A stretch of DNA of 64,000 nt from a virus. Its lineage: Duplodnaviria; Caudoviricetes. Within the stretch, counting starts at the first letter, position 1. Each line of letters begins with the position of its first letter. A model generated the notes under the pieces. That model saw only the letters and a program-made list of their open reading frames with translations. It made no database searches and was not told where the DNA came from. Where the stretch lies: IMG/VR virus record IMGVR_UViG_3300012956_000018, positions 1-64,000 of that record; one strand, 5' to 3'. Both the position numbers and the translations under genes were made by a program. Positions 1-64,000 of the stretch are shown one piece after another.

Positions 1-124
1 TACTAAATTAGGATGTCTGATAGATACTCCGAAGAGATTAAATTGTTGGTGTTGTAGTCATACTCGTAGCAGAGAAGGTAGAACTATTCAAGAATTACGT
101 CATGGATGGGGCAAGAGAGTATAA
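1..124 (+). CDS. 3' end of a hypothetical protein (truncated by window edge)
   Basis: Open frame from base 2 (TKLGCLIDTPKRLNCWCCSH...GWGKRV) ends in TAA at 122-124, overlapping the next ATG. Confidence 0.5.
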   Translation, partial: TKLGCLIDTPKRLNCWCCSHTRSREGRTIQELRHGWGKRV

Positions 125-258
125 TGCCTGAATTATTATTCCATTGGATAAATATCCATAGTAAACATATTAGTGTCTCTAATGAATGTTATAATTTTAA
201 ATTCGTATTAATACCTGCAGCATCTAATGATTTAATATTTGCTAAAGTAGATAGATAA
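124..258 (+). CDS. small hypothetical protein (44 aa)
   Basis: ATG overlaps the upstream TAA and its TAA overlaps the next ATG (TAATG coupling at both ends); MPELLFHWINIH...KVDR. Not in the supplied ORF track. Confidence 0.5.
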   Translation: MPELLFHWINIHSKHISVSNECYNFKFVLIPAASNDLIFAKVDR

Positions 259-521
259 TGCCGTCAATTAGCAATCTAGGTAGTGAATTAGATCTTATCC
301 TAAGACGAGGATCAACATTCGGCCCAGTTACATTAACTCTAACTAATCCAGATACAACTACAGTAAATTTAACTGGACTAAGTTTTAGTGCTAGTATAAA
401 GAGATCAAGATCAGATTCTAGTATACTGCTTGCATTTAATTTATCTGTGATAAGTGCACCTGCTGGTACTGTGGTAAGAATGGTAACTGGGTCATTTATT
501 AAATATCGAACAATAACTTAA
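258..521 (+). CDS. virion-associated beta-sandwich protein, possibly internally shortened
   Basis: LDLILRRGSTFGPVTLTLTNPD...NLTG resembles the LDL.I.QG.TF...NLTG start of common phage tail/baseplate accessory proteins. Confidence 0.5.
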   Translation: MPSISNLGSELDLILRRGSTFGPVTLTLTNPDTTTVNLTGLSFSASIKRSRSDSSILLAFNLSVISAPAGTVVRMVTGSFIKYRTIT

Positions 522-536
522 TACTTGGAGATAATT

Positions 537-1028
537 ATGTCTCACTGGACATGGAAATACTGGTGGAATAAAGATACTATAGGAGTTGCTGTAGCTATAC
601 CATGTATTATTTTATTGGCATGGGTAATAAGTATATTATTCTTTGATAAGCCAGTTACTAAATTGGCATCTATATCAATTATTGTTTCAGCAATTATAGT
701 ATGTTATTTAGTAGTAGACAGATCGGATAGTTCTTGGAAGTTTGTAGCTGCTCTAGCTGTGGCAGTATTTATGGGTATATCCCTAATGGGGTGTGCTACT
801 CATACTCCATCTATTAGTTTTGGAGTAGGATATCAAATAGACAAACAGACTGTAGGAGATAATCCTGCAGGAGTAGTTAGTTTGAAGATGCCTATATGGA
901 CTAGTGAAAGATGTGTAAATTACTCATACATATATGGTGAATACTTGCATATCTCTTCAGTTCCTAATTTCTTTGACAAATCTACTGTAGATCAGGCTAA
1001 CTTAATGTTCTCTATTCCATTAAGATAA
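537..1028 (+). CDS. membrane protein (about 3 TM helices plus internal lipobox-like LMGC)
   Basis: GGAG RBS upstream of ATG 537; three hydrophobic segments followed by a soluble domain. Confidence 0.6.
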   Translation: MSHWTWKYWWNKDTIGVAVAIPCIILLAWVISILFFDKPVTKLASISIIVSAIIVCYLVVDRSDSSWKFVAALAVAVFMGISLMGCATHTPSISFGVGYQIDKQTVGDNPAGVVSLKMPIWTSERCVNYSYIYGEYLHISSVPNFFDKSTVDQANLMFSIPLR

Positions 1029-1065
1029 TCATGTTCATCAATAGTTTTATTGAGAGATAAGATTA

Positions 1066-4000
1066 ATGTACAAGATACCTAAAGGATTTCATTTTCTAAG
1101 AGAATCAGGACTAGCAGTGCCTGGTACTCCTGTGTCTAGACGTATCGCTGAGAGACTTACCCTAACTGAGGCTAAGTCTAATGGGCAATTACGTATTGTG
1201 CTACCTGCTACTGTATTGGATACTGAAAATCTGAATCATAGAACGTATCCTACTAAGGTAATGAAGAAAGCTATAGAAAGTAAAGAATTTAGAGCTAAGA
1301 TGGAAGGAGGGTACCTTCTGTGCTCAGGAGACGATCACCCAGATACTCCATATGTAAAGCCTATTCTAGCTAGTCACTTAGTTACAAATGCTTTTATAAA
1401 GAAGATTGAGGGTGTTAGCTACTTAATGAATGAGTGGTTGACTTTACCTACTGACAATGGTCGTAATCTTCGTGGAGTATTCGAAGGTGGAGCCGCTATT
1501 GGAGTATCAATAAGAGGATTCGGTAGATCTGCAGATAATGAGTCTTCAGCATCTGGGGTTATTGAGGAGTATGAATACTTAGGTACTGATGCTGTCGGAG
1601 AGCCATCAGCTAAATTATACGCTGGTATTAAAGTCCCTCATGTAGAGGTCTTAGAATGTGTTACTCCTAAGATTACTCTAAGCGAGTCTAGAGCTATAGT
1701 AGAAGACCGTAAGCACTATAATGATAAAGATGAGTGGGTAAAAGATGTTGTCAGATTAGGTCTTAAATTAAATGCTGATAAAGACACAGCATGGAATCCA
1801 GATATTCCTGAAGTAACACGAGCATCTTGGATGGCCAATCATAATCGAGGATGGATTATCGAAGCATCCATTAGTACCTTAGGATCAAGTGATTATGATA
1901 ATTTCGATGATTGGAAAGGTGATGCTTTAGATAAGGGATATGATGTTAGTAATGATAATGGAGTGTTCTACGCATCACGTAATGGCGATGTAAGAGGAGC
2001 TTTTGACAAGAATAGCAACTCTGGATATTTAGAATCTAGAATTGTTGAATCTATGGAAGTAGGAAAAAGAGTAAAAGTAATTACTCAGGATTCTCCATAT
2101 TACAATAAGTCGGGTAAGATTGTTAAGTCTTACATTGTAAGTAATGATCGCGGATCAATGAGATATGGTGTAGTGTTCGATGACGGATCAGCTAGCGATT
2201 TCTGGTATAGAGATTTAGTAGAAGAGTCTTTTACTAAAGATAATGAAGGATGGTGTGTTGTTACTGCTGGTAACAAAGTGAAAGCTGGCCCGTATACTTA
2301 TAAGAATGATGCTAGAACTGTTATAGATAGAAACCCTAACTGGGAAGGGTTATCTATACTTTGGGGCACAAAAGACTCTAATAATTCTTACGTTAAAACT
2401 TCAGCTAGTGATACTAGAAATTCTGAAGCCACTGAGTGTGGAGGAGATCTTCCACCTGCTCCAATCATCAAGAAAGATGATGAAGAAGATACTCATGAAT
2501 CAGTAAAAGAAGCATTTTATTCAAATAAAGATGCTTGGATTAATGATATGAAAGAACATGGGGCTGCTAGCTTTGAAGAAGATGGTAGTGCTGTATATGC
2601 CTATTCTTCTGAAAAGAAAATACTAGGTGTTTGGAGTAATACTGAAAATCAAGGAATAACTATAGGAGAATCCAAATCCTATGCTGTAGGCGACAGAATC
2701 TCATGGAAAGATATAGCATATGGATCAGTAAGCGATACTCAACAAGCATCAGGAAAGATAGTCGATATTCAAGGCTCAAATATTACAGTAGTGAGAGATG
2801 ACGATAATTCTACTGAAATAATTGATGTATCTTCGATTAATGAAGCTAGAGATAAAAAGTCTTATAAAGTAGGAGATACTATTTATTGGGATGAAGAAGA
2901 CCCAGGAGAAATATTAGGAAGATTCACAACTATGTCAGGAATGGTGACTGATGTACAGAGAAATGGATATATAGTAAGGCGAGATGATGATGATACTGAA
3001 GAATTGATTCAGTTTTCCTGGGTTAATGAGGCTGTTTATTCTGATTTTAATGCATGGAAGATTGGAGCTTCTTCGTTTGGAGCAGTGACATTTACCACTA
3101 AAGACGATGATGAGTATGCTCAAGATCCTAATAAGAAGATAGTTGGTATATGGTCTAGTAAGATGAAGAAAGGATTAACAGGTAGTGGAGTGGAAGCTAT
3201 GATTAGTAGACTAGAGTCTAAGAGTGTATTTAAAGAGTGGATAGATAATTATTACCTAGTAAAGAAGACCGCTACTACCGCTCCAGGTGGAGATGATGGT
3301 CACACTCATAATTATGACCCATTAATTAAGCACGGTATCACAGGCCCAGGTGGACCCGATAGCCATACTCATGTATTTAGTATCTCACTAGGTGAGACTG
3401 CTCCAGGAGGTACTGATGGTCATACTCATTTAATGGATTTTGCTATAGTACCTGTTGAATCTTTAATTAAATCTTCTAATAAAGATAAACATAGTTTAAT
3501 AGAGAATATTAATTCTTTAGTTAGCCATGTTCACCCATCTGATTTTAATGCTATATTAACAGTAGCTAAAAATTATTTAGGGTATTTAGCTAAGGATAGT
3601 ATTAGTATAGAGAGTGTTTTGAATAAGGCTCATTGGAAGACTCTTGAGTCTATGCAAAATGTATTATGCAATTCTAAATTTTCTTATATTACTCATAGTT
3701 CTATTTCCAATACAGAGGCAAGTAAGATGAAGAAGATAAAAGAGGAAATATTAGGAGGTGATGAAGTATCTATTCAGTCGCCAAATCCTAATAATGCTAC
3801 TGCAGATAAGGATAGTGCAGATACGCTAGGTGGAGATTCTTCTGATGAGAATCAGGATCAAGGACCACTAAATGCTACTGCTGACGAAGATGATGCTCCA
3901 TTATTAGGAGGCGATTCGTCTACTAGTCAAGATGAATCTGATAATAATAGTACATCAGAGTCAAAAAAGAAATTGAAAGAAGACATATTAGATGCTGATG

Positions 4001-5265
4001 CTGGTGGTCAAGATGCAGCTGATTCAAACAAATTAGCCGATGATGATAAGGACGAGCTACCTGTGCCGCCTATATCAGAAGGAGCATTAGGCGGCCATCC
4101 AGTTGCTGCTAGTATTATTTCTACTAATCAACATGATAGGGTTATGAGAGTAGTTCCTAATAATCCTGATCACTGGCAGTTAGTAAGAGATATTCTCAAA
4201 GCTAATGGAGCTACCCTGGCTCCTGATGTGCCTGGTGAAGTTAGAGTAGTAGTACCAGCAGGAGTGCTTGATCCTATGAGTCATTATCACATCAATGATG
4301 TCTCAGCTAATCCGCTACCAGTAAGTCCTGCTGCTATGGACTCAGTAAGAAACATTGTATCAGCAGTTATATCCAAGAATGGTAAAGCTGCAGGTATGCG
4401 TAAGCTGATTTCTATAGAATCTGAGCTTAGTCAGCTGAAGGATGTCAAGAAATTGTCTGAAGGAGTAAAGAATTTAGATAATATTAAGAATGAATTATTT
4501 GGATCTTCACTTGCGCCTGATAGAGATAGTAAAATGATGAAGACGGAAAAGATATCCGATGATGTAAATAATCTAGCAAAAATTATTGTCGAGGCATCTA
4601 AGATAGTATCTTCACTAGAGAAATCTAGTGTATCTCCTGAAGTAATGGCTTCAGTTAAGTCACTAGTAGAGTATGTTCAAAATTGTGAGGATTTAGTGGC
4701 TAGAGGGGCGTCTTTACTAGATACTAAAGATAAAGAAGTCTCCAAGTTAATAGAAGGTCTTCACAGTGTGTTTGTCACCGATACTCCAGTAAAGAATCTA
4801 AGTGAAGCTCTAGATATTATTCAACAGAGTGGAAAGATGATCGGTGGATTAAAATCCCAGTTGAATGATGCTAGTAATAGGACTACTACTATAATGACTC
4901 TTATCGATAATATAAGAGTATTTTACCGTAAAGAATTTAATACACTCAAGAAGCGTAATGAAGCTAGCACCAAGCTAGTCGAAGCACTACGATCCCGAAT
5001 AAGACTCATGGTAGATACTAAGGAATCTTCTAAGTACGATGCTCCTAAGGATATTGCTGAAGCTGCTGACGCAGTTATTGCTAAATATCCTGCTCTTCGC
5101 ATATTCCGAGAAGAGTTGATTAAGATAGCTAAGAAGTCAGACGATGTTCATGGTCTTGCTAAGAAGTATCTTGGAATTCGCGAGACTAGTATTAGCTATA
5201 CTGAAGCTAAGGATACTCGTAAATCAGGAACAGGTGAGAGAAGCATAGTTCCTGGCATGATTTAA
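1066..5265 (+). CDS. prohead core protease (T4 gp21-like) fused to repeated cargo modules and an acidic/coiled-coil scaffold
   Basis: N-terminal ~200 aa has ENLNHRTYP, DHP...ASH and GVSIRGFG (catalytic His/Ser motifs of gp21-type proteases); the rest is modular with many (I/L/V)xE-S/A sites; directly upstream of the MCP. Confidence 0.85.
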   Translation: MYKIPKGFHFLRESGLAVPGTPVSRRIAERLTLTEAKSNGQLRIVLPATVLDTENLNHRTYPTKVMKKAIESKEFRAKMEGGYLLCSGDDHPDTPYVKPILASHLVTNAFIKKIEGVSYLMNEWLTLPTDNGRNLRGVFEGGAAIGVSIRGFGRSADNESSASGVIEEYEYLGTDAVGEPSAKLYAGIKVPHVEVLECVTPKITLSESRAIVEDRKHYNDKDEWVKDVVRLGLKLNADKDTAWNPDIPEVTRASWMANHNRGWIIEASISTLGSSDYDNFDDWKGDALDKGYDVSNDNGVFYASRNGDVRGAFDKNSNSGYLESRIVESMEVGKRVKVITQDSPYYNKSGKIVKSYIVSNDRGSMRYGVVFDDGSASDFWYRDLVEESFTKDNEGWCVVTAGNKVKAGPYTYKNDARTVIDRNPNWEGLSILWGTKDSNNSYVKTSASDTRNSEATECGGDLPPAPIIKKDDEEDTHESVKEAFYSNKDAWINDMKEHGAASFEEDGSAVYAYSSEKKILGVWSNTENQGITIGESKSYAVGDRISWKDIAYGSVSDTQQASGKIVDIQGSNITVVRDDDNSTEIIDVSSINEARDKKSYKVGDTIYWDEEDPGEILGRFTTMSGMVTDVQRNGYIVRRDDDDTEELIQFSWVNEAVYSDFNAWKIGASSFGAVTFTTKDDDEYAQDPNKKIVGIWSSKMKKGLTGSGVEAMISRLESKSVFKEWIDNYYLVKKTATTAPGGDDGHTHNYDPLIKHGITGPGGPDSHTHVFSISLGETAPGGTDGHTHLMDFAIVPVESLIKSSNKDKHSLIENINSLVSHVHPSDFNAILTVAKNYLGYLAKDSISIESVLNKAHWKTLESMQNVLCNSKFSYITHSSISNTEASKMKKIKEEILGGDEVSIQSPNPNNATADKDSADTLGGDSSDENQDQGPLNATADEDDAPLLGGDSSTSQDESDNNSTSESKKKLKEDILDADAGGQDAADSNKLADDDKDELPVPPISEGALGGHPVAASIISTNQHDRVMRVVPNNPDHWQLVRDILKANGATLAPDVPGEVRVVVPAGVLDPMSHYHINDVSANPLPVSPAAMDSVRNIVSAVISKNGKAAGMRKLISIESELSQLKDVKKLSEGVKNLDNIKNELFGSSLAPDRDSKMMKTEKISDDVNNLAKIIVEASKIVSSLEKSSVSPEVMASVKSLVEYVQNCEDLVARGASLLDTKDKEVSKLIEGLHSVFVTDTPVKNLSEALDIIQQSGKMIGGLKSQLNDASNRTTTIMTLIDNIRVFYRKEFNTLKKRNEASTKLVEALRSRIRLMVDTKESSKYDAPKDIAEAADAVIAKYPALRIFREELIKIAKKSDDVHGLAKKYLGIRETSISYTEAKDTRKSGTGERSIVPGMI

Positions 5266-5294
5266 TACCTGTGTTTTATTTGGAGATTATATAA

Positions 5295-6746
5295 ATGGAC
5301 TCGATTATTACTGAAATCGCTGGTGGCAATCGTCTTGTTACTGAGAGTAATAGAGATGCTGATGCCGAAAGAGCCCTTCTTAAAGAAGGATATGATGTTA
5401 TCGAAACTCATCCTAAGTGGAGAGATCGTTACCGTAGTTTAGTAGAGAAGGTGGATAAAGGCAATCTACGTGAAAGACGAGTTGCTGCTTCTACTTTCGT
5501 CGTTATGAGAAATCAGGAAAATTACCTGAATACTCTTAATGAAGCTACTATTATGAATTCTCTGGGGCCTCTAGCTCCTAGTGTGATGGATATTGTTCGC
5601 ATATTCTTCCCGAATATGATAGCAAATCTCATTGCTGAGATTCAGCCTATCGCTCAGCCTAATAGCTCAGTGTTAACTGTAAAGCCTCGCTATACTAACA
5701 GCGGTGGTGGAGTTAATGCTGGAGATGAAGTGTTTAAGAAAGGTACTGATGGCAATTATGCGTCGGATACTGTTACTTGGGCTCTAGGTACTGGTAATGC
5801 TGTTGCGACCAACTTCACTGCCACCCTCACTCCAGCTCCTATCCGTCCAGGCACTGTGAGAGTGTATGTGAATGGAGCAAGTATTGCTGCTGATAACGGT
5901 GATGGAGGGTTCCATGGAGCTGCTCTTAGTACCGGTACATTGAACTATACTTCTGGCGCTATTAGTGTAACTTTCGGCACTGCTCCAGCTGCTGCTGCTG
6001 CTATTACCTTAGAGTATAGGTACGATTATGAAATCAATGTTGACAATCTGAGAGGATTGGATATTGGTCTCAATCTTGTGCCTGTTAATGCCAAGCCTCA
6101 TCCTTTGAAACTGACTTGGTCAGTAGCGTCACAACTAGCTGCTCAGGCTCAGTATTCACTGGATGTTGAATCTACTCTTGCTGATCTAGCAGCTCAGTTT
6201 ATTCGTAAGGAGAGAGACTGGGCTCTTGTTAGCAGGATCTCTAATGCTGCGACTGCTGTGACTGATCTTAATTTTGATGCCACTGTCCCTAATAGTGGTA
6301 ATGCTCTTACTAAGAAGCAGCACTATCAGGATTGGGGTCTGAAGTTACGTCGTGCATCGAGCTTTATTTATAATAAGAATCAGAGAGGTAATGTTAGTTT
6401 CGTGTTAGCAGGCATCAATGCTGCTGACGTGATTAGTGCTCAGGCTAACTTTATTCCTGAGCCAACTGTTGTTCCAATCGGTGCTTACAAGATCGGTACC
6501 CTTGATGGTGTAGTGGATGTCATTCTTGATGCTTCTATGGATGCGAATACCTATGTGTTCGGATTCCGTGGTATGCAGCTGGGTGATGCTGCTATGATCA
6601 TTGCTGAGTGGATTCCTATCTTCGTAACTCCAACTTGGCAGTCGCCAAATCTGCAGGGTCAGCAGGGCTTACTCAGTATGTATGATTACTTACTGAATAA
6701 TCCTGACTACTATGCTAAGGGCACTCTGTCTGGTTATACTGCTTAA
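5295..6746 (+). CDS. major capsid protein (T4 gp23-like) with an inserted beta-rich domain
   Basis: IVRIFFPNMIANLIAEIQPI, VPVNAKPHPLKLTWSVASQLAAQAQYSLDVE and YKIGTLDG match gp23-family patterns; propeptide with LVTE-S and LNE-A sites; GGAG RBS; hairpin terminator downstream. Confidence 0.92.
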   Translation: MDSIITEIAGGNRLVTESNRDADAERALLKEGYDVIETHPKWRDRYRSLVEKVDKGNLRERRVAASTFVVMRNQENYLNTLNEATIMNSLGPLAPSVMDIVRIFFPNMIANLIAEIQPIAQPNSSVLTVKPRYTNSGGGVNAGDEVFKKGTDGNYASDTVTWALGTGNAVATNFTATLTPAPIRPGTVRVYVNGASIAADNGDGGFHGAALSTGTLNYTSGAISVTFGTAPAAAAAITLEYRYDYEINVDNLRGLDIGLNLVPVNAKPHPLKLTWSVASQLAAQAQYSLDVESTLADLAAQFIRKERDWALVSRISNAATAVTDLNFDATVPNSGNALTKKQHYQDWGLKLRRASSFIYNKNQRGNVSFVLAGINAADVISAQANFIPEPTVVPIGAYKIGTLDGVVDVILDASMDANTYVFGFRGMQLGDAAMIIAEWIPIFVTPTWQSPNLQGQQGLLSMYDYLLNNPDYYAKGTLSGYTA

Positions 6747-6760
6747 TATAGTAAAGTAAT

Positions 6761-6806
6761 AGAGATCGAGAGATTCAAGGAAGAGTCTCTCGATTCTCTT
6801 ATTTAT
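6761..6806 (+). terminator. rho-independent terminator after the MCP
   Basis: TCGAGAGATTC-AAGGAA-GAGTCTCTCGA stem-loop followed by a T-rich tract. Confidence 0.75.
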
Positions 6807-6817
6807 AGGAGATTTCG

Positions 6818-7225
6818 ATGTCAGATAAAAAATATTTTAGATATAGGCATGCTAGTGGATCTGTATGCCAAGCTAATGGGATAGATATTCCTGCTATTGG
6901 TCTTTATACTGAGACAAGATTACCTCAACTCGACTCATTAGTGGGCTTCAGTTTAGTATGTACTGAGGAAGAATCTCTGCCAATATCAGCCGATAATAGT
7001 CCTCCAGTAACTTCGGCTAAGACTTCTGATGGTCAGAATATACTGGTGCCTAAAGATTCTTCTGTATTACCAGAAGAGCCAGTAGTTTATGATTATTCAG
7101 AAATTGAATTACGTAAATTAGGAATGTCTGAACTTAGAGAGATAGCTAATTTACACGCTGTATCTGGCAGATCTGCTGATTCGATTATTGAGAAATTGAA
7201 AGAGAAGAAGTTAGTTGGTCCTTAA
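6818..7225 (+). CDS. hypothetical protein with C-terminal Rho-N/HeH-like helix pair
   Basis: ELRKLGMSELREIANLHAVSGRSADSIIEKL; small proteins of this type often follow capsid genes. Confidence 0.6.
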   Translation: MSDKKYFRYRHASGSVCQANGIDIPAIGLYTETRLPQLDSLVGFSLVCTEEESLPISADNSPPVTSAKTSDGQNILVPKDSSVLPEEPVVYDYSEIELRKLGMSELREIANLHAVSGRSADSIIEKLKEKKLVGP

Positions 7226-7255
7226 ATATGTTAACTAGTAAATTTGGAGTAAATT

Positions 7256-7606
7256 ATGTTAATTGATATTAATACAGCTCTCACTACTCTTGATGGCCAG
7301 AAGATGTTTGAGGCTAGAAGAGATAAAGATGGTAACGATATTCGTGAAGCTGTGACTCTTCGTAATATTTGTATCGGAGCTCTATTAGCTGAGACTAAGA
7401 ATCCTGTAGCAGGTGAAATTAAATTCAAAAGGTATCAACTAGCTACTAAAATACAAAGCTCAGAAAGAGAAATAAATCTATCATCTGACGAAATTGTTAT
7501 GCTAAAAGAGCTAATCGGTCAGAATTTTATAACTTTGGTAGTGGGAAGAGCATATGATTTACTTGAAGGCGGAGCTGCAATAACTAATAAGTCTGTAGCA
7601 GCATAA
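7256..7606 (+). CDS. conserved phage hypothetical protein
   Basis: KFKRYQLATKI...EIVMLKELIG...VVGRAYDLLE; GGAG RBS. Confidence 0.65.
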   Translation: MLIDINTALTTLDGQKMFEARRDKDGNDIREAVTLRNICIGALLAETKNPVAGEIKFKRYQLATKIQSSEREINLSSDEIVMLKELIGQNFITLVVGRAYDLLEGGAAITNKSVAA

Positions 7607-7613
7607 TATAATA

Positions 7614-7649
7614 TGAGAATGGGCAGATTCCTATTCTGCCCATATCTCA
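7614..7649 (+). terminator. stem-loop, probable terminator
   Basis: TGAGA-ATGGGCAGA/TCTGCCCAT-A-TCTCA inverted repeat just after a stop codon. Confidence 0.65.
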
Positions 7650-7729
7650 ATTGTGACTTATCTATACTCCTGAATATTAATTATTATAATAGTATCTTAT
7701 AAATACGAATTCTGTTGGAGTAATATACA

Positions 7730-10700
7730 ATGGCTGATGGAACACGATTAAATGATGGTACTGGTGGCGATCTAATAGCTACTGATGATATCACTGGAGG
7801 TGGAGTAGCTAATAATCAGAAAGTGCAGAGAATTAAAGTAGGGTTTGGTACTGATAATAATTATGTAGACGTAGATGCTACTACCAATAGACTACCTGTA
7901 GATATTCAATCTATTCCAGCTGGCACTAACAATATAGGTGACATAGACGTATTAACTCTACCGTCAGCTACAGTAGCTGGAACTACATCGAAGACTGCTG
8001 ATTTAGATACTGGAGTAGGCACCGATAATGTTATGTTAGTTGGCCTAGCTCTACCTGCTTCAGGTGGAGCAGTAGTAGGCGGCTCTTCTGCTAATCCTAT
8101 ACGTGTCGATCCAGTAGGCACTACTCCTCAGCCAGTATCTGGCACTGTTACCGTAAATCCTCATGATGTAGGATCTATTACTGTAGGAGTAGTTCCAGGA
8201 GTAGGGTCGACTAATCTAGGTAAGGCTGAAGATGCTGCTCATTCTTCTGGCGATACTGGTGTTATGTTACTGGCTGTTAGACGAGATGTAGCAACAGCTG
8301 GTGTAAATGCAGATGGTGATTATGCTGCACTATCTATAACTTCTACTGGATCATTAAGAGTAGACGCATCTGGATCAAACATTCCAATTACTGATGCTGG
8401 CGGATCTCTCACTGTAGATGCCCCTGTAGGTACTCCAGTTAACGTACAAATAGGCGATGGAATTAGAACAGCTAGTGTTAGAGATACTGGGGCTAGCGAT
8501 TCACTTAACGTTGCTATAGTAGATGCTGCAGGTAATCAGATAGTTAATTTTGGAGGATCTGGAGGAGGCACCCAATACCAAGAAGATAATCCTCATGCTT
8601 CTGGTGATACTGGCACTGTTGCTTTAGTAGTAAGAAGAGATACCCCTATATCTTCATCTAATCTAGATGGAGACTACTCAGTACTATCAGTAAATAGTGT
8701 AGGCAGATTATATACTAGTGCTACTATAGACTCAGCACTACCTGCTGGAAGTAATGCTATAGGTAGCGTGAGTATTAATGCGGCTTTACCTACCGGCACT
8801 AATACTGTAGGATCCATAGCCAGTGTCACTACTTCCATAACTCCAGGTACTGCTGCAGCTAACTTAGGTAAGGCTGAAGATGCTGTTCATACTTCTGGAG
8901 ATACAGGAGTACTATCTCTAGCTGTGCGTAGAGATTCAGTTGCATCAGGAACTAGTGCTGATGGTGACTACGCTACTTTAAATGTTAATTCGTCTGGCAG
9001 ACTCTATACTACTGCTACTATCGATACTGCCTTGCCGGCAGGATCAAATACTATAGGTAATGTTGGAATATCTTCAGCTATTCCTGCAGGCACTAACAAT
9101 ATAGGCGACGTGGATGTCTTGACAGTAGTAACAGGCACTGGCCCGACTAATCTAGGTAAGGCTGTAGATGCTGTTGCTGGAGCTACTGATACTGGTGTAG
9201 CTGCTCTAGCTGTGAGAGATGATGCTTTAGCTGCTTTGGCTGTTGCTGATGGCGACTATACTCATCTTAGAGTAACCTCTACTGGAGCTCTATGGGTAGA
9301 AGTTACTAATGGCATTAATGGAGTTAATGAAGATACTCCTCAGGTAGATGGCGGTGAGGCTTTGCCAGTCTTAGCTGTCAGAAGAGACGTAGCTGCATCA
9401 GGAGTAACTGCTGATGGTGATTATGCTTATCTATCAGTAGATGCATCAGGAGCATTAAGAGTAACTGGTGGCGGATCTGGAGCTCAGTATGTAGAAGATA
9501 CTCCGTCGACTGGGGCTGAATCATTAACATTAGTAGGAGCAGTTCGTCAGGATACTTTAGCTACTAGTACTAGTGCTGATGGTGATTATGCTAATTTAAA
9601 AGTTGCTGCTAATGGTAGACTGTATACTTCTTCAACTATAGATGCTGCTTTGCCAACAGGTGGTAATACCATCGGTTCAATTTCTAGTATAGCTACCTCA
9701 GTTACTCCAGGTACTGCTGCAGCTAACTTAGGTAAGGCTGTGGATTCTGCTCTAGGAGCTACTGATACTGGTGTAGCTGCTCTAGCTGTGAGGGATGATG
9801 CTCTATCTGCTCTTACTCCTGCTGATAATGACTATACGAATTTAAGAGTTAATTCTACTGGAGCTCTATGGGTTGCTGTGTCGAATGGAGTCCCGGCTAG
9901 AGCAGAGGACTCTGCCCAAGTAGATGGTGGAGATGGCGTAGCCATGTTAGCTGTCCGTAGAGATTCGGCTACATCTGGGGTAAGTGCTGACGGTGACTAT
10001 GCGTATTTATCAGTAGATGCTAATGGAGCATTACGTGTTGCTGGTGGGGGTGGAGGTACTCAATTTGCTGAAGATGCTGCCCATACTTCAGGAGATCTAG
10101 GAACATTAGCTCTAGTAGTCAGGCAAGATACTCTAGCATCTAGTACTTCTGCTGATGGCGATTATGCTGCACTTAAAGTGTCATCTGTAGGCAGACTATA
10201 CACTACTGCAGTTCTCGATACCGCACTACCAGCTGGTACTAATAATATCGGAGATGTGGATGTATTAACATTGCCTGTCTTACCTGCCGGTGATAACAAT
10301 ATTGGTAATGTAGATATTGTTACTCTTCCTGCTTTACCTGCGGGCACTAATAATATTGGTGATGTAGATGTCCTTACACTACCTGCATTACCGGCGGGTA
10401 CTAATAATATAGGTGACGTAGATGTACTCACCCTCCCAGCTATTCCTGCTGGTACTAATACTATAGGTAATGTTGGAATTGCTCCTAGAACTTCAGGCGG
10501 GCTATCTATATCTAGAAGTATTAATATACAATCAGCATCTTCATTAAACGTAAAAGCAAGTGCTGGCCAACTATATGGGTATTATCTATTCAATGCTGCG
10601 GCTTCTGTAAGATATGTTAAGATATATAATGCTACATCAGCGGTTGCTGGTACCGGTAATCCGGTGATTACTATACCGTTGCCTGCTGGAGCTGGAGCTA

Positions 10701-10828
10701 ATGTAGAGTGGAGTACTGGTATCGCATTCTCAACAGGTATTGCAGTAGTAGCATCTACTGGTATTGCAGATACTGATACTGGTGCTCCGACTGCTAATGA
10801 TGTAATAGGCAATTTCTTCTATGCTTAA
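7730..10828 (+). CDS. repeat-rich fibre/decoration structural protein
   Basis: Nine units of E/VD...LAVRxD...DGDY..L.V...G.L, five 18-aa PAGxNxIGxVD units, and a C-terminal beta-sandwich (KASAGQLYGYYLFN). Confidence 0.75.
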   Translation: MADGTRLNDGTGGDLIATDDITGGGVANNQKVQRIKVGFGTDNNYVDVDATTNRLPVDIQSIPAGTNNIGDIDVLTLPSATVAGTTSKTADLDTGVGTDNVMLVGLALPASGGAVVGGSSANPIRVDPVGTTPQPVSGTVTVNPHDVGSITVGVVPGVGSTNLGKAEDAAHSSGDTGVMLLAVRRDVATAGVNADGDYAALSITSTGSLRVDASGSNIPITDAGGSLTVDAPVGTPVNVQIGDGIRTASVRDTGASDSLNVAIVDAAGNQIVNFGGSGGGTQYQEDNPHASGDTGTVALVVRRDTPISSSNLDGDYSVLSVNSVGRLYTSATIDSALPAGSNAIGSVSINAALPTGTNTVGSIASVTTSITPGTAAANLGKAEDAVHTSGDTGVLSLAVRRDSVASGTSADGDYATLNVNSSGRLYTTATIDTALPAGSNTIGNVGISSAIPAGTNNIGDVDVLTVVTGTGPTNLGKAVDAVAGATDTGVAALAVRDDALAALAVADGDYTHLRVTSTGALWVEVTNGINGVNEDTPQVDGGEALPVLAVRRDVAASGVTADGDYAYLSVDASGALRVTGGGSGAQYVEDTPSTGAESLTLVGAVRQDTLATSTSADGDYANLKVAANGRLYTSSTIDAALPTGGNTIGSISSIATSVTPGTAAANLGKAVDSALGATDTGVAALAVRDDALSALTPADNDYTNLRVNSTGALWVAVSNGVPARAEDSAQVDGGDGVAMLAVRRDSATSGVSADGDYAYLSVDANGALRVAGGGGGTQFAEDAAHTSGDLGTLALVVRQDTLASSTSADGDYAALKVSSVGRLYTTAVLDTALPAGTNNIGDVDVLTLPVLPAGDNNIGNVDIVTLPALPAGTNNIGDVDVLTLPALPAGTNNIGDVDVLTLPAIPAGTNTIGNVGIAPRTSGGLSISRSINIQSASSLNVKASAGQLYGYYLFNAAASVRYVKIYNATSAVAGTGNPVITIPLPAGAGANVEWSTGIAFSTGIAVVASTGIADTDTGAPTANDVIGNFFYA
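10215..10470 (+). repeat. five ~54-bp coding tandem repeats
   Basis: PAGTNNIGDVDVLTLPAL-type units. Confidence 0.85.
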
Positions 10829-10843
10829 TAGGAGAAGTGCTTT

Positions 10844-11686
10844 ATGTTAATATTTGCTAATTCTGGATTACTTAATCCGCCATCAGTTAACCCAATATTT
10901 AGAGTTGTTGATGAGTCTCTTAGTATTAGTGAGGGTACATTATCTGTAAGAGTACTTACTAGAATATTTGGCGAATCACTAAATTTATCAGAGACATCTT
11001 GGTATTCTAGAGTATCAGCATTTGTTAAGATAGTAAATGAATCTACAAATCTATCTGAGCAACTACTGAAAAGATTATCTTATGTACGACTAGGTAATGA
11101 ATCAATAAGTATAGTAGATGTTCCATTCAGATCTAGAGTTCTCATCAAACTATTAGCAGAAATTTCAAACTTAACTGAATCGCAGAGAAGATTATTAATA
11201 GTCAGAGTAGTATTTAGTGAAATCCTGAATCTAGCAGAGTCTTCTGTACTTTGGAGAGTATTAGTAAGAGTTTATACTGAATTTTCTTCGATTGCTGAAT
11301 CTCTGCTCAGAGGATTTGTAAGATCTCGTATAATTAACGAGAGTTTATCTATAACTGATACTTTAGTAAGATTAAGATTACTAGTCAAAAGAATTAGTGA
11401 GATATTCAATATTACTGAATCTGCTATTAGACTTAGAATACTGTTTAGCATCATCTCTGATCAATTACTACTTAGCGAAGGATCCTTTACTAGACGAATA
11501 CTGATAAAGATTACAACTGATATTATTAATATCTTCGAAAATGTACTAAAGTTCGGTAATAAGATCAGAGTAATTCCAGAGTCTGTGAATTTAGTAGAGA
11601 TATTCTCAGTATTCGGTGCTATTAAGAGATTATGTATTACTGCTAAGATATTTATAGTAAACATGCTGACAAAGAAGAGATGGTGA
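10844..11686 (+). CDS. structural protein built of 12 tandem ~20-aa repeats
   Basis: Periodic xxESLxLxE...R motif through the whole ORF; GGAG RBS. Confidence 0.7.
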   Translation: MLIFANSGLLNPPSVNPIFRVVDESLSISEGTLSVRVLTRIFGESLNLSETSWYSRVSAFVKIVNESTNLSEQLLKRLSYVRLGNESISIVDVPFRSRVLIKLLAEISNLTESQRRLLIVRVVFSEILNLAESSVLWRVLVRVYTEFSSIAESLLRGFVRSRIINESLSITDTLVRLRLLVKRISEIFNITESAIRLRILFSIISDQLLLSEGSFTRRILIKITTDIINIFENVLKFGNKIRVIPESVNLVEIFSVFGAIKRLCITAKIFIVNMLTKKRW

Positions 11687-11689
11687 TAT

Positions 11690-12016
11690 ATGGCCGATAA
11701 TTTAGAAGTATTAGAAATTGATGCTGATAATATTATAAGAATATATGATTTAATAGACGAATCAACTGAAGAGAAAATTACTGGAGCCTCGGTTAGTATT
11801 GAACTAAGACTATCAACAGGAGCCTTAGCTCCAGGAGTCACTTGGCCTCTAAATTTAGCCGAAGTATCCTCTAGCCCAGGAGATTATTATGGATTTATTC
11901 CGAGACAGTCTACTCTAGACGAGTATCAAACTTATGATGTAAAAATATCAGTAAATTATAATGGAGGTTTGGGGGTATTATTTAAGAGAGCAATAGCTAA
12001 GAGGCATACTTCATGA
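11690..12016 (+). CDS. small virion structural protein (Ig-like)
   Basis: GVTWPLNLAEVSSSPGDYYGFIP motif typical of small phage beta-sandwich proteins; position in the structural operon. Confidence 0.55.
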   Translation: MADNLEVLEIDADNIIRIYDLIDESTEEKITGASVSIELRLSTGALAPGVTWPLNLAEVSSSPGDYYGFIPRQSTLDEYQTYDVKISVNYNGGLGVLFKRAIAKRHTS

Positions 12017-12213
12017 ATATTCTTGTTATATTTGGATTATTAGTATTTGGTATTATTGTCACTATTTTAGTGTTAAATTTATTAAGTAAATTCTCTCCCA
12101 GTTCAGTATTAGATTCTGAAGAGACGATAGTCGTTTGTAAAACAGATGAGAATACTGGTAAACGGAGAGTAGATTCGTCTAAAAAGCATTGGTATTCATT
12201 TCTATTTAATTAA
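12013..12213 (+). CDS. small membrane-anchored protein
   Basis: N-terminal hydrophobic helix; ATGA overlap with the previous gene. Confidence 0.55.
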   Translation: MNILVIFGLLVFGIIVTILVLNLLSKFSPSSVLDSEETIVVCKTDENTGKRRVDSSKKHWYSFLFN

Positions 12214-12225
12214 TCGGAGAATCAG

Positions 12226-12810
12226 ATGTTCAATATTTTAGTGAAAGAGAGAATCCGTGGATTTTCTAATTTAGTATTTCGCACTAAGGGAGGAATACGT
12301 ACTCCTTTATTTGATATGTTTGTTCCTCGTCACAATAATATTCTATTTATATTTGAAGGCCCAACATACGGCAAAATGCTAGTTCCTGCTCATAATATTA
12401 TTACTGATGCTGGAGATATCCACTATGCTCAGAGAGCAGTAGCAGAAACTCTTACTAATGCATTCGGTATACTCGAGTTGGGATCAGCTGGTACTCCGGG
12501 TAAGAGTGCTAATAGATCTTCATTTACTCCTATTTCAAGCACTCAGAAAGCTCATGATGCCACTTACCCGCGTCGCAATGATAATGATGCGGATAATACT
12601 GGCGCCGGTACTCGCATTGTTACTTTCCGTACTTCTTATACGGCTGCTGATTTCAATGCTACTGGTATTGCTAGAGGATGGATTACGAATACTTCGCCTG
12701 GTGCGAGTGAGCCGATTCTTACTGGCTTTACTCTGCCTAATTCTCCTTTTGATAAGTCTGCAAGTGACTCTCTGAAAGTATTTACTAATCATACCATGAA
12801 TGGAGTGTAA
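12226..12810 (+). CDS. virion structural protein
   Basis: HNIITDAG...FRTSYTAADFNATGI...FDKSASDSLKVFTNHT pattern of phage fibre-attachment proteins; GGAG RBS. Confidence 0.65.
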   Translation: MFNILVKERIRGFSNLVFRTKGGIRTPLFDMFVPRHNNILFIFEGPTYGKMLVPAHNIITDAGDIHYAQRAVAETLTNAFGILELGSAGTPGKSANRSSFTPISSTQKAHDATYPRRNDNDADNTGAGTRIVTFRTSYTAADFNATGIARGWITNTSPGASEPILTGFTLPNSPFDKSASDSLKVFTNHTMNGV

Positions 12811-12815
12811 CACTA

Positions 12816-13631
12816 GTGGCTTCTAATCTGAATAAAGTTACTCTCATACGAGATAGACTTAAAACAGATCTTGGAGATGTAGTATGGGATGTTGAGAGCA
12901 AGGATTTGATGAATTACATTAGACTAGCTTGCTTTAGATTCTATACTGCTAAGCCCATAGAGAAGCTACACAGGCAAGAAGTAAGTCTTGGTACAACTTC
13001 AGTAGATATTGAATCTCTGACTACTACAATATTCGGAGTAGATGCTGATAAATTCTATTTTCTAGGATTGGTATATTCTAATTATATGTTGCAAGGAGAA
13101 GAAATATTAAGTGGAGGATCTAATGTTAATCCATTTAACGTATTTCTATTCCAGAATCTTATGGGATATGGAGGGCCATCATCTTTAGGATCATGTACTG
13201 GAGGATCTAGAATTAGTTCTTTCAATGCTATGACCCAAGATGCTCTGGCTCCTCTACTATATGCTACTAAGAAGGATACTATTATGGGAGATGAGTCCTA
13301 TGAATGGGATCCTATAGCTCATAAAGTTAGAATAACAGCTCCAGCTGCTGGATCTGTAACTATGAGTCTTGCATATGGCTATAATGGTATTAGTGATGAT
13401 ATAAGTGATGTACCATTGTTAGGAGTAGCTTATAATTACTTAGATATTGTTGCTAATTTAGTTACTGAAGAATACTTGAAAGATCTCATTATGTCTAGAG
13501 GAACAGTTAGCCTAGCTAGCTCAGATTTTACAATAAACATTGACATAATGAAGGAGAGATATGACGATATTAAAGTCCAGAATAGAGAAAACTTAGAAAA
13601 GATAGTGTCCCCTTATATTTTAATGGCGTAG
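12816..13631 (+). CDS. neck/head-tail adaptor protein (T4 gp13-like)
   Basis: GTG start; IRDRLKTDLG...LMNYIRLACFRFY N-terminus and position between head and tail genes. Confidence 0.6.
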   Translation: MASNLNKVTLIRDRLKTDLGDVVWDVESKDLMNYIRLACFRFYTAKPIEKLHRQEVSLGTTSVDIESLTTTIFGVDADKFYFLGLVYSNYMLQGEEILSGGSNVNPFNVFLFQNLMGYGGPSSLGSCTGGSRISSFNAMTQDALAPLLYATKKDTIMGDESYEWDPIAHKVRITAPAAGSVTMSLAYGYNGISDDISDVPLLGVAYNYLDIVANLVTEEYLKDLIMSRGTVSLASSDFTINIDIMKERYDDIKVQNRENLEKIVSPYILMA

Positions 13632-13636
13632 GATAT

Positions 13637-13897
13637 ATGTTTAAATTTCTTCATCCATCTTCTTTAACTGCTGCAGCTCAGGTAATACTCTCATTAGTAT
13701 TTATAATAGGATACTTTTGGGTGTTGAATAAGGTATTGAGTGGCGATATTAAAGTCATAGAAGGATATACTGAAGTAGTCTCTGCATTACTAGGAGTAGT
13801 TACTGGTAGTGTGGTTACTATAGTAGCATTTTGGTTTTCTAGATCTAGAGAAACTAAAGTAGTATCAGATTCTACTTCAGAAGATTCTGCCAAGTAA
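13637..13897 (+). CDS. holin-like two-TM membrane protein
   Basis: Two hydrophobic helices, LLGVVTGSVVTIVAFWFSRS motif and a charged C-tail. Confidence 0.6.
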   Translation: MFKFLHPSSLTAAAQVILSLVFIIGYFWVLNKVLSGDIKVIEGYTEVVSALLGVVTGSVVTIVAFWFSRSRETKVVSDSTSEDSAK

Positions 13898-13898
13898 T

Positions 13899-14204
13899 AT
13901 GCCGAAATTATTATCAGTAATTGAATCTAAGTTATATACTATAAAAGATCTTCGACGTGCTGCATCAAGAGTAGGCGCTACAGTTGAAGATAATAGCACT
14001 AAGTATGAATTAGATTATCAAGTTATGTCGCCTCATGGTAAATTTTGGAAAGATTCGAATAGTGTTCACCTGGCTGTGTATACTTATAAAAATGATTTAA
14101 ATCAAGTTAGCAGTACTATACAAGATGCTATAGAAAGAATAGAATTCGGTCTTTATGACCCTGGTAAGGAAGAGTATGAGTATCAAACTGGAGAGAAATA
14201 CTGA
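13899..14204 (+). CDS. small MPKL-leader protein 1 (putative internal head protein)
   Basis: Starts MPKLLSVIES. Confidence 0.7.
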   Translation: MPKLLSVIESKLYTIKDLRRAASRVGATVEDNSTKYELDYQVMSPHGKFWKDSNSVHLAVYTYKNDLNQVSSTIQDAIERIEFGLYDPGKEEYEYQTGEKY

Positions 14205-14446
14205 TGCCTAAGCTAACTAAATTAGTATCAGAATGTATATCTGAATCTCTACTGCCAAATATTAAATCATCTGTATCTGAAATGAATACGCTAGGTATTG
14301 ATTGGGATAGATATACTTTTATATCTACCGACGGAAACAGTATAAAGATATCTATTGATGCAAAGAAACTGGTTAGAGATTATGGTAAATTTGGATTCGA
14401 CTCATACAAAGAACCGAGTGGATTTGTTACTATAGAGATTAATTGA
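14204..14446 (+). CDS. small MPKL-leader protein 2
   Basis: Starts MPKLTKLVSECISES; TGATG overlap. Confidence 0.7.
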   Translation: MPKLTKLVSECISESLLPNIKSSVSEMNTLGIDWDRYTFISTDGNSIKISIDAKKLVRDYGKFGFDSYKEPSGFVTIEIN

Positions 14447-14447
14447 T

Positions 14448-14783
14448 ATGCCTAAGCTTATAGATATTTGTGAATCTTTATATTATGATGTAGCTATATT
14501 ATATTTTCGTAATCCTTACGATGCTGATAGTGCTGCGTCTATATTACACGGTTCAAAATTACTTAAAGGATCTTTAGTAAAGTTAAATAAATCCACGGAC
14601 AGAATAATATTTAATGATATATCTAGAGATATGTATTTGAAAGCTATACAACTATTATCTGCGAATAATATTCGATTCGATCAAGAGACCCCAGAAACTA
14701 GTGTGCCCGTTGGAACATCAGTTCGTAGTGGGTTCACTAATAATGTTAACAGGGCTCAGTATAAGTATAGAGTTGCTAAATGA
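14448..14783 (+). CDS. small MPKL-leader protein 3
   Basis: Starts MPKLIDICES. Confidence 0.7.
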   Translation: MPKLIDICESLYYDVAILYFRNPYDADSAASILHGSKLLKGSLVKLNKSTDRIIFNDISRDMYLKAIQLLSANNIRFDQETPETSVPVGTSVRSGFTNNVNRAQYKYRVAK

Positions 14784-14951
14784 AAGTGATAAAGTATTCT
14801 GAAACGTTCTATAGGGCCGAGGTGCATTCGCACTCTCGATCTTATAGTCACGATAATAAGATACTAAATAGTGACTACATTATCTACTGTGTGTAAATAG
14901 TATAAAATTAATAAGATCTATTACTATAGAGATCAATTAGGAATTATATCT

Positions 14952-15133
14952 ATGCCTAAATTAATAAAACTGGAGTATTTAGTTTTGAAGTTCAAAGCTT
15001 AGGAGGGAGAATAGGAGGTAAGATTGGAGGAGCAGTAGCAGGAAAGACTTATCACAAGTGTCCTCAGTGTGGAGCAGAAGGCCGTGGGCCGTCTATGCTT
15101 AGATGGCATATGAGTAATTGCAAAAAGAAATAG
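14952..15133 (+). pseudogene. chimeric remnant: MPKL leader joined out of frame to a homing-endonuclease-like C-terminus
   Basis: ATG 14952 gives MPKLIKLEYLVLKFKA*; the -1 frame 14960-15133 gives ...QSLGGRIGGKIGG...CPQCGAEGRGPSMLRWHMSNCKKK* with no start codon. Confidence 0.6.
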
Positions 15134-15138
15134 CTGCT

Positions 15139-15735
15139 ATGGAAAATTTTAAAACAGCTTTCGATAAGACTATGGCTCATGAAGAAGGATATGCAAACGA
15201 TCCTGATGATTTAGGAGGGGAGACTATCCGTGGTATAGCTAGAGCCTATCATCCTAAGTGGCTAGGATGGGCTAAGATTGATCTTATTAAGGCTCATGGA
15301 AATACTACTGCTGAGCAAATTAATGCTATTGTAAAATCAGATCCTACACTAATTCATTTAATACTAGAATTTTATAGAGATGAGTTTTGGGATAAGATAA
15401 GAGGTGATGAATTACCTCTTGAACTATCTATGGAGATGTTCGATACTGCTGTAAACATGAGTCCATCTAGAGCTATAGAATTTCTTCAAGAAGGATTAAA
15501 TCTCAGTAATCGTAATCAAAAAGATTACCCAGATATTCTAGTAGATAGTAAATTAGGACCTACTACTATGAATACATTAAAATTATATCAAACTAAGTCT
15601 CCTAGAGATATTCAGTTTCTTATCAATATAATGAACATCCTTCAAGGATGTTACTATATTAATAGGTATCGTCAGTCTCCTACTCAAGAAAAGTATCATG
15701 GCTGGTTCAATAGGGTAATAATCAAACATGCCTAA
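15139..15735 (+). CDS. endolysin, glycoside hydrolase family 108 with peptidoglycan-binding domain
   Basis: HEEGYANDPDDLGGETIRGI, FYRDEFWD, MFDTAVNM, DSKLGPTT, GWFNRV. Confidence 0.9.
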   Translation: MENFKTAFDKTMAHEEGYANDPDDLGGETIRGIARAYHPKWLGWAKIDLIKAHGNTTAEQINAIVKSDPTLIHLILEFYRDEFWDKIRGDELPLELSMEMFDTAVNMSPSRAIEFLQEGLNLSNRNQKDYPDILVDSKLGPTTMNTLKLYQTKSPRDIQFLINIMNILQGCYYINRYRQSPTQEKYHGWFNRVIIKHA

Positions 15736-16039
15736 ATTAATATCGATTAAAGATAGTATAGAATCTCAATGGCCGAATTTAGTAGCATTTGTACATGGAG
15801 CATTTCAAGCTAATAGCGGTGCTCCTAAATCTAAAGCTATAGATTTCCTAAATAATGAACTAAAGATTAATTCTAATATTAAAAATCTTTACGATCTTGC
15901 AGATAAGTCTCTTGTTACTATATTCGGTACTATAAGTAATATTAAGATTGCTGGTATGGATGCTGATACCGGAGATAATAGTAGTCAAGGAAAAATTATT
16001 CCTGCATCTGCTATTAGTATACTAGATAATGCGTATTAG
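15728..16039 (+). CDS. small MPKL-leader protein 4
   Basis: Starts MPKLISIKDSIES. Confidence 0.7.
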   Translation: MPKLISIKDSIESQWPNLVAFVHGAFQANSGAPKSKAIDFLNNELKINSNIKNLYDLADKSLVTIFGTISNIKIAGMDADTGDNSSQGKIIPASAISILDNAY

Positions 16040-16041
16040 AT

Positions 16042-16242
16042 ATGCCTAAGCTTATTTCAGTTAAGGGGATGAAATTAACAGCAAATCGTGACAACAATAG
16101 CAGATTTATTGCTATTGTATCATCTAAAGAAGAAGCTGCTAGTATTATAGATAATATGGAAGCGAGTGGTACTTGGCCTGAGGGATTTGATGCTATTTTA
16201 GATAATATATGGCTGTATACTGATAAGTGGGAATCTCTTTGA
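16042..16242 (+). CDS. small MPKL-leader protein 5
   Basis: Starts MPKLISVKG. Confidence 0.65.
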   Translation: MPKLISVKGMKLTANRDNNSRFIAIVSSKEEAASIIDNMEASGTWPEGFDAILDNIWLYTDKWESL

Positions 16243-16445
16243 TGTCTAAGCTATTAAAACTAGACGGCATAGCTTTGCTGTATTTTACTAGCTTTGAAAG
16301 CTGGTCGGCTAAGGCTATCGAATTAGGCTATGATAGATTAGATAAAGATAAAAACGCTAAAGCTATAAATCCTGATACAGGCGAAATAGTAGGTGGATGG
16401 GACTCTAATTCTAAATTTTGGTGGATAAGAGATAAAGATGCCTAA
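16242..16445 (+). CDS. small MSKL-leader protein 6; free-standing copy of a protease module
   Basis: TGATG overlap; MSKLLKLDG...FTSFESWSAKAIELGY...AINPDTGEIVGGWDS resembles four modules inside 1066..5265. Confidence 0.7.
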   Translation: MSKLLKLDGIALLYFTSFESWSAKAIELGYDRLDKDKNAKAINPDTGEIVGGWDSNSKFWWIRDKDA

Positions 16446-16671
16446 TCTTATAGATATTATTGAAACTGATGGGTTAGATCTTAATATGATAGGCGTAGAT
16501 AGCGATTTATTTGCTATAAGAATAAATAATATTAAATATAAATATAGACCCATAAATATGTCTCCTCAGGAATTAGCAGTAAAATTTTCAAAGATGTCAG
16601 TATTTAGTAAGGGCAAAGCCCTAGCGTGGTTAAAGAAGAACTCTGAATTAGCAGATAAGTCTGCTATTTGA
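16438..16671 (+). CDS. small MPNL-leader protein 7
   Basis: Starts MPNLIDIIET; C-terminus KFSKMSVFSKGKALAWLKKN. Confidence 0.7.
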   Translation: MPNLIDIIETDGLDLNMIGVDSDLFAIRINNIKYKYRPINMSPQELAVKFSKMSVFSKGKALAWLKKNSELADKSAI

Positions 16672-16689
16672 TATTTTAGGAGATACACT

Positions 16690-17217
16690 GTGTTTAATGT
16701 AGTAAATATTAAAAGTAAAATGAGAAAAGTAGGTTATACTGAGAAAGTGATAAGATCAGTATGTAGTATACTGGCTCTTGAATCGAATACTCGATTACCC
16801 CACCACACTATGATTTTGGCATGCAGAAATGCTAGGATTAATGTTGATGAATTTAAGAATAAGATATTAGAATCTGATTTCAAAGTAGGCGATAAGGTAA
16901 GAGTGCCTAAAGATTTATCAGGTGAAGATAGAGATTTAATTGGAACTGTGATTAGTGCTGGGAATGCAGAAGTAAAGGTGCAATTACCTACTGGCCAAGG
17001 ACCGAGTTATCAAATAATTGTTATGGATACTGAAATCAGTAAAGAATCAGTACTAAAAGAAGATCATTTTCAGGTAGATGACAGAGTGATGACTAAAGAT
17101 GGTGATACCGGTAAAGTCACTAGTATTCTTAATTATGGTACTGATGATGAAGTATATATGATAAAGCTGGACAATGGTAGTATTAGAGACTATAGACCTA
17201 GTGAGTTGGTACTTTAA
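16690..17217 (+). CDS. protein with two KOW/SH3-like modules
   Basis: GTG start after GGAG; ILES-DFKVGDKVRV and VLKE-DHFQVDDRVMT...GKVTSI. Confidence 0.7.
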   Translation: MFNVVNIKSKMRKVGYTEKVIRSVCSILALESNTRLPHHTMILACRNARINVDEFKNKILESDFKVGDKVRVPKDLSGEDRDLIGTVISAGNAEVKVQLPTGQGPSYQIIVMDTEISKESVLKEDHFQVDDRVMTKDGDTGKVTSILNYGTDDEVYMIKLDNGSIRDYRPSELVL

Positions 17218-17219
17218 CT

Positions 17220-17666
17220 ATGGCAACTATAGCTGAGCTTATTAGTTCTACTAATAGCTTTAAGCCTATACTATTTACTAATGCGAATAGTGTATATGTA
17301 GACCAACTCAATATTACCAGATCCAAGGGTACCAGAACTATTTTATTTACTGCTGTGACTAAAGATAGGCATTCGCCATCAGGAAGAACTGCTCAAATGC
17401 AATTTGTTCTACCTAAGGATGTAAAGATTGAAGATTATAGACCATCTATAAGTAAAGACAGAGTTTTAGTAAGATGTTCTAGTCCGTGGTACAAGTACGC
17501 ATTTGGTTATAATAATGCTAGAATAAAAGCTCAGTTCGGAAGAATTAGCGAATTTACTGTTTTAGGTACAGGGAGACCTGTTAACCCAAAGAATTATCCT
17601 GGATTAGATAAGCATTTAATAGCTATGACTAGAGCTCTTAAAGATGAGAGGTTAATAAGTGGATGA
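17220..17666 (+). CDS. SWIM-finger-like phage head-region protein, zinc ligands degenerate
   Basis: VLVRCSSPWYKY...NPKNYPGLDKHLIA aligns with the V.CSC..F.Y...NP....G.CKHL pattern. Confidence 0.6.
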   Translation: MATIAELISSTNSFKPILFTNANSVYVDQLNITRSKGTRTILFTAVTKDRHSPSGRTAQMQFVLPKDVKIEDYRPSISKDRVLVRCSSPWYKYAFGYNNARIKAQFGRISEFTVLGTGRPVNPKNYPGLDKHLIAMTRALKDERLISG

Positions 17667-18118
17667 CTGCTCAAGATAAATCTCATGATCACTTTGAATG
17701 GTTTAGTAAGAGGGCTACTCTTATGAAGTTAGTAGGAGGTAGCGTAGTATCAATTATTCTGGCTACTGTAGCGATAAGCCAGTATTTTATTACTAGAGCA
17801 GAAGCAGAAGATCAGTTTACTAAAACATCAGATCAAATACTGAAGCAGAGCCAGAGCCTAATTATTTATACTCGTCAGCAGTATTTGATTTCTGAAAGGA
17901 AGAATCTAGTAAATAGAATAGATGATCTTACTAGATGGCTTACTATTATGAATGCGACTCCTAATAATAAGCTATCTTCTACTGAGAAGATGCAAATTGA
18001 ATTCTATACTGATGAAGTATCTAGTAGTAAGAAAAAGATAGATACTATTGACGAAGAACTAGAAAAGTGGAATAGATCTGCTGCTCAACTAGAAAAGCAG
18101 ATTAGTGTAGATAGATAA
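17663..18118 (+). CDS. single-TM coiled-coil protein
   Basis: TM helix near residues 20-42, then a heptad-rich region. Confidence 0.6.
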   Translation: MTAQDKSHDHFEWFSKRATLMKLVGGSVVSIILATVAISQYFITRAEAEDQFTKTSDQILKQSQSLIIYTRQQYLISERKNLVNRIDDLTRWLTIMNATPNNKLSSTEKMQIEFYTDEVSSSKKKIDTIDEELEKWNRSAAQLEKQISVDR

Positions 18119-18185
18119 CAATACTCAAGATATTTATAGTTAAATGTTCGATTTTATCTGATTAACTTAAATAAGGTATACTAGC

Positions 18186-18713
18186 ATGTTATACGGTGAA
18201 ATTGTATTTGGAAATCCTGGCGTAGCAGTTTCTGGCGAGGCTCTTAGTACTAATTCAGGTGGTGCATCCACCGGAACCATCGATAATCTACCAGTAGTTC
18301 CTGGTACTGTGGTGATTACTGATGGTACTAATACCTATGCCGATAATGGCCAGGGTGTACTGACTGGAGCTCCAGCTGGTACTGGTACTGTTAATTACAG
18401 CACTGGTGCTGTTACAATCACAGGCGGAGCTGCTACTGGTAATAACGTAGTAGCCTATCAGCGCTTCAGTGCTAACTCAGCTCAGAATCTACCTAATTCT
18501 GTATCTCCTATGTTTGCTAGCTTTAGAGCTGAAGAGGCAGCTGGTGGTATCATTGTTGAAGTAGGCGAAAGTGGTGCTGATTACCGAGTATTCTTCCAGC
18601 GTACCTTTGCTGCTTATGAAAATCTGAGTTTAGGACTATTACCTCAGAAGCTGATAAGAGTCTGGTCTTCAGCTAAGGGTCGCCTCAATGGTGTGATGGC
18701 TAACGCTCAGTAA
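18186..18713 (+). CDS. structural/decoration protein carrying the shared beta-rich domain
   Basis: PVVPGTVVITDGTNTYADNGQGVL...GTVNYSTGAVTIT, similar to the MCP insert. Confidence 0.7.
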   Translation: MLYGEIVFGNPGVAVSGEALSTNSGGASTGTIDNLPVVPGTVVITDGTNTYADNGQGVLTGAPAGTGTVNYSTGAVTITGGAATGNNVVAYQRFSANSAQNLPNSVSPMFASFRAEEAAGGIIVEVGESGADYRVFFQRTFAAYENLSLGLLPQKLIRVWSSAKGRLNGVMANAQ

Positions 18714-18741
18714 TCATTAGCCATAATCACAGAGGTGCAAC

Positions 18742-19428
18742 ATGAAGACTATTGAAATAAGAGATGCCAATTATGTAGTTGGCAAATCAGGTATGAGACT
18801 GTCGGCTAATAACGGAGCAACTGTAGTAGAGTTTTATCAAGGGGATGGTATTCGAATCTCAAATAAAGGAGGTTATCCTGTTATTGAGTTTAGGGTATCG
18901 GGTAAAGATCTTCAAGTCAAAGTGGAAACTAAGGCAGACTTGAAAAATCTGCTTGAACGAGTACACCACGAGACAGAGTTCAAAACTGAATCTCTTGATC
19001 TTATGGAAGCCATAGCCAGAGATAGTAGAGATCTACCTACTGAGAAGTTGGTAGATGCATTTTCTGAATCTTTTAATCTTGATACAGGTAGACTTAATAC
19101 CAGTATTAAAGTTACTAAGAGAGTAGCAGATCTTAATGTAGAATCTAAGGCTAAGCTGTTATCTTCTGCTAAGTGCATATTCTCTGAAGCTGATGAGTCT
19201 GCTCTTGTGTCTATTACTGATGCTGAAGATCAGGATCTTGCTGATGACGATGATAAGGACGAAGACGAAAATAAGCAAGAATCTAGCAGACGTAAGATAA
19301 AAGAGAATGATGACGAAAATGACGACAATAAGGATGATGTGAAGGAAGATACTGATAAAGACGAAGATGATGACAATAAGGACGATGATAAAATGGAATC
19401 TCGTCGTAAAGTAAGAAAATCTAAGTAA
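18742..19428 (+). CDS. prohead core/scaffold-like protein with acidic C-terminus
   Basis: Asp/Glu-rich tail with repeated ES(S)RRKI/VK motifs and xxE-S/A protease-type sites. Confidence 0.6.
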   Translation: MKTIEIRDANYVVGKSGMRLSANNGATVVEFYQGDGIRISNKGGYPVIEFRVSGKDLQVKVETKADLKNLLERVHHETEFKTESLDLMEAIARDSRDLPTEKLVDAFSESFNLDTGRLNTSIKVTKRVADLNVESKAKLLSSAKCIFSEADESALVSITDAEDQDLADDDDKDEDENKQESSRRKIKENDDENDDNKDDVKEDTDKDEDDDNKDDDKMESRRKVRKSK

Positions 19429-19513
19429 TTTATTATTTAATATAGTCACGTCGGTTAGGATAACTAGAAATGAGTGGCGGAATTATTTTCTTTAGATAAA
19501 AGCAGCTCTAGAT

Positions 19514-19720
19514 ATGCCATCAGTCTTAGTAAAATCCCTAGCTAAAAAATATTCTAAATCCATTGACGATGTAGAATCTAAGTGGAATAGAGCTAAAGCT
19601 ATAGTATCTAATCAGTACGGCAATGTAGATGATCACTACGGAGCAGTAGTATCTATAGTCAAGAAGATGTTGAAAGGCGAATCTGTATTAATCGGTATAA
19701 AGTATGCCAAGTCCAGTTAG
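19514..19720 (+). CDS. conserved myovirus head-region hypothetical protein
   Basis: MPSVLVKSLAKKYSKSIDDVESKWNRAK...YGAVVSIVKKML. Confidence 0.65.
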   Translation: MPSVLVKSLAKKYSKSIDDVESKWNRAKAIVSNQYGNVDDHYGAVVSIVKKMLKGESVLIGIKYAKSS

Positions 19721-20147
19721 AATGTATGTTGAGAGATCGATACCTAGGTTGATAAAATATAGAGATGATTGGATAGATAAATCTGGACAGATGGTATCTG
19801 TTATTAGGCCTGAGAGTATATCTACGAATGTGTACGGAGATACTACTGTAGTATCCTCTGAAAATATTCATAAAATACCTATGGTCATTAATTGGCAAGA
19901 ATATCGATTACTATTGTCTTTTAGTGATGCTTCAGAAGAAAATAATGTACCACTAGTAGCTATTGTTAGATTAATAGATAACTTGCCTAAGGGCACATTA
20001 GTAAAGATCGAAACATTCAGTGCTGATGCAATAAGTGACGAGAGCTTTCAATGGTTTAGAATAGTGAAGACAAATGCATATCATGAAATATTACAACATG
20101 GTAAAAGAGTAACTATGGTAGTTCAAAGAGGAGTAACATTTAAATGA
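19704..20147 (+). CDS. head closure/neck protein (gp14-like)
   Basis: STNVYGD motif, beta-barrel pattern, position before the tail completion gene. Confidence 0.5.
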   Translation: MPSPVRMYVERSIPRLIKYRDDWIDKSGQMVSVIRPESISTNVYGDTTVVSSENIHKIPMVINWQEYRLLLSFSDASEENNVPLVAIVRLIDNLPKGTLVKIETFSADAISDESFQWFRIVKTNAYHEILQHGKRVTMVVQRGVTFK

Positions 20148-20440
20148 CGACTACTGTAGCTAGTTTAGGGCCTATGACTACTCAAGCAGTATCTTCTAAC
20201 AAGATAAGGAAAGTAGGATCGAAGATAAATAAGAAAAAGAATAATATACTTGTGTCTACTAAAGAATATGTTTTAGTAGAATATTATAACAATGATACAG
20301 ATATGGAAGTAGTTAGAATAAAAGAAAATGGAGAATTTATTAGAATATCAGAATCTATTAAAAAGATAAAAGATTCTTCAGATGAATTAGTGAATTCTGC
20401 TAGAGTAAAGAAACTTATTGATATGGATACTGTAATGTAA
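20144..20440 (+). CDS. hypothetical protein
   Basis: ATGA/TAATG overlaps with both neighbours. Confidence 0.55.
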   Translation: MTTTVASLGPMTTQAVSSNKIRKVGSKINKKKNNILVSTKEYVLVEYYNNDTDMEVVRIKENGEFIRISESIKKIKDSSDELVNSARVKKLIDMDTVM

Positions 20441-21114
20441 TGTTAATAGACATAGATACTGCTGTAGTTACTCACGTTGCAGGAATGGTAGGCAGATTAA
20501 ATAGTCTAAAGTATCCCTCAACTAGAGTTAAATTAGAATTAGTCGAAGATGAGAATACTCATCTACGATCTATTGAACTAGCTAGTAGACAGAATAACCA
20601 CGAGCCAGATACTGCTACAAGAAGATTTCCTTTTGTAATAGTATATAGAGGAAATTCTGTATCTAGAGTAAACTCGTCATCATCGTCAAAAGCTGCCATC
20701 AGAGATATTGTACTAAGAGAAGATACAATAACTGGCGAAGTAGCTTTAGCTGATGGTAAGCAGATATCTCTGGAATATGTAATATATCAGTACACCACGT
20801 CATTTGCAGAACTTACTGAGTTATTTGAATACTGGGCAGTCAATATCGGAGAACATCATACTGCTATGGATTTTAGATTTTCTGAGTCTCAACTGAATCC
20901 AGTACAGTTTAAAGGCAATATAGTATTCAAAGAGCCAGAATCAGTGAGGCCATCTGTATCAACAATAGAAGATCAAGGTACTGTATATATTCAGAAATTC
21001 CCATTTACTCTTGATACAATAGTTCTGACAAATGTCAGGGATAGTAATGAATTAATACTCCAAGTACAATCTACTGTCTATGTTCTTAGACCCGATGAAG
21101 TATTCCCAGTTTAA
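20440..21114 (+). CDS. tail completion/terminator protein (gp15-like)
   Basis: RFPFVIVYR motif; immediately upstream of the sheath gene. Confidence 0.55.
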   Translation: MLIDIDTAVVTHVAGMVGRLNSLKYPSTRVKLELVEDENTHLRSIELASRQNNHEPDTATRRFPFVIVYRGNSVSRVNSSSSSKAAIRDIVLREDTITGEVALADGKQISLEYVIYQYTTSFAELTELFEYWAVNIGEHHTAMDFRFSESQLNPVQFKGNIVFKEPESVRPSVSTIEDQGTVYIQKFPFTLDTIVLTNVRDSNELILQVQSTVYVLRPDEVFPV

Positions 21115-21136
21115 ATAGAATTCGGAGGATGGATAA

Positions 21137-22966
21137 ATGACTTTAAGCTATCCTGGACTAGAAGTCCTCGAGACTAACTTAGCCCAGCAAGTTATTGGAC
21201 CTGCTAATATAGCAGCTGCTGTAGTAGGCGCTTCTAATCGTGGGCGTATTAACGAGAGAATTTTAGTAACAAATACTAAAGAGTTTCTAAATAAGTTTGG
21301 CAATCCTGATGCTTCTCTTAGTTACATGCATTATGCAGCTCTGCAATACTTGAGGCAGGGCGATGAATTGTATGTTACTAGAGTAGCAAATGCTGCATTG
21401 CATGGTGGAGTAGTAATTAATGGTACCGGTGGTAGTACTAATTCTTCTGCATTATCTTCTGGCGTAGTAGACCCGTCTACTTTTTCATTTTCAGGATTTG
21501 CTAATGGGGTATTCGCAGTATTCGCAGATAATCCAGGAGCTTGGGGTAATAGTATATCAGTTAGAATAACTAATGTAAATACTGCAGAACTAACATTTGA
21601 TATTCAAGTATATGAAACTGTTAGCGGTTCGTCAATACTAAGAGAAACTTATACTGTATCTAGGCAATTGAAAACCGATGGATTTGGTAGACAATTATTC
21701 TTAGAGGATAAGATAAATAATAACTCGGATTATATACGAGTAAAGAATAATGCTAATTTATCTAACACAATACTACCAAGACATAATGTAGTATCTGATG
21801 TTATTGGTACTGGTAATGGTACGAATACTAATTTTACTATAACACTATCTCAACCTAACATTGTTCCTGGATCCGTTACTACTTCAGGTGGAGGAGAATC
21901 TTTTACTGATAATTTTGCCGGAGATATGATAGGATCTTCGGGTAGTACTGGTACTATTAATTATATTACTGGATCTATTTCTCTGATATTTAATACTCCT
22001 CCTGCTAACTTAGCGTCTATTACCGCATCATATGAATATGCTATTGTAGGAACATTTACTCAAGCGTCTAATGGCTCTACAATTACAGATGCTCAGTTAC
22101 TTAGCGGGTGGGATCTATATAATAATACTGAGGAAGTGGATGTCAGATTGCTTATTGATCCTGGCTATACTAGCTTAGCCGTAAAGCAGAGATTGGTACA
22201 GATTGCTGAGACTCGTAAAGATTCTCTGGCTATTATTCATGTACCTACCTCAGAACAAGAAGCATCAAGAGCTGTGATATGGAGAAGAAACACATCTGGT
22301 ATAAATAGTACTTATGCTGCTGCTTATACTTCAGACGTATTAGATTATGATCAGTATAACAGTGTCAACCTATATGTTCCAGTGACTGGATATGTGGCTG
22401 CTCAGTTCGCTAAGAATTTTGAGAATAATACTGCTGGTAGCGTCCCTGCTGGTACTGATACTACTCTTAATGTACAGTCTCTATATCAGACTTATGATTC
22501 AGGAGATCAGAGTATACTCTATACTAATCAAGTAAATTATATAAGAAGAAAGCCTGGTACTGGATTTTTAGTATGGGGCAACAGAACCCTGACTAGTCAA
22601 GTATCGCCTCTTAATAGAATTAATGTTAGAATGTTGTTAATTATTATTGAGAGAGGTATAAAGGATTCTCTAGATGATGTAATCTTTAAACTGAATAATG
22701 AATTTACTAGATTACGTGTGTCTCAGAGGATATCTTCATTTCTGCAACAGTTTGCAGATAGTGGAGATTTAGATACTTCTATAGATAATGGATTCTTCGT
22801 TAAATGCGATGAAGATAATAATCCTCCTGCTGTGAGATAAGCTAATAGATTAGTTGTTGATGTTTATGTAAAGCCGACTTCTGCGGCTGAGTATATTACA
22901 GTTAACGTAATACTTACTGATCAAGGTGCTGATTTTAGTGAGTTAGTATCTAGCCGCACTGCTTAA
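21137..22966 (+). CDS. tail sheath protein (gp18-like), interrupted by an in-frame TAA at 22838-22840
   Basis: YPGLEVLE, FLNKFGNPD, LYVTRVAN, NPGAWGN, VWGNRTL, RINVRMLL; the conserved C-terminal ANRLVVDVYVKPTSAAEYITVNV continues in frame after the TAA. Confidence 0.9.
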
Positions 22967-22984
22967 TATTGGAGATAATTTAGT

Positions 22985-23479
22985 ATGATTACACTGAATG
23001 ATGTTCGTGGAGCATCTAATCCATTAAGAAGTTATAATTATGAATTCATCATCCCTACTATTCCAGTAGCTGGTAATACTGATGTAATGAGAATGCTAGT
23101 TACGTCAGCATCTATCCCAGGATTTTCAGTAGATACATTTGAATCTAATCACTTCGGATTTACTTTAAAGCATACAGGTAAGGGAGATTATCCTAGAACT
23201 GTAGCTATAACCTATGAAGAAAATAACGATCTAACTATATATACTACTCTTAGAGCATGGAGAGAAATTTTATTCAATTCTATTCTAGGGACTCAAATAG
23301 AAGCTAAGACCGTAGGTATATTAAAATTACTAGATCTTAATAGAAAGACAATCAGTCAAATAACATTTGCTGGTTTATTTCTTCAGTCTGTTAGTGATGT
23401 GCCATTAAGAGGAGACACCTCGTCTGCAGTATCTATATCTGCAACTTTTTCTTATGATATTCATGCAATGACACCATAA
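22985..23479 (+). CDS. tail tube protein (gp19-like)
   Basis: NPLRSYNYEF...SASIPG...TYEENNDL...WRE...TFAGLF...ISATFSYD; follows the sheath gene. Confidence 0.8.
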   Translation: MITLNDVRGASNPLRSYNYEFIIPTIPVAGNTDVMRMLVTSASIPGFSVDTFESNHFGFTLKHTGKGDYPRTVAITYEENNDLTIYTTLRAWREILFNSILGTQIEAKTVGILKLLDLNRKTISQITFAGLFLQSVSDVPLRGDTSSAVSISATFSYDIHAMTP

Positions 23480-23480
23480 A

Positions 23481-24104
23481 ATGTCAGACTCACCAATCGA
23501 AACAGTAGATGTAATAGCTAGAAGGCTAGGACAATTTGTACCTGATAATATATTTTCTCAATTTATAAGATCATTTAGCTTATTACGTAATTATAGATGG
23601 AGGCTAGTATTTCCATTAGATTTTAATATAAGTCCATATGATATTGAATCAGTAACTGTTCCTATGAGAAATGTAGATAAGAGTAGTTGGGTTAGGGATG
23701 GTAAGACATCATATTATGCTACTGAGCCATCTGATATGGATGAAATGACAGTTACATTATATGAACATAGTGATGCTAGAGTAATAAAGCAGATATATGC
23801 ATGGAAAGGATTGATACAGAATAGTGATGGTACTTTCAATTACCCATATGTATATCAGAGAGATTTAATATTACAGCTAGTAAGTCCTATTAATATAGAG
23901 ATGTTGAGTATTAAGATAAAAAATGCTTGGCCTTCTACTACTAGAATAGGCCAATTTTCTTATTCAGCATCTAGTGAAATAGTAAAAGTTACTCAGTCAT
24001 TTGTTGTTAATGATATATCGTTAGATAGTAAAGACGCCTCTATAAAGAGTGCAATAAGCTCATTACTTAGTAAGTTTAGTAATACATTTAGTAGATTAGG
24101 TTAA
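23481..24104 (+). CDS. tail-tube-like protein (tube initiator paralogue)
   Basis: LRNYRWRL...IKNAWP...FSY...VTQSF tube-fold pattern. Confidence 0.65.
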   Translation: MSDSPIETVDVIARRLGQFVPDNIFSQFIRSFSLLRNYRWRLVFPLDFNISPYDIESVTVPMRNVDKSSWVRDGKTSYYATEPSDMDEMTVTLYEHSDARVIKQIYAWKGLIQNSDGTFNYPYVYQRDLILQLVSPINIEMLSIKIKNAWPSTTRIGQFSYSASSEIVKVTQSFVVNDISLDSKDASIKSAISSLLSKFSNTFSRLG

Positions 24105-24123
24105 TTAGTTATGGAAGGTTATT

Positions 24124-24918
24124 ATGTCAGAAAAGAAGTCAACGGAGTTGTGGAGTTCTATATCTCTACCTTCAAAATTCAAGCCTTATACTCAGAAAGA
24201 GTGCAAAATACGACCACTAAAAGTCGGTGAAGTACGTCAGATTCAATCATCTATAGATGGAACATCTGGTCTATCTATAGCTGAAATAATAAGAGATGCT
24301 GTAAGCATTCCTGTATTAGATCTTACCCATGGCGATTTCTGGTTTGTATTAGCCTGGCTAAGAATTAATACTTATCGCAATTATCCATTGTCGCTAGAGT
24401 GGAAGTGCAAGAATAAGCACACTAATTCATTAGTAATAGATCTTACTAAGATAAATATAGTAGAATTGTCTAGCGAGTATTCCGAGCCAGTAATTTTGAA
24501 GACAGAGAATAGAAAATTGTCTCTAAGATTACCTAGAGTAGGAGATGAAATTCTAGCTAGAAAATACTTATCAGAAATTAATGATGATGGGGCATTTACT
24601 CAAGAAGATGTAGATCAAGCCTGCCAAGCACTACAGCTAGTAACAGGCCAATCATTATATCATAATCTAGAGGCCCTGAAAGAGATAGAAGCAGATCCCG
24701 ATGGCCCAGAAATCATTGTAAAAATAGATTCTCTAAAGACTGTGTTTAGTCATGGGCTGCCTAGGCTATTATCTGATAAATGCAAGGAGTGTAAGTATCA
24801 GGCTTCTGATATTTACTTTCCCTTTCGATTCTCAGACCTTACTCCCAGGATTACCGTCATTAAAGATTTCAGAAGTGATTTATCATTTAGCGAAACATCT
24901 GAATTACCAAGTAAGTGA
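24124..24918 (+). CDS. baseplate hub assembly/tail chaperone (gp26-like)
   Basis: LPSKFKPY, IRPLKVGE, DFWFVLAWLRINTY, CxxxH and CxxC, LRLPRVGDE. Confidence 0.7.
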   Translation: MSEKKSTELWSSISLPSKFKPYTQKECKIRPLKVGEVRQIQSSIDGTSGLSIAEIIRDAVSIPVLDLTHGDFWFVLAWLRINTYRNYPLSLEWKCKNKHTNSLVIDLTKINIVELSSEYSEPVILKTENRKLSLRLPRVGDEILARKYLSEINDDGAFTQEDVDQACQALQLVTGQSLYHNLEALKEIEADPDGPEIIVKIDSLKTVFSHGLPRLLSDKCKECKYQASDIYFPFRFSDLTPRITVIKDFRSDLSFSETSELPSK

Positions 24919-25000
24919 AGATCATGATTATTCTCTCACATACGAATTATTCGAAATACTAAACGATGACTTGAGAAATCCTGATGGACTATCCAGATAA
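24817..25000 (+). CDS. overlapping +1 frame segment, candidate frameshift extension of the chaperone (gp51/GT-like)
   Basis: The +1 frame reads FPFDSQTLLPGLPSLKISEVIYHLAKHLNYQ...ELFEILNDDLR*, starting at TTTCCCTTTC. Confidence 0.5.
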
Positions 25001-26435
25001 GAAGCCAATTAAAGAATCAGTAACCAGTATTGATCAGAAGTTAACACAACAAGAAATTCAACCTGAATCTACAAAAGCTACTCCTGAAGTAATATCTTCT
25101 TCATTAGGGGAATTATCAGAAGAAACACGAAATACTAACAAATCAATTAAGTCTCTAGTAACAGTAATAGAAGATAAGACTAAGACAGATAATATAGAAT
25201 CCCACAAGGATAGAGATTCTAGAGAAGAAGATAGAAGCTTATTTAAAAGAGCATTTGATGTAATAGACAGACAGTTATCTATAAAATCTTCATCATCTTC
25301 TCTAATAAATGAAGCTACGGGAGCAGTGGAGACACACGCAGTATCTAGTTTTGGAGCATCATTATTAGGCCCATTTGGAGCTTTACTTGGGCCTATCTTG
25401 GAAAAAGAAGGAATAGGTATAAAAGATGCATACTCTGGACTTAAGAATTTAGTACAAAATACTTCGACATTTATTAAGAAGATGTCGGACAAGCAAGATA
25501 AGAATGATGTAGTCATCGACGAGCCAGTATCAAATACTCAATCGTCTACTAATCAAATAAACGTATTAAAAGAGCCTACTAAAACCATTGAAGATTCATC
25601 CAGTGATAAAGAATCAAAAGAAAAATCAAATCTTATTTTAGATAATATTCATACTGATATAAATAAGCAGACATCAGTTATATTCGAATCAATAAAAACT
25701 AATAAAGAGATTCAAGATAAAATAGTAATTAATGAAAAAGAGTCTTCAGCAAAACTGCAAAATATAATAGAAGAATTAAAAGATAGTAAGAAAGTATTAT
25801 CTGATAAGATAACAGGAGTTAAGCATTCAGTTAATAGAGTATGGGAAAGACTGATGATGAACAGTATTTTCCAATTTCTTACGTCTCCTGTTGGATTAGC
25901 TTCTATGGCTATCTTAGGGGCATCAGCTCTAATGCCCTTTATATATGATAAAGTAAAAGAATGGTCTAGTAATATAACTGGTCAAATATCTAAGACGATC
26001 GATGAAAAAGTAGATAGTATCAAACAAGGATTTAAAGATGCAGTAAAGGATTTAAACCCATTTAAAGACAGGAAATCAGAAAGTAAGCAAGATAAAATAA
26101 TAGAAAAAAGATCAACAGAATCATCACAATCTAGTACTAGCAACAAAAAGAGCAGTTTACCTTCTACACAGATTCCGTCAGTACCGAGTGCTAAATCGCC
26201 ACCTTCGGCATCACTCATCGCTCCAGTACCGACTCCTGCTCCTATTATTCCTGAAATTAAAGATACAATAGATTATAATAAACTGGCTAGTATCATGGCT
26301 TCAAATAATAAGGCAAATACCACATATACTTCTCCACAGGCAGATAATACAAGACCTCAGTTATCTCCTACCGCTATGCCAACAAGACCTGATGACTTAG
26401 GATTAAATTTAGCTAATGCTGGAGTATTAGTATAA
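24984..26435 (+). CDS. tape-measure/baseplate hub protein (gp29-like)
   Basis: Helical low-complexity protein with Gly/hydrophobic stretches, located after the chaperone; Pro-rich C-terminus. Confidence 0.6.
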   Translation: MDYPDKKPIKESVTSIDQKLTQQEIQPESTKATPEVISSSLGELSEETRNTNKSIKSLVTVIEDKTKTDNIESHKDRDSREEDRSLFKRAFDVIDRQLSIKSSSSSLINEATGAVETHAVSSFGASLLGPFGALLGPILEKEGIGIKDAYSGLKNLVQNTSTFIKKMSDKQDKNDVVIDEPVSNTQSSTNQINVLKEPTKTIEDSSSDKESKEKSNLILDNIHTDINKQTSVIFESIKTNKEIQDKIVINEKESSAKLQNIIEELKDSKKVLSDKITGVKHSVNRVWERLMMNSIFQFLTSPVGLASMAILGASALMPFIYDKVKEWSSNITGQISKTIDEKVDSIKQGFKDAVKDLNPFKDRKSESKQDKIIEKRSTESSQSSTSNKKSSLPSTQIPSVPSAKSPPSASLIAPVPTPAPIIPEIKDTIDYNKLASIMASNNKANTTYTSPQADNTRPQLSPTAMPTRPDDLGLNLANAGVLV

Positions 26436-27181
26436 TGAGTATAGAAAAATTAGGGCCATATGATATTATTGTGGAAATAAATAACGACCCTAGTCAAACT
26501 GTTGTAGGCAAATTACCAGTAAATTTTGATTTTGAAGTAGCTTCTTCTTGGTCATCTCCATTTGCATCTTTTGGTCATGGTACGTTTGGAAATATATTAG
26601 CTCTAGGAGGTATATCTTTAAAATTCCAAGCTGCATCTGTTCAAGTGTGGGAAGGTAGTGCTCCTATCAATATAAGATTACCTATAGAATTCTTTGCTAC
26701 AGGTAAGAAGAAACCTGGTATTAATGGAGTATCGAAATCAGGAGCTTGGGATGAAGTAGTTACTCCAATAATCAGATTAATGAAGCTAGCTGCACCTACT
26801 CTAAGAGATGCAAATGGAGCAGCCATGTATGATCCTCCTGGGCCTAATGTTGATTTTGGCAAATTAGCTGCTGATATTGTTAAGGAAATTGGCTTGGACT
26901 CTGCATCAGACTTTATTCGTAAGAGAACATCTACCGGTACTGGAGACGACATTGTTTTATATTTAGGTAAATTTGCTGTATTAGATAGACTTATAGTAAA
27001 GAGTGTAATCCCTAGATGGAGTTCCGTTATGGATCCAGATGGAATTCCTATGAAAGCCTCTGCCGAAGTAACCTTCTCAACATGGATGACTCCAGACAGA
27101 AATAAAATTGAGAAGTTCTTTAAATTCCCGTCATCGTCTAGTCAGATAAGTGAAGTAGTAACTACTGCGAGAAGAATATAA
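26435..27181 (+). CDS. baseplate-tube junction protein (gp48/gp54-like)
   Basis: QVWEGSAPINIRLPIEF...LIVKSV...GIPMKASAEVTFST. Confidence 0.6.
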   Translation: MSIEKLGPYDIIVEINNDPSQTVVGKLPVNFDFEVASSWSSPFASFGHGTFGNILALGGISLKFQAASVQVWEGSAPINIRLPIEFFATGKKKPGINGVSKSGAWDEVVTPIIRLMKLAAPTLRDANGAAMYDPPGPNVDFGKLAADIVKEIGLDSASDFIRKRTSTGTGDDIVLYLGKFAVLDRLIVKSVIPRWSSVMDPDGIPMKASAEVTFSTWMTPDRNKIEKFFKFPSSSSQISEVVTTARRI

Positions 27182-27552
27182 TGTCTCTACCTAAATATAA
27201 TAGAAGAGATTTCTTTAATAAGACCACAGTTAATGATAGACTAGAACTAGATTTATTATCATTTAAGTGGATAGATTTTTCTAGATACTATAATAGAAGT
27301 AGAGTAAGAGTACATAAAGTGATGCAGCATGAAGAAGGAAGACTATGGCTGATATCTGAAAAGTATTATAATACCTATACTATGTATTGGCTGATAGCGC
27401 TAGTTAACGGTATTTTAAATCCAGCTAAAGATGTAGTAGCAGGATTAGATTTAACTATACCATCTATTGTAGATATAGACTCTTATTATCAATCTATTAG
27501 ATCTGCTAGCAGAAAACAGTTATCAGTGCAAATTACTAAGCCTGTGATATGA
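27181..27552 (+). CDS. baseplate wedge protein with LysM-like motif (gp53-like)
   Basis: RLWLISEKYYNTYTMYWLIALVNGILNP...LTIPS. Confidence 0.75.
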   Translation: MSLPKYNRRDFFNKTTVNDRLELDLLSFKWIDFSRYYNRSRVRVHKVMQHEEGRLWLISEKYYNTYTMYWLIALVNGILNPAKDVVAGLDLTIPSIVDIDSYYQSIRSASRKQLSVQITKPVI

Positions 27553-28733
27553 GTATTTCTGGTCAATATAATATTTCGCTAAAGATTAATGAGGAAAAAT
27601 ATGATCTACTTCTATCTAGTGTCAGACACTTAGCTATATTTGAAAACGCTAGTGATTTGCTACCTACTTTAGAAATGCAGCTAGTAGATCCAATTTATGA
27701 TAGAAATTTAATACCAATATATGATGGATCTATCATAGAAATATCTCTGACTCCTACAGTAGATCAAAGTCAAGAAAATAAATCTTCTGGTATGGAAGAG
27801 GGATCTGATACCTGGATGTCATTTAGAGTATTTAAATGTGAAATAGTTACTGAATCAAATGTAGATATATTAAATATTTTGGCTTATTATAATTCTCCTG
27901 AATATTTTTCAATAGCCGCATTTGATTATTATGAAGGATCATCATCTTCAGTAGCTGAGAAAATAGCTACTAAATGTAATTTAAAGTTTGATGGGGATAC
28001 TTCTAATGATACTCAGATATGGTACCAAGCAGGGCAGACATCTGGCGCATTTCTTCATGAAGTAGCTCGTCATGCTTGGAAAGATAATAATTCTTGTTTT
28101 GTAAATTGTGTAACTAAAGACGGAGTATTAAAATTCTTTAATTTAGGAGACAGAATTAAATCATCACCGGTATGGGATTTCATTAATACTAATGTGATGT
28201 TTATACCTCTTAAAGATAAAGAAGTAGCTGTAACGTCCATGTTGTCTTCTCCTAATTCTGGTACTTTAAATAGATGGAGAGGATACGGAGTAGTCTCTGG
28301 TAATGAGAATTTTATTAGTGGGGAGTATAATTCTGTACATGTAGATAATATTCAGAAATCTACCGAGAAATTGGCTATTAATAAAGATTTAGCTAAACCT
28401 ACGCGATATGAAGTCGGACCTATAGATATAGGAAATACTCATAAGAATTACTTTAAGTCATATAATCAGAATATCAGATTGTTGTCTACATTTTCAGATA
28501 CTATTAAAGTAATTACTAATAGGCCTAAAAAGATTGCTTTATTAGATAGAGTAATGTTTAAAGAACAGAAAGATACTCCTGGATCACTAAGAATGAATTA
28601 TTCAGGAGAATATTTTGTTACTCATATAGGCACTTTCCTAATTAATGGAGCTATTACTATTAATTATGGGCTAACTAAAGAAGGTGTCAATACTGTTTCT
28701 AGTGATTCTGGAGATAGGACTGATTTACTATGA
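27549..28733 (+). CDS. baseplate hub protein (gp27-like)
   Basis: Size, WYQAGQTSGAFL and YSGEYFVTHI motifs, position before the spike gene. Confidence 0.65.
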   Translation: MSISGQYNISLKINEEKYDLLLSSVRHLAIFENASDLLPTLEMQLVDPIYDRNLIPIYDGSIIEISLTPTVDQSQENKSSGMEEGSDTWMSFRVFKCEIVTESNVDILNILAYYNSPEYFSIAAFDYYEGSSSSVAEKIATKCNLKFDGDTSNDTQIWYQAGQTSGAFLHEVARHAWKDNNSCFVNCVTKDGVLKFFNLGDRIKSSPVWDFINTNVMFIPLKDKEVAVTSMLSSPNSGTLNRWRGYGVVSGNENFISGEYNSVHVDNIQKSTEKLAINKDLAKPTRYEVGPIDIGNTHKNYFKSYNQNIRLLSTFSDTIKVITNRPKKIALLDRVMFKEQKDTPGSLRMNYSGEYFVTHIGTFLINGAITINYGLTKEGVNTVSSDSGDRTDLL

Positions 28734-29446
28734 GTTTTGTTAGTGCTCCAAGAGATATATTCTCTAGAAAACTGTATGATAAATATATAGCGGAAGTTGT
28801 TGATAATAATGATCCAAAGCAGTTAGGAAGAATTCGTGTAAAGATACTAGAACTTCACGGAACTAAGATACCTAACGACAAACTACCTTGGGCATCTCCT
28901 ATATATCCATCTGGCCATGGATCAAAATCTGGATACGGATCTTTAGTCCTGCCTGAAGTAGGTTCTAGAGTATTTGTAGAATTATATAAAGGAGATATTT
29001 ACAGTCTATTTTATGTAGGAGCTCCTAGAGAGTTTAATCGTCAAGTATCTTCTCAGCTTTTAGCTAATTATCCATATAATTATGGCTATCAAGATCCTAA
29101 AGGTAATAGGTTAAGAATAAACTTACAAGATAATTCTGTAGAAATCACTCTAGCCAACGGTACAGTCGTTAATATAAATACAGACGGCAATATTTCACTT
29201 ACTACTCCAGGTACTGTAACAACTAATACTGGAGATCAAGATCACACTGCTTCTCAGTTTACATTTAATGGCCCTGTTCAGATAAATGGTACTCTGAATG
29301 TTTCAGATAATATAACTGGGGCAGCTGAAGTAGCCGATTTAGATGGAACAATGACTGAGATGAGGACAACTTATAATTCTCATACTCACGGAGGAGTTGA
29401 TAGTGGATCTTCTAACACCAACTCACCTAATCAGGGGATGACATGA
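28730..29446 (+). CDS. baseplate central spike (gp5 OB-fold / P2 gpV-like with HxH apex)
   Basis: VVDNNDPKQLGRIRVKI, LPWA, PEVGSRVFV, C-terminal YNSHTHGGV; no lysozyme domain. Confidence 0.88.
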   Translation: MSFVSAPRDIFSRKLYDKYIAEVVDNNDPKQLGRIRVKILELHGTKIPNDKLPWASPIYPSGHGSKSGYGSLVLPEVGSRVFVELYKGDIYSLFYVGAPREFNRQVSSQLLANYPYNYGYQDPKGNRLRINLQDNSVEITLANGTVVNINTDGNISLTTPGTVTTNTGDQDHTASQFTFNGPVQINGTLNVSDNITGAAEVADLDGTMTEMRTTYNSHTHGGVDSGSSNTNSPNQGMT

Positions 29447-29628
29447 CTTCGAGTAATTATACTGCTGGGCATATTGCATATTGGGATTCTAAATTTCCTA
29501 TACCGGATGGATTTATCAAATGTCAGATTCCTAGAGTTGTTGATTCTCTAGCTTCTAGTATTGGCCAAAATAAGCTACCAAAGGATACGATAGCTATTAT
29601 TAAAACTTCTCCTGATAAGAAATTATGA
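29443..29628 (+). CDS. hypothetical protein
   Basis: ATGA overlap; GHIAYWDSKFPIPDGFIKC weakly resembles a tail-collar motif. Confidence 0.45.
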   Translation: MTSSNYTAGHIAYWDSKFPIPDGFIKCQIPRVVDSLASSIGQNKLPKDTIAIIKTSPDKKL

Positions 29629-29629
29629 C

Positions 29630-29848
29630 ATGTACTCTACTATAGAAGAACTACAAAAGAAATTTAGATCTGTTAATATTGATATGATTATAGGAGATGA
29701 AGTAGGATTCAGAAGAGCACTTATTTACGGCAAGGAAGCTACATGGTCAGATTGTGGCCCTAGTTGGAGATATGCAATATATAAAGGGAAAGTATGGGCA
29801 TGTAAAGGAGTACAGAACATCAAGTATAAACGGAAAAGAGTAGCTTAG
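29630..29848 (+). CDS. hypothetical protein
   Basis: 72-aa ORF coupled to its neighbours. Confidence 0.5.
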   Translation: MYSTIEELQKKFRSVNIDMIIGDEVGFRRALIYGKEATWSDCGPSWRYAIYKGKVWACKGVQNIKYKRKRVA

Positions 29849-29849
29849 T

Positions 29850-30029
29850 ATGATTAAGAAAGATAGCTATATTCAAAAGTTAATATCATCCATAAAAAAT
29901 ACTTTCTCGGACAATAGTACAGACTTGTCCTTCCTAAAGAAGACGTCATGTCAACCGAATATAGATAGAGCTCGTGAGAAGCTGTATAAGCCGTTTAAGG
30001 ATAAGCCCGGCCAGCCCCCGAGGGGCTGA
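29850..30029 (+). CDS. possible 59-aa hypothetical protein
   Basis: ATG 2 nt after the previous stop; ends in a GC hairpin. Not in the ORF track. Confidence 0.3.
   Translation: MIKKDSYIQKLISSIKNTFSDNSTDLSFLKKTSCQPNIDRAREKLYKPFKDKPGQPPRG
30012..30028. other. GC-rich perfect hairpin CAGCCCC-CGA-GGGGCTG
   Basis: 7-bp stem in a GC-rich island; no U-tract on either strand. Confidence 0.6.
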
Positions 30030-30099
30030 TGTCTAAGCACCGTAGGAAACTTGTTAGAGTGTTTAAGAGCGTATTACCCTCTGCTTCGGAACCTTACTT

Positions 30100-30495
30100 A
30101 TGGCGAATTCTACTGTATTGTTTTCAGATATAAACCCTGAATTTAGGAATAAGAGCGCGAAACCTGAGCTCTTATTTGGAGAAGATTCAGTAAATAATTC
30201 TATAAGAAATATTTTAATGATCTCTCAGAACGAGAGATTCATGTTTAGTGAATTTGGATCGAAAATACAAGATTATATATTTCAACCTATGGGCCCAGGT
30301 ATAGAGTTGAGACTGTTAAACCATATTATTAAAATAATTAATAGATGGGATCCTCGAGTGATTATTGATGAAAGTAGATCTTCAATAACAGGATATCCTA
30401 ATAAGAACAGTTGGGAAATTATGTTAGTATATAGTATAGCCAATACCAGTTTAATTGGTATTTATCAAGATATAATAAAGAGTAGAGAACTATGA
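30100..30495 (+). CDS. baseplate wedge/sheath initiator (gp25-like)
   Basis: FSDIN...SVNNSIRNIL...ERFMFSEFGS...INRWDPRV. Confidence 0.88.
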   Translation: MANSTVLFSDINPEFRNKSAKPELLFGEDSVNNSIRNILMISQNERFMFSEFGSKIQDYIFQPMGPGIELRLLNHIIKIINRWDPRVIIDESRSSITGYPNKNSWEIMLVYSIANTSLIGIYQDIIKSREL

Positions 30496-31922
30496 CAGTA
30501 CAACTATCAGCTGATAGACCGGATTATGAAGATATTCTTCAACAATTATCTACAAATGTTCAATCTAGATCCGACGCATGGAGAGATTTATTAAATTCGT
30601 CTACCGGTACTATACTACTAGATCTATTAGCTGGTATAGGATCATTTTCTCAATTTAATATTGAAAGAGCAGTTCAAGAAGTATCTGGTTTTGATAGTGC
30701 TGTACTGCCTACCTCTGTGTATACCTTAGCTCTGATGCTAGGAGTATCTCCTAAGAGAAGAGTCTCAGCCAGAACTAGAGTTACTTTAAGTATCGAAGCT
30801 CCATATCCTAGTTCAGTAACTATACCTGCATATAATCAATTCGATATAGATGGTGTGGTATTTTATAATCCAGAAGATATTACCATAGCTGCTGGAGCTA
30901 CAGGAGTGTCTGATGTACTTCTTTCTCAAGGACAGATTATAACAAGAAGTAGTGTTGGAACAGGAGCTACTAATCAACAAATATCCGTATCTTCAGGATT
31001 TGTAGCGGATGAGAATTTCTTCAGAGTAACTGTAGATAATTCTGCATATATTAGGGAAAGAGTTTCTCTAGCAAAATATGGATCCTTAGATAATGCCTTC
31101 TTAGAGAGAACTCAACCTGATGGTACTATCAAGATAATATTTGGTAATGGACTATTCGGTACAGTACCAGGTCCTAGTCAGCTTATACAAATTATTTATG
31201 CTGATTCTATAGGTAAAGATGCCAACACAGCACAAACTAATCTTCCTGTAAAGTTATCAAGTGTTGTTAATACAGTGTTTGGTCAATTAACTGTAGTAGG
31301 GTTTAATACAGATGCTATTTCAGGTGGGGCTGATCAAGAGTCAGTAGATGAATTAAGATTCACTGCTCCTAGATTATTTGCTTCAGCTGAAAGATGTATC
31401 ACTAGGCAGGATTGGAAAGCTATCTCTTTACAATTTCCTTCAGTAGACATAGCTGACATAAATGTGTGGGCTGAATTTGAAGATTTTACTGGAGAGAATA
31501 GTCGCATGAATGTGGTGAGGCTAGTTATTCTACCTGAGTCTGGTGGAGTATTTAGCTCTCAGAATTATTCAGATTTCTTGACATTTATTTCTACATATAA
31601 ACATGTTACTACAGCAATAAAAATATTAGATCCTATACAAGTTAATGTAGGAATTACTGCTAATATTTATTACAAGTTAGGATACGATCCTAATGGAGTA
31701 CAAAACGCTGTACAATCAGCTATTAGCGATCTGTTTTCTCTTAAAATAGGGTCATTGGGCAGAGCTTACTATTTATCTGAGATATATCAAGCTATTCAGT
31801 CAGTAGACGGAGTAGATTTTGTTGAATTACTAGGCCCTACTAGTGACTTGATATTAGATAAAAGAGAATATGCCAATTTAAATAGTACTACCATAAACAT
31901 GATAACAAGCACTAGATCATGA
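30492..31922 (+). CDS. baseplate wedge protein (gp6 / baseplate J-like)
   Basis: STGTILLDLLA, IIFGNGLFG, ISGGADQESVDELRFTAP, RCITRQDW. Confidence 0.88.
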   Translation: MTVQLSADRPDYEDILQQLSTNVQSRSDAWRDLLNSSTGTILLDLLAGIGSFSQFNIERAVQEVSGFDSAVLPTSVYTLALMLGVSPKRRVSARTRVTLSIEAPYPSSVTIPAYNQFDIDGVVFYNPEDITIAAGATGVSDVLLSQGQIITRSSVGTGATNQQISVSSGFVADENFFRVTVDNSAYIRERVSLAKYGSLDNAFLERTQPDGTIKIIFGNGLFGTVPGPSQLIQIIYADSIGKDANTAQTNLPVKLSSVVNTVFGQLTVVGFNTDAISGGADQESVDELRFTAPRLFASAERCITRQDWKAISLQFPSVDIADINVWAEFEDFTGENSRMNVVRLVILPESGGVFSSQNYSDFLTFISTYKHVTTAIKILDPIQVNVGITANIYYKLGYDPNGVQNAVQSAISDLFSLKIGSLGRAYYLSEIYQAIQSVDGVDFVELLGPTSDLILDKREYANLNSTTINMITSTRS

Positions 31923-33799
31923 CAGTAAAATTAACTGATCTTCTCCCTGAAATTTATCAGGACGTACCTTGGATAAAGGCATATATTGAATCTGCAGAGG
32001 AGATAGTATATGATCAAGTAAGAGAGTTATGTAATAAAATTATAGAATTAAGAAGTCCGGATAAAGCTGAGTCTGAATTTCTTGGCAGTTTGATGAGATT
32101 GCTAGGATTCTTTGTTCCATTTGCTCATATTAATGAAATGGACAGACGAAGACTCATAGCTGATTTACCCTTCTTTTATGAGACTTCAGGAACTAGCTAT
32201 TTTATAAAGTTCTTATCTTATAATATAGGAGCCAAGGTAGAGATATTTAATCTATATTCTAATAGAACAGCAATTAATCTACCTCTTATAATATCATCTG
32301 GATCAGCATCTTTTAATAATCTAGCTGGCCCAGCGCCATTTAGTCCAGGATTATCTTCAGTGCCTGAAGGTACTTATAATTCAGAAAACGATGTAATATC
32401 AAAAGGTATGTTAGGAGATTTAGTATTTTATGCTAATCAGAATTCTTCAGGCAATACTTTAAATGGATCTATAAGAATAACCGGAACATCATTTAGACAT
32501 GTTGATGGCTCTGCAAGAAATATATCATCTCCCTTACAACTGAACACCCAGTATTTCTCTCTAGATGGTAGAATAGGGAAATTTTACTTGATGTGGACAG
32601 ATACTCTGCCTAATACGAGATTTGTGGCGGGTGGAGCTAACTGGTGGATAGATAATAATGGATCTAATATAAATATCATACCAGTTTATTTTAAAGAATC
32701 TACTAGTACTTGGGTAGCTATTCCTGGATCGATACCTGCTGTAGGATTACCGTTTCAAGAAGAAGAGTTTACTCCATTAATTACCGATATGATTATTGGA
32801 AAAGGAGATAGAATAGGTATTTCTTCTGCAGGAATAACTAATATAATACCGATATTATCATTTAATTCTATATCTACTTCTTCTGAAGTATTTACTGATT
32901 CAGGAGAATATTATGATTTATTGGTACAGAATTTTAATACTAATATAATTAATTGGAATGACGCCACTACAGGCGCAAATAATTCTACTGGATTTGATTT
33001 TGATTCTAGAAAATTAAAATTAACTCTACTAGATAATACATCAGGTAATCATCCTGAAATAAGATATTCATTTTCTACTATAGTAGGAGCCGCTTATGTA
33101 GTAGAAACTTATATAGCTGAAGGTACTTCATTAAGATTAAATGTGGGGACATCAGCAGGAGGAACTCAGTACGGATCAGTAGATAGAGTAGTCCAAGCTC
33201 ATTATGCTAGAATACTATTTACTGCTACATCTGCTACAGCCCACGTAAGTATCTTAATACCGGCATCTGCTACTGTAGATAGATCTACTTATGTAGAGCA
33301 AATTAGAATATCAAGAGCAGGCAGATTATTTAGTAATCAAGGAGGAGAGGGAGTATTTGACTATATTTCAGGGTATTACAATTTAACATTCAATACTGCT
33401 CCTGTTACTGGAACTCTAGTAAATATCTCCGGTATTACCAGAATTTATCAAAATCTAGTTCCACTATCAGAAATACCCATAGGTCAAGATTTAGTAGAAA
33501 ATGGTGGTAGTTGGTATTTAACTAATCTAGTTGGTGTAGATTACGATATATTAAAATTTCCAAATCTCAAAGCCCTTGCCGATATATTCTACAGAATAGC
33601 GCCAGCTCCATTGGTATTATTTACTATCCAAACTGGTATAGTAGACAGTACCGAAGTAAATGTAGCATCAGAACTATTTGATATAGAAGTAATATTAAGT
33701 AGTAATTCAGGTCAATCTTATATCATCCCAACATCTGGAAGAATTGGTGCTATTGATGAATCTTATATCGATCAAGTTGCAATTAATGCTTCAGAATAA
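31919..33799 (+). CDS. baseplate wedge protein (gp7 / P2 gpI-like) with nested inserted domains
   Basis: LLPEIY...LMRLLGF...RRLIADLPFFYETSGT N-terminus and YRIAPAP C-terminus flank a large insert. Confidence 0.7.
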   Translation: MTVKLTDLLPEIYQDVPWIKAYIESAEEIVYDQVRELCNKIIELRSPDKAESEFLGSLMRLLGFFVPFAHINEMDRRRLIADLPFFYETSGTSYFIKFLSYNIGAKVEIFNLYSNRTAINLPLIISSGSASFNNLAGPAPFSPGLSSVPEGTYNSENDVISKGMLGDLVFYANQNSSGNTLNGSIRITGTSFRHVDGSARNISSPLQLNTQYFSLDGRIGKFYLMWTDTLPNTRFVAGGANWWIDNNGSNINIIPVYFKESTSTWVAIPGSIPAVGLPFQEEEFTPLITDMIIGKGDRIGISSAGITNIIPILSFNSISTSSEVFTDSGEYYDLLVQNFNTNIINWNDATTGANNSTGFDFDSRKLKLTLLDNTSGNHPEIRYSFSTIVGAAYVVETYIAEGTSLRLNVGTSAGGTQYGSVDRVVQAHYARILFTATSATAHVSILIPASATVDRSTYVEQIRISRAGRLFSNQGGEGVFDYISGYYNLTFNTAPVTGTLVNISGITRIYQNLVPLSEIPIGQDLVENGGSWYLTNLVGVDYDILKFPNLKALADIFYRIAPAPLVLFTIQTGIVDSTEVNVASELFDIEVILSSNSGQSYIIPTSGRIGAIDESYIDQVAINASE

Positions 33800-33813
33800 G
33801 TAGGTGAGTTCTA

Positions 33814-36800
33814 ATGGCTCAAGTCACTAAGTTATTATTCGCGAATAATGCAGATGTTCAATTAGGAGCAGCAGTAGCCCCTAGTGATACTGTAATAGTA
33901 TTGGCTTCAGGAACCGGATCTAAATTCCCTCTTCCGGGAGCTAATGAAGCATTCATAATTACTATAGAAGATACTATTACTAAAGCATATGAAATATGTT
34001 TATGTACTAGTAGATCTGGTGATATATGTACTGTTACAAGACATCAGGAAGCTACATCAGCTCAGTCTTGGTCAGCTGTAACAGCAAGAGTATCTCATAG
34101 AGCTACAGCGTTTAGCTACAATTCATTTATCCAGAATCCTAACGGCGATGGTATCGATATATATGCAAATTCTAGTCTAATAGCATCGCAATTAGGCCTT
34201 AATATTATAGCTGGATCTGGAGTTTCGATTAGTGCAACTAATAATTTAGTAGATAATAGAGTAGATTTAACGATAACATCTCAAGCACTGACATCCCCAT
34301 TTGTTGTATCTGGCACTACTCCTATAGTGAGATTAAATGAAACTGATGGTGGTACAGATGAGAAGAATTGGGATATATATGCTAGTTCTGAGATATTTAG
34401 ACTAGCTCTAGTGAATGACGCGGCTGCGATATCTAGTGATTTCTTTAGCGTATCAAGAGTAGGTAATGATATATCTACTATATCTATTACTGCTCTAAGT
34501 GCTCAAAATACTATATTAAATTTATCAGCAGATACTATTAATGATATTTCTAGTAGTATAAATCTTGGCTTATCTGACGAGACACCTAATGGTATTGTAT
34601 TAATTCAAAATAATCCTGCTGAATTAAGATTTCTTGATGTTGGCGGTACTACTGATAATGACCTATGGAGAATATTCGGGGATAATGCTACGCTATCATT
34701 ATCAGCACTTAGCTCCGACGCCTCAGCATCCAGAAACATATTATCTGCAGTAAGATCTGGAACTGCCTTGACAGCTGTGGAATATGGCAACGGTACTGAT
34801 AATCCTACTCATAGCTTTAATGGAGATATCATTACTAATCTGCTGACCGGCAGAATTCGTAAGTCTGTAAATACTGGTCGTACTGTCTTATGTGGCGGCA
34901 GTGATTTTAATTCAGCATTTGGAGCAGTATTAGTATTAGAAGGTCAAGATTATGGTGGCTCTGGATTAGGCGGTACTGCGAATTTCATGTTAAATACAGG
35001 TAAGTCATTACGTGTAAATAGTAGTGATGTGTTTACTGTAGCAAATGCTGGTGCATTAATAAATGGATTAACTGCAGATGCCACTCCAAATGCAGCTACA
35101 GATTATGTAATGACTTATCAGGCTTCTTCTGGTCTAGCTAGAAGAGTACTATTAACTAATCTAGGGTCTGGAGGAGGAGGATCTTATGATCCTGCTGCTA
35201 ATTATACTTTAACAGGTATCAATACTTTTACTCCTCGCTTAAGAATAAATGATACTAGCAGTACTGCTAATAGAAGATTGTATCAAGTAGTAGCTACTTC
35301 AGATACTTTACAAGTTCAGGGTCTACTAGACGACACAAATCCAGATGTTACTTTCTTAGTCTTAGACAGAAATTACTTATCTGGAGGATCTGCAGCTATA
35401 AGAACTACTATTCCTATTAAAGCAGGAACAGTTTCATCTTCTCTGGCATCTCTTAATATTTCATCAGACACTAATTTATCTGTAGTAGGCACTTCAGCGG
35501 GAGGAATATTAAACTCCATCAGAATACCAGGAGGAGTGTCTCCTACTGCGATACAAAATACTAATATAGTTGGTGAATTAAGATTTTTAGGTCAATATGA
35601 TACTACTGCTGGGAATTATGCTTCTGGAGCATCTATTGTATCGGTTGCTACTGAAAATTGGTCTGGTAGCGCTAGAGGTAGTAGAATAGATGTTAATGTA
35701 ATAGGTAATGGCACTACTTCTCTATCTAATATACTCAACATCACATCATCTCAAATATCAGTAAATGGTAACATAAAACAAATCAGTGTAAACCCACGAA
35801 TAATACTAGAAGAAACAGGAGCAGGATCCGATCTTACTACGTGGGATATGCACTTAGATGCTGGAGTGTTGAGTCTTAGAACAAGAACGGATGCTGATGC
35901 TGCAGGCAGGGATATTTTAATTATTACAAGAGGAGCCACTACTGCAGTTTCTGCTATTCAGTATGGTAATCCTACTGATGATCCTACTCATACATTCTAT
36001 GGCCCTATTATACCAACAGGTAGCGACGGTATTATAAGGCATAATAATAATAGTGAACGTACTATAATATCTGGTGGCTTGACTACTGCTAATACTTCTG
36101 GTGCTGTTATTGAGTTAGAAGGTATTGACTACAGTGGCTCTGGAGCTGGCGGTAATTTACGCATCTCTCTGAATACTGGAAAGAATGCATATATTAACGG
36201 TAGTATTGTACTTCACGAAGGTAATATCAGCACCGTAGGAGCCGTCCCAGCTACCAGAACTATATCTTCAGGTACTGGACTGACTGGAGGAGGAGATTTA
36301 TCTGCTAATCGTACTATCTCAATAGTAACTAATGCTATTACTAATTCTTTAATAAGACAGTCTTCGGGTCTCAGCGTAATAGGTAGATCAACTAATAGTA
36401 CTGGAGATGTTGCTGATATAATAGCAACAGCTGATGGAGATATTTTACGAAGATCTGGAACTACTCTAGGATTCGGATCTATCTCAGCTACTTCTATAGG
36501 ATCTGGGGTATTGGCTATTGCTAGAGGGGGTACTGGCTTAGGTTCGTATGCTCAAGGCGACATTATTTATGCCAGTGCTGCCAACACTCTATCATCTTTA
36601 GCTAGAGATACTAATGCTACTAGATATCTATCTAATACAGGAACTTCAAATAATCCAGCATGGGCTCAAGTTAACTTAGTCAATGGAGTTACTGGTAATT
36701 TATCTGTTACTAATTTAAATTCTGGGACGTCAGCATCTTCTTCCACTTTCTGGAGAGGAGACGGTACATGGGCTATTCCGTCAGGAGCATCCCCTGCTGA

Positions 36801-38463
36801 TCCTACTGGTAGTATTGGCCTAGTGGCGGTTAATGGTGTAGCTACTAGCTTTATGAGAAGCGATGCTTCTCCTGCCTTAAATCAAAATATAGCTCCTACA
36901 TGGACGGGTATTCATACTTTCGCATCGTCCTCAGGATCCCATCAAGTAGTAATTTCAGGTACATTGGCTAGAATTAGATTTATAGAATCTGATGCTACTG
37001 CTAATAATGGAATTTGGGGAATTACCGCTAATACTGAGCAGTTTGAAATAGGAGCATTTAGTGATGATTTAGCTACAAATGTAGCAGCGCTACGTATTGA
37101 TAGAACAGCAACATCCATAGATTCTGTTAATATATTAGCTTCACAAGTACAAGTCAATGGACAAGACGTAAGAGATGCTGCTATAATTACATCTGGAACA
37201 TTCGGTATTCCTAGAGGAGGTACAGGTAATAGTACTTACACTCTTGGAGATATTCTGTATGCGTCTGGCACTACTACTCTTACTAGATTGTCAGGAAATA
37301 CTGCTGCATCTAGAAGATTCTTACGTCAAACTGGCACAGGTTCAGCATCAGCAGCACCAGTTTGGGATACCTTAACTTCTAATGATGTAGGCTTAGGTAA
37401 TGTAGAAAATACTGCACTCAGTGCATGGCCTGGGTCATCTAGTATTATTACGTTAGGAACAGTGACTACAGGGACATGGAATGCATCAACTATTGCTACT
37501 ACTAGAGGCGGTACTGGTCTGACTGCCTATAGCACAGGAGATTTAATATATGCATCAGCTACTAATACTTTATCTAGATTAGCATTTACAGGCACAGCAA
37601 CTAGATATTTAGCTAATACTGGTGCTGGTAGTACTCCTGAATGGAATCAGATAAATCTAGCCAATGGAGTTACTGGGACTTTGGCAGATGGTAGCTTATC
37701 TAGCAATGTGGCATTAAAGAATGCTGCCGCTACTATTAGTGGGTTATATAATTTTACTACTGCACCTACTATATCTAGTAATACCATTTGGCATTCAGGT
37801 AACGACGGAGCATCCTCGGGATTAGATGCTGACTTACTAGACGGCCAACATGGTTCGTATTATCAGAATGCTAGTAATATTAATGCAGGTACTGTAGCTG
37901 CAGCTAGGCTAGGCTCTGGTACTCCTAGTATAGATACATTACTAGCTGGTAATAGTACATGGGTGAATGCTCCAGTATACTATTCTAATGGATGGATAGC
38001 TGCTAGAGTAATTCAAAATACTGGAGTAGATGGAGCTCCTACTGATGGCATGTATATAGGTTATGGTAATTCTGGCGGTACTACTGCTCTTACTAGAATA
38101 TTCGGAGGAGGGTCCACCAGTGCTAGTGTTACTGTAGATGTTAGTGGTAATTTAGTAGCATCTGGTAATGTCACTGCGTCTTCTGATGAAAGACTGAAAG
38201 ATAATATTGAAAATATCAAGAATGCCCTATCAAAAATCAAGAATCTGAGAGGTATTACTTATGATAGAAATGATATTAATATTAGGCAATCTGGATTGAT
38301 TGCTCAGGATGTTGAGAAAGTATTACCTGAATTAGTAAGTACTAATGAATCTGGATATCTATCTATTGCATATGGTAATATGGCTGGATTATTCGTAGAA
38401 GCCATTAAAGAATTAGAATCTAGATTGTCTGATATTGAAGTTTCACTAGTAGGGAGATGGTAA
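33814..38463 (+). CDS. long tail fibre with C-terminal intramolecular chaperone (peptidase S74-like)
   Basis: FANNA N-terminus, repeated RGGTG modules, C-terminal SDERLKDNI...GLIAQDVEKVLPELV...YGNMAGLFVEAIKEL. Confidence 0.9.
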   Translation: MAQVTKLLFANNADVQLGAAVAPSDTVIVLASGTGSKFPLPGANEAFIITIEDTITKAYEICLCTSRSGDICTVTRHQEATSAQSWSAVTARVSHRATAFSYNSFIQNPNGDGIDIYANSSLIASQLGLNIIAGSGVSISATNNLVDNRVDLTITSQALTSPFVVSGTTPIVRLNETDGGTDEKNWDIYASSEIFRLALVNDAAAISSDFFSVSRVGNDISTISITALSAQNTILNLSADTINDISSSINLGLSDETPNGIVLIQNNPAELRFLDVGGTTDNDLWRIFGDNATLSLSALSSDASASRNILSAVRSGTALTAVEYGNGTDNPTHSFNGDIITNLLTGRIRKSVNTGRTVLCGGSDFNSAFGAVLVLEGQDYGGSGLGGTANFMLNTGKSLRVNSSDVFTVANAGALINGLTADATPNAATDYVMTYQASSGLARRVLLTNLGSGGGGSYDPAANYTLTGINTFTPRLRINDTSSTANRRLYQVVATSDTLQVQGLLDDTNPDVTFLVLDRNYLSGGSAAIRTTIPIKAGTVSSSLASLNISSDTNLSVVGTSAGGILNSIRIPGGVSPTAIQNTNIVGELRFLGQYDTTAGNYASGASIVSVATENWSGSARGSRIDVNVIGNGTTSLSNILNITSSQISVNGNIKQISVNPRIILEETGAGSDLTTWDMHLDAGVLSLRTRTDADAAGRDILIITRGATTAVSAIQYGNPTDDPTHTFYGPIIPTGSDGIIRHNNNSERTIISGGLTTANTSGAVIELEGIDYSGSGAGGNLRISLNTGKNAYINGSIVLHEGNISTVGAVPATRTISSGTGLTGGGDLSANRTISIVTNAITNSLIRQSSGLSVIGRSTNSTGDVADIIATADGDILRRSGTTLGFGSISATSIGSGVLAIARGGTGLGSYAQGDIIYASAANTLSSLARDTNATRYLSNTGTSNNPAWAQVNLVNGVTGNLSVTNLNSGTSASSSTFWRGDGTWAIPSGASPADPTGSIGLVAVNGVATSFMRSDASPALNQNIAPTWTGIHTFASSSGSHQVVISGTLARIRFIESDATANNGIWGITANTEQFEIGAFSDDLATNVAALRIDRTATSIDSVNILASQVQVNGQDVRDAAIITSGTFGIPRGGTGNSTYTLGDILYASGTTTLTRLSGNTAASRRFLRQTGTGSASAAPVWDTLTSNDVGLGNVENTALSAWPGSSSIITLGTVTTGTWNASTIATTRGGTGLTAYSTGDLIYASATNTLSRLAFTGTATRYLANTGAGSTPEWNQINLANGVTGTLADGSLSSNVALKNAAATISGLYNFTTAPTISSNTIWHSGNDGASSGLDADLLDGQHGSYYQNASNINAGTVAAARLGSGTPSIDTLLAGNSTWVNAPVYYSNGWIAARVIQNTGVDGAPTDGMYIGYGNSGGTTALTRIFGGGSTSASVTVDVSGNLVASGNVTASSDERLKDNIENIKNALSKIKNLRGITYDRNDINIRQSGLIAQDVEKVLPELVSTNESGYLSIAYGNMAGLFVEAIKELESRLSDIEVSLVGRW

Positions 38464-38464
38464 T

Positions 38465-39088
38465 ATGACTCTCCAATCATCAGGACCAATATCTCTTCAA
38501 AATTTGCAAGATGAATTTGGAGGATCTGCTCCTATATCTCTTAGTGAATATTATAGAGGTGGAGGACTGGTACCTAATACTGGGATTAATGTTAATGTAC
38601 CTATATCTGGCTCTATTTCTCTTCAGAATTTTTATAGTGCTAGCGTGTCTCCTGAATATACTCAGATATCTGTGTCATTAACTTCTGGATTATTAGATTC
38701 CGTCGTAGATTATTATGGATTTGTTTGTAATGTAAATACCGGAGTAGTACTGGCGGGCAGTATTTCTCCTAGTATATATCAAGGCCACACTATATTCGAA
38801 ATATCCCATCAAAATACAGGTAGTGGATGGAATTTCGAAATAGCTTTTAATAATGCATCTGGTGCTCCGGGGTATGTTTCTTCTTTATTAAAGAAGATTG
38901 AATTTGTAGATAATACTTCTACTAATAGAATATTTAGAACAGCTTATGACTCTCCCACAGGAACACCAGGGACTAGTGTAGTAGGCAATACTAGATTAAT
39001 TTCTTGGTTAGGAGCAGGCGGTGGAGTGCCTCAAGGATCTAGTATGTTCAATACTGGCAGTAATTACACAATTAATTTATTTTATTAA
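38465..39088 (+). CDS. tail fibre tip/adhesin-associated protein
   Basis: MTLQSSGPISLQNLQDEFGGSAPISLSEYYRGG...ISLQNFY, a motif typical of genes following S74 fibres. Confidence 0.75.
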   Translation: MTLQSSGPISLQNLQDEFGGSAPISLSEYYRGGGLVPNTGINVNVPISGSISLQNFYSASVSPEYTQISVSLTSGLLDSVVDYYGFVCNVNTGVVLAGSISPSIYQGHTIFEISHQNTGSGWNFEIAFNNASGAPGYVSSLLKKIEFVDNTSTNRIFRTAYDSPTGTPGTSVVGNTRLISWLGAGGGVPQGSSMFNTGSNYTINLFY

Positions 39089-39140
39089 GCACTATATTCA
39101 ACAAGATGACTAAAGATAAGGTAGTAAGGAAGATAAATAA

Positions 39141-41129
39141 ATGGCAACAGTAGTAACAAATGTCGGTATTACCGCTATTAATAATGCGAGTACCGGCGGT
39201 CCTAGAATCAATGTAACTCAATTTAGAGTGGGAAGTGCTTTCGGATATACTCCTACTACTAATATGACTACATTACAAGGCACCTCACTGTACACAGGGC
39301 CTATTACTAATTACACTGTGTTACCTGGTGACATGGTTGAGTATGAGTGTATACTAGATCAAGCAGTAGGACCATTTAACTTTGGTGAAATAGGTTTATA
39401 TCTAGATACTGGAGAGTTATTTTCATTAACATCACTTACTCAATTAAGATTTAAATCTGCACAGAATTTAGGAACTAATGAATTAGGTAATCGATTTATT
39501 ATAAGAATACAAGTAGCTATTCAAAATGCTCCATATGTTCTAAATTTCCAAAATATTGCTATATCTAGCAGGTTGCCATGGGCTGAAGATTGGCGTAATG
39601 CTACTTATGTGAATGCTACTACAGCTACTGTGAGCACAGATGTATCTTCACTATTTCATGTAGGCAGAGCAGTTAAAGCATCATTCGGATCCAGTTATTC
39701 ATATAGCTATATTAGCTCAGTATCTTTTGGATCAGGTACTACTACTATAGTATTACAAGATCCCATTCTTACAGCTTCGTTGACTGCTCTAGATTACGGC
39801 ATAATGGAAGCTAGTCAGCCTAATGCTGAAGCTTATATAAGAAGAGCTATCAGAACTATTGGTACTTATGGCGTATGGATAGATAATGCTGAACCTATAT
39901 TAACAATAAGAGATTTGGATGCTGGTACTAATTCTAAAGTGTATAGGTACGTAACATCTAATACTTCACTATCCTTACGATTATATGATGATGCCATTTC
40001 ATCATTTACTGATGTTATGGTATTAAACAGAGTAGGACTTAATCTAGCTAGTATAATATTCCCCAATGGTCAAATAGGAATAGGAGGTACTCCTTCAGTA
40101 GGCGTAGGATTAGATATCTATTCTAGTGCTCAATTTAGGTCTGCTATATCTATATCTGGATCGATAAACGCTAGTTTACCATCTGGCACTACTAATGACT
40201 GGTCGCCCTCAGGATTATCTGGAGCATCTATAATTAGAGTAGATACTAATTCTTCAGGATCTAGCCTCAGTGGAGCAGCATTTACTGGCAACAGACAAAT
40301 CAAGATCATAAATCTTGGCCCAGGTCTATTGAATTTGCTTCCAGAAAATTCAGGGTCTTCTGCTAGTAACAGATTTTCTCTAGTCAACAATGCAATACTT
40401 AGAATAGCAGCAGGAGGTTCAGTAACTATATGGGCGGATCCTACATCTTCTAGATGGAGAGCTGATAGTTATGGAGCTGATTTTGCTCCTGGTATGATAG
40501 TAGAGTGGTATGGATTATCTTCTAACGTGCCTGCTGGATGGGCTATTTGTGATGGTACTAATGGTACTCCTGATAGCCGAGGTAGAGTAGCTATTGGAGC
40601 AGGTGGATCTTACACGTTAGGAGAGTTAGGAGGGTCAGTAACAGTATCAGGGACTACTCAAACAGCAGGTTCTCATAGTCATACTATTAATCCTGCTGGA
40701 AGTCATACTCATTCTGCCGGAGGAGGAGATCACACTCATACCACAGATCCTACAATATTAAGTGGAGCAAATTTGCCTCAGCATAATCATGCTGTATATG
40801 TTAAGACTGCTAATGATTCTGATGACGAAGTTAGTGGATTAGCTAGATCAGATGCTAGAGCGTTTGTGTTTAATAGAGATAATGCAGTGGGGCCATTTGG
40901 CTATACTCTAACTAATAATCAAGGTACTTCGTTAATAGATAATGCTGGCGTGGCTAGCCCTAGTGGTCATAATCATACTATACCCTCTAGTGGTAGTCAT
41001 ACTCATACTACTGATAATCAAGGATCTCACTCACATTCAGAGAGTATCGACCCAGGCCACACTCACAATTTAAATCCAGTCTCTACTCTCCAACCATATT
41101 ATGCAGTATTTAAAATTATGAAGTTATAA
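39141..41129 (+). CDS. tail fibre / collar protein with HxH-rich needle
   Basis: P2 gpH-like N-terminus (VTNVG...GPFNFGEIGLY), collar PGMIVEW...PAGWAICDGTNGTPD, many HSH/HTH repeats, end QPYYAVFKIMK. Confidence 0.85.
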   Translation: MATVVTNVGITAINNASTGGPRINVTQFRVGSAFGYTPTTNMTTLQGTSLYTGPITNYTVLPGDMVEYECILDQAVGPFNFGEIGLYLDTGELFSLTSLTQLRFKSAQNLGTNELGNRFIIRIQVAIQNAPYVLNFQNIAISSRLPWAEDWRNATYVNATTATVSTDVSSLFHVGRAVKASFGSSYSYSYISSVSFGSGTTTIVLQDPILTASLTALDYGIMEASQPNAEAYIRRAIRTIGTYGVWIDNAEPILTIRDLDAGTNSKVYRYVTSNTSLSLRLYDDAISSFTDVMVLNRVGLNLASIIFPNGQIGIGGTPSVGVGLDIYSSAQFRSAISISGSINASLPSGTTNDWSPSGLSGASIIRVDTNSSGSSLSGAAFTGNRQIKIINLGPGLLNLLPENSGSSASNRFSLVNNAILRIAAGGSVTIWADPTSSRWRADSYGADFAPGMIVEWYGLSSNVPAGWAICDGTNGTPDSRGRVAIGAGGSYTLGELGGSVTVSGTTQTAGSHSHTINPAGSHTHSAGGGDHTHTTDPTILSGANLPQHNHAVYVKTANDSDDEVSGLARSDARAFVFNRDNAVGPFGYTLTNNQGTSLIDNAGVASPSGHNHTIPSSGSHTHTTDNQGSHSHSESIDPGHTHNLNPVSTLQPYYAVFKIMKL

Positions 41130-41146
41130 TGTCAGTAAGGAGTCAT

Positions 41147-41293
41147 ATGAAAATTATTCTACTTTTTATTCTAGTTGGTTATTTTATTGTTGAACATAAT
41201 TCAGTAATTAATTCTGTAAGATATGTAGATTTAATAAAATTATTTGGTTATTCGATAATTTTAATTTCTTCTGTGATATACTTAGTAAGGTAG
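41147..41293 (+). CDS. small two-TM membrane protein (holin/antiholin candidate)
   Basis: TAAGGAG RBS; MKIILLFILVGYFIVE...LFGYSIILISSVIYLVR; not in the ORF track. Confidence 0.5.
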   Translation: MKIILLFILVGYFIVEHNSVINSVRYVDLIKLFGYSIILISSVIYLVR

Positions 41294-41295
41294 TT

Positions 41296-41709
41296 ATGAA
41301 AATCAAATTATCAATTATGTTAGATAGTATTGAAAGTATTAAACATATTTCTCAGCAGAAGTATCCTGCTAAGATTAGTTGGATACTGGCAAAAGTCATT
41401 CGTAAGATGGATATATATTATAAAGAATTTATTAATACCAGAGACAGTTTAATAAAGAAGTATGGCGAAGTAGATGAATCTGGTAAGATGATGGGGGTCA
41501 AAGAAGAATATAAGAATCAGTATTTTGGAGAGATACTAGAATTAATGAAACAAGATGTTGATATTCCTATTAATCCTATGAAATTCGAAGATATTATTAA
41601 TGACGAGGTCAAGCTAGAACCTCAGTATCTAGTAAATATAGATTGGTTATTTGGTGAAGATAATACACACTATATTACTGAGGTGGAAGAGAATGCTCAA
41701 GCTAGCTAA
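41296..41709 (+). CDS. conserved phage hypothetical protein
   Basis: PAKISWILAKVIRK...RDSLIKKYGE pattern common near tail fibre genes. Confidence 0.65.
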   Translation: MKIKLSIMLDSIESIKHISQQKYPAKISWILAKVIRKMDIYYKEFINTRDSLIKKYGEVDESGKMMGVKEEYKNQYFGEILELMKQDVDIPINPMKFEDIINDEVKLEPQYLVNIDWLFGEDNTHYITEVEENAQAS

Positions 41710-42289
41710 AAGACCTCTTCCAAGACACTGTATTCCTAGCGAGAATAATGGCCAATTAAAGACCATGATAGATGTGTCAGGGATAGTGATTAGAAGTTTC
41801 AATGTAGCTAGAGTATACCCGAATAATAAATTTGATACTGAGTCTTGTATAAATCTTATTATTGATCTGAATCTAGCAGGCCCAGACAGAGGCTTGATAA
41901 TGCAAAAAGATCATCATAGAAGATATTATACATCTCCGCACTATCTTATAGATAGAGACGGAATGATCTTTGAACTCATACCTCCTCCAGTAAGATCTTG
42001 GCACTCTGGACCATCGTCTTTTAATGGAAAAGATTATTGTAATAATTGGATGATAGGAGTATGGATTATAGGGGATTCTAGCCAAGATTTTACAGAACAT
42101 CAGTATTTAAGTTTAAGTAATCTATGCAAAGAATTTATGTCAGCATATAGATTCTCTATTTCTAATATAGCTACTCATAAAGAAGTATCCTTATCTAATG
42201 GATCTTCAATTGATTATATGCTGACATTTAGTAAGCCGAAGTTATATCAATACATAGATGTGCCTGATATGATGGTTGCTGTGAGGTAG
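41693..42289 (+). CDS. AmpD/Amidase_2-fold protein, probably catalytically degenerate
   Basis: TSPHYLIDRDG...RSWHSG...CNNWMIG...FTEHQY...ATHKEV; GAGG RBS before ATG 41693. Confidence 0.8.
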   Translation: MLKLAKRPLPRHCIPSENNGQLKTMIDVSGIVIRSFNVARVYPNNKFDTESCINLIIDLNLAGPDRGLIMQKDHHRRYYTSPHYLIDRDGMIFELIPPPVRSWHSGPSSFNGKDYCNNWMIGVWIIGDSSQDFTEHQYLSLSNLCKEFMSAYRFSISNIATHKEVSLSNGSSIDYMLTFSKPKLYQYIDVPDMMVAVR

Positions 42290-42295
42290 TATGCA

Positions 42296-42676
42296 ATGCC
42301 ATGGTTAAAATTTGCTCCGTATATAATTATCGCTGTTCTATTATCTATTATAGGAGGCATGAAGTACTATTATAGTAATAAGATTGAAAATCTGAGTAAT
42401 AATGTTGCTACTGAGAGGGCAAATGTTAAAATATTGTCTAAAGACTTGGAATCATGTAAGTCTTCAGTAAAGGAACAAAATAAATCTATAGATGAATGGA
42501 AGGCTAAATCTGAAGATGCTCAGATAGCTTTAGATAAAGCAATAAAAGATGCTAGTGATATAAGAAAAGCTAGCGATAAGAGGATTAGAGATATATTATC
42601 TAGGCCTCTTGCTACTGATTGTAGTTCTGCAATTAAAGAGTTGAGGGATTCTGCTAGAGAGGATAGTGTATGGTAA
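42296..42676 (+). CDS. i-spanin (Rz-like)
   Basis: N-terminal TM helix plus coiled coil, overlapping a downstream lipoprotein gene. Confidence 0.8.
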   Translation: MPWLKFAPYIIIAVLLSIIGGMKYYYSNKIENLSNNVATERANVKILSKDLESCKSSVKEQNKSIDEWKAKSEDAQIALDKAIKDASDIRKASDKRIRDILSRPLATDCSSAIKELRDSAREDSVW

Positions 42677-42987
42677 AGTATATTTTTATTATATTACCAT
42701 TTTTATTAGCAGGATGTGCTGATAAGAGCAAGTTAATTGAAAGTAGCCCAACTACTACTGCTAAAGTAGTAGTGCCTATTCAATGCCCAAAGCCATCAGA
42801 ATTAAATAGACCTGATTTAGAAGTACTTTCTTTAATAAATGAATCATCAAGCGATGGCGAAGTAGTTAGAGCATATAGAGTGGCCTTAACTGATATAAAA
42901 GGATATGCTAAGGAATTAGAGAAGATTCTCCAAGGGTATAAAGAAGCATGCTCTAAGACGACTTCTCAGGAGAATAATCATCAATAA
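42670..42987 (+). CDS. o-spanin lipoprotein (Rz1-like)
   Basis: Lipobox LAGC; Pro/Cys VPIQCPKP segment. Confidence 0.8.
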   Translation: MVKYIFIILPFLLAGCADKSKLIESSPTTTAKVVVPIQCPKPSELNRPDLEVLSLINESSSDGEVVRAYRVALTDIKGYAKELEKILQGYKEACSKTTSQENNHQ

Positions 42988-43234
42988 TCGTTTTATTGTC
43001 TATTCTTTTGTGATCTAATTGATCTTGCATAATAAAGCTATGTTGAGGAAATATTATATTTGCAAATATTTCTTGCAAAGCGTGAGCCTCTCCTAGAGTT
43101 ATATTATATATACTGTTTGTATTACTTGAGTAGGCTACTACAACAATTGAATCTATAGTATTATTTTCGTTAAATTCTGCTAGTTTATCTATAGATGTAG
43201 ATATCTGTTTTAATAAATCGTTTCTAGAAATCAT
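42953..43234 (-). CDS. hypothetical protein
   Basis: ATG 43234 overlaps the terminase stop; converges on the o-spanin gene. Confidence 0.55.
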   Translation of the reverse strand: MISRNDLLKQISTSIDKLAEFNENNTIDSIVVVAYSSNTNSIYNITLGEAHALQEIFANIIFPQHSFIMQDQLDHKRIDNKTIIDDYSPEKSS

Positions 43235-46200
43235 ATTTGTTCCCACTCCGGTATATCTGCTGTAGATATATTCTTATTATATAGTTTATCTGGGGATACG
43301 AATAAATATACTGGTTCGTCGTCTGGGTTCATAAGTGCACTATGTGCCGCTCCTGCCAATGAATCTGACATATCTTTTCTGATATGCGTCATTATGGCAC
43401 CTTTACTATCCTTCTGAATATTCTTTAATTGATTTCTCAATAATGGGCTCTTCCCTGTAGCTAGAGCATTATGAGCTACAAGATTTGATAACTGCCCATA
43501 TGGTATAGGAGTTCTATCTACAGATATTAATTTGGGCTTGTATTTATCTGGTTTATGCATTATTCTTTCTATATCCCACTTCTGTCTCATTTGGGATGAT
43601 TGAAATTGATCAGCAGATAATCCAGCAATTTGTACATTACATATTCTTGCTAATTCAATAATAAATTGTTCGATGGCATCAAGACTTATTCTATCAGGAG
43701 AAATAATTCTAAGAACTAGATCAGTAACTAGCATCACCACTCTATTACCAGAAGAATCTACAATATATTCTTTATGGAGAATAGTTAGCCCGGCTTCTGC
43801 AGTTTCTGCAAGATCACAATTATGTACTACTACTCCTGCATCTAATGCAAAATTATGATCATTATAAGGAGTATCTATCGATAAATCAAATACCTCTGTA
43901 TCTTCGTTTATATATTCTATATTTACTATTTTATGATTATTGGGCAGTAGTGATAATAAATTTTCGACTGACCCGACTCTTGCAATAGCAGTATCCCAAG
44001 AAGGAAATCCTTTATAGTCTCTGTTTCTGTTCCAGTTATCTTCATTAATGTTAATATTATTAACAGCTAATTTCATTAAATAATTCTTAATTAATCCTAA
44101 TTGTCTTTTATTACCCATCGTCGGATCAGAATTTATCATCTTTGACATAGCCTTACCACCAAGTCTTTGAATTTCTTTTAAATGATTATCGTATACTCCT
44201 CTTTTATATGCACTTTTTACACTATTTATATGATTTTCGGATCCATTATATCTCTTCAGAAACGCAGATCCATTTGCAGATTGAATTGGAGATATAAATT
44301 TTCTCCACTCTTCGCTATTTTCTCCATGCCAATTTTGTAACATATTTTTCTTGCCATTTATTTTACCATTTTCTGAATTTACTCTAGACATAAGTGAAGT
44401 AAATTCAGAAGTTTTCCACCTACTAGCAAATCCGCATTTATCAGCATGTTCAGAATGAAGAGTTATATGAGATTTATTACCGATAAAGACTAAATTATCA
44501 GGGTTATTATTCTTCTTATTAAAATCTTTATGATGTCTTACATAAAATTTATCAGCATCCACCAAATCTAGCTTCTCTAGTAGAGTATCAGATATTTTAT
44601 GAGTATATATTAGTTCATTATTACGATTGTCTTTTATAACTTCATATCCAGCACTATCTGTATAACAGTATAATGGCATCAAGCTATCTTCAGGAGTAAG
44701 ATATTGAGCTTCTTTATATGATCCATCTCTAAGCATGAATCTGTGATTAGGAGTACATTTAATAACTTCGTTGTTATCCAATGTCAATCTAATTATTCTC
44801 CCAACCATTCCAGTAGAAAATACTCTCGATATTCTTCCTGGCACCCACCCTTTACTACTATTCCATGTATAAGCCCAGTTTTGTATACTATTCTCTTGAT
44901 CTTCCAAAAGCTCTTCAAATGTCTTAGAAGTTCCATTTAATAATTTAATCTTTGTATCTTTAGTAAAGCAGTGAATATAACGCAATGCATTAGGGTATCT
45001 AGTAAACTGTTTTCCTCCTGGAAAATCTACGAATATACCTGAAGGTATTTTATTCAATACAGATGTTCTATCATTAATACTAATACTTAAAGTAAGTTCT
45101 GGAGTTAAGAATGAATATTCAATACCAGAAGTATCTGGAAATAAGTATTCTCCTCCAAGTTCTTGGATACCCGCTAGATCTCTAATTGCTCTACTAATAT
45201 CTGCTTCAAAGGATTTTCTATACTCACCCTCCGGTACTTTTATTAGTAAACAATTTTCCGGTAACTTGACTTTATCTTCGTCCGCCAGTTTACATTCTTC
45301 TTCAGATAATATCCTATGTGGGTGGCTCTGAGTTCCTCTCATAACCCAGAAGTGACCTTTTTCATATGGATATTTGTATTTTACTTCCCATATGGGATAT
45401 GCTAGTATCTTACTATGAGGATCATCTGGCTTAATGCGTTTTAGGTAGTCTGACATGATGCCTATACTGCTCTTAGCAGATGACATCATAGTAAGAAATA
45501 TAAATCTAGACCCCATAAATCTAGATCTAACTCTCTCTTTCAGAGCATTATATGTCTCTACAGCATCTTCAGGACCTGATATTCTGAATTCTGATTCGTC
45601 TAGGCTTGCTCCGAATGCTGAAATACCTAATGCATGAGTGACTCTAGATCCTGACATTACCATCACATTATTAGGAAATAATACTGTCCCTCCACCATCT
45701 ACAAATGGTATTCTACCTACCCCCTTATAATCATTAAAATAGTTAATATTTTTAACTTGTTCAAATATGGTTGCTTCTTTATCTTTCATGAGATTGACAA
45801 ATGGAGCAACTACAGCTAGAGCAGATTTTTCTAATGTAGTAGAAAATAGTTGTAATACTAATAATGTCATAGGAGCTACGCCTAGAGCTATCTGAGGTTG
45901 CTTCAATGACAATATTCTTATAAGATTATATAAATGCCCAATATTTGTGAAAGAAGTCTTGCCCGTGCCTATTGCTCCAGTCACAATTAGCTCATATCTA
46001 GTATTTCCAGGAGAGAAGTGTTCAATTAATTCATCCCTCCATTTAGGAAACAGAAAATCAGAATTAAGACCTATATAATTCTTAGTTAAATATTCTTTTA
46101 TTGTTGGTATCTTCCTGGTATAAAAGAATCTCCACATATCTTCTATATAATTATCAATACCCAACTGAAACATATATAGAGATGCACTTTTTAATCTGTT

Positions 46201-46317
46201 AGGTAGCTCATTAAATCTGGGGTTATTTTGTGATATATTCCTCTCTAGGAGAGCATATTCTTTACTATTTATAAATTGCTCAATCTTTTTGGATAGTTCT
46301 TGTCTATTTATAGTCAT
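43231..46317 (-). CDS. terL: terminase large subunit containing an intein
   Basis: Walker A TGAIGTGKT, Walker B ASLDESEF, nuclease motifs YIH/CDLA, ADQFQS and KDMSDSLAGA. Confidence 0.88.
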   Translation of the reverse strand: MTINRQELSKKIEQFINSKEYALLERNISQNNPRFNELPNRLKSASLYMFQLGIDNYIEDMWRFFYTRKIPTIKEYLTKNYIGLNSDFLFPKWRDELIEHFSPGNTRYELIVTGAIGTGKTSFTNIGHLYNLIRILSLKQPQIALGVAPMTLLVLQLFSTTLEKSALAVVAPFVNLMKDKEATIFEQVKNINYFNDYKGVGRIPFVDGGGTVLFPNNVMVMSGSRVTHALGISAFGASLDESEFRISGPEDAVETYNALKERVRSRFMGSRFIFLTMMSSAKSSIGIMSDYLKRIKPDDPHSKILAYPIWEVKYKYPYEKGHFWVMRGTQSHPHRILSEEECKLADEDKVKLPENCLLIKVPEGEYRKSFEADISRAIRDLAGIQELGGEYLFPDTSGIEYSFLTPELTLSISINDRTSVLNKIPSGIFVDFPGGKQFTRYPNALRYIHCFTKDTKIKLLNGTSKTFEELLEDQENSIQNWAYTWNSSKGWVPGRISRVFSTGMVGRIIRLTLDNNEVIKCTPNHRFMLRDGSYKEAQYLTPEDSLMPLYCYTDSAGYEVIKDNRNNELIYTHKISDTLLEKLDLVDADKFYVRHHKDFNKKNNNPDNLVFIGNKSHITLHSEHADKCGFASRWKTSEFTSLMSRVNSENGKINGKKNMLQNWHGENSEEWRKFISPIQSANGSAFLKRYNGSENHINSVKSAYKRGVYDNHLKEIQRLGGKAMSKMINSDPTMGNKRQLGLIKNYLMKLAVNNININEDNWNRNRDYKGFPSWDTAIARVGSVENLLSLLPNNHKIVNIEYINEDTEVFDLSIDTPYNDHNFALDAGVVVHNCDLAETAEAGLTILHKEYIVDSSGNRVVMLVTDLVLRIISPDRISLDAIEQFIIELARICNVQIAGLSADQFQSSQMRQKWDIERIMHKPDKYKPKLISVDRTPIPYGQLSNLVAHNALATGKSPLLRNQLKNIQKDSKGAIMTHIRKDMSDSLAGAAHSALMNPDDEPVYLFVSPDKLYNKNISTADIPEWEQI
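43819..44970 (-). mobile_element. intein (384 aa) with HNH homing endonuclease in TerL
   Basis: Starts CFTKDT, block B CTPNHRFM, HHKDFNKKNNNPDNL, ends VFDLSI...HNFALDAGVVVHN followed by Cys. Confidence 0.93.
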
Positions 46318-46841
46318 TCTTCGTTATCTAGATAGTCTTTAGGAGATTGTTCTTTATTATGAGTCAGCACTTCAGTGATCTCTAATATAGTATCCATTAA
46401 AGCAACTGCTTCTCTGCTTAGAGATGTGGATTTATCTGAAGGATCTGTATTATCTGACGAAGAAGTACTACCCCCCATAAATAGATTAAATACTCCTAAA
46501 GATCCTGACGATTTTTCAGAGGATTTGCCGGATTCTGACATAATCATCAAATCTTTACTAGTCTGCTCATCAAGTGTTTGAATTATCTGTAGTAACATTC
46601 TAGGAGATTCGATTGTACTAATACTCAGTGCCAGTCTGTCTATTGCTAGTTTCTTAGTAGTTTCAATAGTATTGGAGTTTTCTAATCTATTTTTGATAAA
46701 CTGTGACGCCAACTCTTTTAACTGTGAGGATCTATTAAAAGCCTCTTGTGTTGGTGATATATCTAGACTCTTAGCTTCTTCTACTAAAGATGTCTTATCA
46801 GAAGAATTTGTTCTTACTTTTATGAATTTAGGAATAGTCAT
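46314..46841 (-). CDS. putative terminase small subunit
   Basis: Helical 175-aa protein overlapping the terL start (ATGA); assignment is positional. Confidence 0.45.
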   Translation of the reverse strand: MTIPKFIKVRTNSSDKTSLVEEAKSLDISPTQEAFNRSSQLKELASQFIKNRLENSNTIETTKKLAIDRLALSISTIESPRMLLQIIQTLDEQTSKDLMIMSESGKSSEKSSGSLGVFNLFMGGSTSSSDNTDPSDKSTSLSREAVALMDTILEITEVLTHNKEQSPKDYLDNEE

Positions 46842-47230
46842 ATTGAAGTTAGGAATTTAGGTAGAGACATATTATCTCTATTTATCTTTTCAAGCCATTC
46901 TTGAATTCTCGCTTGAATAGTGTTCAATTTACTTTTATCGATTTTCAATTTCTCTTGTATAGATGGCCAGGGCATTTCATGACATGTTCTATAATAGGCA
47001 GCTAGAGCACAGTGCATATCTAAAGAAAATTCACTCACAGTTGGTATCTTTAATGTTCTACCTCCAAATGTGTGGAGAAATGTTATTATTTGGTCAGGAT
47101 GCATAAAGTAAGTAACTTCAGGAATAATAGAATCTGGATTTCTTGATATCAAGAACGATAGAGCACAATAAAAGAAATCAGCTCTTTCTGATAGATGATC
47201 AGCTAGAGTTTCTTCATTAATATTGTGCAT
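46838..47230 (-). CDS. Mor/C-family-like transcription activator
   Basis: FLHTFGGRTLKIP signature followed by an HTH-like C-terminus. Confidence 0.55.
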   Translation of the reverse strand: MHNINEETLADHLSERADFFYCALSFLISRNPDSIIPEVTYFMHPDQIITFLHTFGGRTLKIPTVSEFSLDMHCALAAYYRTCHEMPWPSIQEKLKIDKSKLNTIQARIQEWLEKINRDNMSLPKFLTSI

Positions 47231-47822
47231 TAATATGCCTAGTCATTTTAATAATTTCATTAGTTATTAAATATGACAATAGTCTAATCATCCCATGATA
47301 CTTACTAGGAACAAGTCTTAAATAATCTACACCTTGAGAATAGTTTAGTATTATTAATTTAGTAATATTTTTCTTATATCCTACCATAGGAATTGAATTT
47401 AATATTTTTGTAATATTTTTAGAACAGTGAGACATTCTAGAAGTAACTTCTACCAAATATGAACTGTACATATTATTTGAATTATATACAATATTTAATC
47501 CTTCTTGTTCTATATCTTCTATAGACTGATGCTGAGAATATACGTTTAGCTTCAACCAGTCTGCTGTAGTATTTCTAGTAGACTGCTTTATATATTTGCC
47601 CCACGCCCATACCTCAAATGATTTATGTAAATTTATTATTATACTAGAAGCTACATCGTGAGATATATCATCAACAGCACTGTGTGGTAGAGATGGATAA
47701 TCCGTTCTAATAAATATTGAAGATAGATTTACAATCTTTGTATATAAAGACTTCTGAATTTTTAAATCTTCAGATTGCTGATAATTATTCACTAAAATCT
47801 TAATCTGATCTTCTAAAGTCAT
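47217..47822 (-). CDS. RNA polymerase sigma-factor-like protein
   Basis: DDISHDVA...AWGKYIKQSTRNTTADWLK resembles sigma-70 region 2. Confidence 0.55.
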   Translation of the reverse strand: MTLEDQIKILVNNYQQSEDLKIQKSLYTKIVNLSSIFIRTDYPSLPHSAVDDISHDVASSIIINLHKSFEVWAWGKYIKQSTRNTTADWLKLNVYSQHQSIEDIEQEGLNIVYNSNNMYSSYLVEVTSRMSHCSKNITKILNSIPMVGYKKNITKLIILNYSQGVDYLRLVPSKYHGMIRLLSYLITNEIIKMTRHINAQY

Positions 47823-48081
47823 CAGAGTCTATCGTATCTAAAATAAATTGATTCAAATCATCTTCAGTTAAATTTAAATTAAGTATCTGGCTTACCATAG
47901 AGCCAGTCTTTGCAACAATTAATTCGTTATTTGATATTATCAAAGTACCTATAGGAGTAGTAGCAGATCCGGAATATGCTATTTGTATTAATATATATTT
48001 AATATATTCATCTATAATCTGCTTTACTGTATTTATATCTTTATTAGTAGATTTTGATATTTGGCTTAGGCATGGATCCAT
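47800..48081 (-). CDS. HU/IHF-like DNA-binding protein (arm region absent)
   Basis: QISKSTNKDINTVKQIIDEYIKYI...SATTPIGTL. Confidence 0.45.
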   Translation of the reverse strand: MDPCLSQISKSTNKDINTVKQIIDEYIKYILIQIAYSGSATTPIGTLIISNNELIVAKTGSMVSQILNLNLTEDDLNQFILDTIDSDDFRRSD

Positions 48082-48083
48082 AA

Positions 48084-49412
48084 TTAGCCACTCATACCAT
48101 CAATAATTAAATCCCCTTTTGTATCTCTAGCTTTCCAAGTGGCTAGTATTTGATCGTATTTTTCCTGACTAATTTCTTCTATTTTACCATAATGATATTT
48201 AAATTGTAATCTAAATGTCTTACTATCCTGACCTCTTCTAACCTTAGCTATGTGACTTGTTCCGATTAACCTACATTCAGGGTTTCTCCCTATTAAAAAC
48301 ATCATATCAACATGCATCTGCTTCTTTGAAGATTCATTAGGCGCTTCTTTAGGAAGATACTCAGTCCCCCAATATGCTGGCTTAATCTGTGAGGCTATCA
48401 TTGTTGCATGACTACTCTTACCAAATCCTTTTAGCTGAGAATAAGTAGTTCCGCCTTCTTTATACATACTATCTGTAGATTCTTGCAAATTGGCATCGTA
48501 ATCTATTATTAACATATCAAACTTAAATTGACGTCTTAATACTTTTAATTTAGATATCAATTCATATATAGTAATAGAATCAGATGGATATGCTTGTATC
48601 TTTAAATTCTTAAATCTACTTCTTATATCTGGTGTATAGAATTTCTCGTATTCCGATGCTATATTTTCTACTAATTCATCCCGACTCCAACACGCAATAT
48701 ACTGTACTCCAGCATCAAATACTTCCATATCACCTAAAAATACATGAGCTACTTTAAATCCTTGATCTACAAAGTAAGCTCCCTCATTAATCATATACGT
48801 AGTCTTACCTACTCCAGTTTCTGCTCCCACTAAAATAACATCCCCATATTTAAATCCCTTGTACGTTAAGTTCTTATTTATTACTGAATATTTAGATCTC
48901 ATAATTACTCCTCCAGGAGGAAGAGATTCTTCTTGAGATCTAGCTAGTACTTCAGGATTACTTAAATCTAGAAATTCTTCTCTAGATATAGAGAATTGAG
49001 CAGCATCTACTAACTGATTATAATGTTGAGGATCGCCTATCTTGCTTGAATCCTTAGAATTAACTACATTATAAATGACTCTAGTTAATTTACATTCTCT
49101 AATAAAATCTTCTATAATCTTTATTCTTATATTTATTTCATCTTCTGAAGAATATTCCCTAGTAGCTCCCTTGAGTATATTTAAGCAATCGATTACTGAT
49201 AATTCAGTAACATTAGGAATCTTATGTAGCTCTATAGAGAATGTAGCAGCATCTGGTATAACATTATCGAATATTTTATTGGATATAGCTATATAGAAAT
49301 ACTTAGCTTCGTCTACTCTAAAGAACTCTGATTTCAGATACGGTATTACTGATTCTCTAATCTTAGGATGAACTAGTAATTGTACTATTGAATATTCTTT
49401 AATTTGGGACAT
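48084..49412 (-). CDS. dnaB: DnaB-like replicative helicase
   Basis: Walker A GAETGVGKT, LIIDY, IASQ, ESSKKQMHVD, AKVRRG. Confidence 0.85.
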   Translation of the reverse strand: MSQIKEYSIVQLLVHPKIRESVIPYLKSEFFRVDEAKYFYIAISNKIFDNVIPDAATFSIELHKIPNVTELSVIDCLNILKGATREYSSEDEINIRIKIIEDFIRECKLTRVIYNVVNSKDSSKIGDPQHYNQLVDAAQFSISREEFLDLSNPEVLARSQEESLPPGGVIMRSKYSVINKNLTYKGFKYGDVILVGAETGVGKTTYMINEGAYFVDQGFKVAHVFLGDMEVFDAGVQYIACWSRDELVENIASEYEKFYTPDIRSRFKNLKIQAYPSDSITIYELISKLKVLRRQFKFDMLIIDYDANLQESTDSMYKEGGTTYSQLKGFGKSSHATMIASQIKPAYWGTEYLPKEAPNESSKKQMHVDMMFLIGRNPECRLIGTSHIAKVRRGQDSKTFRLQFKYHYGKIEEISQEKYDQILATWKARDTKGDLIIDGMSG

Positions 49413-49418
49413 TACTTA

Positions 49419-50000
49419 TTAGCCATATAACAATATGTGGATTCTTATTGACTGAGGGCTAGATGTTGGTATAGATACTTTCTCCACATAATTTGAGAAC
49501 GACTGAGAATCATCTAAATGACTAGATAATCTTTCAAATATACCATCTTCAATGACTTTGGTCAGATTAGTTATGTCATAAGCTCTATATACTTTTAAAT
49601 TATTCACATCATTATATATTGTTGTTTCATGTAAATAGTATATATATGCTATTTTAATTATTTTAATATTCTTTGCTACTTCCTCTGGTACATTTATCTT
49701 GGACCAAGATCTTCCTGATTTTATTGGTGAGGATAAGTGATTAGATATATTATTAGCAAATTCATAAGCTTCAGGAGATTTATACATTCTTCCTATTTTA
49801 CGATTTATGCGATATACATCTCCTGCTGTGATAAGTGTATTATCCTTTATAGTAGACCATATACACTCGGCATATCTTAATTTTAAATCTTTATTTATTA
49901 CTTCAATAGGTGGGTGAAGTATGCTAGGAATTTCTGACCATATTCTAGGTAGAGAATCTATAATAGGATATAATATATCATGATATATAACATCACTCAT
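49419..50000 (-). CDS. hypothetical protein
   Basis: 193-aa ORF coupled to polA. Confidence 0.6.
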   Translation of the reverse strand: MSDVIYHDILYPIIDSLPRIWSEIPSILHPPIEVINKDLKLRYAECIWSTIKDNTLITAGDVYRINRKIGRMYKSPEAYEFANNISNHLSSPIKSGRSWSKINVPEEVAKNIKIIKIAYIYYLHETTIYNDVNNLKVYRAYDITNLTKVIEDGIFERLSSHLDDSQSFSNYVEKVSIPTSSPQSIRIHILLYG

Positions 50001-51945
50001 TAATAAATGTTCCTGTCAGTATTCCTGATTTTTTAATAATTGTAGATCCTATTTCCCTAGAATAAGATCTCTTTACTAGAAATAATTCACTAAATGATGT
50101 ATAGTATTCTTCTTGATCTGTTATAGTAATATTAATGTCTTTGCATATGCGATTTAGGGAAGAAACTAGAGCGGTTATGGAAGACTCCTCACCTTCAATT
50201 TTGGCATCAATAGAGTAGGATCCGTCTTTATTAAGGACAATTGGACGAGTATTGTTATTGCCCACAAAACTCACTAACCTATTGCCTGCTGTACCTATTT
50301 CAAAATCAATCTTAGCTGGGAAATTCCATTCCTTCTGAGCCTGGTCCTCTGCTATTATAGGAATTTGATAACATACTGGGATAGCATGTTTAATATGCGT
50401 ATCGATATCCCCAGCATCATGAGTAAAGCAATAAGGTTTAGCTATATAATTATTATCTTGAATGAATCTTGATATTCTGGCTATAGATACGCCAGCTATT
50501 TGCGAGGCTCCATTTTGAACTGGGTAATTGCCACTTTGACGCTTGGCTTCTGCAATGGAGTACTCTTGAGACCTATCAAACGGAATAATGATAGTATCGC
50601 CCCATAGAGTAGTGACTTCTCCTTTGGTAAGTACTTCTTCATGACGTGCTTTCCTCCATTCATCTATACGAGGAAACATTCCAAAGAATCTCTCGAAGAA
50701 ATCTGTAGCTGCTGCTAAATTGCCATTCATAAATGAGTCAGCAAATGCCTGGTAACTCTGGCCGTAAATCGCTCCGAATGATGCTAATTTAGCAAATTTT
50801 CTCTCTTGATCAGTTACTTCATTTTCATTCTTGTTCCATATTTTAGATGCTACATACTTATGAATATCTTTACCATCTTTATACGCTTGTAATAATCCCT
50901 CATCCTGACACAATAATGCCAAAACTCTAATCTCTATTTGTGAATAGTCGAAATGGATTAATACACCATCTTCATAATATCTACTCTTTTGAATATTTCG
51001 TATTTCTGAATTGGCGGGGATTACATGAGCTGTTGATGTCCATCTTTTGGTTATTGCTGTATTAGCTCTGAATTCTGGACAGAATAAGTAATCTTCACTA
51101 ATATCTATATTTTCTTTATATGGAGATAGTCTTCTTACTAATCTGGAGTTTTGCATATCCAATCGTGAGACTACTTTAACCGACGACCTTCCAGGTGTCC
51201 CCCATATGTAGGTATTCTTGGCTTTTTGTATTTTCTTGAATAGTCTGTAATAAAGAATAGTTTCTGCTTCTTGAGTATAAGTTTTAGAATTATCTATATC
51301 TACTCCCATGTAGGTTATAATAGATATAAATAGCTCATGAAGAATTTCGTGGCTAGTTCCTTCTAATACATAATTAGAATATTTTGAAATTAAATTTAGT
51401 TCGCTGTTTGTAAATATATTATCTTTATATAAGCTAGGGATACTATCTCTAATGGTATCTAAAACTTCAAGTTTACTATTTCTTTTGATTATTGGATTTG
51501 ATTCTTCTGAAGATGTTTCTGCTATCAACTGAAGCATCATAGATAAATTAGGATAATCACTATTTTCTGAATTTGATAAGATTTCTGATTTTAGCTTATT
51601 TAACATTAAGCACATCTTGAGTCTTTTTGTTATTAAGATAGACTCGAATTTTGCTCTAGCATTCTTGTCTGATGCTTCAGGATTAAAAATCGATTTTAGT
51701 ACATTTATATCTGTAGTAGCTTGAATATTTATTATATCTTGAGTAGATATATTAAGAATATTGATTACATGAGGAAGAAGCAGTAATTTCTTTAATACTT
51801 CAATAGCTAGATCTGTATAAATAAAATCTAGTTTAGTAGCTTCTTCATCATCCCATCGTATACCATTTAATTGTAGTTCGTACGATAGATAATTATGTTC
51901 GTTGAAGTATGAAGCAGTCTTAAGCAGATCTTTTTGTAAGCTCAT
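49993..51945 (-). CDS. polA: family A DNA polymerase, polymerase domain
   Basis: Motif A FDYSQIEIRVLA, motif B RKFAKLASFGAIYG, NYPVQNG, motif C THD. Confidence 0.9.
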   Translation of the reverse strand: MSLQKDLLKTASYFNEHNYLSYELQLNGIRWDDEEATKLDFIYTDLAIEVLKKLLLLPHVINILNISTQDIINIQATTDINVLKSIFNPEASDKNARAKFESILITKRLKMCLMLNKLKSEILSNSENSDYPNLSMMLQLIAETSSEESNPIIKRNSKLEVLDTIRDSIPSLYKDNIFTNSELNLISKYSNYVLEGTSHEILHELFISIITYMGVDIDNSKTYTQEAETILYYRLFKKIQKAKNTYIWGTPGRSSVKVVSRLDMQNSRLVRRLSPYKENIDISEDYLFCPEFRANTAITKRWTSTAHVIPANSEIRNIQKSRYYEDGVLIHFDYSQIEIRVLALLCQDEGLLQAYKDGKDIHKYVASKIWNKNENEVTDQERKFAKLASFGAIYGQSYQAFADSFMNGNLAAATDFFERFFGMFPRIDEWRKARHEEVLTKGEVTTLWGDTIIIPFDRSQEYSIAEAKRQSGNYPVQNGASQIAGVSIARISRFIQDNNYIAKPYCFTHDAGDIDTHIKHAIPVCYQIPIIAEDQAQKEWNFPAKIDFEIGTAGNRLVSFVGNNNTRPIVLNKDGSYSIDAKIEGEESSITALVSSLNRICKDINITITDQEEYYTSFSELFLVKRSYSREIGSTIIKKSGILTGTFINE

Positions 51946-53392
51946 ATATTGTTAGTTCGTGCAGTCTTCTAGTATTCCAAGAATCTCGGCAGCAATATTC
52001 TCCTACTAACTCTGCCGGACTTTGAGTAAATTTAGCTTCAGTGCTTCCTATTTCATGAGATTCTTGTAGAATCTTGAGCAAGTTAATCCATGTTCTATCT
52101 TCTGGTATATTATATAGATATGCAGTGTCTTTTATATACTTTAGAGAAGTAATCAAACTGGTATCTTTGTCGTTTATATGATTATATTTTCTTTTAATAT
52201 TTTTTAATTCTTCTACTGATAATGACGTAACATTTATGCTCGAATCTTCTTCACATGCTAAAGATTCTTGATCTTCGTACTTTTTAATAACATTATTAAA
52301 TCCATCAGATTCGATAATTTGCATATAATAGTTCTGATATTTAACTCCCTTTCTCCATCTGGGTTTAGTTAAATTAATAACGTTGGTTAAATTAATAAGC
52401 CACTCATTATGATAATCTGTCCATCTTCTTTCATTTAAATAGAGGGCAGATATCTCCTTAAGTCCGCCAGTCCAGTTTAATACTCTACAGTACTGCATAG
52501 TATCCTGTAATCTAAGCAATTCTATATTAAATATATTAAAAGAAGCTGGTACTTCGTAACATAAATTAAATACTGCTACTTTATTCTGATTTCTACCAAG
52601 AAATTCTTTTATTTTTAATTTTATACTATCTTCTATAATACCATCATAGTTATCAAAATGTTTAAATGCCATATATGCAGCATAGCCACTCCTAGCAAAT
52701 GATATGCCGGCAATATGAAAATCTTTGCTCAGAGTTTCTAGTGAAGATCCTTCTATATCATACCCGATTAATTCAGCATCTTCAAACTTATTTAAGAATT
52801 CATCTATTTTATCTGGATAATAGATGTCGAATTTCATCTCTTCAGTATTCTGATCTTTTAGAATACTGGGGCTTGCTGCAATTATTGCTTCTTTTATCTG
52901 AGAGAGCCACTTGTTATATTGATGTCCACTAGATCCACCCTGCCTTAGTATATAAGAAGGATGCCAGCATACTCTGATAGGTATATCTTCAAATTTGAAA
53001 GTATGATTAGAAGCGAATGCTCCTACTGACCAATCAAATATATCAGTAAGAGCCGAAGCTGCTGTACCACCTAAACAGAGAATTGATTTAGGATTACATA
53101 ATCTGATATCTTGTTTAACTATCTCTCTATATTCTAGTATTTCTTCTTGAGAAGGAGTTCTATTAGATTTATTATCGTCTTCAAGAGGTCTATATGGTAC
53201 TGTATTAAATAGCCTAACTTTATCTAACGTCAATCCCAGTTCTTCTAAAGCTGATCTAAATAGTTGCCCTGATCTTCCTATCAAGGGTCTTAGCTGTGAG
53301 TCTTCTTCTTGACCAGGTGCTTCTGCTACAACATATATAAGAGGATTATCACTGCCTTCAGGAGGAACAAATCTATCACTAAGACTAGCCAT
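51920..53392 (-). CDS. uracil-DNA glycosylase (family 4-like) fused to the PolA 3'-5' exonuclease domain
   Basis: AEAPGQEED..RPLIGRSG, NRTP, WHPSYILR; then Exo I YDIE, Exo II FNLCYE and Exo III YCCRD. Confidence 0.85.
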   Translation of the reverse strand: MASLSDRFVPPEGSDNPLIYVVAEAPGQEEDSQLRPLIGRSGQLFRSALEELGLTLDKVRLFNTVPYRPLEDDNKSNRTPSQEEILEYREIVKQDIRLCNPKSILCLGGTAASALTDIFDWSVGAFASNHTFKFEDIPIRVCWHPSYILRQGGSSGHQYNKWLSQIKEAIIAASPSILKDQNTEEMKFDIYYPDKIDEFLNKFEDAELIGYDIEGSSLETLSKDFHIAGISFARSGYAAYMAFKHFDNYDGIIEDSIKLKIKEFLGRNQNKVAVFNLCYEVPASFNIFNIELLRLQDTMQYCRVLNWTGGLKEISALYLNERRWTDYHNEWLINLTNVINLTKPRWRKGVKYQNYYMQIIESDGFNNVIKKYEDQESLACEEDSSINVTSLSVEELKNIKRKYNHINDKDTSLITSLKYIKDTAYLYNIPEDRTWINLLKILQESHEIGSTEAKFTQSPAELVGEYCCRDSWNTRRLHELTIYELTKRSA

Positions 53393-53825
53393 AAGACTTT
53401 TCTACTATTTTAAATGCTGATTTTAATTGCCATTCTAGAGATTCAAGATAATTTGCTAACTCATTTATTTGAGTATAGATATCTTGGGCATTTACTGCCC
53501 TATTATCTCTATAAATCAATTCACTTCTCTCTCCTTGGGCTCTATATCCTTCATTCTTTAGCTCTTCAATTTCTTCAGCAATGATGGAACATCTAGTCAT
53601 CCATCTTCTGTTAGCTTCTACTCTTAATTGAGATTTAAGGTGAGATAACTTCTTTTGATACTGAAGATTTTGTATTGCATATTGATGAGATTGAGCTCTT
53701 AAATCAGCCATAGGGATGCCTCTTTCTATAATAGATTCAGCATCCTTAATAATAGAAGACTCAGTCTCCGATAACAACTCAGTATACAAATCTCTTAAAG
53801 AAATACTACTTGATAGCTCCGACAT
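53385..53825 (-). CDS. UvsY-like recombination mediator
   Basis: All-helical 146-aa protein ending YLESLEWQLKSAFKIVE; located in the replication block. Confidence 0.45.
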   Translation of the reverse strand: MSELSSSISLRDLYTELLSETESSIIKDAESIIERGIPMADLRAQSHQYAIQNLQYQKKLSHLKSQLRVEANRRWMTRCSIIAEEIEELKNEGYRAQGERSELIYRDNRAVNAQDIYTQINELANYLESLEWQLKSAFKIVEKSYG

Positions 53826-55122
53826 TCAGTTCCTTAAAATAGTAATATTCGGTCTTTGAAAGTTTATCTTTAACAATATCTATCTTATCACTTATTAATT
53901 TGATTGGAAATTCTTTAGAACTGAGAGACTTTATAGACTTATTTATACAGTAATCAAATTCATCTTGTGATAATAATAACTTATCTTTGATAATAGATAA
54001 TTCAGTATCACTTATTAGCAACTTAGCTAACTGAGGCCGTATTTCGTGGAATTTCAGTTCTAACTTTAGTTTCTTGAATTGCGATTCTATGCTCCCAGAA
54101 TACCCAGCCATTCCGGCAGAGATGGACGTTTCTAGCCACTCTCTCACTCCTATTGTTCTAGCTATTTTACCGTCAGATACAACACATAAGTGATGTATGT
54201 TTCTTGTTACTGAAGACTTTATTATTGATAATAATTCTTCGTCGCTAATCTTTCTAATTCTTTCGTATCTATGAATAATTATTCTTGTGTTAGTTTTGGA
54301 TTCATCTCGTATAAATACTAATTTCTCTTCTAATTCTCTAGCTAGTGCTCTTTTAATTCTATTATAATTTATTCTATCAGGATTTCCTGTAATAACTATA
54401 CCATATTTGCCTTCTACAGGATCCCATTCATTGTTGACATTGGCCCCTACTGTAACATTACAGTGACCCTTATCATTCAAATTTATTATATCTTCTTCTG
54501 TATATGTTATCCATCCCCCGCCTGTAGCTGAAGGATACAATAGAGGTCTAGATCCCTTGCCAGTTAAGTACCATTCAATATACTGTACTAAAGACTTTGT
54601 AGTGATAGCTGGAATATTACATGTAATACCTATACCTATTCCAGAAGTACCAGATAGTAGTGCATATGGTATGCAGTATGGTAAATATTCAGGCTCTTGG
54701 TAACTTAGATCATTTTCAAATTTAGGAGCATAGTCTTTGTACTTTAAATACTCATTTCCTAATTCGCTAAGCTTTAAACTGGTGTATCTAGCAGCAGCGG
54801 CTCCTACACTAGTAAATCCCTTATGGTATCCCCAATTACCTTTGCCCAGTAAGAGAGAGTGATGTTTATTTACCAACGTTTCAATAGCCGCATTAGTAGA
54901 TGCATCTCCATGAGGATGATACTTGGCCAAAGTATTGCCGGATACTGATGCAGTTTTTACCATATCACTAGCAGCACCACTGTCTTTAGCTGCTAATAAT
55001 ATCCTTCTTTGAACAATCTTTAATCCATCATTAATATGAGGTAGTGATCTTACTGAGTTAACATATTGACCGTAATTTAAATACGCATTCTGTACTAACT
55101 TTAAAGCTGATTCAGTTTTCAT
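53806..55122 (-). CDS. gyrA: type II DNA topoisomerase, GyrA-like subunit (T4 gp52-like, no CTD)
   Basis: RSLPHINDGLKIVQRRIL, YHPHGDAS, catalytic AAARYT. Confidence 0.92.
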   Translation of the reverse strand: MKTESALKLVQNAYLNYGQYVNSVRSLPHINDGLKIVQRRILLAAKDSGAASDMVKTASVSGNTLAKYHPHGDASTNAAIETLVNKHHSLLLGKGNWGYHKGFTSVGAAAARYTSLKLSELGNEYLKYKDYAPKFENDLSYQEPEYLPYCIPYALLSGTSGIGIGITCNIPAITTKSLVQYIEWYLTGKGSRPLLYPSATGGGWITYTEEDIINLNDKGHCNVTVGANVNNEWDPVEGKYGIVITGNPDRINYNRIKRALARELEEKLVFIRDESKTNTRIIIHRYERIRKISDEELLSIIKSSVTRNIHHLCVVSDGKIARTIGVREWLETSISAGMAGYSGSIESQFKKLKLELKFHEIRPQLAKLLISDTELSIIKDKLLLSQDEFDYCINKSIKSLSSKEFPIKLISDKIDIVKDKLSKTEYYYFKELNVGAIK

Positions 55123-55423
55123 AACTCATATTATAGGAGGAATATCGTAATATAGATTATTGCTATTGTACAGATTAGTAATATTACTACTTCTTTAGGA
55201 TAATACTTAATTTCTTTCTCTTTTATCAAAATGATTATAGTCGTTACAGTATACAATAGTAAAAGGATACAATTATTGACTTAACTATTAACATAAAAGG
55301 CTCTGTATAGAGTTTTATAGGCTTTGGAATATTGGGCCTCGGGCCTTGCCCGGCCTTATGTTAAGAAGCGCCTAAGGAGCTTAGAACACGTCTATACGAA
55401 CTAGCAAAAACTATCGGAACCCG

Positions 55424-55630
55424 CTAACCTAGAGCTGTATTTACATAATTCTTAATAATCTTCAGAGCTTCATATTTATCTGATAATGGTATATTTAATT
55501 CAGTTAGTGCACTATCAGTTAATTGACCTATCATATTATAAGAATCTCCTTCAAATTCTTCTTCACACATAGATTCTAAGTCTAGATATTCTAACCATGT
55601 TTCGATATCTTTTTCAAGCTCTCTATTCAT
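55424..55630 (-). CDS. acidic hypothetical protein
   Basis: 68-aa ORF. Confidence 0.55.
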   Translation of the reverse strand: MNRELEKDIETWLEYLDLESMCEEEFEGDSYNMIGQLTDSALTELNIPLSDKYEALKIIKNYVNTALG

Positions 55631-55641
55631 ATATTATAACC

Positions 55642-55863
55642 TTAATAAGCAATATTTTCTATAGGAACAGACATAGTATTATATTTATATAGTTGTATTA
55701 CATCTCCTCGTAATTTTAAATGCATATCAGCATTATTAATGCAATCTGTTCGAGATTCGAATTCTAATTCACTAATTTTTAAATTGTTACTATTGAATAC
55801 TTTCCATCTCCATAGATCAGATACAGAGTCTTTGAATACCACTATAACATTTCTATCTGCCAT
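55642..55863 (-). CDS. YegP/DUF1508-like small protein
   Basis: WRWKVFNSNNLKISELEFESRTDC. Confidence 0.5.
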   Translation of the reverse strand: MADRNVIVVFKDSVSDLWRWKVFNSNNLKISELEFESRTDCINNADMHLKLRGDVIQLYKYNTMSVPIENIAY

Positions 55864-55866
55864 ATA

Positions 55867-57675
55867 TCACCTAATTAGGCCAGCTTCTGTTAATATCCGT
55901 CTCTTACCTTCAGCTGTACCTATAATATTAAATACATCTTTTATAGTCTCTCTATTTACAGTTATTTGAATAAGTCTACGATGATCTTCATTAAATGTTA
56001 CCTTAGCTAGTTGATGAGGATCCATTGATCCTAATCCCTTATAATGTTCATAAGACCATCTGCTATCTAAGTCTTGCTTATTATAAACAGGTCTAAATAC
56101 TCCTCGTTTATCTACTTGGCCGTAAATAGGCATTTCAGCAGCATATACGTAGCCAAGTTCTACTACCTCTGGTGATACGTAGCACAGACACCCTATTAGC
56201 AAAGCTAGAATATTTTGACCATCATAATCGCTATCGGTAGCTAATATGATTTTCTCATACCTGCACTTTTCAGCATTTTGCTTGAAGAATGCTCCTGCTC
56301 CTATAGCATTAATAAGTGATCGTATTTCAATATTCTTAATTATATATTCTATAGGCTGATCTACTACATTAAGTATTTTCCCTCTTAATGGTAGTATTGC
56401 GTGTTTGCTGATATCCCTTGTAGCTATAAGAGATCCGCCAGCACTGTCTCCTTCAATAACAAATAGTTCAGTACCTTCTCTACTCTTTGAATTGCAATCA
56501 ATAAGTTTAGTAGATCCGCTTGATCTTCGTTCCACTACACCATCATTTACTTGACCATGCTCAATAACAGTATCTAGTAATTTCTTTGAAGACAGTTCAT
56601 TTAACGCTCTTCTATATTCTAAAAATCTTGAAATTAGTTTATCTTTATGAGGAGAAGTGCTCAGCCACTTAGTTATAGCTTTTCTGATATTTTCTTTTAA
56701 ATTAACTATAGAATCTTTTCTAATAGATAAGCATTCTTTAGTCTGTGAAGTATATGCTGGAGATTTGAGTTTACAATTAACAAATAATCTTAGTCCACAG
56801 TGCACATCAAATCTTTCAAGTATAGTGCCCTGTATAAATGGTGCCCATGCATCATATATAGCATATATGATTTCATTTATATGAGTACCCCTATCTACTT
56901 GTAGTAAGTTTACTGATCCTTTATATGAAGGTATTTCTGTTTCATCTGTATACCCAATAATTATATCAATCTCCTCCCCATCCACAGTTCCAGAACTTAT
57001 ATGCTGGAATGGAATAGAAGACCCGCCTCCAGTTAGATCTTCATCAGAATACCTAGATATTACTCTATCTTGATATTTGAATACAATATCAGGCAGTAGA
57101 GTAGCTGCTAGCTTTAATTTATCTACTATTACAGATTCTCTAATAACAGTAGATTCAAAGAATTTAGGATTAGGAGAGAATTCTACTAATGACCCGCTAT
57201 GAATTATAGGATCGTTGATATTTGGTATACAGTTATCTAGTGTACTCTGATAAGTACCATTCTCAAACAAATATGTTCTAAATTTACTATTTCTAGCAGT
57301 AGAGATACATAGATATGAAGATAGAGCGTTAACTGCTACTAGTCCTACTCCATGTAATCCAGATGATGTAACATATCCATCACCGCCAAATTTTCCACCA
57401 CTATGTAATTTAGTAGCAGATGCTATTACCGCATCTTCTCCAGTATTAGATTTATAAGGGAATCCTCTACCATGATCAATTACTGAGAGTGATGATTTAT
57501 TCTTATTTAATAATACAGACACTAATTTAGTATGGCCGCCTATCGCTTCATCAATAGCATTATCTATTACTTCTACAGCTAGATGAGTAGGATGTTCAGT
57601 AGATCCAATATACATTCCAGGACGAAGCTGGATAGCTTCTATGTTTTCTAATACTCTAATTGTATCGTATGTCAT
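55867..57675 (-). CDS. gyrB: type II DNA topoisomerase, GyrB-like subunit (unsplit gp39+gp60-like)
   Basis: RPGMYIGS, EVIDNAIDE, LHSGGKF, GLHGVG, EGDSAGG, PLRGKILN, ATDSDYDG, YKGLGSM. Confidence 0.95.
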   Translation of the reverse strand: MTYDTIRVLENIEAIQLRPGMYIGSTEHPTHLAVEVIDNAIDEAIGGHTKLVSVLLNKNKSSLSVIDHGRGFPYKSNTGEDAVIASATKLHSGGKFGGDGYVTSSGLHGVGLVAVNALSSYLCISTARNSKFRTYLFENGTYQSTLDNCIPNINDPIIHSGSLVEFSPNPKFFESTVIRESVIVDKLKLAATLLPDIVFKYQDRVISRYSDEDLTGGGSSIPFQHISSGTVDGEEIDIIIGYTDETEIPSYKGSVNLLQVDRGTHINEIIYAIYDAWAPFIQGTILERFDVHCGLRLFVNCKLKSPAYTSQTKECLSIRKDSIVNLKENIRKAITKWLSTSPHKDKLISRFLEYRRALNELSSKKLLDTVIEHGQVNDGVVERRSSGSTKLIDCNSKSREGTELFVIEGDSAGGSLIATRDISKHAILPLRGKILNVVDQPIEYIIKNIEIRSLINAIGAGAFFKQNAEKCRYEKIILATDSDYDGQNILALLIGCLCYVSPEVVELGYVYAAEMPIYGQVDKRGVFRPVYNKQDLDSRWSYEHYKGLGSMDPHQLAKVTFNEDHRRLIQITVNRETIKDVFNIIGTAEGKRRILTEAGLIR

Positions 57676-57955
57676 TATTTAAGACTTTTTCATTAGAACA
57701 TCTATTCCAATAGTGAGCTATTAACTCAATATCCCAATCTACTACTCTATAATACCCAAATTCAAGTGCTATTATTAATCTATAATATTTAATATTAAGT
57801 ATAGGATTATCATAAGATAAAATAAAGCACTCATCCAAACTCCTCTTAGAAATATAGGGGTCTTGAGTACTTATAAATGGTAATTTATCAACTTCGAATA
57901 AAGAATGATTCCATTCTTCTGGATATTCGTTATCTACTTCTAGTAGTAAGATCAT
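57656..57955 (-). CDS. hypothetical protein
   Basis: 99-aa ORF overlapping the gyrB start. Confidence 0.55.
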   Translation of the reverse strand: MILLLEVDNEYPEEWNHSLFEVDKLPFISTQDPYISKRSLDECFILSYDNPILNIKYYRLIIALEFGYYRVVDWDIELIAHYWNRCSNEKVLNNDIRYN

Positions 57956-58378
57956 CTATGGGCATGGCTTGGAGTTGTTGAATGGTCTGACTCCTATTTG
58001 ATGATTATGTAAAACAGCAGATCCAGTACCAACGAAACTAAATAAATTCCATACTATATTTACTGCTTCCCATGCATTACTAGGATCGCCATTTTCATCA
58101 AATGTCATTCTTGATCTAATCATTTCTGATATTTTGGCATGGCCCCATCCATATAAAACGCCAACAGCAAGTACTTCACTCTCACTTGGGTGTTTACCTA
58201 TGAGTGCCTTAGTCATCCAATTGCTTTCTTCATAACACTCAGGAAATTTGGCTACCTGCAGTGTTTGTACTATATCGATAGCATTCATAGTTTGCCATGC
58301 TACTTCAGTGCCTGTCATTTCTCTAACATTTACACAGCCCGACAGTAATATTGATAATAATATAATTGAATATTTCAT
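57956..58378 (-). CDS. lipoprotein
   Basis: Signal peptide with lipobox LSGC. Confidence 0.7.
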   Translation of the reverse strand: MKYSIILLSILLSGCVNVREMTGTEVAWQTMNAIDIVQTLQVAKFPECYEESNWMTKALIGKHPSESEVLAVGVLYGWGHAKISEMIRSRMTFDENGDPSNAWEAVNIVWNLFSFVGTGSAVLHNHQIGVRPFNNSKPCP

Positions 58379-58379
58379 A

Positions 58380-58592
58380 TTAATCAGCTAACTTTCTATT
58401 TGGGAAATTTCTCATTTTTAATGCACACATAAATGCTTCAGTTAATTTTTCTATTGGGGCAGTCTCTATATTTTCCATAATCCAAAACATTATAGTCTTA
58501 GGTGAACTTTTATCTTGAGATATAAGAGTAAATCTCTCCAATCCCTTACTATCTGCAGTGATTCTACATGAATCAGTAGCTTCTGTTGACAT
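58380..58592 (-). CDS. hypothetical protein
   Basis: 70-aa ORF in a tightly packed operon. Confidence 0.55.
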   Translation of the reverse strand: MSTEATDSCRITADSKGLERFTLISQDKSSPKTIMFWIMENIETAPIEKLTEAFMCALKMRNFPNRKLAD

Positions 58593-58593
58593 A

Positions 58594-58776
58594 TTACTTC
58601 CTAAATATATTTAATACTTTATCTATGAATGATACATCTTTCTCTTTTATCTTAACTGATTCATCATTCACTGTAACTATCTTATCTTTGTCAACATGAT
58701 GTTCTTTATGATTATTTCGTCTATTTCTAGGGTCGGTGATTCGTCTATATGGTGATCTTACTCTGCTGCGATTCAT
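58594..58776 (-). CDS. basic hypothetical protein
   Basis: Arg-rich 60-aa ORF with GGAG RBS. Confidence 0.5.
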   Translation of the reverse strand: MNRSRVRSPYRRITDPRNRRNNHKEHHVDKDKIVTVNDESVKIKEKDVSFIDKVLNIFRK

Positions 58777-58790
58777 ACTTTTGCTCCTAA

Positions 58791-59777
58791 TTATTCAGTA
58801 CTATTTAGCAGATCTTTTCTAAATTTGCTATTAATATTAGACTCTACTATATTACTGATAAATGTTCTGGCCTTATTTAATTCTAGATCATATAATACTT
58901 GATGAAGAGCATCTTCAGATAGTTGATCAGGATCTAATATTGATGCTAGCCCTACATTTCTTTTTATGGTATTGCTATATTCAGTAGGCAACATACGAAG
59001 ATCTACTAAGTCAATATTGTTCATGATTTGTTCCCTGTTGTTATAAGAATTTTGCCATGCTAATAAATGACTTTTCTCTACTTCTGACCATCCACTATTA
59101 TCAAATACAGATTTAGCTATTTTAGGAGCGGTACCCCATCCACACTTAGGAGTACCTGGTATATTATCCGATCCGTCTCCTACTATAGCTTTACTAAGTA
59201 TAAATTGATCTCTCCAAATATTCTTATCTAATTTATAATTTTCAATAATGTCATCTTCTGTATAATACTTATCTTGAATAGGATTATATATGTCAACATC
59301 AGAAGAAGCTAGTTGATGAAAATCTCCATCAGTACTTACTATGATCTTTTTTGATGAAGTTTTTACATTCATGCATATCCACGCTATTATATCGTCAGCC
59401 TCTACTCCATATATTTGTATTGATATAGCATGAGATAGAGGTAATACCTTATTATGTAACATTCTCCTACTATAATAGAATGTTTGTTCTTCAGTATCTA
59501 GAGTAGACTCATCTACTTCATTTATATAATCTGGGTCTTTATGAGAATGAGATCTGGCCTTATAGTCCGGGTAAAGCTGCAGTCTATATGTACTACAGCC
59601 CAAGTCCCAGCATAATATCATTCCATGGGTATTTTTCCATTTTTTAGCTAAAGAATTCATAGATTGTAAAAATCCATGAATTAACCCTACTCTAATACCT
59701 TTAGAATTAACTAAATTATATATAGAGCTAACACTCAGTTGCCTATACAGCAAATTAGATGCATCAATAAGTAACAT
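58791..59777 (-). CDS. 5'-3' exonuclease / flap endonuclease (T4 RNase H / T5 D15-like)
   Basis: LLIDASNL, CWDLG, YPDYKARS, VEADDIIA, STDGDFHQL, GDGSDNIPG. Confidence 0.92.
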   Translation of the reverse strand: MLLIDASNLLYRQLSVSSIYNLVNSKGIRVGLIHGFLQSMNSLAKKWKNTHGMILCWDLGCSTYRLQLYPDYKARSHSHKDPDYINEVDESTLDTEEQTFYYSRRMLHNKVLPLSHAISIQIYGVEADDIIAWICMNVKTSSKKIIVSTDGDFHQLASSDVDIYNPIQDKYYTEDDIIENYKLDKNIWRDQFILSKAIVGDGSDNIPGTPKCGWGTAPKIAKSVFDNSGWSEVEKSHLLAWQNSYNNREQIMNNIDLVDLRMLPTEYSNTIKRNVGLASILDPDQLSEDALHQVLYDLELNKARTFISNIVESNINSKFRKDLLNSTE

Positions 59778-59970
59778 ATTTCTTCTTCAACCAGAAATAT
59801 ATATCGCCGAGAATCAATACTGGCCAGGCGAATACTGATAACAAGACTATACAAATTGTTACTATAATCTTAATAAACTTATCAGTTTTAATTCCTGGAG
59901 ATTTGAATATCCAAGATAAAGTATAAATGATTCCTAACAGTATATAGCAGTATATTAAAGTATTATTCAC
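59764..59970 (-). CDS. small membrane protein
   Basis: Two hydrophobic segments; AWP motif. Confidence 0.6.
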   Translation of the reverse strand: MNNTLIYCYILLGIIYTLSWIFKSPGIKTDKFIKIIVTICIVLLSVFAWPVLILGDIYFWLKKKYVTY

Positions 59971-61867
59971 TTATCTCACCTGCCTTAGGCATTTTTGATT
60001 CTATTTCCTCATATTCCCAATTAACTAATTGAAATTTACTTCTAAAATACTTGATTAATTCAGAGTACGCTTCTGATAGAAATTCCTTATCTTTAAGTGC
60101 ATCTGCCCATCTATAGCTTTTGTTAGATATTAACTTGTCTTTTAATGAATACCATCCAGAGCCAGAATTAATTATATCCAATGCTCCGGCTATAGTAAGT
60201 AATTCTTCGTCAGGAGATAATTTACCACCTAGAGTATCATAAATAAATATATTTACTCCCGACACAGATGGCATAAATTTAGATTTATCTACTCTAATAA
60301 CAGAATTAGTGCCTTCTTTAAAATATTCATTCTGACCTATCTTTTTGCCGCCTGAAAAATAAATGCTATAATGGATATTATGATCTTTAGCGTACCCTCC
60401 AGTAGATCCTTCTCCTGAAGTATATCTACCTATTTCCATTCTGGCTTGATTAATAAGTATCAGACTAGTATTTTTATTATCCCACATTAATCCTAATATT
60501 TTATTTAGATGCTGTCCTAATACTCTAGGTTTAGCCATCATTCCTGCTGCAAATTCAATAGCTTGTCTATCTTTACTTATAGCATCTTGCATGGCATTCC
60601 ACTCTGCTTGTACTCCTGATGCAGTAATAGAATCCCATATTCCTAAGATATATACATCTTTATCTTTAAAAGATGACACATACTTAGAAAATACTGAAAA
60701 TGCTTGCTCTACAGTAATAGCAGGTCCTATAGCTACTCTTGAATCACCATTCTCTATTACTTCAGATTTAGTATCTGTACCATATCTAATTCCTGGGGAT
60801 ATATTGAAGACTCGTCTTAGCCTAAGATCATCAGCTGATTTTTCAGCATCTAAGATAATAAGACGAGCTTTATTTCCATAATCTTCTAAAAACATTTCTG
60901 CCGTCTGATATGCCGTAGTAGATTTTCCTGAATTATGAACAAATACTCCGGTATTATTTCCTAAATCAATGCAGAAATTATTATAGTTTTCAACAGATAT
61001 ATCATAAACATATTCTTCAATATCCAAATATTCTATATTAATAATTTTGTGGTTATTGCCTTTTCTAGGAGGATTATCTGAAGTATTTCTTTTTATACAT
61101 AATTGTCTAGATTTTCCTTTCCAAGCCAGTCCTTCTTCAGTATTTTTCCATATTCTATGCCCTTCCCACATTCCTTTCTTTGAAATATTCTCTATACCAT
61201 GCAATTTTGCATGTTCAGATTTATTAGTAATTAGTAGATTTAGTGGTCTATTATCATTATGATTATTATTTGTATGATGTATCTCAATATTCTTAGGTAA
61301 GAATTTTCTTTCCTCTCTTGATAAATAATGAAATGCTACCATATATGGTACAGAATCATAATCTTCTCTACTTGAGCCATAGGATGTAGCTTGAATTTCT
61401 TCAGAATCTCTGTATTTTGAATACATAGCCATTAAGCTATCTCCAATTTTAAGATTCTTAGCTTCCACATAACTGCCATCAAACATCATCCATTTGTGGT
61501 CATCAGTACATATTACTGGTTGGCTGGCTTTCTGATTGTAGATAGATTTACCATATCTACGTTTACCATTATCTAAAGTAATTTTAATCAATTTATTACT
61601 TAATTTCTTATTAGCAAATCTAGCTTTACCTGGTACTATCTGATTTCTTGCAAGATCATAAGAATACACCCAGAATTCTTCTGATCCTTCAAGTTCCTTA
61701 ATTAACTTAGATGTACCATCTAAGCACTTAATTAGAGTATCGCCATGCAAACATTTAGGTCCTCCCCACAACTCAATCATTGTACCCCAATTAAATCCTC
61801 CTGCTCCTACAGCATTGATAGTATTAATAGGAGTTCTTATTTTATGATAATGAATACCGTTAATCAT
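59963..61867 (-). CDS. recA: RecA/UvsX-like recombinase with an intein in the P-loop
   Basis: Spliced Walker A GGPK/SGKST; IWDSITA, LILINQAR, STGGYA, IRVDKSKF. Confidence 0.9.
   Translation of the reverse strand: MINGIHYHKIRTPINTINAVGAGGFNWGTMIELWGGPKCLHGDTLIKCLDGTSKLIKELEGSEEFWVYSYDLARNQIVPGKARFANKKLSNKLIKITLDNGKRRYGKSIYNQKASQPVICTDDHKWMMFDGSYVEAKNLKIGDSLMAMYSKYRDSEEIQATSYGSSREDYDSVPYMVAFHYLSREERKFLPKNIEIHHTNNNHNDNRPLNLLITNKSEHAKLHGIENISKKGMWEGHRIWKNTEEGLAWKGKSRQLCIKRNTSDNPPRKGNNHKIINIEYLDIEEYVYDISVENYNNFCIDLGNNTGVFVHNSGKSTTAYQTAEMFLEDYGNKARLIILDAEKSADDLRLRRVFNISPGIRYGTDTKSEVIENGDSRVAIGPAITVEQAFSVFSKYVSSFKDKDVYILGIWDSITASGVQAEWNAMQDAISKDRQAIEFAAGMMAKPRVLGQHLNKILGLMWDNKNTSLILINQARMEIGRYTSGEGSTGGYAKDHNIHYSIYFSGGKKIGQNEYFKEGTNSVIRVDKSKFMPSVSGVNIFIYDTLGGKLSPDEELLTIAGALDIINSGSGWYSLKDKLISNKSYRWADALKDKEFLSEAYSELIKYFRSKFQLVNWEYEEIESKMPKAGEISE
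60932..61753 (-). mobile_element. intein (274 aa) with HNH motif in RecA/UvsX
   Basis: Starts CLHGDT, block B CTDDHKWM, IHHTNNNHNDNRPLNL, ends VYDISVENYNNF...VFVHN followed by Ser. Confidence 0.93.
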
Positions 61868-62049
61868 AGTTTAATATCTTTAGATAGGAGTTCAACTCCG
61901 ATTAGAGTTGACGAACAATACGGATTATTATCTTTTAATATATCAGATATAATTTCATCTTCAATATCATGAGTTTCGAAAGAAGTTCCTGTTACTATTC
62001 CTTCTGGACACGTATATACTTTCTTAAATATCAGTCTAACATTACTCAT
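61864..62049 (-). CDS. hypothetical protein
   Basis: 61-aa ORF with ATGA overlaps. Confidence 0.55.
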   Translation of the reverse strand: MSNVRLIFKKVYTCPEGIVTGTSFETHDIEDEIISDILKDNNPYCSSTLIGVELLSKDIKL

Positions 62050-63074
62050 ACTGATACTTTAGCCTTAGCACAATCTGATCTGTTCTTGCACATCAGACAA
62101 GTAGGGTTCATGGCTGGTGGGGGAGATCCAAAGTGAAATTCACCTGGTGAATACCCGTATCCTGCTATCTTCTTAATAATACCAGAGCACTTCTCTTCAG
62201 TAGATCCAGTAGCTGCTTGAGTTACAGAGGGGCTGGCTTGCATAGCTACCGATGCTGTCTCTTTGGTATTAACCGAAGAAGTTTCAGGGCCACTTAGAGC
62301 ATTAGCTGCACTTGTATTGGATTCAGGATCTTCATTTTGATGCTTATTAGCAATGATCTGAGATATATGCTTCTTTAATATCTGCAAATCTTCATCAGTA
62401 ATAAATTTATCTTTTTTGAGATATACATCATCTAGATTAGATGGCATATCCTTAGGAATCTCTGGCAGAGCATATTTCTTATGATGAAATCCAATACTAC
62501 ATTTACGACCATTTTCATAATAAGAGTGTAATTTAATACCTAATTGCTCACCAGAGCTACTGAATAATTCTGCTGCATCGTTAGGAGACATATCTGCTAG
62601 CAGATCATCAAATGCCACCATCTGACGATAATTCAGAACTAATACCATAGTAGTATTAGTTTTTACATACTCATCTGCTGGCCCTTCATATATATGTGCT
62701 TTAATAAGAGCTTCTTGCTTAGATCCATATTTATATGCATCTTTATAATTTATATCGTATAATCTTGAAGCTTCTTTACATACTCTACAATTATCTCCTT
62801 CACATGATACATATACATATCTATCTTTATTGTTATCATCTTTCAATTTAAGTCTATGAGAAAAGAATTTACGCATTAATCTAATGCGCTTTTTGCCATC
62901 TGCAGACTCATAAGATTCTGGGAAGAATCTGGCTACAAATGTACCATCTGACAAATAGGCGATAGGGAATTTATCATCCTTATCACCTCTTTCTAATCTC
63001 TCTTGCCTGGAATTAATAGAATCGCTGATCAATCCAGCATATGCTTCTACAATTTCATTTTGATCTGTTGACAT
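62046..63074 (-). CDS. ssb: single-stranded DNA-binding protein (T4 gp32-like)
   Basis: ARFFP, FFSH...YVSCEGDNCRVC zinc-site pattern; next to the recombinase; GAGG RBS. Confidence 0.65.
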   Translation of the reverse strand: MSTDQNEIVEAYAGLISDSINSRQERLERGDKDDKFPIAYLSDGTFVARFFPESYESADGKKRIRLMRKFFSHRLKLKDDNNKDRYVYVSCEGDNCRVCKEASRLYDINYKDAYKYGSKQEALIKAHIYEGPADEYVKTNTTMVLVLNYRQMVAFDDLLADMSPNDAAELFSSSGEQLGIKLHSYYENGRKCSIGFHHKKYALPEIPKDMPSNLDDVYLKKDKFITDEDLQILKKHISQIIANKHQNEDPESNTSAANALSGPETSSVNTKETASVAMQASPSVTQAATGSTEEKCSGIIKKIAGYGYSPGEFHFGSPPPAMNPTCLMCKNRSDCAKAKVSV

Positions 63075-63091
63075 ATAATCCTCAAAATTAA

Positions 63092-64000
63092 TTAAACCGG
63101 GCCAAACTCAAACGGTTGACTAACAATATTCACTCTTATGTCTTTAGTTATCTCTGAATTTAATAATTTTAAATAGCTATCTGTTGACTTGCCTAAGTAT
63201 TCTTTATTATTTATTGTTGCTTGATATCCATTTCTAGGCCTACCTGTTCCTATTAGATTCTTAGTCTTAAAATATTTATAGAATTCACACAATGAATGCT
63301 CAATACATCTCTTAGTAAGATAAGGTAATTGAAGATATTGAAATGTAATGTAAGGAAATCCTATAGTATTTTTATTATAATAATCAAATTGATGTTCAAA
63401 TAAATGATTTAATATATTTATATACTTATCATAAGTATTACTTGATGGTCCTGGGCTGATGATATCTAGTGCATATGAGCATCCTGGTCCTATATTTACA
63501 AAACTATCCTCATCGAATTGTTTTAATATACTTGTATATATTAAATCACAGAATATTTCGTATGCTACAAAATCTCCAATACCTGGAGCGCACCCCTTAA
63601 TTATATCAAACGCCTCCTTACCAGTATTAGTATTACGTAATTTATTTACGTAAGATTCTCTATTCTTGTGAGTCTCCAAAAATCCTTTCATAAATCTGTT
63701 AGATTTACTATCTTTAGCATAGTATGGTATTCCTGGGTAGTCGTCCACCTTCCAAGATTTAATGCTATTGACCATATGCGCATTAGTGAATAATCCCATT
63801 TTCTGCTCTTGATCGTATAACAGATGCTGGAGATAGTCTATTACTTCTGGTGTATTGTTGTCATTTAGAATATTAAATGCTGGCTTTATAGATTCTAGAG
63901 TTTCTATTTTATTATAGAATCTGTGAAATACTATTAATAAGAATTTTGTATTATCATCTTGTATCTTGGATAGTATTTCATTGTGAAGATATAAAGATCC
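63092..64000 (-). CDS. DNA thymine-hypermodification enzyme (5-hmdU DNA kinase helical / aGPT-Pplase1-like), 5' end beyond the window
   Basis: Frame is open to base 64000; FHRFYNKIET, GIGDFVAYEIFCDLIY, FVNIGPGC, IEHSLCEFYKY, GRPR. Confidence 0.7.
   Translation of the reverse strand, partial: GSLYLHNEILSKIQDDNTKFLLIVFHRFYNKIETLESIKPAFNILNDNNTPEVIDYLQHLLYDQEQKMGLFTNAHMVNSIKSWKVDDYPGIPYYAKDSKSNRFMKGFLETHKNRESYVNKLRNTNTGKEAFDIIKGCAPGIGDFVAYEIFCDLIYTSILKQFDEDSFVNIGPGCSYALDIISPGPSSNTYDKYINILNHLFEHQFDYYNKNTIGFPYITFQYLQLPYLTKRCIEHSLCEFYKYFKTKNLIGTGRPRNGYQATINNKEYLGKSTDSYLKLLNSEITKDIRVNIVSQPFEFGPV

Follow-up and report, generated by a model that had tools for sequence, protein, structure and literature searches.

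Among the closest described systems is the head core of phage T4 (gp21, gp22, IPI-III, Alt; PMC9958956, PMC5694885), in which the processing of core and internal proteins has been described (PMC9958956). All characterised gp21-type proteases (those of T4, phiKZ, 201phi2-1 and SPN3US) cut after Glu, the T4 protease cutting Alt at ITE and LTE, and their catalytic triad is likewise described (PMC5694885). The locus reported here resembles T4 in having a homologous protease and a gp23-type capsid protein, in a predicted preference for cutting after Glu in hydrophobic-x-Glu, in a scaffold peppered with such sites, in a putative N-terminal propeptide on the capsid protein, and in small genes with a Glu-ended leader of ~10 residues. 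In T4, however, separate genes encode the protease (212 aa), the scaffold and each of the internal proteins, and cargo is brought in by its own leader, whereas here a single chain joins protease and scaffold with about ten modules between them, so that cargo would be tethered rather than targeted. The modules are also acidic or neutral, unlike the basic internal proteins of T4.

The herpesvirus protease is specific for the bond between Ala and Ser, which differs from the predicted cutting after Glu here. The herpesvirus assemblin UL26 (with its shorter isoform UL26.5; PMC11565193) cleaves itself, as is predicted here. Its protease, at the N-terminus, is of the same fold class and is joined by a linker to a scaffold at the C-terminus, the tail of which touches the capsid protein, but there is no string of folded cargo modules between protease and scaffold. 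Polyvalent proteins (Iyer et al. 2017, PMC5512222) are long head-associated chains of swappable modules that are thought to be packaged and delivered, and a rare class of them has an assemblin-like peptidase, as a rule at the C-terminus, that is predicted to process the chain (PMC5512222). In the protein reported here, by contrast, the protease stands at the N-terminus, the chain ends in a scaffold and the modules are tiny and non-enzymatic; a Pfam search returned S77 as its only domain and none of the hallmark polyvalent domains or the effector and enzyme domains of that repertoire, and its sister protein has one AAA domain.

Relatives are in the phiXF1 / QdP_Psa3 clade (PP475461.1, PV055685.1), of which these two phages are in culture, and among metagenomic phages, with a protease domain 41-47% identical. 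Their protease-scaffold fusions lie at the same place upstream of the capsid gene, where there is no second scaffold gene, and have V-x-E/S after the protease (here and below, the slash marks the candidate cut) and the same C-terminal tail, but they are 465-705 aa long with no or few extra modules; ordinary S77 proteases have ~205-215 aa. The phiXF1 and QdP_Psa3 fusions are annotated as hypothetical protein or head maturation protease only, and a search for proteomic data on the fusions of this clade found none. The RaK2-type "prohead core scaffolding protein and protease" was considered as a further true fusion and rejected, the genes being only ~206 aa long and the label a legacy one.

In the window (the whole 64,000-nucleotide stretch of viral DNA that was analysed), the ORF at 1066..5265 on the + strand lies directly upstream of the gp23-like capsid gene and encodes P0001, a protein of 1399 aa. 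The analysis confirmed the observation, made in an earlier note on this DNA, of a single 1399-aa gene laid out as protease, modules and scaffold. No named phage matched in a Megablast search, the word-indexed homology searches brought back nothing beyond the proteins of the window, and an exhaustive HMMER search with residues 201-1399 found just three relatives. The source of P0001 is an uncultured wastewater phage.

Residues 1-197 (1066..1656, +) were assigned to the S77 (T4 gp21-like) prohead proteases by Pfam, PHROG and a clade profile. PF03420 matched residues 54-183 with 27.1 bits, barely above the cut-off of 27.0, and PHROG 207 matched at 8e-15. The clade profile matched the T4 gp21 structure 5JBL at 6e-8; this profile was required, as phmmer with the single protease domain against the PDB found nothing. 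The predicted catalytic triad is H91 (1336-1338), S148 (1507-1509, in GVSIRG) and D175 (1588-1590, in TDAVG), all three invariant in a 5-sequence clade alignment. S148 and D175 line up with their counterparts in 5JBL, while H91 meets a one-residue gap beside Ala in that chain and is assigned from clade conservation. By sequence homology, then, the N-terminus of P0001 is a gp21-type serine protease of ~200 aa, as had been claimed earlier. It contains two candidate N-terminal self-cut sites, LRE13/S and LTE35/A, and is followed by a putative release linker (1657..1704, +), recognised by motif, with three stacked sites, VLE197/C, LSE207/S and IVE213/D. The positions of VLE197/C and LSE207/S are conserved in the related proteins P0004 and P0005 and in the wider clade.

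Between protease and scaffold (all on the + strand) lies a string of modules of two main types, Y and K. Y1 (residues 214-266, 1705..1863), placed by motif and layout, ends at IIE266/A, and Y2 (267-328, 1864..2049), placed by leave-out HMM and alignment, ends at IVE328/S. K1 (329-386, 2050..2223) carries the motif VGKRV and ends at LVE386/E-S, and module X with its acidic tail (387-482, 2224..2511), delimited by the site motif, ends at VKE482/A. Y3 (483-535, 2512..2670), a predicted beta-alpha-beta4 domain from model and alignment, ends at IGE535/S and is followed by K2 (536-593, 2671..2844; INE593/A) and by two modules defined by alignment, K3 (594-655, 2845..3030; VNE655/A) and Y4 (656-717, 3031..3216; RLE717/S). 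The earlier note had counted four Y.D.D.W modules, and this holds in part: Y3 and Y4 are clear paralogues (z=13 against shuffles), comparisons among Y1, Y2 and Y3 give z~4 against shuffles, Y2 is a borderline member in a leave-out HMM (i-E 0.011), and Y1, below significance in that HMM, is a weak member on motif and layout. Similarly, of three proposed KOW/SH3-like modules, K2 and K3 are clear paralogues (z=14), but K1 is undetectable as a member by sequence alone (alignment, leave-out HMM) and is placed by its VGKRV motif and a collinear alignment of Y2-K1 with Y3-K2; Pfam Tudor_5 matched it at E 0.067. Module X compared with the tandem module of QdP_Psa3 gave E 0.48, which is not significant. 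The modules of P0001 have no recognisable activity, and the Y- and K-type domains are orphans of 6-7 kDa whose relatives are limited to three proteins.

A His-repeat module (residues 718-799, 3217..3462), found by repeat search and homology, follows Y4 and consists, as proposed, of three G-G-x-D-[GS]-H-T-H units that are also visible in the DNA as repeats at 3277, 3340 and 3397; it is the only middle module common to P0001, P0004 and P0005. After it come a putative helix-rich segment (800-893, 3463..3744), taken from a low-confidence model only, and an acidic low-complexity stretch (894-1005, 3745..4080), defined by composition and repeats, with a net charge of -24 and an internal 26-aa repeat.

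Structure prediction, which had been suggested as a check on the modules, was run on Y3-K2. The AlphaFold model (pLDDT 88.8) has two separate domains, with block-mean pLDDT 94-97 for Y3 and 68-94 for the K2 barrel (61 at the last residue), and places E535 of IGE535/S in a short unstructured linker of ~10 residues between them. In a VIA comparison the modelled K2 matched solved structures at Z 7.9-6.1, a middling range by the tool's own scale that supports assignment at the fold level only, with rmsd mostly 1.3-2.6 Å over ~44-59 residues, the whole domain; nearly all of the top matches are Tudor, KOW, chromo or PWWP domains. As modelled, K2 is a five-stranded SH3-like small beta-barrel of the Tudor/KOW type, superposable on solved members. 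Foldseek on K2 gave a best E of 2e-3, the ESM Atlas a lead only at 0.76, and a BFVD fold search unnamed small barrels only, and profiles of the Y and K alignments had no significant match in the PDB. A single-sequence AlphaFold model of residues 196-1110 had a pLDDT of 34 and was left out of boundary setting.

The motif [LIV]-x-E-[SA] occurs 14 times in P0001 against 3.3 expected (p<0.0005) and 37 times in the window's other ORFs against 31 expected; most members of the clade share the enrichment, which is absent from the rest of the window. All of the junction sites named earlier were found in P0001, and the claim that they coincide with module joints is supported for residues 198-720, where 10 of the 11 [LIV]-x-E sites lie at joints, a count that is partly circular because the joints of the non-repeated modules were drawn knowing the sites. 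Over the same residues the modules have one internal [LIV]xE where 5.8 would be expected (P=0.013), and the local alignment of K2 with K3, with flanks left free, stops exactly at NEA. RLE717/S and several E/S sites deviate from [LIV]-x-E. In the AAA module of P0004 the bare [LIV]xE is not depleted (6 against 6.4). Flexible linkers and helices, too, typically contain Glu followed by Ser or Ala.

The scaffold unit is headed by a small module (residues 1006-1090, 4081..4335, +) weakly similar to P0004 and to the N-terminus of the separate scaffold of a relative, L085 (E 0.003). The helical scaffold itself (1091-1399, 4336..5262, +) has eight [LIV]xE sites, and its C-terminal tail, P-G-aromatic/Met, is conserved. 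Residues 1091-1374 are homologous to the free-standing scaffold gene of L085 (3e-14) and the scaffold matches P0004 at 1e-23, so that by homology the last ~310 residues of P0001 are a scaffold; the acidic and helical scaffold region proposed earlier was thus recovered. Protease and scaffold are in one frame beside the gene of the gp23-like major capsid protein (5295..6746, +; Pfam, PHROG), which has a candidate propeptide cut, LNE83/A, just ahead of its Gp23 domain (from residue 94). A nested scaffold-only start was also considered and found unsupported: one of 24 in-frame ATGs (M1071) has GGAG 11 nt upstream, which is expected by chance.

Module content varies between the related protease genes, as had been anticipated, and the clade's protease genes span about 465 to 1412 residues. 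P0004, a 1412-aa sister of the same architecture, shares its ends with P0001 (51% and 28% identity) but not its middle, which includes one AAA ATPase domain; P0005 and QdP_Psa3 differ in content as well, and L085 has the split form. An otherwise unrelated protein of 321 aa, P0006, is a leader-Y-K-Y string with VSE/T, IVE/Q and IKE/A at its joints. P0004 and P0006 gave no match when viral contigs were scanned with them. In the window itself, a 67-aa gene at 16242..16445 (+) is a free-standing Y module and the best non-self match of the Y1-Y4 HMM in the six-frame translation (E 8.8e-5). A gene at 16690..17217 (+) has two K-like modules by motif (V-G/D-D-[KR]-V) and weak HMM similarity (E 0.03-0.4), with ILE/S before the first. 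Small genes at 13899..16671 (+) start with MPKL or MPNL, and five of them have a leader of ~9-13 residues ending in E and followed by S, C or T (among them SVIE/S, DICE/S and DIIE/T) that resembles the T4 capsid targeting sequence. Such leaders are on these separate genes, whereas the modules embedded in P0001 have no N-terminal leader of their own.

The reading preferred here, with a probability of about 0.55, is that P0001 is a self-processing protease-cargo-scaffold polyprotein. In this model the scaffold end with its conserved tail would co-assemble with the gp23-like capsid protein and so carry protease and modules along into the procapsid. Once activated, the protease would cut after Glu in hydrophobic-x-Glu before Ser or Ala, freeing itself at residues 197, 207 and 213, separating each 6-11-kDa module at its joint, chopping the scaffold roughly every 40 residues and trimming the capsid protein at LNE83/A. 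Having almost no internal sites, the folded modules would persist as small proteins inside the head, together with the separately encoded leader-tagged ones. That the modules are cut apart, retained and injected is something we infer only; given that nearly all joints carry a likely cut site of the protease, it is probable that the phage loads small head proteins as one chain and frees them from it. Points against the polyprotein reading include the partial circularity of the joint count, the sites that deviate from the motif, the commonness of Glu before Ser or Ala in linkers and helices, the lack of depletion in the AAA module of P0004 and the modules' want of recognisable activity. In addition, if all modules were on every scaffold copy, cargo of ~55 kDa would have to fit beside the DNA in hundreds of copies unless there is a nested start, and the modules lack the basic character of T4's internal proteins.

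It is possible, though doubtful, that the modules form, together with the His repeat and the acidic stretch, an enlarged scaffolding core in the role of T4 gp22/gp67/gp68, with joints cut for clearance and the parts expelled or degraded before DNA packaging; the virion would then keep and deliver none of them. The scaffold and acidic parts are rich in cut sites, like the degraded core proteins of T4 (PMC9958956), the modules are acidic and without enzymatic signatures, and the His repeat is conserved with the scaffold-proximal parts in three proteins, all of which would fit such a core. However, relatives whose genomes are about as large (113-117 kb) build their heads with fusions of 465-485 aa that lack the modules, which are therefore dispensable for assembly. 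The middle is swapped between P0001 and P0004, where it includes the AAA ATPase, Y and K modules exist as separate genes too, and the scarcity of sites inside modules suggests that folded 6-7-kDa domains are preserved rather than reduced to peptides.

A multidomain protein left uncut, in which only the release of protease and scaffold tail is proteolytic and the joints are ordinary linkers, is unlikely. The array would then be a tethered chain, for instance of SH3-like domains binding DNA, portal or capsid, and SH3/Tudor/KOW-like barrels are indeed typical binding domains, the modelled linker is short and several joints are off the strict motif. Against this, the four-fold [LIV]xE[SA] excess is peculiar to P0001 and its clade, all relatives have the motif after the protease domain, it also stands ahead of the Gp23 domain of the capsid protein, and the same joints recur in P0006. 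An artefact, either an assembly chimera or neighbouring genes fused by a sequencing error, is very improbable, even though P0001 is the sole member of its 90% cluster and was found on one contig. The ORF is one uninterrupted frame with zero stops, and a 2018 activated-sludge DNA run contains a spanning Logan contig (mean depth 28.5) with zero differences over 1066-5265, although this sole spanning DNA run possibly represents the source sample. From another study, two wastewater RNA-library runs of 2024 hold internal pieces of the ORF at at least 99% identity with no indels, and P0004, with the same architecture, is on four contigs.

If the polyprotein reading is extended to the clade of ~110-125-kb phages, the gap between protease and scaffold could tentatively be seen as a swappable loading cassette, whose cargo would be cut free at hydrophobic-x-Glu joints followed by Ser or Ala and delivered into the host with the DNA. 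Inserts such as the Tudor/SH3-like and Y domains here, or the AAA ATPase in P0004, would enter every procapsid at scaffold-like copy numbers, by a tether-and-cut route parallel to that of leader-tagged cargo in the same virion. Should the cutting and the retention prove real, P0001 would be a natural design for high-copy loading of folded proteins into a capsid, with cargo spliced between protease and scaffold and flanked by the protease's own site. It would then extend the T4 model of separate, leader-tagged cargo to a tethered polyprotein route, would account for the spread of ~465 to 1412 residues among the clade's protease genes, and would offer a second handle for packaging in phage engineering.

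The ORF at 1066-5265 (+) is a single uninterrupted frame of 1399 residues (P0001), and a gp23-type major capsid gene starts 30 bases after it (Pfam Gp23, 2.7e-26). The IMG/VR record behind the window is 77,090 bp long and is estimated to be ~70% complete. Residues ~1-197 of P0001 are a T4 gp21-type protease: PF03420 matches at 27.1 bits, barely reaching its cut-off of 27, this N-terminal domain matches PHROG 207 ('head maturation protease') at 8e-15, and a profile of five clade members matches the T4 gp21 structure 5JBL at 6e-8. H91, S148 (in GVSIRG) and D175 (in TDAVG) are invariant across the five-sequence clade alignment and, judged from sequence, match the His/Ser/Asp triad described in gp21-type enzymes (PMC5694885). 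Typical S77 proteases have ~205-215 aa in a survey of 80 viral loci.

The last ~310 residues of P0001 are helix-rich and homologous to the C-terminus of P0004, a 1412-aa sister protein (28% identity, 1e-23), and to a free-standing 580-aa gene of relative L085 (3e-14). That gene sits between the protease gene and the capsid gene of a 112.7-kb metagenomic contig and, by this position, is the scaffold. A Pro/Gly-aromatic C-terminal tail is conserved in all clade members. The nearest relatives (phiXF1, QdP_Psa3, L086, L087 and L088) have protease-scaffold fusions of 465-705 aa, with no further gene between the fusion and the capsid gene. Together, the conserved ends and these shorter fusions argue that P0001 is a protease-scaffold fusion that gained ~900 extra residues in its middle.

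The earlier note had described that middle as containing four copies of a ~50-aa module and three KOW/SH3-like modules. The four copies are here called Y1-Y4 (residues 214-266, 267-328, 483-535 and 656-717), and the three KOW/SH3-like modules K1-K3 (residues 329-386, 536-593 and 594-655). Self-comparison against shuffles upheld the pairs Y3/Y4 (z=13) and K2/K3 (z=14), whereas Y1, Y2 and Y3 reached only z~4 among themselves and K1 gave no paralogue signal. In leave-out profile tests Y2 was borderline (i-E 0.011) and both Y1 and K1 were missed. For K1, support comes from the VGKRV motif, a weak match to Tudor_5, and a collinear Y2-K1/Y3-K2 alignment that continues across the joint. Single-sequence AlphaFold gave no usable model (pLDDT 34). 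A Y3-K2 model built from a 9-row alignment of paralogous modules was confident (mean pLDDT 88.8) and predicts two domains, one beta-alpha-beta4 (block-mean pLDDT 94-97) and the other all-beta, joined by an unstructured linker of 11 residues. The predicted K2 domain, which is the all-beta one, superposes full-length on barrels of the Tudor, KOW, chromo and PWWP types (VIA Z 7.9-6.1; about 44-59 residues aligned, mostly at an rmsd of 1.3-2.6 A), and its best Foldseek matches are the DSIF/Spt5 KOW and SMN Tudor domains, so the KOW/SH3-like label is correct at the fold level.

P0001 contains 14 [LIV]-x-E-[SA] motifs against 3.3 expected (p<0.0005), compared with 37 against 31 in the window's 54 other ORFs (one repeat protein excluded). 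The excess is also present in most clade proteins, namely P0002, P0003 (the QdP_Psa3 protease), P0004, P0005 and the proteins of L085, L086, L087 and L088; partial L089 showed no such excess. In residues 198-720, 10 of the 11 [LIV]-x-E sites lie at joints (207, 213, 266, 328, 386/387, 482, 535, 593 and 655) and one (249) lies within a module, although this count is partly circular, as the joints of non-repeated modules were placed knowing the sites. Shuffles of the same region put 5.8 sites inside modules (P of one or fewer = 0.013). Two observations are independent of the drawn joints: a K2/K3 local alignment with free flanks ends exactly at N-E-A in both copies, and E535 falls within the inter-domain linker of the predicted Y3-K2 model. 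The proposal that Glu sites coincide with module boundaries is supported. In every relative the protease domain is followed by the same motif, and the capsid protein has LNE83-A ahead of its Gp23 domain. Eight sites fall within the 309-residue scaffold of P0001 (~one per 39), in keeping with the reduction of T4 gp22 to peptides (PMC9958956). Elsewhere, the 280-aa ORF at 10844-11686 (+), next after a 1032-aa ORF (7730-10828), has ~20-residue periodic repeats of E-S-x-N-[LI]-S-E-[STG] and eight [LIV]xE[SA] motifs against 1.1 expected; its product may be a fibre protein, a decoration protein or a further protease substrate.

Similar parts occur outside P0001. P0006, encoded on a 132-kb contig, is a 321-aa protein that is not a protease and has the order leader-Y-K-Y with VSE-T, IVE-Q and IKE-A at its joints. 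Within the window, the best non-self match of the Y profile is a 67-aa gene at 16242-16445 (E 8.8e-5), and the 175-aa ORF at 16690-17217 (+) has two K-like modules of weak similarity (E 0.03-0.4), with ILE-S ahead of the first. Pfam gives this ORF only weak NifZ and MS_channel beta-domain matches, both SH3-like, and the protein database contains a shorter form of 135 aa (P0008) that begins at an internal start. Five small genes (13899-16671) begin with MPKL/MPNL leaders whose last residue is Glu, with Ser, Cys or Thr next; these leaders resemble the T4 capsid targeting sequence.

Module content varies among related protease genes, as the earlier note had anticipated. P0004 shares the protease end (51% identical) and the scaffold end with P0001 and has a different middle, in which LLE631-S and LDE919-S flank an AAA ATPase. 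This domain (residues 695-808; Pfam 1.3e-12; Walker A GAPGCGKS) lies between the S77 protease and the scaffold; P0004, found on contigs up to 124 kb, also has an additional ~80-residue module, twice repeated. L085 has a split unit before the capsid gene (9899-12956), with a protease plus extra modules (425 aa) and then the scaffold (580 aa). The head maturation protease of QdP_Psa3, a cultured relative (L003 6944-9058), has tandem ~58-residue modules (EFFDDEAGYY...; P0003 residues ~378-495) that lie after the coiled coil, not before it.

Barring a Y-like stretch in P0004 noticed by eye, the only middle element common to P0001, P0004 and P0005, otherwise different protease-scaffold proteins, is a His repeat. 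P0001 has three G-G-x-D-[GS]-H-T-H units with six His in H-x-H pairs (window 3277-3429; residues ~738-788), also seen as 33-nt DNA repeats; the units recur at residues ~373-414 of P0004 and ~255-300 of P0005. This conserved pattern suggests that the units may form one metal site within a single chain. Residues 894-1005 of P0001 carry a net charge of -24.

The reading that we narrowly favor (probability about 0.55) is that the scaffold end would carry the P0001 chain into the procapsid, where the protease, cutting after Glu, would liberate itself, the modules and scaffold peptides. The strongest rival, which we consider less likely, is that the modules only enlarge the assembly core and are cleared before packaging. 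Their acidity and lack of an activity signature fit that explanation; however, relatives of equal size manage without these modules, and the middle has been swapped between sister proteins. If release of the modules as cargo is correct and no scaffold-only product is made, cargo number would equal scaffold number. An in-frame ATG (M1071; window 4276-4278) lies just ahead of the scaffold with GGAG 11 nt upstream, so a scaffold-only start like that of herpesvirus UL26.5 is possible; it is the sole candidate internal start and is not significant, since with 24 internal ATGs one such site is expected by chance.

The whole ORF stretch was found in a 2018 activated-sludge DNA run, possibly the source sample, and two RNA-library runs made from wastewater in 2024 by a different study contain pieces of it that are at least 99% identical and free of indels. 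The same or a near-identical phage was thus present again in wastewater six years later; as DNA can be carried in RNA libraries, the matches are no proof of transcription. Within window 1000-5400, short metatranscriptome contigs from the two runs cover parts of the gene and the start of the capsid gene.

The component parts are already known: gp21-type proteases, leader-tagged internal proteins, protease-scaffold fusions and polyvalent proteins. T4 combines a gp21-type protease with leader-tagged internal proteins. Herpesviruses have protease-scaffold fusions (PMC11565193), and for polyvalent proteins Iyer et al. report an assemblin-like peptidase that occurs rarely and always at the C-terminus (PMC5512222). 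Unlike all of these, P0001 has an N-terminal S77 protease and a C-terminal scaffold, and its modules are tiny, non-enzymatic and each flanked by the putative cognate site.

Follow-up and report, generated by a model that had tools for sequence, protein, structure and literature searches.

The capsid-targeting sequence (CTS) of phage T4 is the basis of phage-particle protein delivery, and it explains how diverse anti-restriction proteins reach the host before gene expression. To our knowledge, a minimal capsid-targeting peptide has been shown experimentally essentially in T4 only. Comparable elements occur elsewhere: in encapsulins, a short terminal peptide is thought to be sufficient to load unrelated cargo into a shell with a capsid fold, and in lambda C/Nu3 and similar systems the protease and scaffold genes are nested or fused.

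[quoted passage not shown] Proteases of the gp21 family cut after Glu, within L/I-x-E in T4 and A/S/G-x-E in phiKZ and SPN3US (PMC5694885). The propeptides of such giant phages have been proposed to target proteins to the prohead (PMC5694885, PMC10052503).

The shared N-terminal peptide of the array

The DNA analyzed here comes from an uncultured phage of an activated sludge metagenome. All coordinates refer to the window, the whole stretch of 64,000 nucleotides that was analyzed. Between positions 13899 and 16671, seven intact ORFs (66-111 aa) and one frameshifted remnant have a common start of about ten residues, M-[P/S]-[K/N]-L-[I/L/T]-x-[I/L/V] (Table 1). A sequence-only reading had interpreted this group as an exchangeable cargo cassette with a new targeting peptide and had listed eight leader starts; re-reading of the contig recovered every one of them as described. 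The codon-usage log-odds of the seven ORFs are 0.31-0.52 in the annotated frame, matching the range of the endolysin (0.39), and negative in the other two frames, so that all seven look like real genes.

The leader is confined to this region. MPKL starts are expected 0.026 times in 135 ORFs of at least 60 aa from the amino-acid composition and were observed five times; these five, the remnant and two near-variants all fall inside 2.8 kb. Outside the array, no M[PSA][KNR]L start was found among ORFs of at least 15 aa in the six frames of the 77,090-bp contig, a scan that covers the roughly 70% of the genome represented by this contig. MPKL starts are thus not equally common among the non-structural genes of the contig; had they been, this would have spoken against the sequence-only reading.

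Conservation is seen at the level of the protein, as had been proposed. Proline is encoded by CCG or CCT, lysine by AAA (three) or AAG (four) and leucine by TTA, CTA or CTT, so the residues are kept while synonymous codons vary, and positions 5 and 7 alternate among I, L, V and T. No conserved DNA was seen upstream of the array starts. These observations bear on a different explanation, in which the conserved 5' coding sequence works as RNA, through translational coupling or re-initiation, or as recombination microhomology between cassettes. Consistent with it, most array genes have no good Shine-Dalgarno sequence and begin right next to the preceding stop codon or overlap it, member 2 being a case of overlap, and leader stretches of 16-30 nt are 81-94% identical between members (87% between members 3 and 7, repeat D6). 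Against this stand the freedom of the synonymous positions to vary, the conservative non-synonymous changes at residues 5 and 7, and the absence of the motif from all other tightly coupled genes on the contig, and we consider an RNA- or DNA-level role very improbable. A signal-peptide or lipoprotein reading of the leader was also discarded, as no hydrophobic stretch follows it.

Beyond the leader, the proteins differ. A multiple alignment of the array proteins has M1 and L4 as its only invariant columns, and no significant body-to-body similarity was detected among them (best BLASTP E about 0.1). The seven ORFs hence combine a shared short N-terminal peptide (residues 1-7) with dissimilar bodies, as T4-type CTS-tagged proteins do with their peptides of 10-19 aa. 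The bodies had been called unrelated, which is correct insofar as none aligns with another, but four of the seven have a weak similarity to parts of the head-core polyprotein described below.

Table 1. Features of the array and of the associated head and lysis genes (an arrow marks the putative cleavage position)
Feature	Position	Strand	Description
Head-core polyprotein	1066..5265	+	1399 aa; PHROG 207 E=8e-15; Pfam Peptidase_S77 27.1 bits
Leader-like site in polyprotein	4396..4425	+	MRKLISIESE; internal Met1111, start of scaffold-like domain
Major capsid protein, gp23 family	5295..6746	+	Pfam Gp23 E=2.7e-26
Holin-like protein	13637..13897	+	86 aa, two hydrophobic segments; first gene of insertion
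Member 1	13899..14204	+	101 aa; leader MPKLLSVIE↓S
Member 2	14204..14446	+	80 aa; leader MPKLTKLVSE↓C; second site ISE↓S
Member 3	14448..14783	+	111 aa; leader MPKLIDICE↓S; ferredoxin-like body
Member-2-like 3' relic	14893..14940	+	..SITIEIN-stop; member 2 ends ..FVTIEIN-stop
Broken eighth member	14952..15133	+	leader MPKLIKLE at 14952; stop after 16 codons, at 15000; other frame open 14960-15133
Endolysin	15118..15735	+	GH108 (Pfam 1.7e-19) and PG_binding_3 (2.9e-9); PHROG 315; no leader
Member 4	15728..16039	+	103 aa; leader MPKLISIKDSIES; site MPKLISIKDSIE↓S
Member 5	16042..16242	+	66 aa; start MPKLISVKG, without early Glu
Member 6	16242..16445	+	67 aa; start MSKLLKLDG; body = A module
Member 7	16438..16671	+	77 aa; leader MPNLIDIIE↓T
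Terminator-like hairpin with T-rich tail	16649..16666	+	array end; consensus scan only
175-aa protein	16690..17217	+	own Shine-Dalgarno, no leader, two SH3/KOW-like repeats; last insertion gene

Protease sites in the leaders and the head-core polyprotein

The gene content is that of a T4-type head, with a protease of the gp21 family, a capsid protein of the gp23 family and a scaffold core. The portal gene is absent from the incomplete contig. The protease forms the first part (aa 1-200) of the head-core polyprotein, in which the gp21/S77 domain is followed by four A modules, three SH3/KOW-like B modules, a His-rich repeat, an acidic linker and a scaffold-like, coiled-coil C-terminal domain, the A and B modules being delimited by HMMs. 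The protease-domain profile matches residues 67-194 of T4 gp21 (PDB 5JBL) with E=1.7e-7. Across five homologues, neither His91 (in DDHP) nor Ser148 (in GVSIRG) varies, and these would be the catalytic residues, and the protease N-terminus holds an invariant F/L-x-E at residue 13. Glu↓Ser/Ala is found at every junction of the polyprotein modules and nowhere inside them. In the capsid protein, Glu followed by A/S/G is invariant in 11 homologues ahead of the conserved core, and maturation is predicted to cut after the Glu of LNE↓A at about residue 83; this site was placed from homologue conservation because the T4 capsid protein was not retrieved from the PDB by sequence.

The ends of the leaders follow the same type of motif. 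In five of the seven, the leader closes with [I/V/S]-x-Glu, the Glu being at residues 9-12 and the next residue Ser, Thr or Cys (VIE↓S, ICE↓S, IIE↓T, VSE↓C and SIE↓S), as at the polyprotein junctions and the predicted capsid-protein site. Among ORFs of at least 60 aa, nine have [ILV]xE[small] with the Glu at residues 8-13, and four of these nine are array members. Leu4 is invariant and residue 7 hydrophobic in the array leaders, three of which carry the site at residues 7-9. A Glu near residue 10 is lacking in members 5 and 6, starting at 16042 and 16242, so not every member can be cleaved; the proposed T4-like ending in Glu is found in five leaders but fails for these two.

Outside the array, the sole leader-like site preceded by Met lies at the start of the scaffold-like domain of the polyprotein. 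It aligns with member 1 over at least 25 residues (the first 25 aa of the domain against the start of member 1, BLASTP E=0.002). The site could serve as an internal start or be recognized by the protease. Four of the seven members match the polyprotein at E<0.02, a level reached in 3 of 112 comparisons when 16 other large proteins served as controls; the member-polyprotein similarities are individually weak (E 1e-3 to 2e-2).

The leader might be nothing but a recognition or cleavage site of the head protease, with the proteins acting as pro-forms that are activated or destroyed by the protease, or as its competitors, and not being retained in the capsid. The match to the junction motif and the KLISIE↓S at residue 1118 would suit this alternative, since they bear on cleavage and not on targeting. 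It does not account for the constancy of residues 2-7 upstream of the cut, which are retained even in the two members that lack the Glu. Furthermore, the T4 protease acts inside the prohead (PMC9026906), so substrates would need to be inside anyway. We therefore regard a role in cleavage alone as improbable.

Array members and the insertion that carries them

Homologue searches returned only member 1 itself among 5.8 billion proteins and, likewise, only member 3 itself, and none of the seven members has a Pfam or PHROGs match. No support emerged for an anti-defence role, which the sequence-only reading had offered as an example. Structural matches obtained with Foldseek in the PDB and the ESM Atlas were either ferredoxin-like folds of a generic kind or unnamed phage proteins, with nothing beyond generic folds for member 3. 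The AlphaFold2 model of member 3 has a core at residues 11-80 (pLDDT 73-88), with residues 1-10 at pLDDT 39. Member 1 gave a low-confidence model (mean pLDDT 52) with residues 1-10 below pLDDT 50, and the structural neighbours of the ESM Atlas model of member 7 (pLDDT 0.78) mostly begin to align at about residue 10 or beyond. In the models, leader residues 1-10 are thus placed outside the folded body. The members have sizes of 7.4-12.6 kDa, in line with T4 IPI-IPIII, and a pI of 4.6-5.6 in five of the seven and of 9.0-9.3 in the other two, so that the set does not share the basic character of IPI-IPIII.

Individual bodies point to the head core. Member 4 shows weak similarity to scaffold residues 1216-1285 (E=0.001), and residues 3-32 of member 5, a segment ending at ..EE↓A, resemble the second half of a B module (polyprotein residues 564-594, BLASTP E=0.004). 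Member 6 is the best non-self ORF for an HMM of the four polyprotein A modules (E=1.1e-3), and a profile including member 6 recovered four further A-module proteins among 1.84 billion representatives. A-module proteins of other phages start with MKTFTEL..IEE↓A and MKSFKQIREE↓A, and these starts resemble the T4 CTS MKTYQEFIAE (PMC8442874).

Traces of duplication are present within the array. What had been described as a remnant at 14952 does carry a short leader, but it belongs to a frameshifted gene in which the other open frame ends in a CPxC..H..C zinc-ribbon-like tail. Coding scores are weak in the gap that holds it. It may be a pseudogene, or an A-run may have been misassembled. It is preceded by the 3' relic of a gene like that at 14204, and the direct repeat D12 links 14421-14444 with 14915-14938 (88% identity).

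Such relics would be expected if the members were fast-diverging paralogues that arose by tandem duplication and kept their N-terminus for a common partner or as a shared structural element, e.g., a strand docking onto a single protein of host or phage, with no capsid packaging involved. By its codons, the leader DNA sorts into subfamilies that fit an origin by duplication, the leader of member 5 aligns with a strand of the SH3-like module, and the Glu site is missing from two members. This account leaves unexplained why the leader ends at a protease motif in five members, why it recurs at the start of the scaffold-like domain and why the bodies are like head-core modules. The modeled position of residues 1-10 outside the fold also speaks against it, as does the A module, which is found elsewhere without the leader, meaning that leader and body are separable. 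Taken together, we judge paralogy without packaging to be unlikely.

The array is part of a 3.6-kb insertion in the late head-neck operon that also includes a holin-like gene and the endolysin gene; the genes flanking the insertion adjoin each other in a related phage. The 86-aa holin-like protein has no family match, and its role is proposed because of its topology and the nearby endolysin. The true start of the endolysin is probably the ATG at 15139. With lysis genes situated within the array, the insertion does not consist of cargo genes only. For the 175-aa protein at its end, the ORF at 16690 is the best non-self match of the B-module HMM, at a non-significant E=0.17. A promoter scan found promoter-like sites to be no more numerous than in shuffled sequence. 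Late expression is expected of an array within a structural operon, which fits proteins that need to be packaged.

With the neighbouring 271-aa protein and the capsid protein as queries, no close relatives were found in IMG/VR. Neither the array nor other groups with such a shared N-terminus were present in three long contigs with capsid-protein homologues at up to 57% identity (L002, L004 and L005) or in the examined 77.5 kb of the cultured Xanthomonas phage phiXF1. Five proteins of L005 with a common N-terminus were rejected, as they are full-length GxW-repeat paralogues. Scanning IMG/VR with a degenerate DNA pattern for MPKLIxIxE turned up 60 single matches, mostly inside one unrelated conserved protein, and no array. 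The source sequencing run and one wastewater run contain an identical sequence without variants or joints, and the stretch is also contained in a Logan record of about 106 kb. That the cassette is exchangeable, as had been suggested, is indicated indirectly by the insertion relative to related phages and by the duplication relics, but no alternative cassettes were found.

Proposed capsid targeting and comparison with known systems

The proposal of a T4-type capsid-targeting or propeptide leader survives all sequence-level tests that were run, although the leader has no sequence similarity to the T4 CTS. We take as the most probable reading, at about even odds, that the shared peptide is a new capsid-targeting propeptide leader, a functional analogue of the T4 CTS. 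If so, the seven small proteins would be made late from the insertion in the head-neck operon, and Leu4 together with the hydrophobic residues 5 and 7, which are like the first residues of the scaffold-like domain, would bring them into a prohead core built from the protease-module-scaffold polyprotein. The gp21-type protease would then cut five members after the Glu at residues 9-12, using the Glu↓Ser/Ala motif of the polyprotein and the capsid protein, and the mature proteins of 6-11 kDa would remain within the head, probably to pass into the host together with the DNA. Core binding, cleavage, packaging, injection and a cargo function are the steps we infer for this pathway.

More tentatively, two parallel capsid-loading routes may exist in this phage, one through modules in the self-cleaving polyprotein and the other through free genes with a tag derived from the scaffold N-terminus (MPKLIxI..E↓S). 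In that case the free genes would make up a hypervariable cassette, located at a hot spot of the late operon, that encodes injected effectors. Such a two-route organization would provide a second, sequence-independent minimal capsid-targeting peptide beyond the T-even phages that could be used for loading foreign proteins. If the leader does target the capsid, a second and unrelated leader in a distant phage with a T4-type head would imply that the targeting principle is general. The ties that it visibly has with the scaffold N-terminus and with a protease polyprotein carrying cargo would hint at the origin of such tags, the seven proteins without known relatives would be candidate injected effectors, and shared N-termini finishing at a head-protease motif would serve as a search rule in other phages.

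T4 and the sludge phage have in common a protease of the gp21 family, a capsid protein of the gp23 family and a scaffold core. The T4 CTS is, like the array leader, an N-terminal peptide of about ten residues on otherwise dissimilar small proteins, with hydrophobic residues at positions 4 and 7 and a terminal Glu (in the array, in five of seven), and the internal proteins of T-even phages are, as in the array, diverse apart from their shared leader. The array leader MPKLIxIxE↓S shows no sequence similarity to the T4 peptide MKTYQEFIAE, and the array system is known from sequence alone, whereas the T4 CTS has been demonstrated experimentally. The sludge phage further differs from T4 in that its seven members form a single tandem array within the late head-neck operon, that the bodies are mostly acidic where the T4 internal proteins are basic, that the leader is similar to the beginning of the phage's own scaffold-like domain, and that protease, cargo modules and scaffold are fused in one polyprotein.

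The inner-body and ejection proteins of phiKZ, 201phi2-1 and SPN3US are similar in that a gp21-like protease cuts after Glu in a short motif, and in that diverged paralogues, SPN3US gp53 and gp54, have kept identical N-termini (PMC5694885, PMC10052503). In contrast, the giant-phage propeptides are mostly 80-160 residues long and reside on large paralogue families, while the array encodes proteins of 7-12 kDa without relatives; the giant-phage cases are backed by mass spectrometry, and the array was read from the genes. Encapsulin cargo-loading peptides differ from the array leader in being usually C-terminal, uncleaved and shell-binding, and they operate with no protease and no DNA packaging. 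Finally, in lambda C/Nu3, as in the sludge phage, protease and scaffold share one frame, and an internal Met at the scaffold start could give a separate product. Unlike in lambda, about 900 residues of repeated cargo-like modules separate the protease from the scaffold of the sludge phage, and its free-standing genes copy the N-terminal peptide of the scaffold-like domain.

An inserted shared-leader array

The source contig is linear, viral, 77,090 bp long and about 70% complete, and originates from an activated sludge metagenome. Between 13899 and 16671 it carries seven closely packed plus-strand ORFs of 66-111 aa (members 1-7) that start with a common peptide, M-[P/S]-[K/N]-L-[I/L/T]-x-[I/L/V], here termed the leader. 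An eighth start with the same peptide, at 14952, meets a stop codon after 16 codons, so that the eight MPKL-like starts counted in the sequence-only reading resolve into seven intact ORFs and one broken one. This shared-leader array is a real, non-random feature. Exact MPKL starts number five against 0.026 expected from composition (135 ORFs of at least 60 aa), and the genome-wide motif scan that had been proposed confines the leader to the array: six-frame scanning of the whole 77,090-bp contig (about 70% complete) found no leader-type start elsewhere among ORFs of at least 15 aa.

Leader codons vary synonymously (Lys AAA/AAG; Leu TTA/CTA/CTT; Pro CCG/CCT), substitutions at positions 5 and 7 are confined to hydrophobic residues, and the DNA upstream of the array ORFs is not conserved. 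Selection thus acts at the level of the leader peptide, which bears out the earlier view that the leader is conserved as protein. The bodies, described there as unrelated, neither align nor show significant pairwise similarity among the seven members. Codon usage is phage-typical in all seven ORFs, in the annotated frame only, indicating genuine genes rather than recent imports.

The head module is T4-type, with a gp23-family capsid protein (ORF 5295-6746), and the sheath, tube and baseplate genes lie downstream of it. We compared this region with the nearest long contigs, whose capsid protein is about 53% identical. Homologues of the genes at 12816-13631 and 17220-17666 directly adjoin in one relative (L004) and are separated by one unrelated gene in another (L002), marking 13637-17217 as a 3.6-kb insertion in the late head-neck operon, at a variable site.

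Features of the insertion and related loci on other contigs
Feature	Coordinates	Strand	Remark
Holin-like two-helix protein	13637-13897	+	First gene of insertion
Three leader genes (members 1-3), then decayed remnants	within 13637-17217		Inside insertion
GH108 endolysin	15118-15735	+	Between members 3 and 4, inside insertion
Four further leader genes (members 4-7)	15728-16671	+	After endolysin
175-aa protein, SH3/KOW-like repeats	starts 16690	+	Last gene of insertion
CTS-like N-termini, A-module and neighbouring DUF6267 proteins	L008:5782-6747, L006:953-1510, L008:2771-3880, L009:3-521		Phage-like metagenome contigs
GxW-repeat paralogues	L005:12385-14424 and 19423-20839		Flank S77 protease gene of L005

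The lysis genes are split, the holin-like and endolysin genes lying in the array and a spanin-like pair (42296-42987; a membrane protein and a lipoprotein with LAGC) 26 kb off. A hairpin of terminator type, followed by a T-rich tail, occupies 16649-16666, precisely where the last leader gene ends, and the gene after it (16690) starts with GTG behind a strong Shine-Dalgarno sequence of its own. At the contig end, outside the window (about 77031-77090), the last 60 bases resemble part of a minus-strand tRNA gene (reverse complement ..GGTTCGATTCCCTGG..), within which the contig breaks.

Duplication, decay and predicted folds

At 14893-14940, 5' of the broken eighth member, lies the relict 3' end of a gene resembling member 2 (..SITIEIN, then a stop). 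In the eighth member the leader (MPKLIKLE) meets its stop, and a different frame continues without a stop as far as 15133, its end encoding a zinc-ribbon-like tail (CPxC..H..C) of higher G+C; the locus reflects either a frameshift in an eighth member or misassembly at an A-run. Leader DNA sorts into codon subfamilies. Together, the relic, the broken member and the subfamilies point to array growth by leader-carrying duplication, followed by divergence or decay. This duplication history is the chief support for a rival view, that the array is a plain paralogue family.

For the modelled members, structure searches gave no specific fold match, and the predicted folds differ from one another. Member 3, folded without alignment, has a confident ferredoxin-like core (residues 11-80) after ten residues at pLDDT 39; for member 7, the structural neighbours of its ESM Atlas model mostly align from about residue 10 onward; the model of member 1 is poor, with its first 10 residues low there too.

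Two otherwise unrelated late proteins (116 aa, 7256-7606; 224 aa, 20440-21114) have only their first 11 residues in common, MLIDI[N/D]TA[L/V]xT (8/11 identical, E=0.01), which may be a second shared N-terminus of the same phage; its LIDI is also present in two array leaders. In a 197-kb relative (L005), five paralogues carry GxW pentapeptide repeats after a conserved 60-aa N-terminal domain.

The head protease polyprotein and its Glu motif

ORF 1066-5265 encodes a 1399-aa polyprotein with an N-terminal gp21/S77 protease (PHROG 207, Pfam S77). A protease profile from five homologues, in which the His of DDHP and the Ser of GVSIRG are invariant, matches T4 gp21 (5JBL, E=1.7e-7). HMM-defined modules follow, four 'A' copies of about 50 aa and three SH3/KOW-like 'B' copies, and after these come a His-rich repeat and an acidic linker, before the protein ends in a scaffold-like coiled coil. 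Three PGGxDxHTH repeats occur within residues 745-800.

The protease family of gp21 is documented to cleave short motifs on the C-terminal side of a Glu (PMC5694885). Listing all Glu + small residue positions across the full polyprotein placed Glu before Ser or Ala at each A/B junction (residues 207, 266, 323/328, 387, 478/482, 535, 593, 655, 710/717) and none inside any module, which suggests that the polyprotein cuts itself into about ten pieces. The Glu motif also occurs at protease residue 13 (invariant in five homologues) and in the capsid protein, where it immediately precedes the conserved core and is invariant across 11 homologues. It also closes five leaders out of seven, namely (slash after the Glu) VIE/S in member 1, VSE/C and ISE/S in 2, ICE/S in 3, SIE/S in 4 and IIE/T in 7; the members at 16042 and 16242 have no early Glu.

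Outside the array, a leader-like site preceded by Met occurs only once, as MRKLISIESE at Met1111, where the scaffold-like domain begins. This region aligns with member 1 across at least the first 25 residues (E=0.002), and we suggest that the leader may derive from, or mimic, the N-terminus of that domain. Member 6 is an A module after the leader (HMM of the four polyprotein copies, E=1.1e-3; top non-self ORF of the contig), residues 3-32 of member 5 resemble the C-terminal half of a B module with the same E/A junction at the end (E=0.004), and member 4 is similar to part of the scaffold (E=0.001). Each such similarity is weak on its own; at E<0.02, the polyprotein matches four of seven members, as against 3 of 112 control comparisons, in which the seven members were set against 16 further large proteins from the contig.

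Possible relation to capsid targeting in T4

An A-module profile search of 1.84 billion representative proteins yielded four additional proteins, two of which start MKTFTEL..IEE/A and MKSFKQIREE/A; adjoining DUF6267 proteins start M(I/V)SFKEFI(N/T)E. These N-termini resemble the T4 capsid targeting sequence (CTS), MKTYQEFIAE (PMC8442874), and hint that CTS-like tags may be widespread outside T-even phages. The A module thus appears in three settings: after CTS-like N-termini elsewhere, after the new leader in member 6, and inside the polyprotein. The array itself was not found in other phages by IMG/VR homologue and pattern searches, in L002, L004 and L005, or in 77.5 kb of Xanthomonas phage phiXF1. 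The suggested anti-defence role of its proteins has no support beyond analogy.

The internal proteins of T4, otherwise diverse, have a common 10-19-residue N-terminal CTS that provides scaffold-core affinity and that gp21 removes; residues 4 and 7 act in targeting, and residues 8 and 10 in processing (PMC9026906; PMC3012670). The array is alike in leader length and position, hydrophobic residues 4 and 7, a putative processing site at a terminal Glu in five of the leaders, protease enzyme family and late-operon placement. On this fit, a combined capsid-targeting and propeptide role would be the likeliest explanation of the leader, and we give it roughly an even chance. The sequence-only reading of a T4-type targeting leader gains from the Glu motif in five of seven leaders and from the gp21/S77 protease, and loses from the two members lacking an early Glu. 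Most array bodies are acidic, whereas T4 internal proteins are basic. Judged by sequence, the array is best read as a new form of the already known CTS principle.

Follow-up and report, generated by a model that had tools for sequence, protein, structure and literature searches.

One small domain in a phage genome, embedded in a prohead protease-scaffold polyprotein and free-standing behind a leader-type N-terminus

Does a small late gene of a tailed phage encode the same domain that is built several times over into the phage's prohead protease and, if so, does that domain reach the capsid by two routes, as a piece of a polyprotein and as a separate protein bearing a leader? The question arises in a contig of 77,090 bases from an uncultured phage in IMG/VR (estimated completeness ~70%), the first 64 kb of which form the stretch of DNA analysed here, referred to as the window. 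No close relatives of the contig were found in a phage collection of 50,697 records. The gene concerned, P0001 (16242..16445, plus strand), runs from the ATG at 16242 to the stop codon at 16443-16445 and encodes 67 aa, of which aa 1-12 (16242..16277) form the leader and aa 13-67 (16278..16442) the module. It is tightly set between its neighbours: the upstream stop codon overlaps its start as TGATG, and the ATG of the next gene lies 8 nt ahead of its end. A search of 5.8 billion clustered proteins with P0001 alone recovered only P0001 itself, no PHROG or Pfam family matched it and no sequence homology to the internal proteins (IPs) or the capsid targeting sequence (CTS) of phage T4 was found.

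An earlier note on this DNA had claimed that P0001 is homologous to modules embedded in the protease ORF (P0002; 1066..5265, plus strand; 1399 aa), and had aligned it with two segments of that ORF. The homology is borne out by shuffles, profile searches and hhalign. The alignment exists, but the number of segments has to be raised, as a profile search gives four copies in P0002, at aa 214-269, 273-328, 483-538 and 656-711. The Smith-Waterman score of P0001 against P0002 is 60, compared with 35.9 +/- 5.0 for shuffled sequences, and none of 500 shuffles reached 60. When an HMM of the four internal modules was run without filters against the 669 six-frame ORFs of >=30 aa, P0001 was the sole non-self match (E 2e-4); with corrected module boundaries, P0001 scored 13.1 bits with the four-module HMM, the maximum in 5000 shuffles being 11.3. 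Alignment of the four-module profile with P0001 by hhalign gave a probability of 78.5% (E 1.7e-5) over 47 columns. Lastly, an HMM built only from external sequences (10 module instances from 7 metagenomic proteins) matches ORF 1066 (E 4e-31; individual E of its four domains 0.065, 2.7e-6, 5.7e-12 and 2.3e-11) and P0001 (E 2.1e-7) and no other ORF, whether the window or all 77 kb of the genome are searched. This external test is partly circular, because the profile with which the external proteins were retrieved included P0001; its outcome agrees with that of the internal-only tests.

It is hardly credible, in our estimate, that the similarity is a product of chance or that the P0001 ORF is no gene at all. 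Such a view could point to an identity of merely 16-27% between P0001 and the internal copies over ~50 residues, and to a pairwise z of ~4.5 that is also attained by ORF 15728 against the scaffold region of P0002, a candidate pair rejected for want of profile support. It is countered by the agreement of three profile tests, by the selection of exactly P0001 and ORF 1066 by the external-only profile, by a confident AF2 model of P0001 and by the packing of the ORF between coupled neighbours. Chance similarity is rejected by the shuffles and the ORF-wide searches. From the sequence comparisons, P0001 and the four modules of ORF 1066 can be regarded as real members of one ~50-aa domain family, distantly related to one another. 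The low identity points therefore to old paralogy or duplication rather than to a recent copy. Module copy 2 is the best pairwise partner of P0001.

The claim that the modules are embedded in a protease ORF also holds, since ORF 1066 matches a gp21-type protease and carries [ILV]xE sites at the module borders. By homology, the N-terminus of P0002 is a prohead protease of the gp21 type (Peptidase_S77), assigned to aa 1-213 (1066..1704, plus strand). Pfam family PF03420 is matched over aa 54-183 with 27.1 bits, just at the Pfam cut-off of 27, a bare threshold match that counts against delivery by two routes; phrog_207 is matched over aa 35-182 with E 8e-15. In tblastn, annotated head maturation proteases were matched in 138 phage records, and the nearest homologues belong to Xanthomonas phage phiXF1 and Pseudomonas phage QdP_Psa3, both of ~114 kb. 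The domain is 51% identical to those of the sister polyproteins P0012 and P0013 and ends in IVE/D, the slash marking the border between segments.

Beyond this border the chain is modular, all segments being on the plus strand. Module copies 1 (aa 214-266; 1705..1863; bounded by IVE/D and IIE/A) and 2 (aa 267-328; 1864..2049; ending IVE/S) come first, then an SH3/Tudor-like module (aa 329-387; 2050..2226; ending LVEE/S) and an unclassified segment of 95 aa (aa 388-482; 2227..2511; ending VKE/A). Copy 3 (aa 483-535; 2512..2670) is bounded by VKE/A and IGE/S and is followed by SH3-like modules 2 (aa 536-593; 2671..2844; ending INE/A) and 3 (aa 594-655; 2845..3030; ending VNE/A), and these by copy 4 (aa 656-711; 3031..3198). 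A triple GGxDGHTH His-repeat (aa 731-813; 3256..3504) comes next and is conserved in P0012 (BLAST E 2e-9) and P0013 (2e-6); possibly it binds metal as part of the protease-scaffold protein. An acidic tract separates the His-repeat from the C-terminal coiled-coil tail, a scaffold-like region of ~390 aa (aa 1006-1399; 4081..5262) that is conserved with P0013. The gene of the major head protein (5295..6746, plus strand; phrog_138, E 3e-25) lies directly downstream. Further on, between the head and tail genes, 7730-10828 encodes a 1032-aa protein with long internal repeats and ALPAGTNNIGDVDVLTLP-type units near its C-terminus, and the long antisense ORFs in this stretch are probably artefacts of the repeats.

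The position of the candidate cleavage sites bears on whether this chain is cut. T4 gp21 cuts after Glu in L/I-x-E. In the modular region of P0002, the linkers between modules account for 20% of the residues and hold 9 of the 10 [ILV]xE sites (binomial p 3.7e-6), and I, L or V stands at P3 of 9 of 12 linker Glu residues vs 1 of 15 in the module cores (Fisher p 4e-4). An AF2 model of copy 3 places VKE/A and IGE/S just outside the folded core, in flanks of low confidence. Given the protease match and sites that lie mostly in linkers, a self-processing polyprotein appears well grounded as a reading of the sequence. The beginning of ORF 1066 also occurs, at 99% identity, on a fragment in a separate metagenome record (L005; Ga0154020_10081307, 3237 b), so the same or a near-identical phage appears in a second assembly. 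Besides this fragment, the metagenome scan returned only one short fragment.

The domain shared by P0001 and P0002 proves to be a small family of its own. The AF2 model of P0001, made with a small family alignment, has a mean pLDDT of 82.6 and the order strand, strand, helix, four strands; the module proper, with its W...G...GxW...G pattern, comprises an N-terminal strand, the helix and a four-stranded meander. Internal copy 3 is modelled with pLDDT >90 over residues 10-50 as a short strand, a helix and four strands, and the elements follow the same order in both models. Conservation in the module falls on one aromatic position, a Trp, the Gly that follows the helix, the GxW of strand 3 and the Gly that precedes the final strand. 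Foldseek, run on the module, gave no significant match in the PDB (best E 0.3), and in BFVD both models had identical top neighbours, the uncharacterised phage proteins A0A142F058 and A0A142EZN3, at a marginal E of 0.011-0.02. A VIA-align fold search found no convincing PDB match for either model (best Z 5.1 and 4.7), the ESM Atlas yielded nothing of use, and no Pfam or PHROG family matched the module. The family is thus unannotated, and its fold does not reveal its function. The modules are acidic, with pI 4.2-6.1, which argues against a role in DNA condensation.

Among 1.84 billion representative proteins, a profile made from the five copies together matched seven further proteins and one spurious repeat protein. 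Three of these, P0003, P0005 and P0007, have two modules each, starts resembling the T4 CTS (MKTFTEL.., MKSFKQI..) and joints of the IAE/A type. P0004 is a module joined to a histidine phosphatase, P0006 is a free-standing single module of 60 aa, and P0010 (802 aa) is encoded on an IMG/VR contig in a block of virion genes, with sheath/tube-like genes on one side and a head maturation protease on the other. Both P0006 and P0010 have the module at their very start and no leader. These contexts are few and fit virion proteins. Other searches for the family gave less: among longer proteins the A2 profile found P0002 alone, neither the protease domain nor P0003, P0004 or alignment A3 had a match in scans of viral contigs, and tblastn of P0001, P0003, P0005 and P0007 against the 50,697 phage records gave none either.

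The second of the two supposed routes depends on the N-terminus of P0001. Seven genes of the window, starting at 13899, 14204, 14448, 15728, 16042, 16242 and 16438 (13899..16671, plus strand), begin with M[PS][KN]L; they fit the pattern M[PS][KN]L[ILT]x[VIL], are all adjacent and lie on one strand, and a relaxed form of the pattern finds no other real gene in the 77 kb. After residue 8, no two of the seven proteins are related (best pair z 3.1). The codons for P, K and L differ synonymously, and it is therefore the peptide itself that is conserved. In four of the seven, P0001 not among them, the leader ends in [ILV]xE at residue 9-10, followed by S, T or C, the same motif as that of the polyprotein joints.

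Several other features lie within the cluster or at its edge. At 14952-15002 there is a 16-codon ORF with an MPKL leader (MPKLIKLEYLVLKFKA, then stop) and downstream of it, in another frame, a short open frame at 15003-15133 with a zinc-ribbon-like CPQC...H..NC motif; the pair may be a decayed or frameshifted leader gene. A GH108-type endolysin (15118-15735; phrog_315, E 9e-33), itself leaderless, lies amid the leader genes. The end of the last leader gene carries a terminator-like hairpin with a T-run (16649-16666), which may mark the end of the cluster transcript. Right after the cluster, 16690-17217 encodes a 175-aa protein with two VGD/VDD-type SH3/KOW-like repeats that resemble the SH3-like modules of the polyprotein. 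In a search of the window for further pairs of embedded and free-standing domains, the SH3-like profile matched this ORF at E 0.44, which is not significant. The first 30 residues of ORF 16042-16242, which take in its leader, show a marginal similarity to the C-terminal half of SH3-like module 2 (z 3.0; 1 of 200 shuffles reaches it).

Such a cluster need not encode virion proteins. The common N-terminus might stem from cassette recombination or from a need at the translation start, with P0001 acting in the cytoplasm, for example in host takeover. The leader genes have no clear SD sequences and are tightly coupled, an endolysin gene lies inside the cluster, and the same leader is found in no relative. 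The leader-sharing cluster is absent from the related cultured phage phiXF1 and from locus L004, and its absence from phiXF1 is also counted against delivery by two routes. We nonetheless consider a non-virion role improbable, in view of the retention of P-K-L despite synonymous codon variation, the occurrence at four leader ends of the motif of the polyprotein joints and the position of the cluster within the late block of structural genes and on their strand.

The description of P0001 as leader-tagged, made in the earlier note, stands in part. Its N-terminus does belong to an MPKL-type set shared by unrelated bodies, but it is the most divergent of the set and no cut site follows it. The leader, MSKLLKLDGIAL, read directly from the sequence, starts MSKLLKL, compared with MPKLI.. 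in typical members, with Ser replacing Pro. The [ILV]xE motif is absent from residues 1-18, and the nearest candidates, SFE19 and AIE27, both lie inside the fold. That P0001 has the least typical leader, with no canonical site after it, counts against delivery by two routes. In the AF2 model, residues 4-7 pair as a strand with the first strand of the domain (pLDDT ~65), and the leader may for that reason belong to the fold.

These features could also mean that P0001 is loaded, or acts, through its domain and not through its leader. It would then bind the partner of the embedded modules, be it the scaffold, the head protein or those modules, perhaps as an assembly regulator or competitor, and its N-terminus would be incidental. 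A divergent leader that has no cut site and is modelled within the fold would suit this, as would the leaderless external proteins P0006 and P0010. P0001 still fits the leader pattern at M, K, L and the hydrophobic positions 5 and 7, however, and its gene, inside the leader cluster, is translationally coupled to both neighbours; docking by the domain is accordingly, in our judgement, about as improbable as a non-virion role.

Because P0001 is homologous to the embedded modules, one domain probably reaches the capsid both as a piece of the polyprotein and as a tagged protein. In the account that we favour, P0001 would be a small, late-expressed internal head protein, made of a short MPKL-type leader and one copy of the ~50-aa alpha/beta domain, of which four older paralogues would be built into the 1399-aa polyprotein. 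By way of the conserved scaffold region at its C-terminus, the polyprotein would co-assemble with the major head protein, and the embedded modules would therefore, by construction, end up within the prohead. The gp21-type serine protease at the N-terminus would cut after Glu at the [ILV]xE sites of the module borders and release domains of ~6 kDa, most of them acidic. P0001 would enter in trans, its leader docking on the scaffold core as the T4 CTS does for IPI-III and Alt. We regard entry in cis within the protease-scaffold chain and in trans by means of the P0001 leader, with the protease then separating the chain at its linker sites, as evenly poised between acceptance and doubt. Double entry is plausible; packaging, cleavage and the targeting role of the leader are what we infer from the precedent of T4. 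The acidity of the modules counts against it, the DNA-associated internal proteins of T4 being basic. As to what the domain does, a protein-binding internal protein delivered with the DNA would be our guess, with a core filler as the alternative; filler, assembly regulator and delivered binding protein are each possible roles.

The two known sister polyproteins are informative on this last point. Among proteins of 769-2449 aa in the set of 5.8 billion clustered proteins, only P0012 (1098 aa) and P0013 (1412 aa) have the protease at 51% identity. The contig of P0012 measures 138 kb and that of P0013 124 kb; the external module protein P0005 comes from one of 132 kb. By BLAST, both keep the protease and the His-repeat, P0013 alone keeps the C-terminal scaffold, and the middles of both are unrelated to that of P0002. 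The module profile had no match in either, a result counted against delivery by two routes. With conserved ends and unrelated middles, the middle of the protease-scaffold gene is thus a variable slot in this lineage. In P0013 the slot holds an AAA ATPase (PF00004; aa 607-869) that shares 47.7% identity with a portion of phiXF1_14 ('ATPase YjoB'; PP475461.1 8263-9060), a 1338-aa protein that is free-standing in phiXF1. Judged by this sequence match, the ATPase is a second case of a domain that is built into the chain in one phage and has a gene outside it in another.

The contents of the slot may be compared with what would be expected of filler. If the modules, P0001 included, were filler of the scaffold core or spacers that determine its size, they would be cut up and expelled or left inert, and P0001 would serve to adjust their dose. 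The modules are acidic like the scaffold fragments of T4, the chain is repetitive (four module repeats and three SH3-like repeats), fold searches found no enzymatic or known binding fold, and T4 core proteins are indeed cut to short fragments that leave the head (PMC5694885). Sister polyproteins, however, fill the same slot with different modules, an AAA ATPase among them, and the external member P0004 carries a histidine phosphatase; the ATPase and the phosphatase therefore speak for payload rather than filler. Folded domains of 6 kDa would also exceed in size the peptides expelled by T4. Filler is on balance an unlikely explanation, though one we take more seriously than docking by the domain or a non-virion role.

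Each half of the favoured account, delivery both in the chain and behind a leader, has a known parallel. The internal proteins of T4 are diverse, have only the CTS in common, load onto the scaffolding core and are processed by gp21 (PMC3012670, PMC5694885), and they counter modification-dependent restriction (PMC3012670). The system described here resembles that of IPI, IPII, IPIII and Alt in its gp21-family protease, in its clustered late-region genes, in the possession of a common short N-terminal peptide by otherwise unrelated small proteins and in the hydrophobic-x-Glu site that ends this peptide in most members, P0001 being without it. It differs in that the present proteins are acidic, whereas those of T4 are basic, and have no sequence relation to the T4 IPs or CTS. 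T4 has no counterpart of a domain that is also part of the protease polyprotein. The chain itself is closest to the proteins annotated 'prohead core scaffolding protein and protease' in RaK2-like phages and to the 474-aa phiXF1_160, which likewise have an N-terminal head protease and a C-terminal scaffold and are encoded just upstream of the major head protein. P2 gpO and lambda C/Nu3 are also protease-scaffold fusions or nested proteins. P0002 differs from such fusions by the ~800 residues of repeated globular modules, His-repeat and acidic tract between protease and scaffold, and by the putative cut sites at its module borders.

Giant-phage heads of the phiKZ/SPN3US type contain families of paralogous ejection proteins whose propeptides are processed at A/S/G-x-E by a homologue of gp21 (PMC5694885, PMC10052503); the SPN3US enzyme cleaves after A-x-E and prefers Ser at P1' (PMC10052503). 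Paralogue families inside the head, identical N-termini on diverged paralogues, processing after Glu and a favoured Ser at P1' are common to both, as far as the present phage can be read from its sequence. The protein families are different ones, the residues preferred at P3 are I, L or V here, and the phiKZ/SPN3US proteins are not embedded in the protease. Encapsulins offer a more remote comparison: one and the same type of cargo may form a fusion with the shell protein or may bear a short C-terminal targeting peptide, and no protease is involved. The likeness, by analogy only, is the fusion-or-tag logic by which one domain enters an HK97-fold shell, and it is limited by differences in the carrier, which is the shell protein there and the scaffold here, and in the tag, which is C-terminal there.

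A broader proposal can be made, tentatively, and we think it rather less probable than entry by both routes in this one phage. In a clade of ~110-kb myoviruses, the protease-scaffold gene would be a general cargo carrier, and domains, enzymes included, would move between protease-flanked slots and leader-tagged or free-standing genes, the W...G...GxW module being found in both states in one genome. Internal proteins tagged with a CTS and protease-scaffold fusions were both already known. New are the protease-scaffold protein itself as the carrier, the occurrence of one domain family in the chain and in a tagged single-domain gene of the same genome, and the domain family, which is unannotated. 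A literature search for CTS and polyprotein returned no paper on such chains besides a T4 review.

What the analysis adds is a new and small family of domains, linked to the head or virion proteins of phages, and the finding that the protease-scaffold gene of this lineage has a cargo slot of variable content in its middle. If the protease-scaffold gene were indeed a general carrier, phages would have their own counterpart of the choice between fusion and tag by which encapsulins take up cargo. Should both routes be real, they would offer a natural comparison between covalent loading at a fixed stoichiometry and tagged loading at an adjustable dose. The T4 CTS has already been used for the loading of proteins into engineered capsids, and the present findings, if true, would bear on the engineering of capsids as protein carriers and would inform our understanding of how phages assemble the protein payload that they inject.
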